Source of the DNA: Candidatus Heimdallarchaeota archaeon B3_Heim
GTDB taxonomy: Archaea; Asgardarchaeota; Heimdallarchaeia; Hodarchaeales; Hodarchaeaceae
Assembly (NCBI GenBank): GCA_003144275.1
Contig: NJBF01000048.1
Coordinates: 1-22,371 of the forward strand
DNA length: 22,371 nt
Reading direction: 5' to 3'
Part shown: positions 1 through 22,371 of the stretch, piece by piece
Numbering within the stretch: the first letter of the stretch is position 1
Layout: each line of letters begins with the position of its first letter
Program-made: the position numbers and the translations under genes
Notes under the pieces: generated by a model
Told to the model about the DNA's origin: nothing
What the model saw: the letters and a program-made list of their open reading frames with translations, nothing else
Databases searched by the model: none

Positions 1-226
1 TTCCCTCTCTTTTATCCCCTTTCATTATTCTCATCGTTGTCATTCACTTATTTTCAAAGATTTTCATGGTTTTTTAGCAACTTTCCTCCCCATAGCCCAG
101 TTACAACAATTTAAGCGAAATCTCGCAGACTCTTTTGAAAAAAGATAATTAGGAATGAAGTCTTTCTAGGAAAAAATAAAATCTAGAGAAATTCACACCC
201 TGTTATAAACATATGAGGTCTATCTA

Positions 227-1402
227 TTGAATAAACCAGTAATAGTAAGCTTAGCAAGAACCCCGATGGGAAGAATGATGGGAGCATTCGCTAACTTTTC
301 AGCCGCCAACTTAGGTGCAGTAGCTATCAAAGAAGTGGTTAAAAGATCGCAACTTGATGTGAAAGATATTGATCATGTCATTATGGGCCAAGTCATATCT
401 GCAGGATGTGCTCAAAATACAGCCCGACAAGCAACTATCTACGCAGATCTTCCAGTCTCAATCGGTGCCATTACAATTAACAAAGTATGTGGATCTGGGA
501 TGGCATCTGTCATATGGGCAGCTCAGATGATTAAAACTGGCGATATGGACGTAGTCATAGCAGGTGGAATAGAAAATATGTCCATGGCTCCATATTTACT
601 ATTAAAAGGGAGACAAGGATATCGCTATGGAAACAGTCAACTCATAGATTCAATGTATCATGATGGATTGTACGATATTTATCACGATATGGCAATGGGC
701 AATACGGGTGATATTGTTTCGAAAAGATATGATATCAGCAGAGAGGAAATGGATGAATTCGCCTATCAATCTCATCAACGCGCCCATAAGGCAACAAAAA
801 ATGGGAAATTTAAGGATGAAATTGTTCCTGTTAAAATAAAAACACGTAAAGGTACAACTACGGTCAAAGAAGATGAAGGAATTAGACCAAATACTACATT
901 GGAAGCATTAGCGAAATTACGTCCCGCTTTTTCAAAAGAGGGAAAAGTTACTGCTGGGAATGCCTCACAAATTTCTGATGGCGCAAGCGCGATTGTAGTC
1001 ATGTCGGAAGAATTAGCCAAAGAAAAAGGAATACCAATTCTCGCACATATCGCTGCTTACGGAACGAACGCCACTAAGCCAGAATGGGTTATGGAAGCGC
1101 CAATTAAAGGAGTGAAGCAACTATTAAAGAAAACAGACCATAAAATTAATGATTTTGATTTGATTGAACATAATGAAGCATTCGCATCAGCCAGTTGTGC
1201 GGTGAGAAATGAACTAAAAATTTCAAATGAGAAGTTCAACGTTAATGGTGGAGCCGTGGCTCTTGGACATCCTCTTGGCTGCTCTGGTTCTCGAATCTTG
1301 GTTACTTTGTATCATGAGCTCGCTAAACGTAATGAACATAAAGGCCTTGCTACTATTTGTCTCGGTGGCGGTGAGGCTATGAGTATGATAATTGAACGGT
1401 AA
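227..1402 (+). CDS. atoB: Acetyl-CoA C-acetyltransferase (thiolase)
   Basis: Thiolase motifs NKVCGSG (catalytic Cys), HNEAFA, GHPLGCSG (His) and TICLGGG (Cys). TTG start with a GAGGT SD-like motif upstream. Confidence 0.95.
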   Translation: MNKPVIVSLARTPMGRMMGAFANFSAANLGAVAIKEVVKRSQLDVKDIDHVIMGQVISAGCAQNTARQATIYADLPVSIGAITINKVCGSGMASVIWAAQMIKTGDMDVVIAGGIENMSMAPYLLLKGRQGYRYGNSQLIDSMYHDGLYDIYHDMAMGNTGDIVSKRYDISREEMDEFAYQSHQRAHKATKNGKFKDEIVPVKIKTRKGTTTVKEDEGIRPNTTLEALAKLRPAFSKEGKVTAGNASQISDGASAIVVMSEELAKEKGIPILAHIAAYGTNATKPEWVMEAPIKGVKQLLKKTDHKINDFDLIEHNEAFASASCAVRNELKISNEKFNVNGGAVALGHPLGCSGSRILVTLYHELAKRNEHKGLATICLGGGEAMSMIIER

Positions 1403-1539
1403 AAAATTCAAAACCTAAATTGTTCAAATTCATTATTAATGGCAAATTGCTGATAAAAAAGCATGATAAAATTTGTCTGACAAATATAGTCATGTCTGTC
1501 TGCTTTTTCTCTCCTACCCCCATTTTTCACACACAAACT

Positions 1540-2220
1540 CTAGTATACCAGTAATGTCTCTTTGGTTTCTTGGTGGAAGAAATTCACGACCCGAAAATGG
1601 GTTTTAATGTTTTCAATTACAGGTTTCAAGGATTGCCAATCCTCATTCCAATCGATAATCCATATTTCTGTCTGAGAACTCCACGGGTGTTGACCAGTAG
1701 ATATCTTCGACAGCAGATTCTGGTATTCCGAATGAAGGCGATGTAAATAGGCCAATGGTAGTAGTGAGCTTGTTTCTGCTTCCCGATTTCGATCCTTTAT
1801 TCTTTGATAGGCTACTTCTGGTAAAACATCTAAGAAGATCAATAAATTTGGAGCAGGTAAAATTTGAATAAACATGTTATACGCAGATTCGTAAATTTCC
1901 CAGTTAATCGGATGAATTTTCTTATCTTTCATCAGCATTTGTGCAAATACTCGATCCCCTGGTAATGCCCTGTCAATTATTGCTCCTTTCCTATATTGTG
2001 CAGTAATAGCAGCTGCAGATTGTATTGCGAAGCGTTTATTCAACATATCAATCTGAAAAGAAAAACCCCAGCTAATTTGATCTTCATAGTAAATTTTAAG
2101 CAAGTCTTCGTTCAATGGTTCTTGGAAAATACTTAATTCTAATGAATCTCCAATTTCTTTAGCTGCGGTTGTCTTACCAGCTCCGATAATACCATCTACC
2201 CAGATTAATGGTTGAACCAT
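1540..2220 (-). CDS. Deoxynucleoside kinase (dNK family)
   Basis: P-loop DGIIGAGKTT, EP after the P-loop, DR motif (IIDRALPGDRVF) and lid LDV..EVAYQRIKDRNREAE. AGAGGAG SD upstream. Confidence 0.88.
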   Translation of the reverse strand: MVQPLIWVDGIIGAGKTTAAKEIGDSLELSIFQEPLNEDLLKIYYEDQISWGFSFQIDMLNKRFAIQSAAAITAQYRKGAIIDRALPGDRVFAQMLMKDKKIHPINWEIYESAYNMFIQILPAPNLLIFLDVLPEVAYQRIKDRNREAETSSLLPLAYLHRLHSEYQNLLSKISTGQHPWSSQTEIWIIDWNEDWQSLKPVIENIKTHFRVVNFFHQETKETLLVY

Positions 2221-2448
2221 TAGAAATTTTCTCCTCTAAGAGTAAAAAAGCCACTAAATTTATTCTCTCACAAATTACCGCTGGATGAAAATTTAATTCA
2301 TTACCTACTAGATAAGAGAAGGTAATGGGGAATTAAAAAACCTTCGTACTACCACATTCGTACTTTTAGTCTTCGTAACAGCACAGTAATGGAATGCTTT
2401 GTCATTTCCCTCCTTTTCACTCTAGCTATGTTGCCGAAAAATAATTCC

Positions 2449-2476
2449 TTATAAACGAAATTGTAAGTAACTTACA
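2449..2476 (+). promoter_or_regulatory. TATA-like box plus downstream palindromic operator of the ABC operon
   Basis: TTATAAA at 2449-2455. Perfect inverted repeat TGTAAG-TAA-CTTACA at 2462-2476, 25 nt before the ATG at 2502. Confidence 0.45.
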
Positions 2477-2501
2477 CATCAATTGAGAGTGAAACAAAAT
2501 C

Positions 2502-3560
2502 ATGGCTACAAATAAGATGATTGAAGTAATAGATTTAGCGAAACATTATTCTTCAAAAAAGCGTCTGGGTATTTTCAAAAGTGAAAAAAACGTTGTAGAA
2601 GCTTTAAAAGGAGTGACCTTTGATGTAGATCAAGGGGAAATCTTTGGATTGCTAGGACCAAATGGAGCAGGAAAAACAACCCTTATTAAAATCTTAACAA
2701 CGTTACTCCTACCTACATCAGGCATCGCTAAGGTTAATGGATATTCACTAGATCAGGATAAAGAAATTAAATCATCTATTGGAGCAATGCTGATGGGAGA
2801 GAGAGGATTATACTGGAAATTAACTGGAAGAGAGAATTTAGAATATTTTGGAGCGTTATACCATGTACCAAAATCAATCAGAAAAGATCGTATACAATCC
2901 TTAATAGACCAATTAGAATTAGATAAAATAGCTGATAGAACTGTTGAAACGTACTCTTCTGGTCAGAAAATGAAAATGGTTTTCGCTCGTGCCCTTGTAA
3001 ATGATGCCCCTATACTCATGCTTGATGAACCTACAAACACATTGGATGTAAAAGAAGCTCGTCGGTTACGAAAAATTGTGAAAGAACAAAATGAGGACTA
3101 TCATAAGACGATTATTTACTGTACCCATCTTATGCACGAAGCGGAAGAATTGTGTCATCGTGTTGGGATAATTGATCATGGCAAGATAATAGCTCTGGAT
3201 GACCCCATGGATCTTAAACAGCGTTTACAGAAAAATGATATTCTTAGTATTGAGGGTACAATCCCAGAAAATGCTCAAACTGCGTTAAATTCAACTCCAG
3301 GAGTCATGTCGGCCCAAATGCTCGTCAAACAGGTAAATAATGGATCAACTGAAGAAAAACCATATCTTAATATAACCTGTGAAAATAGTCATCGAAATTT
3401 ACCTGAAATCATAACAACACTAACCACAAACGGAGCGATAATTCGAAATATCGATAAGAAGGAAACAACTCTTGAGGATGTTTTTATTAATATTACGGGA
3501 CGATCATTAATGGACGATACAAGTCAGGTTATTAAAACAAAAACTGGAAGCGGTAATTAA
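2502..3560 (+). CDS. ABC-2 (DrrA-like) exporter ATP-binding subunit
   Basis: Walker A GPNGAGKTT, signature YSSGQ, Walker B ILMLDEPT, H-loop CTH and C-terminal TLEDVFINITG. Confidence 0.93.
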   Translation: MATNKMIEVIDLAKHYSSKKRLGIFKSEKNVVEALKGVTFDVDQGEIFGLLGPNGAGKTTLIKILTTLLLPTSGIAKVNGYSLDQDKEIKSSIGAMLMGERGLYWKLTGRENLEYFGALYHVPKSIRKDRIQSLIDQLELDKIADRTVETYSSGQKMKMVFARALVNDAPILMLDEPTNTLDVKEARRLRKIVKEQNEDYHKTIIYCTHLMHEAEELCHRVGIIDHGKIIALDDPMDLKQRLQKNDILSIEGTIPENAQTALNSTPGVMSAQMLVKQVNNGSTEEKPYLNITCENSHRNLPEIITTLTTNGAIIRNIDKKETTLEDVFINITGRSLMDDTSQVIKTKTGSGN

Positions 3561-4246
3561 TGTATGCTCCGATTCATAATCTGACATTCAAAGGTCATCT
3601 GGGAGTTGCATGGGGAACATTTGTAGTCAGAATTAAGACAATTTCTCGCTACAAAGGTATGCTATTTATGGATGTGTTAACTCCTGTATTGTTAGCTGCA
3701 ATGCCAATTCTATTAGGCCAAGCATTATCGGGTTCGATCACCGCAGCTTCAGCTAATTTTGAACAAAACACTGGGTTAATTGGCGCAAATTATGTTGCGT
3801 TCATTATTATAGGAGCGAATGTATTCTCCACAGTTACAACCTCTCTATGGCTATTTGGGTTTTTTATTAGACGAGAACAAACTCTTGGTACTCTAGAGGC
3901 CCTATTTATGTCACCAGCCCATCAAATTTCTATCCTTGTGGGACTAACGCTGTATGTACAAATTCGGTCGGTTGTCACATTTATTGGAGGATATTTTTTC
4001 GGATGTCTTTTATTCTCAATCAATCCTCTTCAGGGCCAAGTGCTCTTAGCTCTAGCCATTCTTTTGTTTGGGCTGACCCCAATTTATGGCTTATCTTTTC
4101 TTTTGGGCGCATTGGTTTTAAGGGTTAAACAAGCTAATAGCTTACTTAATACGCTTCAATGGATTGTTGGGGCATTTATGGGCGTATTTTTCTTCCGAAG
4201 AACAGTAACAATTGCGAAAAAACGTGGTAATCTAGCAGAGTATTGA
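3560..4246 (+). CDS. ABC-2 type permease, probably with an in-frame internal deletion near 4187-4195
   Basis: TAATG overlap with the ATPase. Hydrophobic helices and the IRREQTLGTLEALFMSP motif are present. GVFF is joined directly to a family-like C-terminal tail (FRR...KRGNLAEY). Confidence 0.8.
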   Translation: MYAPIHNLTFKGHLGVAWGTFVVRIKTISRYKGMLFMDVLTPVLLAAMPILLGQALSGSITAASANFEQNTGLIGANYVAFIIIGANVFSTVTTSLWLFGFFIRREQTLGTLEALFMSPAHQISILVGLTLYVQIRSVVTFIGGYFFGCLLFSINPLQGQVLLALAILLFGLTPIYGLSFLLGALVLRVKQANSLLNTLQWIVGAFMGVFFFRRTVTIAKKRGNLAEY

Positions 4247-4359
4247 ACAAATTCAGGTTAAGTGTTCAACAATTTTTCATTCTTGCTCTATTTACAAGAG
4301 GTTCATTGTTTCAGCCAAGATTGATTACTCTGTCCCGATTTTGTCTAATTACAAGATAG

Positions 4360-4430
4360 GAAACAATAAGAAACAATCATCATTCACAAGAAACGATTAG
4401 AAATAAATTTCAAATTCTAAGCCTTTATAA
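4360..4430 (+). promoter_or_regulatory. Promoter region of the small secreted protein: 10-bp-phased GAAA repeats and a TATA-like box
   Basis: GAAACAAT at 4360 and 4370, GAAACGAT at 4390, GAAATAAA at 4400. TTTATAA at 4424-4430, GGTGA SD at 4454-4458, ATG at 4466. Confidence 0.35.
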
Positions 4431-4465
4431 TCACCCCACGGCTTACTTTATGTGGTGAAAACCAA

Positions 4466-4732
4466 ATGAAGCGAAAACACTTAATCAGTGGATTAATAAT
4501 ATTAGGACTTGTAGCGGTTGTCGCAACAACCGTAGTTGTTAATGGTTCAGTTATATCTGATACATTAAATGGAACGAGAGATGGTACTTGTGATGGTTTG
4601 GGGCCTCATGGTCAAACTGGTAATGGAAATCATGGTGGAAATGGGCCCATGGACGGAACTGGAAATCAATGGGGTTCACAAGGACCTCATGGTGACGGTA
4701 CTTGCAATCAAACCAGTATAATTGATGGATAA
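4466..4732 (+). CDS. Small secreted or membrane-anchored Gly/Asn/His-rich protein with 2x DGTC and GP(H/M) repeats
   Basis: Basic N-terminus MKRKH plus a ~20-aa hydrophobic stretch, then a low-complexity mature region. Has its own SD and TATA-like box. Confidence 0.8.
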   Translation: MKRKHLISGLIILGLVAVVATTVVVNGSVISDTLNGTRDGTCDGLGPHGQTGNGNHGGNGPMDGTGNQWGSQGPHGDGTCNQTSIIDG

Positions 4733-4928
4733 ACTTCTTATCCATCTTCTCTTTTTTTATATGAATCGGGGAAGGAAAATATTTTTTTTGGATCCTAGCA
4801 AAGAAAATTACAATAGCCAAGATGAAAGAGTTCATCTCGAAAAAGATACTGTTGATTCCAACCTGGATTAGGTCATATCCTAAAATCTAGATCCATCTTA
4901 GGTGAAAATGAATGAAAGCCAGATCGTT

Positions 4929-5096
4929 CTATTTAAGTAATAAGACAAGATAGTTGTTTATCCAAGGACAACCAATAGGATTAAATTCCTGGCCAACCCC
5001 ACATCTTTCTAGATGATCACAAATCAAACAAGGGCTATCCCAAGGTTTAACGAGCTCTGGATAATTCTCAAGAGTCAGTAATTCTTCCATAGACAT
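4929..5096 (-). CDS. 55-aa microprotein with a TFE-beta/RPC34(RPC6)-like [4Fe-4S] Cys motif (absent from the ORF track)
   Basis: Hand translation: MSMEELLTLENYPELVKPWDSPCLICDHLERCGVGQEFNPIGCPWINNYLVLLLK*. PC-x2-C-x5-C-x7-P-x2-C pattern. AAAGGA about 10 nt upstream of the ATG. Confidence 0.75.
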   Translation of the reverse strand: MSMEELLTLENYPELVKPWDSPCLICDHLERCGVGQEFNPIGCPWINNYLVLLLK

Positions 5097-5302
5097 AGTT
5101 TGTTCTATCCTTTTACTAAGATATTGCTGTAGAGAATTTTGAAAAAAAGGGAGAGATTCGTATGCAAATAAAAATGTCTCTCTTTAGAATGATCTACAAT
5201 TTCTATTAGCACAATGGGGTTTTTTATCTCTTTAGTAGCTAAGATTTCGCTACTTGAGCTGAAATTAAGATTCTAATAAATAGGTTCATTCAGGATAGAA
5301 CT

Positions 5303-6925
5303 TCATTCACAAGTAGAAAAATTGAAAATTTCACTTCTAACAGATTTACGGAGTAAAGTATCTTTTGGTGTCTTTCGTTTCATTGGATAATCAATAGTAA
5401 AATGTACACCCCGACTTTCTTTGCGATGAAAGCCAGCATCGATAATCATCTGTGCAATGTCTGCTAAATTCCGAAGTTCAATCAAATCTGAAGTAATATG
5501 AAAATTCCAGTAATATTGGTTTATCTCATCCTGTAAGAGGTGAATTCGTTGTTTAGCACGACGAAATCGTTTATCGGATCTAACTACCCCAACGTAGTTC
5601 CACATAAGTAATCTGAGCTCCATCCAATTTTGGGAGACAACTACAGATTCATCACTGTCTACAGCATCACCAGATTGCCAGCGGGAAAATGAACAAGCAG
5701 GGGGCCCGTTATTCACCAGATTACGGCATTCATTAGCTGCATAATGAGCCATCACACTAGATTCTAATAACGAGTTGGAAGCAAGTCGATTTGCTCCATG
5801 AAAGCCTGTACAAGCCACTTCTCCTATAGCTAATAATCCTAGAATGTCAGTAAGGCCAGAAACGGAGGCTTTTACTCCCCCAATGGCATAATGGGCAGCT
5901 GGTACTATAGGAATTGGTTCTTTTGAAATATCAATACCTAGCTCAAAACATTTAGCAAAAATACCTGGAAAACGCTTTTGGATAAAATCTGAACCTTTGA
6001 AAGATATGTCCAAAAATAAACAATCACTCCCAGAACGTTTAAGCTCAGAATCGATTGCTCTAGCAACCACATCACGAGGAGCTAATTCCATTCGAGAATC
6101 ATACGAGGACATAAACTGAAAACCTGCTTCATCAACCAGTTTGGCCCCCTCTCCTCTAAGTGCCTCTGAAATCAAAAAGGATTTTGCAAACGGATGATAG
6201 AGTAAGGTAGGATGAAATTGAATAAATTCCATATTCATAATAGTGGCACCAGCACGATAGGCCATAGCAATGCCGTCTCCACTTGAAATATCAGGGTTAC
6301 TAGTGTATAGGAAGGCCTTTCCCACCCCCCCAGTAGCTAGTACTGTAACTTTAGCAGCAAAATTCTTGACCAGATCTTGATTCTTATCTAAAACATAAGC
6401 CCCGAGGCATCGACCTGACCGAACCTTAAGATTGATAGCAATGTGATTTTCAAGTACAGTTATTCGAGGATCTTCTAAGACTCGGGCGATAAGCACATTT
6501 TGAATATCAGCCCCTGTTATATCTTTAGAATGGACTACTCGACGATGAGAATGCCCTGCTTCTAATCCTAGATCATAGTGATCATTCTCCTTTTTGGAGA
6601 ATTGAACACCCCATTTTACAAGTTCTTCAATTCGTTCAGGTGCTGCTGATACGATTTTTTTTACAACATCTAAGTGACACAGGCCATCTCCGACATTTAC
6701 AGTGTCTTGAATATGAGTTTCAAACGAATCATCTGTAGATAATGCTGCACTAATTCCTGCTTGTGCTAGGATCGTAGCACATTCTGTAAGATTCGTTTTT
6801 GTCAAAACTATAACTTTACCAATAGAGGCCACTTTTAATGCCATTGATAATCCAGCGATTCCCGATCCAATGATTAAAACATCACACATTGTCTCCAACG
6901 AATCAATAGTATCCACATTTTTCAC
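5303..6925 (-). CDS. nadB: L-aspartate oxidase
   Basis: FAD motif IIGSGIAG, AQAGIS, EAGHSHRRVVH, EFIQFHPT, LISEALRGEG, LAPRDVVAR, HYAIGG, HGANRLASNSLLE and ESRGVH. GTG start. Confidence 0.95.
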   Translation of the reverse strand: MKNVDTIDSLETMCDVLIIGSGIAGLSMALKVASIGKVIVLTKTNLTECATILAQAGISAALSTDDSFETHIQDTVNVGDGLCHLDVVKKIVSAAPERIEELVKWGVQFSKKENDHYDLGLEAGHSHRRVVHSKDITGADIQNVLIARVLEDPRITVLENHIAINLKVRSGRCLGAYVLDKNQDLVKNFAAKVTVLATGGVGKAFLYTSNPDISSGDGIAMAYRAGATIMNMEFIQFHPTLLYHPFAKSFLISEALRGEGAKLVDEAGFQFMSSYDSRMELAPRDVVARAIDSELKRSGSDCLFLDISFKGSDFIQKRFPGIFAKCFELGIDISKEPIPIVPAAHYAIGGVKASVSGLTDILGLLAIGEVACTGFHGANRLASNSLLESSVMAHYAANECRNLVNNGPPACSFSRWQSGDAVDSDESVVVSQNWMELRLLMWNYVGVVRSDKRFRRAKQRIHLLQDEINQYYWNFHITSDLIELRNLADIAQMIIDAGFHRKESRGVHFTIDYPMKRKTPKDTLLRKSVRSEIFNFSTCE

Positions 6926-7086
6926 CTAAGAGATAACCAGATAAAACTAGAACCGTAATTACGGATTATTATTTTTGCTTAAATGATGAATCGTTGCATT
7001 TCATTTATCTAGCATAATTGGTTAAACTAAGTATTCTAGAATGAATTGATTTGTAATGAACTAATTATTTATTAAATTGGGATATC

Positions 7087-7755
7087 TCATTGCATACGAT
7101 AAGTACACTGCCCTCGTTCCACACATGACTTACATCGTGTCTCCCATCTGGATTTCTTTATATCTTTCCCAATGTTAATAGCAAATGATACAGATTTAAT
7201 GGGTTTCATCATATATCCTTCAGTCAGAGATACTCCAATATCTTCACTGGGGAGATTATTGAAAATTAATTCTTGATCCTGTACACTCCACTGACAATAA
7301 CCTGGACTAAACCGTTGTGAATACTCAAAATTTTGGCTTTTTACGATATCAACAATTTCACGATTCACCTGATCGGCCACTTGTTCTACACCAGCAGATC
7401 CAAACGCATCTAATATAACGCCGTCTACATATTCCCCTGATTTCATTCGATTATTCGCTTCCAAAGGTAGAGATTTACCAATTGTTACGATAGCCAATGC
7501 CACTCTTTCAGCTTCAGCAAAGCATTCTCGAAAGGGGAGTTCTGAAGCATTAAAAATCTTGAAAATACCTTTCGGTTCATATAGAGTGACTGCTATGCTT
7601 TTCATTCGATCCAATTGTATCTTTAAATCGGGTGTAAGCGCTTTTCGAGAGGAATTATGAGAAGATTTGTTGCTACGTTGCAGATAGTAGACTATATCTT
7701 TATCCCGAACTGGAATTTCCTCATATTTTCTTCTATGAATCAAAATTGGAACCAA
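7087..7755 (-). CDS. Stand-alone B12-dependent methionine synthase activation (SAM-binding reactivation) domain
   Basis: VTIG, ILDAFGSAGVE, RFSPGY and MKPIKSVS motifs of the short activation-domain family, plus C-terminal C-x2-C-x5-C-x-YR. The start is uncertain (TTG). Confidence 0.85.
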   Translation of the reverse strand: MVPILIHRRKYEEIPVRDKDIVYYLQRSNKSSHNSSRKALTPDLKIQLDRMKSIAVTLYEPKGIFKIFNASELPFRECFAEAERVALAIVTIGKSLPLEANNRMKSGEYVDGVILDAFGSAGVEQVADQVNREIVDIVKSQNFEYSQRFSPGYCQWSVQDQELIFNNLPSEDIGVSLTEGYMMKPIKSVSFAINIGKDIKKSRWETRCKSCVERGQCTYRMQ

Positions 7756-7773
7756 AAAATTCTTTTATCATGA

Positions 7774-9198
7774 TCATAAATATTTAGAGGAGATTTTATC
7801 CAATTCAGTTGATTTTAAATTATCCAGAGCTTTTTGTGGGCTTTTCGCTAAAAGTCCTTCAATTTCTTCTTTTGCTCTCTGCCTAGAGGAACGAGAACCT
7901 GCTTTTTTCCATTCATCGCGAGTCATCCTAGCAATTATAGGACTCGGTAAGAAAAGCTCTTTACGGAATAGTTGAAGAGTCGATGGATGAGATAACAACT
8001 CATTAGTATTATCGTAATCTTTTAGTATTTCTTCAGCAAACGGAGACCCATAATCATGTATACCTCTAAGAAATCGTTTAACCATACCGGCAATTTCATT
8101 ATCAATTAATAATTTTTCAATTGATTGACAGGATTCAAAATCGAGCATTCCAGGACCAGAAATCATGTTAATACCGGTTAATCCAGCTAACAAAGCACCC
8201 ATCCCAGCCTCCAAACCAGCTTGTGCATCAGGAATCTTGGCATCACTCAGACTCATATAGGCATGAGTAGGCAAATTTAAATATTTACCCATTTCAACAT
8301 CCCCAATGTCAATCATCATTGTTTCAATTGCTCCCATTGGTGTAGTACCATGTTTCATGTCCATTATCGCAGGGGAACCTCCCCAAATAATTGGAGCTCC
8401 TTTTTTAGCTAATTGAGAAATTACAACTCCTGCAAGAGACTCGGCACAATGTTGAGTAATTGAACCGATCAATGTTATCGGTGCATTGGCTCCTGACATA
8501 GGCATACTGATAAATTCAGAGGGTATCATTCTCTCAGCGGCGTCAATAACAGACTGTGTTGTTAGATCCGACCAAGAAAGTGGTGGTGAGGGACAAGCAT
8601 CAAAAATTGCAAGAGGTTTAGCTGCTAAATCTTTTTCAGACGTGCGACACGTCAATAATAATTCATTCATTATTGAAAAACTCTCTTTACGAAATGTACC
8701 TGTAACAATGGGCTTGTGACCGTATTTAAGAGTCGTATATAGACGATGCCAATCTTGGGCACTCTTTGGAACATCAGAATATACTAGTGATGTACTCTGA
8801 GCATCAATATTTAATAATTGATCAACAATTTTGGTAAAACGAATGAAATCTTGATGGAGAGGTTCTCTTATTTGTCCACTATTTTCATCAAGAATGAATA
8901 TAGCTGCAGATCCAGGGTCAAAATGAATGTTATCATCTTTGAGGGATAGATGAACGTTTCCTTCACGATCATACATTGTTATTTCATGAGGTGGGGAGGT
9001 AAGACACTTATCTACTAAATCAGAGGGAATATAATACCGATGGTTATCATTAGGCACTCCTTGTTCCTTGAGAAGAACTTCTGCCTCTGAATTTTCAAAT
9101 AAAACACCTAGCGATTTAAGAATATGTTTGGCTTCCTCAAAAATTTTCTTCTTGTATTCATCATTAAGTAATGCTACTTTAGGTCTTAAGATTCCCAT
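7774..9198 (-). CDS. mttB: Trimethylamine methyltransferase (MttB/MtgB) superfamily protein, non-pyrrolysine
   Basis: N-terminal RPKVALL...ILKSLGV, SPPLSW, GANAPITLIG..Q..AESLAG, PIIWGG, MDMKHG, SDAKIPDAQAGLE and GMLDFE. No in-frame TAG. The substrate is unknown. Confidence 0.9.
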   Translation of the reverse strand: MGILRPKVALLNDEYKKKIFEEAKHILKSLGVLFENSEAEVLLKEQGVPNDNHRYYIPSDLVDKCLTSPPHEITMYDREGNVHLSLKDDNIHFDPGSAAIFILDENSGQIREPLHQDFIRFTKIVDQLLNIDAQSTSLVYSDVPKSAQDWHRLYTTLKYGHKPIVTGTFRKESFSIMNELLLTCRTSEKDLAAKPLAIFDACPSPPLSWSDLTTQSVIDAAERMIPSEFISMPMSGANAPITLIGSITQHCAESLAGVVISQLAKKGAPIIWGGSPAIMDMKHGTTPMGAIETMMIDIGDVEMGKYLNLPTHAYMSLSDAKIPDAQAGLEAGMGALLAGLTGINMISGPGMLDFESCQSIEKLLIDNEIAGMVKRFLRGIHDYGSPFAEEILKDYDNTNELLSHPSTLQLFRKELFLPSPIIARMTRDEWKKAGSRSSRQRAKEEIEGLLAKSPQKALDNLKSTELDKISSKYL

Positions 9199-9209
9199 TT
9201 CTACACTTC

Positions 9210-10094
9210 CTAGCGATTGTCAATTAACATTCTCATCTTTTGAATATGGGTTGGGGTGGTACCACAACAACCTCCCACAATTTTCACTCCCAGATCAATC
9301 ATCTGTTCTATATCATTCACAAACTCATCAGGTGATTGATCATAAACAGTAATCCCTCCCTCTAACCGTGGTTGTCCGGCATTGGGTTTGACTGAGACTG
9401 GTTTATCAGTCAATTGCACCAATTCTTTGGTAAGCTCTATCATTTGATCTGAGCCCAAGGTGCAATTTGTACCGATTACGTCAACATTCTCCTCCTCTAA
9501 AGTATTCACACAGGTTTCCAAAGAATCTCCCATGATTGTGAAAAAACCCCTTGTTTTTGTTTTACGGTAAGTCATCGAGGCTATGATTGGTTTCAGAGAT
9601 ACTTCTTTTATTGCGTGAATTGCGGCTGACATTTCCTGAAGATCTGACATTGTCTCAATATGCCACAAATCAACGCCTACCTCCAATACTTCAACTTGTT
9701 GTTGAAATCCATTTTTCCATTGATCTCCTGATGCTTCTCCAACTGGTGGTCTAAATTCACCAGATGGACCGATATCTCCCACAATCAATTTTCCTCTTGG
9801 GGGTTGAATATCTTTAATATTTCTTAGTGCCTCGATATTAATCTTCTGTAAATATTCACTTAAATGCTGTCTCTCTAAATTTACTAAATTTGCACTAAAA
9901 GTACACGTTTGAACCATATCTGCCCCTGATTCATAATAACTAGCTAATACTTTTTTAACAATTTCAGGGCCTTCAATATTCAAGAAATCGGGTAATTTGC
10001 CCGGTTCTAGATTATAGTTCATTAATTGTGTACCCATTGCTCCATCGAATAAAATAATCTTTGATACATTACCTAGCCATTGTGTGAAAGACAT
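9210..10094 (-). CDS. Stand-alone homocysteine S-methyltransferase domain (MetH N-terminal module)
   Basis: FDGAMGT, TCTFSAN, GDIGPSG, ETMSD, Zn-ligand motifs GTNC and GGCCGTTP, and KPNAGQP. Confidence 0.92.
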   Translation of the reverse strand: MSFTQWLGNVSKIILFDGAMGTQLMNYNLEPGKLPDFLNIEGPEIVKKVLASYYESGADMVQTCTFSANLVNLERQHLSEYLQKINIEALRNIKDIQPPRGKLIVGDIGPSGEFRPPVGEASGDQWKNGFQQQVEVLEVGVDLWHIETMSDLQEMSAAIHAIKEVSLKPIIASMTYRKTKTRGFFTIMGDSLETCVNTLEEENVDVIGTNCTLGSDQMIELTKELVQLTDKPVSVKPNAGQPRLEGGITVYDQSPDEFVNDIEQMIDLGVKIVGGCCGTTPTHIQKMRMLIDNR

Positions 10095-10129
10095 CAGTAA
10101 CTCACTTTATTCTAACATATAAATCCAGA

Positions 10130-10774
10130 TTACATCAAACTTTTTGCTAATTTTACAGATTCAACTGCATTTTCAGCGTAACCATCAGCATGGCATTCGT
10201 CTACCCATCCCTGTGTAACAGGGGCACCCCCAAATATCACTTTGAAGTTATTTCTAAGATTTTTCTGTTCTAAGATCTCAATTACTTTTTTCTGATTTAA
10301 CATTGTCGTGGTTAACAGAGTTGAAACTCCAATGATATCTACGTTCTCATTAATTGCCACATCAACTATTTTTTCTGCTTTCACATCGGTACCTAAGTCA
10401 ATAACTTGAAATCCATTTGCTCGAAGCATAGTGGCGACAATGGTTTTACCAATGGAGTGAATATCGCCTTCAATTGTAGCTAAGAGAACTTTACCTGAGG
10501 ATTGACGTTCAGACCCAGATGATTGCAGCTGTGGTGTAAGAACATCCACCGCTTTTTGCATAATCTGTGCTCCAGACATTAATTCTGGAAGAAAGAATTC
10601 TCCATCATCCCAAAGATCCCCTACTTTACGAATGCCTTCTCCAAATCCTTTCTCGATCACTTTCAAAAGATTCATTTCTTCTTTGAGTGCTTGATTTGCT
10701 AAATTCAACGCTTTTTCTTGATCTAGGTTCACAATGGCATCAGCCATTTCTTTATAGATTTCTTCTGCATCCAT
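10130..10774 (-). CDS. Corrinoid (cobalamin-binding) protein, MttC/MtgC-like
   Basis: Cap domain (FFLPELM), D-x-H-x-x-G (GDIHSIGK) base-off/His-on motif, DLG, STLLTTT and GGAPV. Confidence 0.93.
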   Translation of the reverse strand: MDAEEIYKEMADAIVNLDQEKALNLANQALKEEMNLLKVIEKGFGEGIRKVGDLWDDGEFFLPELMSGAQIMQKAVDVLTPQLQSSGSERQSSGKVLLATIEGDIHSIGKTIVATMLRANGFQVIDLGTDVKAEKIVDVAINENVDIIGVSTLLTTTMLNQKKVIEILEQKNLRNNFKVIFGGAPVTQGWVDECHADGYAENAVESVKLAKSLM

Positions 10775-10820
10775 CTTCAGAAAATCTCCTTTTTAACAAT
10801 TAAGATCGATAAATAAATTA

Positions 10821-11183
10821 TTATCTATAGTTTTCCCAGCTAAAATCAATTTCGTGAAGAAAGGTTTGAAATTCCAATTTTCTCCCTTCTGGATCTGTAG
10901 TAAAGAAGTTGTAAATATTATATTCTGTATTCTCAGTGGGTTTAGCTGCCGTCTGTTGTTGTAGTCTTTGATAAATGTCATCGACATCTTGTTTATTCTT
11001 GTAAAAAAAAGTTAATAACCCGTCTTTACTAATTTTATCTCCTTCACAAAACCCGAATAAAAAATTATCGTGTTTAAAGATAATACAGTCACCCTGATCG
11101 ATCCAAATTTTTGAACCGATGCTAGTATAGAAAAATTTCATCTTCTCAAGATCTTGAGACCTTAAAAATACGATACCAGCCAT
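10821..11183 (-). CDS. VOC/glyoxalase superfamily protein
   Basis: DLEKMKFFYT, VDDIYQRL and FFTTDPEGRKLEFQ patterns in a 120-aa protein. Confidence 0.8.
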   Translation of the reverse strand: MAGIVFLRSQDLEKMKFFYTSIGSKIWIDQGDCIIFKHDNFLFGFCEGDKISKDGLLTFFYKNKQDVDDIYQRLQQQTAAKPTENTEYNIYNFFTTDPEGRKLEFQTFLHEIDFSWENYR

Positions 11184-11298
11184 TGTGGTTTAACTCCAGA
11201 TTTAGAATATTGATTTTCGATATTAGGATGGTTATGAAGAGGATTGGAGGAAACAACGATCTATTGCATTCTTCTCTGAATAAACTATGAAGAATACA

Positions 11299-11310
11299 TC
11301 TTTATAAAGA
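11299..11310. promoter_or_regulatory. Palindromic TATA-like element between divergent operons
   Basis: Perfect 12-bp palindrome TCTTTATAAAGA, positioned appropriately for a + strand start near 11346-11354. Confidence 0.4.
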
Positions 11311-11353
11311 AGATTAACATCCAAGTAGATCTAGTTTAAGAGGAAGTGCTACT

Positions 11354-12199
11354 ACGAAATCTCTATCGATTCTGAGTCACAAAGGAGGGGTAGGGAAAAC
11401 CTCTATTGCAGCTAACATCGCAGTACACCTAGCCAAGGAAGGCCACAATGTGTGTTTATTAGACACAGATTTTCATGGTCCATCCATTATCACCTTTTTT
11501 AAGAAAAATTCAAGCACTAAATGGTTAAATGATTACTTATTGCACGATGAACCATTGGATAATTGCCTAGAGGAGATTTCTTCCCAATTAGAAACATCTG
11601 GTAAACTTTTTGTGGGTTTTGCTGATCCTTCTGCGTCAGCGATTGAAACCAACATAAGAATTAATGAAAAAATGTCATTTATAATGCTAAAAAACTTAAT
11701 GAAAGTTGGGAAACACCTAGAACATCCACCATATGAAGTAAGTTACCTCATTCTTGATAGTTCCCCAGGTACAACTTATGGCACAGTAAATGCGATGATA
11801 ACAACTCAAACTAGCTTGTTTATTGTTAAATTGAGTAATGCGGATCTCTTAGGCACTTCCCAGATGATTACTGGCTTAAATAAACAATTAAAAAGTCGAT
11901 CTCTCATTTTGGCAAATTTAATACCTAAGAGTGTTATTAAAGATCCAGCCATTATTTCTCAGATTCAATCTCTTATTGAAGAAAAATTTACTCAGGATAT
12001 TCAAGATAAATACGTTGACTTTATTGGATGGATCCCAATTGATGAATCACTAATACAAACAGAGTTCCTTGAAGCAGTTAAGACATTACAGAACAAAGAT
12101 TCTTCACGACTTATATATACTTTAATACAGCCAGATCATCCATTTTCGACTACTCTAGTAAAATTAATCCCAATAATTTTTGGGGAAAATGTTCAATGA
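11354..12199 (+). CDS. MinD/ParA (SIMIBI) family ATPase; true N-terminus lies upstream of the ORF-track call
   Basis: The frame is open upstream of 11450 and reads TKSLSILSHKGGVGKTSIAANIAVHLAKEGHNVCLLDTD. Deviant Walker A at 11381-11401, also LILDSSPG. No ATG/GTG/TTG in frame upstream of the Walker A; ACG at 11354 is the candidate start. Confidence 0.85.
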   Translation, partial: TKSLSILSHKGGVGKTSIAANIAVHLAKEGHNVCLLDTDFHGPSIITFFKKNSSTKWLNDYLLHDEPLDNCLEEISSQLETSGKLFVGFADPSASAIETNIRINEKMSFIMLKNLMKVGKHLEHPPYEVSYLILDSSPGTTYGTVNAMITTQTSLFIVKLSNADLLGTSQMITGLNKQLKSRSLILANLIPKSVIKDPAIISQIQSLIEEKFTQDIQDKYVDFIGWIPIDESLIQTEFLEAVKTLQNKDSSRLIYTLIQPDHPFSTTLVKLIPIIFGENVQ

Positions 12200-12837
12200 T
12201 CGTCTATGCTATCTATATTATAGATGAAGGAGGAAGACCGCTAGTTTCACAATACTTTCAGTCATCCGATGATATCCCAAATGAGGTATTATTCGGAGCA
12301 TTATTTACGGCATTCAAAGATCTCGCAGCCGATGTTACCACACAGAAATCGTGGGAGATGAAAAGTATAGGAATTGAGAGATTGTTCTACCATACAAAAT
12401 CATTTGGACCATTTAATGTAGTAATCGTTACGAACACCCCGAAAAGTCCTGAAAATCTCTTACAAACTATCGGATTACGGTTTATGAAGGAACACCACAA
12501 GGAACTAGTGATAGATTTTCTTGTTGACCTCAGAATTTTCGACTCATTCAAGGAAATAATTCAGAATATTGTTAAAGAAGAAAATCTAGTAGATGAATCA
12601 GGACAATTAAAACCGACAAAACGATTCAGCGTAGGAGGAATATTTGATTTATCCTCTGAACTTCAATCAACTGCGTTAGCATTAATAGCACTAGAAGAGG
12701 GTACATTAGAGGCAATATCAGAGGAAAGTGGTAATAGCCAACTGGAAACTGTAAATTCTCTGAATATATTACAGAAAATGGGGTACATTGGACGGAAAAA
12801 AAAAGAAGGAAAGCAAATTTTCTTTTATTCAGCTTGA
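12196..12837 (+). CDS. Longin/roadblock-like N-terminal domain fused to a C-terminal winged helix-turn-helix
   Basis: N-terminal YAIYIIDEGGRPL...LFGALFTA pattern typical of longin-like folds. C-terminal TLEAISEESG...SLNILQKMGYIGRKK..KQIFFY resembles a wHTH. ATGA overlap with the ATPase. Confidence 0.6.
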   Translation: MIVYAIYIIDEGGRPLVSQYFQSSDDIPNEVLFGALFTAFKDLAADVTTQKSWEMKSIGIERLFYHTKSFGPFNVVIVTNTPKSPENLLQTIGLRFMKEHHKELVIDFLVDLRIFDSFKEIIQNIVKEENLVDESGQLKPTKRFSVGGIFDLSSELQSTALALIALEEGTLEAISEESGNSQLETVNSLNILQKMGYIGRKKKEGKQIFFYSA

Positions 12838-12927
12838 TGGCTGAATCGACACACCTTTAAGATGAGTTTTCCAAATTTCCTTTTAGAAATTTTGAAATAA
12901 TTAATCCTTTCATGGATTTGAATCCTC

Positions 12928-14100
12928 ATGGTGAATTATGCAGTATTAGGCCTTGGGCTTATGGGATCAGCTCTGTGTTATGATTTATTAATTCATGATC
13001 CTACGTCACAGGTTTATGGATTTGATAAAGAACCTAAACAGAGAGAAAAACAAAAACTCAAGCTTAAGATCTTTGAAAAACGGTTTCATGTGGATAATTT
13101 AGATTTAAATGATAAAACTCAACATACACTGAAGCAAGTACTGATAGAAAATGAAATTGCAGTAGTCTTCGGTGCGGTTGATTACCGATTCAATTTTGGT
13201 TTGACTAAAATATGTATAGAATCTGGTTGTAGCTTCGTTGATCTCGGAGGAAATCCTTCAGTTGTTCAAAAACAGCAAGGCATGGACAAAGAAGCAAAAC
13301 AAGCAGGAGTTACAATTATTCCTGATTTAGGACTCGCACCAGGGATGGTTAATATTGTAGCAGCTCATGGAATGAGAAAATTCGATTCACTGGAAGAATG
13401 TCATTTACGTGTGGGAGGATTACCTCAGGAACCAAAAACGATTCTAAATTATCAGCAGGTCTTTGCAATTCGAGGATTAACAAATGAATATCTTGAGGAC
13501 GCAAGAATAATCAAGGATCGTAAACTCAAAATTATCCCTTCTCTTACCGATGTAGAAAAGATAAGCTTTCCTGAACCATGGGGAGAATTAGAAGCATTTA
13601 ATACTTCTGGAGGAACATCTTCACTTCCTGAGCTTTTTGAAGGAAGTATCAAGCAATTAACCTATAAAACAATAAGGTTCCCAGGCCATGCACAATTTTT
13701 TTCCTTTCTAAAGGAATTTGGTTTATTATCAAACGAAGATTTTCCTCCAAATCCGGGAGTTACTCCACGAGAAGTTGTAGAGTACTACTTAGTCAAAAAT
13801 CTTCCTCAAAATCAACTTGATGCAGTATTAGCACGAATAACAATCCTAGGAAAGATCAATAACCAAGTAAGAACGCATGTTTATCAATTAATTGATCTCT
13901 ATGATACAAAAGCAGAATTTTCAGCCATGGCACGAACTACTGCGTTTCCAACAAGCATTATTGGTCAATTCATCGCACATGGGCAGATAAAAACACATGG
14001 AGTGCTTAAGGGTGAAGAGTATGTACCCGCAAGTGCATTAATTGATGAGTTAGAGAAAAGAAATATTAAATTCGAATTTATAGAGTATCAAGAAAAATGA
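12928..14100 (+). CDS. Saccharopine dehydrogenase family / lysine 6-dehydrogenase-like
   Basis: Rossmann VLGLGLMG, FVDLGGN, PDLGLAPG, RVGGLP, EAFNTSGG, YKTIRFPGH and MARTTAF. Confidence 0.88.
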   Translation: MVNYAVLGLGLMGSALCYDLLIHDPTSQVYGFDKEPKQREKQKLKLKIFEKRFHVDNLDLNDKTQHTLKQVLIENEIAVVFGAVDYRFNFGLTKICIESGCSFVDLGGNPSVVQKQQGMDKEAKQAGVTIIPDLGLAPGMVNIVAAHGMRKFDSLEECHLRVGGLPQEPKTILNYQQVFAIRGLTNEYLEDARIIKDRKLKIIPSLTDVEKISFPEPWGELEAFNTSGGTSSLPELFEGSIKQLTYKTIRFPGHAQFFSFLKEFGLLSNEDFPPNPGVTPREVVEYYLVKNLPQNQLDAVLARITILGKINNQVRTHVYQLIDLYDTKAEFSAMARTTAFPTSIIGQFIAHGQIKTHGVLKGEEYVPASALIDELEKRNIKFEFIEYQEK

Positions 14101-16196
14101 ATCTCAGTTTCTAGATGAATATCCTGTGAAGAACTTCCGACCAGAATTCGAATTATTCCTTCATCCAGCTTCCAATCATGGGTAGAAACATCATAATAAG
14201 CCAAATCTTTGCCTCTAATGCTGATTTGCACAGCTTGCTTCTCTTCGGAATTTAGTTCTACCTTTGCAAAACCAACCAATTCTTTGGGAGGACGATCCAC
14301 ATTCGATTCTAAATGATTGGCATATATTTGTACAATTTCTGCTCCAAACCGATCTCCAGTATTTGTAATATCCACATAAAGATTGAAGGTATCATCTAAA
14401 CTATGTACCTTATTTTTGCTTAGTGATAAGTTGTCATACGAGAAAGTGGTATAACTCAACCCAAAACCAAATGGAAAAAGAGGAGCTATGTCAAATTTCT
14501 CGAAATGGCGATAGCCTACATAGATTCCTTCTTCATAATAAACCTTTAAATCATCTAAATCTCCAGGATAAGTTTTCGGGGATTTGTGAGCTGGTGAATC
14601 TGTTAATTGTTCAGGAAAAGTAATCGGTAATTTCCCAGAAGGATTAATTTCTCCAAATAGAACATTCGCAATAGCATTTCCTGCTTCCATTCCACCATAC
14701 CATGCCTCTAGGACAGCAGGAACATCATTCAACCATTCATTCATCCCTAAAGGGCTTCCATTTATCAGAATAACAACCGTATTCGGATTTTGTTTTACAG
14801 TATCCTTAATAAGATCAACTTGAGATTGTGGTAATTCCAGCTGAGCTCGATCAGCACCCTCGGAATCATGACCAGATTCCAAAGCGTCTTTCCGTTTTTC
14901 AAAGAAGTCAGAGACAAATTCTCTCCTACCACCGTCTTTATTATGATTTAATCCCATAAAGAGGAGAACCACATCTGCTTCTGAAGGATCATGAACTAAT
15001 TTTACATCCTTAGAGCAAAATTCTTTTACCCCTTCAATTGGAGTGACTTCGTAAGGAGCTTTAACGGCCGAGCTTCCTCCATAGAGGATTTTTCCGAACT
15101 TTTTATTCATATTTGGACCCAAAACTGCAATAGAATTTATGGAATCCAGCTTTAAAGGTAGAATTCCTTCATTCTTCAAAAGAACCATGCCTTCCTCTGC
15201 AATTTTTCGGGATAGTGATTGATGTTCAATTGAATTTTTTACTCCTTTCGGTAAGGTTTCTGGGTCATCAAGGACACCCGTTTTCCCTGCGACTAGGAGT
15301 ACTCGACGAATAGCATCGTTAATCAAATCCTCTTTAATTTCACCACTTGAAAGAGCTTTATGAAGTAATTTTCGTTTATACTTTTTACCTGAAGGCATTT
15401 CCAATGATAAACCAGCTTTCAAACAGGATTTTGTGGTCAATTCTTTATGAACTGTAGCCCCCCAATCAGACACAATCATGCCTTCAAAACCCCATTTATC
15501 AAAGAGAGTTTCCCTGAGAAGATAGGAATTGTCACTGCCATAAACCCCATTGACTTTATTGTAGCAAGTCATCACAGAAAACGGTTCTGCTTCTTTAACT
15601 ACTTCCTCAAATGCTCGTAAGTATATTTCATGGAGTGTCCGTTCATCTATCTCGACACTTATCGTTTTGCGTAATGTTTCCTGATTATTAGCAACAAAAT
15701 GCTTAATACAGGCCCCAACTTGCTGATTCTGTACTCCTTGAACGAATGGAATTGCCAGTTCCTTAACTAGATAAGGATCTTCTCCAAAATATTCGAACGT
15801 TCGTCCGTTTAATGGAGTTCGATCTATATTTATTCCTGGAGCAAGAAGCATGTGCCTCCCATTAGCACGCACTTCCTCAGCAATAGCTTCGCCCAGTTTT
15901 TTTGCTAAATCACGATTCCAACTAGCTGCTAAGGCCTTAGTACTAGGAAAACGAGTGTTCTTTGAGAGTCCACTGGAATGCATTGCTACTCCAAAAGGAC
16001 CATCGGTCATCCGTAATCGGCCTAATCCCAAGCGGTTAATTGGTGCTGTATTGAATATTCTGTGACCAGAGAGTAATCGCATCTTTTCATCAAGAGTAAG
16101 TCGTTTTAATAAATCTTCTACGCGTTTTTCAAGACTTAAGCGACTATTTCGATAAGGAAGATGAGCTATCTCTTGTTTTGAATATATGATATCCAT
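14088..16196 (-). CDS. GH3 beta-glucosidase with C-terminal fibronectin-III-like domain, no signal peptide
   Basis: DGPFG, LAPGINIDR, GRTFEYFGEDP, KHFVANNQE, nucleophile motif VSDWG, LLKNEG, WYGG, PSGKLP, YEEGIYVGYRH, PFGFGLSY and ELVGFAKV. Overlaps the upstream convergent gene by 13 bp. Confidence 0.95.
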   Translation of the reverse strand: MDIIYSKQEIAHLPYRNSRLSLEKRVEDLLKRLTLDEKMRLLSGHRIFNTAPINRLGLGRLRMTDGPFGVAMHSSGLSKNTRFPSTKALAASWNRDLAKKLGEAIAEEVRANGRHMLLAPGINIDRTPLNGRTFEYFGEDPYLVKELAIPFVQGVQNQQVGACIKHFVANNQETLRKTISVEIDERTLHEIYLRAFEEVVKEAEPFSVMTCYNKVNGVYGSDNSYLLRETLFDKWGFEGMIVSDWGATVHKELTTKSCLKAGLSLEMPSGKKYKRKLLHKALSSGEIKEDLINDAIRRVLLVAGKTGVLDDPETLPKGVKNSIEHQSLSRKIAEEGMVLLKNEGILPLKLDSINSIAVLGPNMNKKFGKILYGGSSAVKAPYEVTPIEGVKEFCSKDVKLVHDPSEADVVLLFMGLNHNKDGGRREFVSDFFEKRKDALESGHDSEGADRAQLELPQSQVDLIKDTVKQNPNTVVILINGSPLGMNEWLNDVPAVLEAWYGGMEAGNAIANVLFGEINPSGKLPITFPEQLTDSPAHKSPKTYPGDLDDLKVYYEEGIYVGYRHFEKFDIAPLFPFGFGLSYTTFSYDNLSLSKNKVHSLDDTFNLYVDITNTGDRFGAEIVQIYANHLESNVDRPPKELVGFAKVELNSEEKQAVQISIRGKDLAYYDVSTHDWKLDEGIIRILVGSSSQDIHLETEIHFS

Positions 16197-16406
16197 TAAT
16201 GATCACATTTGGTAAAAAGATAAGGGAATAATCGTTTGGGGGGAAATTAAATGTGTATTATTAAAGTCAGCCACGATCAGACAAATTGTGCAGGCAAACT
16301 TAAAAATTTTTTACTTTATACATAGATGGTACTGAAAGATGGACAGTTGTTGCGGATTATTTGGAGAGAGGGGGGCCAAATAAAGTTGATATTTAATGAT
16401 AAAGAC

Positions 16407-16610
16407 CAATTGGTAAATTAGCTTCTAGTACGGAATAGTGACAAAATTCTGAGTATGACTTTTCCCGAAGTGACAGTATTGTTTCCAATCGGAATTGTAC
16501 CCGATAACAATGGTTCCAATATCATGAATGACACAATATCAATGCTTCTAGCGATTAATTCTGTGGAAATTGTCATTGATTTTTGTATGGCGTTTGACAA
16601 AAAACTTCAT
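16407..16610 (-). pseudogene. tnpB: Decayed IS200/IS605-family tnpB fragment
   Basis: A frame not shown in the ORF track reads MKFFVKRHTKINDNFHRINR*KH*YCVIHDIGTIVIGYNSDWKQYCHFGKSHTQNFVTIPY*KLIYQL, matching the IGTIVIGYN..WKQ....GK...QNFV.IP..KLI.QL TnpB signature. In-frame stops at 16548-50, 16539-41 and 16425-27. Confidence 0.8.
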
Positions 16611-16738
16611 AAATTGCCAGGATAGGGTTCCAATAATAAGTATCGCTCAATTGTCAGTGAAAATTGGTTATATTAGGAATTTTGATCTCTATAATGATTG
16701 AAAGATTAAAACGTAATCGAGAAAATTCAAGTGATTGA

Positions 16739-17194
16739 ATGAAAATCAAACCTAAATTCGTTAGAAGAGAGTACTACGACAAAGACACCGAATTAAATAT
16801 CGATACAATTACAATGAAACGACTAGAAGAAAAAGGAACTGTTTTGACAAAGCTGGCTATTGCTTTGCGACCTCGATCTATTCGCATTTCTTATTATTCA
16901 GTAATTATGGCATTCATTCTATTAATTCTGGTTTTTATATCAAACACTGTAACAAGCACATTTACTTTTGGTGTCACACTCCTTCTTGGCATGTTACTTC
17001 TACTACCTTGGGCATTAAGTAGACAAGTTTGGGATAGTGAAAAAGCCAAAGTAATGTTAGAATATCATAGGAGTTCATTCCGCGCGGGAGCGTATCGTTT
17101 TGCAACCCTTATTCGATGGATATACGTTCTAGCTGTAATTATGGTCATATTGTTTCTTATTGTTGGTTTTTTTCAGGGATATTGGTTCGTTTAA
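16739..17194 (+). CDS. Hypothetical membrane protein (~3 TM helices)
   Basis: 151-aa ORF with three hydrophobic stretches. No family recognised. Confidence 0.65.
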   Translation: MKIKPKFVRREYYDKDTELNIDTITMKRLEEKGTVLTKLAIALRPRSIRISYYSVIMAFILLILVFISNTVTSTFTFGVTLLLGMLLLLPWALSRQVWDSEKAKVMLEYHRSSFRAGAYRFATLIRWIYVLAVIMVILFLIVGFFQGYWFV

Positions 17195-17521
17195 AGCCAC
17201 AAAACTTGAACTTCCTTATCTGAATAGGAAATGCTGATGATAATTCATCTCTAGTGAAGGTAAAAATCAAGACAACATGAGTATTTCTCTCTTTAAACCT
17301 TAATTTCTTCAAACGTCTGATTCTCTATCATTTCGCTGAGACTTATCTAGCCGATTGATAATTTTTCTTTTTCAGTTCATCTGGTCATTCTCTTTCTCTC
17401 CTCTCAAAGACGTATCCTAACTCGCTAGGTTGGTAGTAATAAAAAATAAGATTTTATTTGGTGTAGTATTATATTAGTCAAGTTAAAATGATCTAATTTT
17501 CTTGACCAAATCTATTTTAAG

Positions 17522-18874
17522 ATGAATAAAATAATTTGTTTGAAGTTTATGTCCAGTGAAAAGTCTTCCAATAATGTGATAAGTCTTCCAATAATAGTGT
17601 TAATCATCTTCTTTTCCGCGATATTAGTAAGTACTCTATTGTTTGTTCCCAGACCAGTCGTGGTTCAGGAAAAAGAACTCTGGCGAATCCAGTTAGGAGA
17701 TTACTGGAACGAAATATACCATATTGACCAAATCTTAGTATCTGATCTTTTTCATGCAACAAATGGGTCGGAAGTAATTACTTTAACTGATAGTATCGAC
17801 GTAATAAACGGCAAGAGTGGCATCCTTCTCTCGAATCCGAATATCAGTTCACTTGAAGTGGGAGATTGGGATGTTAATGCATTTCAACTGATCTATAACG
17901 AATCGGATCCCCATCTGATCACAACATGGTTCGGAGAACATAGGGATTATGGAATTCAAGTAGTTTCCTTTGATCCATTTAGGAGTAGAGCTGTGAATAT
18001 GACTGACATCCTGACAACTGGGAATACCTCTCATTATTTATCCTCCATACATGCCGTTCAGAGTGGATCTACACAAGCACAAATAATTCTGGGTACAAAA
18101 AAGGGGAAAATATTGGCCTATCACTTGGATGCTCTAAATTTAACATGGAATACCACCATTGATCCGTATGATTTTGTGATTTCTGGTATTGATGTTTTAC
18201 CAGCCAAGGAAGGGGTATTTGCGATTGGAAGCGATATTCATTTTTTAAATTCAAGTACTGGGGAGATGATTTGGGTGAAGAATCAAAATATCTCTTACTG
18301 CCAAAGCGCTCTTACTATTGACGCCAACCAAGATGGAACTGACGACTTAATACTCACCTTTATTGAAAGTGATAGAATTTATTCAACGATTATTGCAATT
18401 GACGGAAAAGACGGAGCTGAGATTTGGAGGAAGAGTTTTACTGAACCAGAACCATATCGATTGAGCTCGAATTCTGATTATCTCATTGGAAGTGATAATT
18501 CAAATATAAATCTCATTAATGTTTCAACAGGGAACATACTTTGGTCTTTTCCTGTTAAATCGCTTGATTATACCCATGGTTCCCCTCCAACAACCTTGTT
18601 GTCAGCGGATTTTGTACCGAATGTTCCTGGCTTCGAGATTGTTTTCAGTATTTCTATGTCGGGGAACCCCCCAGAGTTCCGTAATCTCTTCATACTCAGT
18701 GCAAACGGTAATTTGATTTGGACTTATAATTTACAGGTTTTAGAACCTGATTTTGAAATTGGTATAGCATATCTTATGCCCAAATCACTTGTCGCAGCTG
18801 ATCTTACTAGAGATGGGTCCTTGGAGTTATTAATTGGTACAACCAATAGTTGGTTGCTTGCTTTCGATTTTTAA
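17522..18874 (+). CDS. Surface beta-propeller protein with FG-GAP/VCBS-like and PQQ-like blades
   Basis: N-terminal hydrophobic anchor. Ca-blade motifs IDANQDGTDDLI and ADLTRDGSLELLIG. Blade motifs IDGKDGAEIWR, NVSTGNILWS and SANGNLIWT. The start may be the Met at MSSEK. Confidence 0.8.
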   Translation: MNKIICLKFMSSEKSSNNVISLPIIVLIIFFSAILVSTLLFVPRPVVVQEKELWRIQLGDYWNEIYHIDQILVSDLFHATNGSEVITLTDSIDVINGKSGILLSNPNISSLEVGDWDVNAFQLIYNESDPHLITTWFGEHRDYGIQVVSFDPFRSRAVNMTDILTTGNTSHYLSSIHAVQSGSTQAQIILGTKKGKILAYHLDALNLTWNTTIDPYDFVISGIDVLPAKEGVFAIGSDIHFLNSSTGEMIWVKNQNISYCQSALTIDANQDGTDDLILTFIESDRIYSTIIAIDGKDGAEIWRKSFTEPEPYRLSSNSDYLIGSDNSNINLINVSTGNILWSFPVKSLDYTHGSPPTTLLSADFVPNVPGFEIVFSISMSGNPPEFRNLFILSANGNLIWTYNLQVLEPDFEIGIAYLMPKSLVAADLTRDGSLELLIGTTNSWLLAFDF

Positions 18875-18981
18875 TTTCGTAGTTTTTCACATTTATTTTA
18901 TCCTTTTAAATAAAGAAAAAATTAATTTAGCAATTGAATTAATTTTCCAGCTCTGAGTTAGACCCTATGCAGTGTTGTTGT

Positions 18982-19180
18982 CTAATCAACATTGTGACTG
19001 TGAGAATGCCCAGAATGTGTGGTATTCACTGGATGAACACTGATTAGTAACTTGGGTATTTTATACATGTGTTCATTGCGTACATATTTGTGATCGAGAA
19101 AAGAACTCACATACGATGGATGTGGGGGTGTACATCTATCAAAACTGGGGTTGTTGCAAAAAGTCAACTTTGGCTCAGAA
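18982..19180 (-). other. Possible C-terminal fragment of an unidentified gene ending in a His-rich tail, cut by the junction
   Basis: Open frame ...TFCNNPSFDRCTPPHPSY...VHPVNTTHSGHSHSHNVD* with left-segment GC content. No family recognised. Confidence 0.3.
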
Positions 19181-19892
19181 AAATAATTCCTTTTTCTTTA
19201 CAGGTTAAATATAAATTATGATACTCTTTTAATAATAAATCATACTTCTTAGATATTTCAGGATCTTTGGAGAAAATTAAATTAATAGGCATAATGACAA
19301 TTGAACCGTCGATAATCACAATGTCGATATCAGTATATCTATTAATCATATTGTTAAGTAAATTAATTTCCATGAATTTCATGTCCATTGAGATCTTAGC
19401 TTCAATTGTGGTGTCATCACGATTCAAATAATTTCCCTGCACAGTATAATTATTAAATCCATTTAAGTCCGGAAAATATGCAATATTTGCTGAGTGATTT
19501 TTGTAAAATAAATATTTTACTGCTATAGCTTTTAGAAATGAAAAGTCCACATTCATAAATTTTTTAACAACTGAACTTCCATCTACACTAACGACATTTA
19601 ATCCTCTAATATTTGAGGATTTAACTTGTTGTTTTAAGAAAGATTCTTTAATATAATAATTAGAATAATTAATTAATCCAGAAAAATCTAAATCATCGAG
19701 ATTTTTTATTATTATTTCTATAAATTCAGTTTTTATTTTTTCAAGCTCAATATATTCATTCGCGATAGCTTTTAGATATTTCAGTAGAATTTGTTCTTTT
19801 GTAAAACTTGTATAAGATAAATTTTCTTTTTCTTTTAACAAATAATTTGTATGTTTACTATTAGACTTTAACGAATTATTCTCAATTGTCAT
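19164..19892 (-). CDS. nurA: NurA-family DNA double-strand break repair nuclease, C-terminally truncated
   Basis: Catalytic motifs VVSVDGS and IVIIDGSI. Ends at KGIIF-LSQS* just where the conserved G-x-x-K motif and C-terminal half are expected. Confidence 0.8.
   Translation of the reverse strand: MTIENNSLKSNSKHTNYLLKEKENLSYTSFTKEQILLKYLKAIANEYIELEKIKTEFIEIIIKNLDDLDFSGLINYSNYYIKESFLKQQVKSSNIRGLNVVSVDGSSVVKKFMNVDFSFLKAIAVKYLFYKNHSANIAYFPDLNGFNNYTVQGNYLNRDDTTIEAKISMDMKFMEINLLNNMINRYTDIDIVIIDGSIVIMPINLIFSKDPEISKKYDLLLKEYHNLYLTCKEKGIIFLSQS
19165..19190. other. Compositional and coding discontinuity (probable contig join or misassembly)
   Basis: Line 19021 has 22/60 GC and line 19201 has 11/60 GC (hand counts). 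The nurA frame ends abruptly here. Confidence 0.7.
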
Positions 19893-19985
19893 TTAAAGTA
19901 TTTAAAAATAGGATAAAAATAATAATAATGAGATATTTAATTTTTTGATTTCTTGAAGTTTTAAGAACATAAATATCTCAGATAA

Positions 19986-20639
19986 ATGTCCATCCAAATT
20001 GGAAGAAACCCATGGATTTTAATTGGGTTATCATCTCTTGAAATTTTATTCGTCATTTTACCAGCATTCATCGCTGGAAAAATTGAGAAAAAAGGAGTTA
20101 GAGAAGAACTAACTGAGATGGGTTTTAAAAAAAATCAAGATTCATTGATAGCAAATCTATTAAAAATCTTCACTGGTATTGGAATTGGTATTTTACTTTT
20201 TGCAACTGGTGGTTTCATTATTTACTTTTTCAGAGATATTATTGTTAAATTCATATTCGGAACGTCTTTCGTGCAACATGGTGATGCAGGAGCAATTTTA
20301 ACCCAACCAATTCAACCCAGTATAATTCAAGTAATAATAATCATTGTTTTACAGTTTTTGATTATTGGAATTTGTGAAGAAGCCTTCTTCCGAGCATTTT
20401 TAATAAACAAATTTAAAAATAAAATGAGATTAAGATATGCCTTGATATTCTCGTCAATATTTTTTACACTTTACCATGTTCCTCCCTTCTTAGTGCCAAT
20501 TACAACCACGATTACTTTTTTCGGATATTATTTTAGTATTGGACTTTTGTTATCTTTTATTTTTATATATTTTGATTATTCAATAATCCCTGTCTCAATT
20601 GCTCATTCTATTTTTAATATTTTAATCATTATATTATGA
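19986..20639 (+). CDS. CPBP (CAAX protease/Abi-like) intramembrane metalloprotease
   Basis: EEAFFR, FTLYH and AHSIFN motifs with multiple TM helices. Confidence 0.9.
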   Translation: MSIQIGRNPWILIGLSSLEILFVILPAFIAGKIEKKGVREELTEMGFKKNQDSLIANLLKIFTGIGIGILLFATGGFIIYFFRDIIVKFIFGTSFVQHGDAGAILTQPIQPSIIQVIIIIVLQFLIIGICEEAFFRAFLINKFKNKMRLRYALIFSSIFFTLYHVPPFLVPITTTITFFGYYFSIGLLLSFIFIYFDYSIIPVSIAHSIFNILIIIL

Positions 20640-20792
20640 GTAATATTTCATTTTAAAATAATAACTTTAAATTAAACAAAATTTAATTAATATTTGGTAT
20701 ATTAATATTTTAAATTAAAATCGATAAAATAACATAATCAATATCAATATTATAAAAAAATCAACACCAATTTCTAATTTGAATAATAAATA

Positions 20793-21335
20793 ATGACCGA
20801 TTATGATTTTACCTATAAAATATTAATGCTAGGTGATGCTAGCGTTGGTAAGACCTCACTTACAATAAGATATATCTCTGGATTTTTTTTAGAAGACCTC
20901 AAATTAACTATTGGTGTAGACTTTTATTCAAAAACTACTAATTTTAAAGATAAAAAAGTTAAACTTCAAATATGGGATTTTGGAGGAGAAGAGCGATTCA
21001 GATTTCTTCTTCATCAATATTGTAAGGGTGCTAATGGTGCTTTCTTTCTTTATGATATAACTAATTCTACTACTCTCGACCATCTACCAGATTGGACGTC
21101 AATCATCAGAGAGCATGCAGGTGATATACCCATAATGTTAATTGGTTCAAAACTCGATTTGGATGAATTTAGAGCCGTGTTAAGAAATGATGGAATACTA
21201 TCGGCAAGGAAATATAATCTTGCCTCATTTGCGGAATTATCTTCAAAAACAGGGCAAAATGTAGAAAAAGCATTTGAAGTTTTGACAGAAATTTTGTTTG
21301 AAAGATATTCAACTGAACAAAAGACTATTGTATAA
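20793..21335 (+). CDS. Rab-like small GTPase (Lokiarchaeia type)
   Basis: G1 GDASVGKT, G2 TIGVDF, G3 WDFGGEE, G4 SKLD, G5 SSK. No C-terminal Cys. Confidence 0.93.
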   Translation: MTDYDFTYKILMLGDASVGKTSLTIRYISGFFLEDLKLTIGVDFYSKTTNFKDKKVKLQIWDFGGEERFRFLLHQYCKGANGAFFLYDITNSTTLDHLPDWTSIIREHAGDIPIMLIGSKLDLDEFRAVLRNDGILSARKYNLASFAELSSKTGQNVEKAFEVLTEILFERYSTEQKTIV

Positions 21336-21425
21336 TTCAATACTATTTGTTAACCTAAAATATTTTAATAAATCATATCTTAATTACTTTAATAGTCCAA
21401 TCAATAACATAATACTTAATTTGGG

Positions 21426-21806
21426 GTGCATTTTATGATAGAAGTATTAAATAAAAAAGATAAGCTTGAAGGATATATAGATGGGAAGAAATATTTGAAT
21501 AAGAAAAGTAAATTATTAGGTTATATAGAGAATAATGAATTTAAGGATAAATCAGGTTATACTCTTTTAATTCTTACAGAAAATCGAGATATAACTTGGA
21601 ATGAGGGAGAAAAACAGGGATGGCTCGAAGATGGAAGGATTTACTCTTCACTTGATAATAGCCTTATTTTCGAGTTTAAAAAAGATAAAGGACAGATTCT
21701 TGATTCTGAGGGTGATGTAATTTTATATTTTAAGGGAGATTTTGAAAAATTAGATGATTTAGATTTCTTTGGAATTGCAGGACAATATCTTGAGTTATTT
21801 GCCTAG
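21426..21806 (+). CDS. Hypothetical protein with repeated short beta-hairpin motifs
   Basis: Repeats KLEGYIDG, KLLGYIEN and KQGWLEDG. The likely start is the ATG at 21435. Confidence 0.65.
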   Translation: MHFMIEVLNKKDKLEGYIDGKKYLNKKSKLLGYIENNEFKDKSGYTLLILTENRDITWNEGEKQGWLEDGRIYSSLDNSLIFEFKKDKGQILDSEGDVILYFKGDFEKLDDLDFFGIAGQYLELFA

Positions 21807-22249
21807 GTACTCATAATTTTGAAAAATATAAACCTCTAAATAACTTTTTTATATTATCATTTTTATTTAAAAGTTCAATTAAAATACTACGTTTCATCTT
21901 TATACAGAATATAGTTCTATTAGATAAGCAAAATTTTTATCTCCTAGATGTTTATTGATAATAAGGCAGATATTTTTCACCTATCGATGATGAATGATCA
22001 ATTGAATTAGGAATGATCATATCATTTGATAACAAAATTTGATCATTTCTTAATAACTGAATTCACTAGTAAAAAATTTGTCGATTTTTTTCATCAATTT
22101 TTTTTGTCGACCGTTTTTGATTGATCACATTTATCAGATTACTAAAGATCAACCAACACATTTATATATTAGGAATACTAATTTAAATTTAAATACACTT
22201 TAAAAATTAAAAAATCATTAATTAAAAAAAATTAGTGGAGGAATAAAAA

Positions 22250-22371
22250 ATGGCTGCATTTGCATGGAGTCCTCTTAGGGCTCTAATGAAGAAAGCCGGA
22301 GCTGAAATCGTAAGTCGAGCCGCAGTTGATAAATTAATGGATTATTTAGAAGAATATGCTAAAACATTAAC
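22250..22371 (+). CDS. Archaeal histone (partial, runs off the window; absent from the ORF track)
   Basis: GGAGG SD at 22237-22241. Translation MAAFAWSPLRALMKKAGAEIVSRAAVDKLMDYLEEYAKTL matches the histone-fold alpha1-L1-alpha2 pattern. Confidence 0.88.
   Translation, partial: MAAFAWSPLRALMKKAGAEIVSRAAVDKLMDYLEEYAKTL

Follow-up and report, generated by a model that had tools for sequence, protein, structure and literature searches.

Does a hodarchaeal lineage carry out the work of the transcription factor TFE-beta with a protein that holds its iron–sulfur domain and little else? Archaeal TFE-alpha/beta corresponds both to TFIIE and to the RPC62/39 subcomplex of Pol III, and the Hodarchaeales count among the nearest relatives of eukaryotes known so far. 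The question is raised by a 55-aa open reading frame (ORF) of Candidatus Heimdallarchaeota archaeon B3_Heim, located in the window analyzed here (a whole stretch of DNA of 22,371 nucleotides). A first-pass annotation, made from the letters and an ORF list, had read this ORF as a stand-alone iron–sulfur (Fe-S) domain of the TFE-beta/RPC34 type without a winged helix, and had proposed that it is a split TFE-beta, a minimal TFE-beta or a competitor. The features of the locus are as follows.

4929..5096, minus strand: coding sequence of the winged-helix-less TFE-beta homologue, 55 aa, as given in the ORF listing, with an ATG start and the stop codon included
4944..5039, minus strand: Fe-S domain proper, residues 20–51, W19-x2-P-C23-x2-C26-x5-C32-x7-P40-x2-C43-x5-Y49-L
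5040..5096, minus strand: acidic N-terminal leader, residues 1–19, conserved and genus-specific, equivalent to the linker that precedes the Fe-S domain in full-length TFE-beta
5103..5110, minus strand: GGATAGAA block, putatively Shine-Dalgarno-like, 7–14 nt upstream of the ATG
5166..5182, minus strand: GAGAGAC plus ATTTTTATTT block, candidate BRE/TATA of the gene's own promoter, about 75 nt upstream of the ATG
5303..6925, minus strand: L-aspartate oxidase gene (nadB), a neighbour and not part of the factor (Pfam FAD_binding_2, 9e-89; Succ_DH_flav_C)

The four cysteines of the 55-aa protein (C23, C26, C32 and C43) follow the pattern C-x2-C-x5-C-x10-C, with Pro22 directly before the first Cys, Pro40 three residues ahead of the fourth and Y49-L50 about six residues past it. 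The motif and its two prolines are thus as the first-pass annotation had described them. A winged helix is absent from the protein, since only 22 residues precede the first Cys. The frame is closed by an in-frame TAA at 5184–5186 (minus strand), 87 nt upstream, and contains no ATG, GTG or TTG between 5096 and this stop, which confirms the annotation on this point as well.

We examined the conservation of the ORF by six-frame searches and found it in 17 out of 21 same-genus genomes, as 53–60 aa with 68–91% identity and without internal stops. The ORF did not prove to be the broken 3΄ end of a longer gene, a concern that the annotation had raised. Twenty columns were invariant among the 19 genus sequences, including all four Cys. 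A codon comparison of 15 loci, all free of stops, gave dN values of 0.03–0.2 with dS values that were at least 1 or saturated (median dN/dS of 0.066 over 40 computable pairs). The start codon was ATG or TTG in 14 of these loci, with a GGA, GAGG or GGAGG Shine-Dalgarno-like block ahead of it. The GGATAGAA block was invariant across the four closest species although dS in their coding sequences was at least 1, and in more distant congeners GAGG or GGAGG was located 6–9 nt before an ATG or TTG start. In the protein database, we found 18 clusters of 53–90 aa, the named ones being 'hypothetical protein' entries of Candidatus Hodarchaeales MAGs; the homologues in NCBI MAGs are called genes bearing the same label, and the annotation's word 'unannotated' has no basis in the window itself. 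The 55-aa ORF is a real gene and more than a chance reading frame, and it is under strong purifying selection. A decaying, functionless TFE-beta remnant might likewise be short, have lost one domain and be found away from the ancestral locus; however, dN/dS of about 0.07 with saturated dS, the 15 loci without stops and the conserved start codon, Shine-Dalgarno-like block and length make such a remnant extremely improbable.

The spacer between nadB and the ORF retained several conserved blocks in the four closest species despite saturated synonymous sites. In an alignment of these four intergenic regions, the GAGAGAC-ATTTTTATTT block was kept and was followed by a T-run, which in the window consists of seven uninterrupted T's. 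A further block of about 30 nt just past the nadB stop (window 5218–5247, minus strand), AAATCTTAGCTACTAAAGAGATAAAAAACC, was almost invariant in the four species, with synonymous sites saturated, and may represent a terminator, a small RNA or a site of protein binding.

To avoid circularity in testing for homology, we took an alignment restricted to the microproteins and compared it with seven proteins verified as RPC34 (PF05158, E = 1e-39 to 1e-63). The hhalign comparison gave a probability of 96.3% and an E-value of 1.8e-9; its 45 columns brought all four Cys into register and placed residues 8–52 of the microprotein on the C-terminus of RPC34, where the annotation had expected the likeness to lie. 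A search of Pfam and NCBIfam with the single microprotein sequence returned no match, including to PF05158, and an hmmsearch of PDB sequences with the microprotein-only profile, less sensitive than comparing profile with profile, did not reach RPC6, the top matches being the Testin LIM domain (E = 0.05) and PhnJ. Residues 21–51 weakly matched the C-terminal end of ORFs of 131–158 aa in other families of the class, which share the frame W-x(3-5)-PC-x2-C-x5-C-x10-C-x6-WL with Cys at 93/96/102/113. Three long or intermediate forms gave sub-threshold matches to the last 45–60 positions of Pfam RNA_pol_Rpc34 (E = 4.8e-5 to 0.014), and throughout the genome and 40 relatives PF05158 yielded only C-terminal sub-threshold matches, located on long forms.

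When the Heimdallarchaeial long forms and the microproteins were combined in one profile, the top PDB match was human RPC6 (residues 284–315, E = 0.006), and 133 representatives were retrieved among 1.84 billion proteins. PF05158 was carried by 54 of 130 representatives (best E = 1e-63), and C-x2-C-x5-C-x10(-12)-C-x6-W occurred in almost all of those retrieved. Among 130 family members, C23, C26, C32 and C43 were invariant, and P22, P40 and the aromatic residue at position 49 were nearly so; conservation of the cysteines, on which the annotation had made its reading depend, therefore extends from the genus to the family. AF2 with the 130-sequence alignment predicted residues 21–55 with block-mean pLDDT values of 88–94, compared with 62 for a shallow alignment of 19 sequences. 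The leader had low values (56–64), and its residues M3, E5, L7, Y12, P13, L15 and W19 were invariant within the genus. A Foldseek search of the PDB with the model, which does not contain the cluster, returned four matches only, all of them human Pol III RPC6 chains (rmsd 1.3–1.8 Å, 29–36 columns, probabilities of 0.91–0.41), with E-values of 0.44–2.7, which fall short of significance for a domain of this small size.

These results show that the 55-aa protein is homologous to the Fe-S domain of TFE-beta/RPC34. It is a homologue of one domain and not a canonical member of the family, since the winged helix before the Fe-S domain is missing and with it the winged helix and FeS architecture by which the family is defined. 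We also considered that the protein might be a Cys4 zinc-binding microprotein with another partner, resembling TFE-beta by common descent only and having a function unrelated to TFE-alpha. Cys4 motifs can bind Zn, the microprotein-only profile weakly touches a LIM zinc finger, and the acidic N-terminal leader is specific to the genus. However, in its cysteine spacing and in the Pro, Gly and aromatic residues around the cysteines the protein matches domains experimentally known to hold [4Fe-4S], all fold matches are to RPC6 (although their E-values are not significant), and the controlled complex model described below favors TFE-alpha; we regard a zinc-binding protein of this kind as quite unlikely.

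We then asked whether the genome contains another TFE-beta, or the missing half of this one. In a six-frame translation of the genome, which is 94% complete, the only match to an HMM of the Fe-S domain (129 sequences) was the 55-aa ORF (E = 5.5e-13). An HMM of the winged helix, built from 73 full-length relatives, matched only generic Lrp/AsnC and MarR-type proteins of the genome, and the TFIIE_beta (PF02186) and TFA2_Winged_2 (PF18121) models found nothing above noise in it. No winged-helix half was located beside the gene or at the ancestral locus. The possibility of a split gene was rejected on the grounds of these HMM matches and of the interval between SRP19 and FtsJ, which contains no ORF. 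A 150-aa neighbour of a related microprotein (L055), considered as the other part of a split gene, was not a winged helix.

Among 251 Asgard genomes with a completeness of at least 80%, 238 contained a TFE-beta homologue, nearly all of them in exactly one copy. Outside the Hodarchaeales, the homologue spanned the whole profile, with winged helix and Fe-S domain, in open frames of 112–228 aa. Within the window's genus, each of the 14 genomes with a homologue gave a single match, restricted to the C-terminal part, in open frames of 56–100 aa; in the two genomes of the sister family, the open frames measured 107 aa and 65 aa, the latter truncated by a contig end. Three same-genus genomes were without a match: in two of them (G013 and G019) the contigs end next to nadB or its neighbour, and for the third (G017) there is no such explanation. 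An apparent short form in another genome (G254) turned out to be a long form truncated where its contig ends and was discarded.

These results show that the 55-aa gene is the sole TFE-beta homologue in this genome, at 94% completeness, and in the genus. Of the three alternatives in the first-pass annotation, a minimal TFE-beta fits this distribution; a split TFE-beta does not, since no winged-helix half was found, and a competitor is unlikely in the genus, since there is no full-length TFE-beta with which to compete. A 2018 review simply listed TFE-beta as present in Asgard archaea, and a literature search for a TFE-beta without a winged helix found no paper describing one. Since the gene is annotated as 'hypothetical protein', comparative tables may mistakenly count these lineages as lacking TFE-beta.

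The position of the gene raises the question of how the short form arose. Gene nadB is immediately upstream of the 55-aa ORF on the same strand, 206 nt away; this adjacency is kept in most congeners, some of which have an extra gene inserted. The nearest full-length relatives by taxonomy are the TFE-beta proteins of other Heimdallarchaeia (L016–L022 and L025; 131–158 aa), which belong to the same class and share the Cys/W frame. Unlike the microprotein, they have a domain of about 85 residues at the N-terminus and are encoded in an S8e-SRP19-Gar1-TFEb-FtsJ-Trm1-RNaseHII locus. We found the long form directly upstream of FtsJ-Trm1-RNaseHII in six genomes from three other Heimdallarchaeial families, and the full order at L036, the one locus at which the upstream genes were scanned. 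In the window's genome, contig 21 contains SRP19, a gap of 85 bp, FtsJ and Trm1, and Gar1 and S8e are located on contig 57. The interval between SRP19 and FtsJ has no ORF, so that the ancestral TFE-beta slot is empty and contains no remnant; in contrast to the usual Asgard neighbourhood of TFE-beta, the gene of the window's genus is found not at the SRP19/Gar1-FtsJ-Trm1 position but behind nadB, a location outside the transcription/translation neighbourhood that counts against a TFE-beta role. As an observation on genome organization, the information-processing cluster of other Heimdallarchaeia is broken up here (L044:3045-5411 and L045:5182-5964, on contigs 21 and 57).

In three other MAGs, labeled Promethearchaeota, Odinarchaeota and Hodarchaeales by NCBI, microproteins of 56, 63 and 71 aa occur exactly at SRP19-[x]-FtsJ-Trm1, without nadB. 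These microproteins (L046:4001-4171, L048:4001-4192 and L054:377-592) contain the Fe-S domain only, and their N-terminal tails are Lys-rich, compared with the acidic leader of the window's genus. In a tree of the Fe-S domain, a single clade of 16 winged-helix-less proteins comprised the window's genus, the three in-place microproteins and four further short forms (SH-aLRT 95), although the tree should be read with caution, being based on 41 columns and a quick search with SH-aLRT support only. Since these clade-mates occupy the ancestral SRP19-[x]-FtsJ slot, gene order and phylogeny suggest that the winged helix was probably lost in place and that the gene was subsequently relocated beside nadB in the genus. 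A genome of another Asgard family (G113) carries, directly upstream of FtsJ, a full-length TFE-beta (about 155–190 aa) and an 87-aa copy with the Fe-S domain only, in tandem (L052:3891-4460 and 4600-4899). Because long and short copies coexist there, the winged-helix-less forms may have arisen by a duplication after which the long copy was lost; the tandem could itself be such a duplication stage or, alternatively, a regulatory pair.

The same gene order also allows a different function, in which an Fe-S (or Zn) protein that merely retained the TFE-beta fold was recruited to L-aspartate oxidase and NAD synthesis, for example as an electron acceptor or cluster donor. Indeed, most same-genus genomes have nadB directly ahead of the gene on the same strand, whereas the neighbour on the gene's other side varies. 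However, its clade-mates at SRP19-[x]-FtsJ are without nadB, a form from the same order (L039) is flanked by a CBS-domain gene and glmS, and another gene separates the microprotein gene from nadB in some congeners. Moreover, neither nadA nor nadC is located nearby, the genes upstream being an MttB/corrinoid/MetH-like set, a conserved candidate promoter and T-run stand between nadB and the ORF, and the most conserved surface of the protein is the one predicted to contact TFE-alpha. We therefore consider a role in NAD synthesis very unlikely.

The prospective partner is encoded in the genome: TFE-alpha (PF02002, E = 4.8e-11) is a protein of 203 aa (L026:1318-1929, contig 38) that is 64–100% identical across the clade. 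We modeled the complex of TFE-alpha and the microprotein with a riding 4Fe-4S cluster and obtained a score of 0.64 (0.62–0.67 in three runs), compared with 0.02 for the best control. In calibration, 58 of 80 solved complexes attained this mark, as did 2 of 110 mismatched pairs; neither a riding ligand nor user-supplied alignments formed part of that calibration. The runs shared at least 92% of contacts, with a partner pLDDT of at least 69. In the predicted interface, residues 20–54 of the microprotein contact the N-terminus (5–13), residues 111–125 and 136–139 and the tail (167–179) of TFE-alpha, and this predicted surface is the most conserved part of the microprotein. The model supports binding of the microprotein to TFE-alpha, the association that the first-pass annotation had suggested modeling, although the pass may reflect memory of solved RPC3-RPC6 structures. 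The predicted interface agrees with biochemical results from Saccharolobus, in which the winged helix and tail of TFE-alpha together with TFE-beta's FeS domain constitute the minimal dimer (PMC4495717).

The reading that we favor, with a probability of roughly 60%, is that the gene encodes a minimal TFE-beta, reduced to the C-terminal cubane [4Fe-4S] domain. In such a factor, the four Cys would bind a [4Fe-4S] cluster, as their conservation as ligands suggests, and the folded domain would dock on the end of the winged helix, the next helix and the C-terminal tail of TFE-alpha, as in the model. Docking may stabilize TFE-alpha on the RNA polymerase clamp and thereby support promoter opening. The DNA-facing winged helix, which canonical TFE-beta projects over the cleft, would have been lost, and the cluster would still leave the factor responsive to oxidation or to the supply of iron.

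An experimental precedent for this arrangement is available in S. solfataricus TFE-beta (Sso0944), whose Cys are at 92/95/101/112 (PMC4495717). The two proteins have in common the C-x2-C-x5-C-x10-C motif, the Pro before the first Cys and a single copy per genome, whereas the microprotein lacks the winged helix, has 55 aa instead of about 125–190 aa and begins with the acidic 19-residue leader. A cubane [4Fe-4S] cluster was shown experimentally in both Sso TFE-beta and hRPC39, and an engineered TFE-beta from which the winged helix had been removed (deletion 1–73) still dimerized, bound the RNAP clamp and supported the open complex, with reduced stimulation of the pre-initiation complex (PIC) (PMC4495717). 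The microprotein appears to be a natural counterpart of this deletion. Since S. solfataricus TFE-beta without the winged helix stimulates PIC formation less, a beta subunit of this kind may be a weaker factor, unless something else compensates.

Alternatively, the protein may be a regulatory Fe-S/redox modulator and not a constitutive subunit, binding TFE-alpha only with an intact cluster and so tuning global initiation, or acting as a decoy at the beta-binding site. In Saccharolobus, the levels of TFE-beta and the integrity of its cluster respond to growth phase and oxidative stress (PMC4495717, PMC7289017), the tandem of long and short copies before FtsJ in G113 makes a decoy role conceivable, and the predicted binding to TFE-alpha fits a modulator as well as it fits a minimal TFE-beta. 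However, neither the genome nor the 14 same-genus genomes contain a full-length TFE-beta to compete with, and strict single-copy conservation and very low dN/dS resemble those of a core subunit. We judge a modulator to be unlikely, and it differs from a minimal TFE-beta mainly in degree.

Reduction of this family in particular lineages is not new, and TFIIE-beta is a case in which the winged helix was kept and the cluster lost. In haloarchaeal TFE-beta and yeast C34, too, the winged helix persists whereas the Cys and the cluster are gone (PMC5861453; PMC4495717); the microprotein is likewise a lineage-specific reduction, but with the opposite loss, the cluster domain being kept and the winged helix given up. 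The C-terminal [4Fe-4S] domain of RPC6/RPC39/C34 (PF05158; human RPC6 in 7A6H, 7D58 and 8ITY) is homologous to the microprotein, whereas RPC6 is a stable polymerase subunit with three winged helices before this domain and the microprotein has none. In human Pol III, the Fe-S domain is positioned over the clamp and anchors the RPC3-RPC6-RPC7 heterotrimer on the polymerase core (PMC8837262).

A broader proposition, which we put forward tentatively and at somewhat less than even odds, is that an Asgard clade including the window's genus initiates basal transcription with TFE-alpha and a [4Fe-4S]-only beta subunit of about 55 aa, the winged helix being dispensable in nature or its role having passed to another factor or to the basic or acidic tails. 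If this were true, the ancestral, indispensable job of TFE-beta/RPC39 would be to join TFE-alpha to the polymerase clamp as a redox-sensitive Fe-S clasp, and the clade would provide, in close relatives of eukaryotes, a domain-level intermediate within the history of the split between TFIIE and RPC62/39. As a minimal TFE-beta, the gene would indicate which half of the protein is kept by selection when one is given up, and its 55 residues would offer a handle on whether TFE function and redox control of global transcription need more than the Fe-S clasp.

Several other features of the window may be recorded. Upstream of nadB (7087–11183, minus strand), Pfam identified an MttB-family methyltransferase, a homocysteine S-methyltransferase, a corrinoid protein and a gene resembling the MetH activation domain. 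On the plus strand, an ABC-2 permease is encoded at 3560–4246 as a single 228-aa ORF that starts like the first permease of its relatives and ends like the C-terminus of the second; the relatives have two genes, of more than 190 aa and about 280 aa, and the ORF looks like the product of a deletion that fused the two. Also on the plus strand, an 88-aa ORF (4466–4732) with no family match has a hydrophobic anchor at its N-terminus and, after it, a stretch rich in Gly, Asn and His that contains two DGTC motifs; a 94-aa ORF of the opposite strand (4551–4835) overlaps it.

Follow-up and report, generated by a model that had tools for sequence, protein, structure and literature searches.

We have identified a candidate Asgard (Hodarchaeota) "MttB-type split methionine synthase" cassette at positions 7087-10774 of the window, the whole 22,371-nucleotide stretch of DNA that was analysed. 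Our reading, to which we give a probability of about 0.65, is that the cassette runs a folate-free cycle of methyl transfer. In this cycle, an MttB-like TIM-barrel enzyme would move a methyl group from a methylated compound onto Co(I) of a corrinoid protein, and a MetH-type zinc module would hand the group from methyl-Co(III) to homocysteine, yielding methionine and Co(I). Should the cofactor become oxidised to Co(II), an activation-domain protein would restore it through a reductive methylation that consumes S-adenosylmethionine and electrons from a low-potential donor. A pterin (folate or H4MPT) module would play no part. The cassette may supply methionine and methyl groups when corrinoid and donor are available, beside a B12-independent split MetE. 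Four things were observed directly: which domains the proteins contain, their catalytic and ligand motifs, the lack of further acceptor or donor modules in the same genome, and the conserved linkage of the genes. We infer which way the methyl groups flow, which proteins make contact, what kind of donor is used and what role the system plays in the cell.

Gene content of the locus

Five co-oriented ORFs occupy positions 7087-11183 of the minus strand, separated by intergenic gaps of 46, 35, 11 and 18 bp, and their coordinates agree with the run described in the initial annotation. The features are as follows.

10821-11183, minus strand: VOC/glyoxalase-superfamily small protein, 120 aa (Atlas features and structure; Pfam Glyoxalase below cut-off)
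10130-10774, minus strand: corrinoid (B12-binding) carrier protein, 214 aa (PF02607 and PF02310; TIGR02370)
9210-10094, minus strand: stand-alone MetH-type homocysteine-binding zinc methyltransferase module, 294 aa (PF02574)
7774-9198, minus strand: non-pyrrolysine MttB-superfamily methyltransferase, proposed methyl-donor module, 474 aa (PF06253)
8151-8250, minus strand: Rfam PYLIS_3 match within the MttB gene, 47.2 bits
7087-7755, minus strand: small MetH activation-domain (AdoMet-binding) protein, 222 aa, TTG start (PF02965 and fold)

That annotation had also recognized three MetH modules (homocysteine, cobalamin and activation) as separate genes beside a Pyl-free MttB homologue, and the domain assignments bear this out: the corrinoid, homocysteine and MttB families are matched in Pfam, and the activation domain, just over its cut-off, is confirmed by its fold. 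The zinc triad, DxHxxG and RxxxGY hallmarks of MetH are all present, spread over three proteins and not contained in one chain. The VOC gene, which had been counted into a five-gene unit, does not belong there. Its product scores 18.1 bits against Pfam Glyoxalase, below the 20.6 cut-off, although its ESM Atlas neighbours are VOC clusters both by features (0.95) and by structure (TM 0.92-0.94). Homologues adjoin the cassette in the same genus only and are shifted by about 1.5 kb in the nearest relatives (L053 and L067), making the gene a neighbour that lies outside the conserved four-gene cassette.

The corrinoid protein, consisting of a cap and a Rossmann domain, matched PF02310 (100.8 bits) and PF02607 (73.2 bits) in the profile search and exceeded the cut-off of TIGR02370 (219.6 bits vs 215.3). 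It carries the DxHxxG motif at D104, H106 and G109, and no other methyltransferase-type corrinoid protein was found in the genome. The homocysteine module is the product of the sole PF02574 gene of the genome (215.8 bits). Its best solved relative is the homocysteine module of Thermotoga maritima MetH (1Q7M), which aligns over its full length at 193 bits, with the zinc cysteines C211, C276 and C277 and E147 (E146 in T. maritima) kept.

The activation protein, the one PF02965 protein of its genome, scores 25.2 bits, just over the cut-off of 25, and phmmer matches it to 1J6R with an E value of 0.0026. Its AF2 model (pLDDT 84) returns 1J6R in Foldseek with a TMq of 0.71 and an E value of 2.5e-12, and every match ranked 2-19 is likewise a MetH activation domain. 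R148-x3-G152-Y153, together with C154, C208, C211 and C217, is invariant in 19 homologues. We propose that this protein is the reductive-reactivation module. Its distribution is nearly complementary to that of RamA across 27 genomes, 3 having the activation protein only, 22 RamA only, 1 both and 1 neither; many Asgard genomes without the activation gene carry RamA instead.

The MttB homologue and its methyl donor

The MttB homologue, the only one encoded in the genome, matches PF06253 at 238.6 bits and TIGR02369 at 336.6 bits, the latter below the cut-off of 525. Its gene has no in-frame stop, hence no UAG (pyrrolysine) at the active site, and the Pyl position of 7XCL aligns with Leu317 (CUG). 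A pyrrolysine-dependent trimethylamine methyltransferase MttB was ruled out on the grounds of this residue and the TIGR02369 score. The PYLIS_3 match exceeds the gathering score of 38 and covers the full model, with model positions 1-3 (UAG, the Pyl codon) aligned to the CUG of codon 317 and several modelled pairs non-canonical; we read it as coding-sequence homology to true mttB. The protein is about equidistant from MtgB (2QNE, 170.8 bits) and MttB (7XCL, 165.6 bits), and scores 300-600 bits against a large uncharacterised clade with the common signature S97, H/Q312, Y314, S347 and E355. Judged by these scores and signature residues, it belongs to a clade apart from both.

Glycine betaine is bound in MtgB (DhMtgB) by Y97, R312, H348 and F356, and all acidic quaternary-amine enzymes characterised so far share R312 (PMC13080624). 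HMMER alignment to 9YCE/2QNE places S97, H312, S347 and E355 at these positions. None of 15 Asgard orthologues departs from S97 or E355, residues that are also common across the wider clade, and position 312 is His or Gln. With all four betaine-binding residues replaced, an MtgB-type glycine betaine:corrinoid methyltransferase was rejected. The initial annotation had envisaged an enzyme that demethylates glycine betaine, proline betaine or carnitine, in the manner of MtgB, MtpB and MtcB, and passes the methyl group to homocysteine. Osmolytes are thought to be common in marine sediment, which is the habitat suggested by the labels of DNA runs holding about one fifth of the sampled words. Quaternary amines are, moreover, the substrates of all characterised non-Pyl MttB members (PMC13080624). 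Given the replaced residues, R312 among them, and a window without a betaine transporter, we nevertheless regard these donors as unlikely. The donor is probably an N-methyl compound other than an acidic betaine.

Methionine and one-carbon genes elsewhere in the genome

Whether a separate pterin module or MetE is encoded elsewhere had been named as a point to be checked; no module of the MetH/AcsE type was found, and a split MetE with MTHFR does exist. The cluster itself has no such pterin module (PF00809), and the only Pterin_bind protein in the 94%-complete genome is DHPS, which scores 202.4 bits against TIGR01496 (cut-off 162.6) and is encoded beside a CofE-like gene. Searches of the same genome likewise returned no MtrH, no match to RamA (PF14574), no full-length MetH, no AcsE/MtgA-type module and no convincing MtaA. 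Two divergent URO-D/MtaA-like ORFs, at 46-55 bits, fall far below cut-offs and could conceivably act as alternative methyl acceptors. The split MetE is encoded next to MTHFR and away from the cassette, which is therefore not the sole methionine route and is in principle dispensable for methionine. As CobS was not found in the genome, the corrinoid is probably imported.

Conservation of the cassette and alternative readings

The synteny across Asgard genomes that the initial annotation had called for is conserved in several lineages. Of the 80 best related loci, 69 keep the genes for the corrinoid protein, the homocysteine module and MttB side by side, and 3 more lack the corrinoid gene only because the contig ends. 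In a set of 30 loci the triad is adjacent and co-oriented in all, with the corrinoid gene beyond the locus end in one, and in a set of 20 the three genes adjoin in 12. Such recurrence goes far beyond what chance would give. The loci come from Hodarchaeales, Heimdallarchaeia and Lokiarchaeia, and the cassette also occurs in probable bacteria, with MttB identities of 39-42%. The order is corrinoid, homocysteine, MttB, activation (C-H-B-A) in this genome, C-H-A-B in Heimdallarchaeia and bacteria, and C-H-B in Lokiarchaeia; because the order varies between lineages, selection must hold the genes together.

The MttB orthologue is widespread, occurring in 270 of the 400 genomes sampled from the phylum and often in single copy. 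This spread would suit a reading in which the barrel binds methyl-THF or methyl-H4MPT as a non-homologous stand-in for the folate module of MetH, the cassette then being a housekeeping methionine synthase. A housekeeping enzyme would be expected to have an internal donor, and N5-methyl-pterins are tertiary amines and so, presumably, chemical kin of trimethylamine. Moreover, 14 of 26 high-quality Asgard genomes with the orthologue have no MetE-family match, which speaks for the split methionine synthase reading as well, and neither MetE nor MtrH was found in three Heimdallarchaeia genomes checked (G011, G081 and G084). However, pterin binding is known for no member of the MttB superfamily, and MTHFR is already paired with the split MetE in the present genome; we give this reading little credence.

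It also seems improbable that the cassette is mainly a catabolic methyl hub, in which amine methyl groups pass by way of the corrinoid protein to H4MPT (through MtrH) or to a CoM-like thiol (through an MtaA-like enzyme), with homocysteine as a side branch. MttB-like genes have been taken as methylotrophy in the Asgard literature, and in the MtgBCDE system of Ruegeria betaine catabolism and methionine synthesis draw on a single corrinoid protein (PMC12478193). Lokiarchaeia and other classes have MtrH homologues and extra MttB paralogues, some beside the triad; MtrH could therefore feed the same corrinoid protein from methyl-H4MPT in these classes, so that MttB need not be the sole donor. Against such a hub, the genome studied here yielded none of the acceptor modules sought (MtrH, AcsE/MtgA-type, convincing MtaA), and the partner that always accompanies the MttB orthologue, whatever the lineage, is the homocysteine module.

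That the PF02574 protein works alone on S-methylmethionine, SAM or betaine, like MmuM or BHMT, with its corrinoid neighbours meaningless, is very improbable: the family does include corrinoid-independent enzymes and the NCBIfam BHMT model scores 172.8 bits, though below its cut-off of 338, but MetH homocysteine modules are much the closest solved relatives (193 bits vs 55.8 bits for the MmuM-type stand-alone HMT 5DML), and adjacency to the corrinoid gene is kept across classes and domains despite reordered genes.

Comparison with known systems

The idea of such a cassette was already in print. Williams et al. 2022 (Environ Microbiol, PMC9324843) reported the same four gene types in Electryoneota and "diverse bacteria", hypothesized corrinoid-dependent methionine synthesis from an unspecified donor, and placed their MttB homologue outside both MtgB and MttB but nearer MttB. 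The present cassette is a clean archaeal example of a kind already proposed for bacteria and not a new kind. The bacterial-type C-H-A-B order is also that of Heimdallarchaeia. Their hosts are bacterial, whereas ours is an Asgard archaeon with the activation gene after MttB, and in Asgard activation proteins the GY of RxxxGY is followed by an additional invariant Cys. A full MetH accompanies the cassette in the Electryoneota MAGs; this genome has none, but it does have the split MetE.

The nearest tested system, backed by genetic evidence, is MtgBCDE of Ruegeria pomeroyi, Phaeobacter inhibens and Sinorhizobium meliloti (Mausz et al. 2025, PMC12478193; the split MetH of Price et al.). The two systems are alike in combining an MttB-family enzyme with a corrinoid protein and a homocysteine module that are separate proteins, and in relying on one common corrinoid carrier. 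In MtgBCDE, however, methionine synthesis cannot do without the pterin module MtgD, glycine betaine is the donor, and reactivation is by RamA and DUF1638, whereas here there is no pterin module (no PF00809 protein other than DHPS), the betaine-binding residues are absent and there is no RamA. Its hosts are aerobes, and mtgE is usually unlinked, in contrast to the homocysteine module here, which is a constant neighbour.

The likeness to MetH lies in the homocysteine module (193 bits to 1Q7M), the DxHxxG B12 domain and the activation fold with RxxxGY, and T. maritima MetH has a separate activation protein too, TM0269 (PDB 1Q7M, 1J6R). The differences are the lack of a pterin-binding module, the separation of all modules into individual proteins and an MttB-family barrel in the donor position. 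An MttB-superfamily methyltransferase with a cognate corrinoid protein is likewise found in MtgB/MtgC/MtgA of Desulfitobacterium hafniense and MttB/MttC of Methanosarcina, but there the acceptor enzyme is a pterin (MtgA) or CoM (MtbA) methyltransferase, respectively, in place of the homocysteine module, and the betaine-binding residues of the one and the pyrrolysine of the other are both absent here. Lastly, accounts of the "core" methionine synthases MesA-D/core-MetE describe a methyl-corrinoid donor and no folate-binding domain (Price et al. 2021, PMC7857596; Deobald et al. 2020, PMC7005905). As described there, these are MetE-fold proteins, whereas the present system uses a MetH-type (PF02574) module with a dedicated donor methyltransferase encoded beside it.

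Conclusions

A far-reaching and doubtful extension of the split methionine synthase reading concerns Heimdallarchaeia/Hodarchaeales, which lie near the eukaryotic stem. There, the cassette might be the housekeeping methionine synthase, with the MttB-like barrel using an endogenous donor such as a methyl-pterin, and with an activation protein whose cysteine-ligated metal or iron-sulfur centre takes electrons directly, replacing flavodoxin-type partners and RamA.

The question of the donor concerns a widespread cassette, bacterial and archaeal, and involves four small soluble proteins. If the folate-free cycle is correct, many Asgard archaea would make methionine, and hence SAM, with methyl groups that never pass through folate or H4MPT. 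Such archaea would depend on external corrinoid, and their growth would be tied to particular methylated compounds and B12 producers in sediments. The cycle would also bear on the one-carbon metabolism that has been reconstructed near the origin of eukaryotes.

Results

The initial annotation described five co-oriented genes for a VOC protein, a corrinoid protein, a homocysteine methyltransferase, a pyrrolysine-free MttB homologue and an activation domain, and this was borne out by ORF coordinates, by Pfam and NCBIfam matches and by the predicted structure of the activation protein. The gaps along the five ORFs are 46, 35, 11 and 18 bp.

ORFs of the cluster, and activation proteins with a C-terminal C-x2-C-x4/5-C motif
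10821-11183, minus strand: VOC-like ORF; Glyoxalase/VOC match of 18.1 bits, sub-threshold (Pfam)
10130-10774, minus strand: corrinoid protein ORF; PF02607 and PF02310, and TIGR02370 at 219.6 bits, over cut-off (Pfam, NCBIfam)
9210-10094, minus strand: homocysteine S-methyltransferase domain ORF; PF02574, 215.8 bits
7774-9198, minus strand: MttB-family ORF; PF06253, 238.6 bits; no in-frame stop
7087-7755, minus strand: activation protein ORF; Met_synt_B12 at 25.2 bits against a cut-off of 25, borderline
Cysteine motif present: window 7087-7755, minus strand; locus L147, 3342-4028; locus L151, 3316-3996

The best solved relatives of the homocysteine module are the homocysteine domains of MetH (T. 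maritima 1Q7M, 193 bits over the full length), compared with 55.8 bits for the stand-alone S-methylmethionine-type enzyme 5DML. Alignment to solved relatives indicates that C211, C276 and C277 are retained as zinc ligands, as is the glutamate that binds homocysteine (E147, equivalent to E146 of T. maritima). The corrinoid protein carries a His-on motif, D104-x-H106-x-x-G109. The protein pairs of the cassette are textbook pairs, and homologous complexes have already been solved. Domain assignments and the conserved cassette support the original module logic, in which separate MetH modules are combined with an MttB homologue. The VOC gene does not belong to the unit as had been proposed, as it accompanies the cassette within the genus only and is displaced by ~1.5 kb in the closest relatives. 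Its VOC assignment is backed by ESM Atlas features and structure, and a PDB sequence search with the protein returned no match.

The downstream gene at 5303-6925 was rejected as a member of the unit because it encodes the L-aspartate oxidase NadB (710 bits), and the MinD-like gene upstream on the opposite strand is unrelated to the cassette. The closest named relative is a Ca. Hodarchaeota MAG with 87% MttB identity. G+C content falls to 0.26 at 19001-21000, against ~0.36 elsewhere in the window. A scan for sigma-70 promoters and terminators gave no excess over shuffled sequence, with a model that is inapplicable to archaea, and no RNA datasets carrying the window sequence were listed. A 223-base contig matching 9129-9351 spans the 11-bp gap between the homocysteine module and MttB without a difference; its run (X11) is labelled metatranscriptomic but flagged 'probably DNA', and it was rejected as evidence of expression.

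The cassette is conserved far more than chance would allow. MttB orthologues occur in 270 of 400 genomes from this phylum, and the synteny proposed as a check on the cluster was found across Asgard genomes. In all 30 best loci, the genes for the corrinoid protein (C), the homocysteine module (H) and MttB (B) stand side by side in one orientation, with the corrinoid gene beyond the locus end in one. Among 20 more distant loci, all three genes occurred together in 12; MttB stood alone in six, the corrinoid gene was its only partner in one, and in one a lone MttB had an activation gene (A) ~3.7 kb away. Of the 80 best loci drawn from a species-level genome collection, 69 held the three-gene set, and three more would be complete but for the corrinoid gene, which is missing at a contig end. 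A lone MttB was seen in seven (three cut by a contig end, four with unrelated neighbors), and one very short contig had the activation gene alone beside MttB. The order is C-H-B-A in the window's genus, C-H-A-B in Heimdallarchaeia and C-H-B in Lokiarchaeia, so linkage has been kept while order has changed. In Lokiarchaeia loci L068-L070 and L129, the triad is joined by a further, distantly related MttB paralogue (25-29% identity), which suggests that one corrinoid protein may serve several donor enzymes. Locus L110 (DATKTW010000084.1), labelled 'Candidatus Nanopelagicaceae bacterium', has an Asgard-type triad with 67% MttB identity and probably represents an Asgard contig that was mis-binned or mislabelled.

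The window's own assembly is 94% complete and contains one match each to MttB, PF02574 and PF02965, all within the cluster. A separate pterin-binding MetH module, which had been raised as a point to check, was not found there; the sole pterin-binding protein is a DHPS (TIGR01496, 202.4 bits against a cut-off of 162.6) whose gene adjoins one for a CofE-like ligase. Neither MtrH nor RamA/RACo was found in this assembly, and a partial CdhD match (61 bits) lies on contig C10. The URO-D family is represented by only two divergent ORFs at 46-55 bits, where the MtaA/MtbA model cut-offs are at least 235. Judged by sequence, the MttB homologue appears to be the only recognisable loader of the cassette's corrinoid protein in this genome. 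MetE, the other enzyme to be checked for, is present in split form, with Meth_synt_1(-like) and Meth_synt_2 as separate genes directly followed by the gene for a divergent MTHFR, which points to a second, B12-independent methionine route. A weakly MtaA-like URO-D gene lies ~3 kb off this region (G000:C87:107933-111739, locus L004, and C87:114286-115176, locus L065, in the same assembly). CobS (PF02654) was not found in the 94%-complete assembly despite several B12-binding proteins, and the organism may rely on corrinoid import.

In the MttB homologue, Leu317 occupies the pyrrolysine position. An Rfam PYLIS_3 match (8151-8250, minus strand; 47.2 bits, over the gathering score) lies inside this non-Pyl gene and begins exactly at codon 317. 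At that codon CUG stands where the model has UAG. The match was rejected as a working insertion element; it probably reflects coding-sequence homology to true mttB, and shows that the Rfam family can match Pyl-free homologues.

The initial annotation named glycine betaine, proline betaine and carnitine as methyl donors. In D. hafniense MtgB, glycine betaine is bound via Y97, F356, H348 and R312; every characterised member acts on acidic quaternary amines and retains R312 (Picking et al. 2026; PMC13080624). A HMMER alignment to 9YCE/2QNE places S97, E355, S347 and H312 at these four positions in the window's protein. Among 15 Asgard orthologues, S97 and E355 are invariant, S347 is retained in 14, and position 312 holds His in 13, with single cases of Asn and Gln. 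The S97/H312/S347/E355 signature extends through a large clade of representatives to ~35% identity, and more distant ones differ. Since the betaine-binding residues of MtgB are all replaced and the replacement is conserved across the clade, betaines and carnitine are unlikely donors.

For the activation protein, an AlphaFold2 model built from 19 homologues (mean pLDDT 84) matched T. maritima TM0269 (1J6R) by Foldseek with a TMq of 0.71 and an E value of 2.5e-12, and ranks 2 to 19 were MetH activation domains throughout. The predicted structure confirms the borderline domain assignment. The family retains the AdoMet motif of MetH, R148-x3-G152-Y153, and has four invariant cysteines (C154, C208, C211, C217). 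The C-terminal C-x2-C-x4/5-C also occurs in two bacterial cassette activation proteins; the residue after GY is Gly in both of these and an invariant Cys in the Asgard proteins. The cysteine motif may form a putative metal or iron-sulfur site, in a region where AlphaFold2 confidence is low.

A single-sequence search with the activation protein in five genomes found none and was repeated as a profile search. The profile detected the protein in six of 29 genomes, of which three belong to Heimdallarchaeia and three are closely related to the window's organism; it gave no match in four other same-genus genomes, all 12 Lokiarchaeia and seven further genomes. Across the 27 Asgard genomes with results for both activation protein and RamA, the former alone occurred in three, RamA alone in 22, both in one (G081) and neither in one (G233), a nearly mutually exclusive pattern among related genomes that are not independent. 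The switch occurs inside the window's genus as well as from class to class. This pattern fits two alternative repair routes for the same corrinoid protein: SAM-dependent reductive methylation by the activation protein, as would occur in the window's organism, and ATP-dependent reduction, which RamA would support elsewhere.

Discussion

The novelty first claimed for the cluster did not hold, as a system of this kind was already hypothesised for bacteria in 2022 (PMC9324843). Williams et al. described the cassette in Electryoneota and 'diverse bacteria', assigned its MttB homologue to an uncharacterised clade that lies closer to MttB, and proposed a novel corrinoid-dependent methionine synthesis with the methyl donor unspecified (PMC9324843). 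MttB representatives that share 39-42% identity with the window's protein lie in C-H-A-B cassettes on contigs with bacterial-type neighbors. Literature searches found no paper on the cassette in Asgard archaea; the Asgard literature searched interprets MttB-like genes in terms of MtrH-linked methylotrophy, with no mention of homocysteine. By its sequence, the cassette would be a new archaeal member of the kind hypothesised in 2022.

The nearest experimentally supported system is MtgBCDE of Ruegeria and Phaeobacter, in which betaine demethylation and methionine synthesis share one corrinoid protein (PMC12478193). There a pterin module is essential and reactivation is by RamA (PMC12478193); neither was found in the window's own assembly.

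An internal donor such as methyl-pterin might instead feed the MttB homologue. In its favor, almost all genomes of several Asgard classes carry the orthologue, a MetE-family match is absent in 14 of 26 high-quality genomes with the orthologue, and three Heimdallarchaeia genomes checked had neither MetE nor MtrH; we nevertheless regard this as improbable. In Lokiarchaeia, MtrH homologues could provide an additional feed to the corrinoid protein. For the putative MttB-type split methionine synthase itself, the interest lies in the methyl donor question and in how broadly it is spread among Asgard archaea, and for the activation protein in its cysteine motif and its complementarity with RamA.
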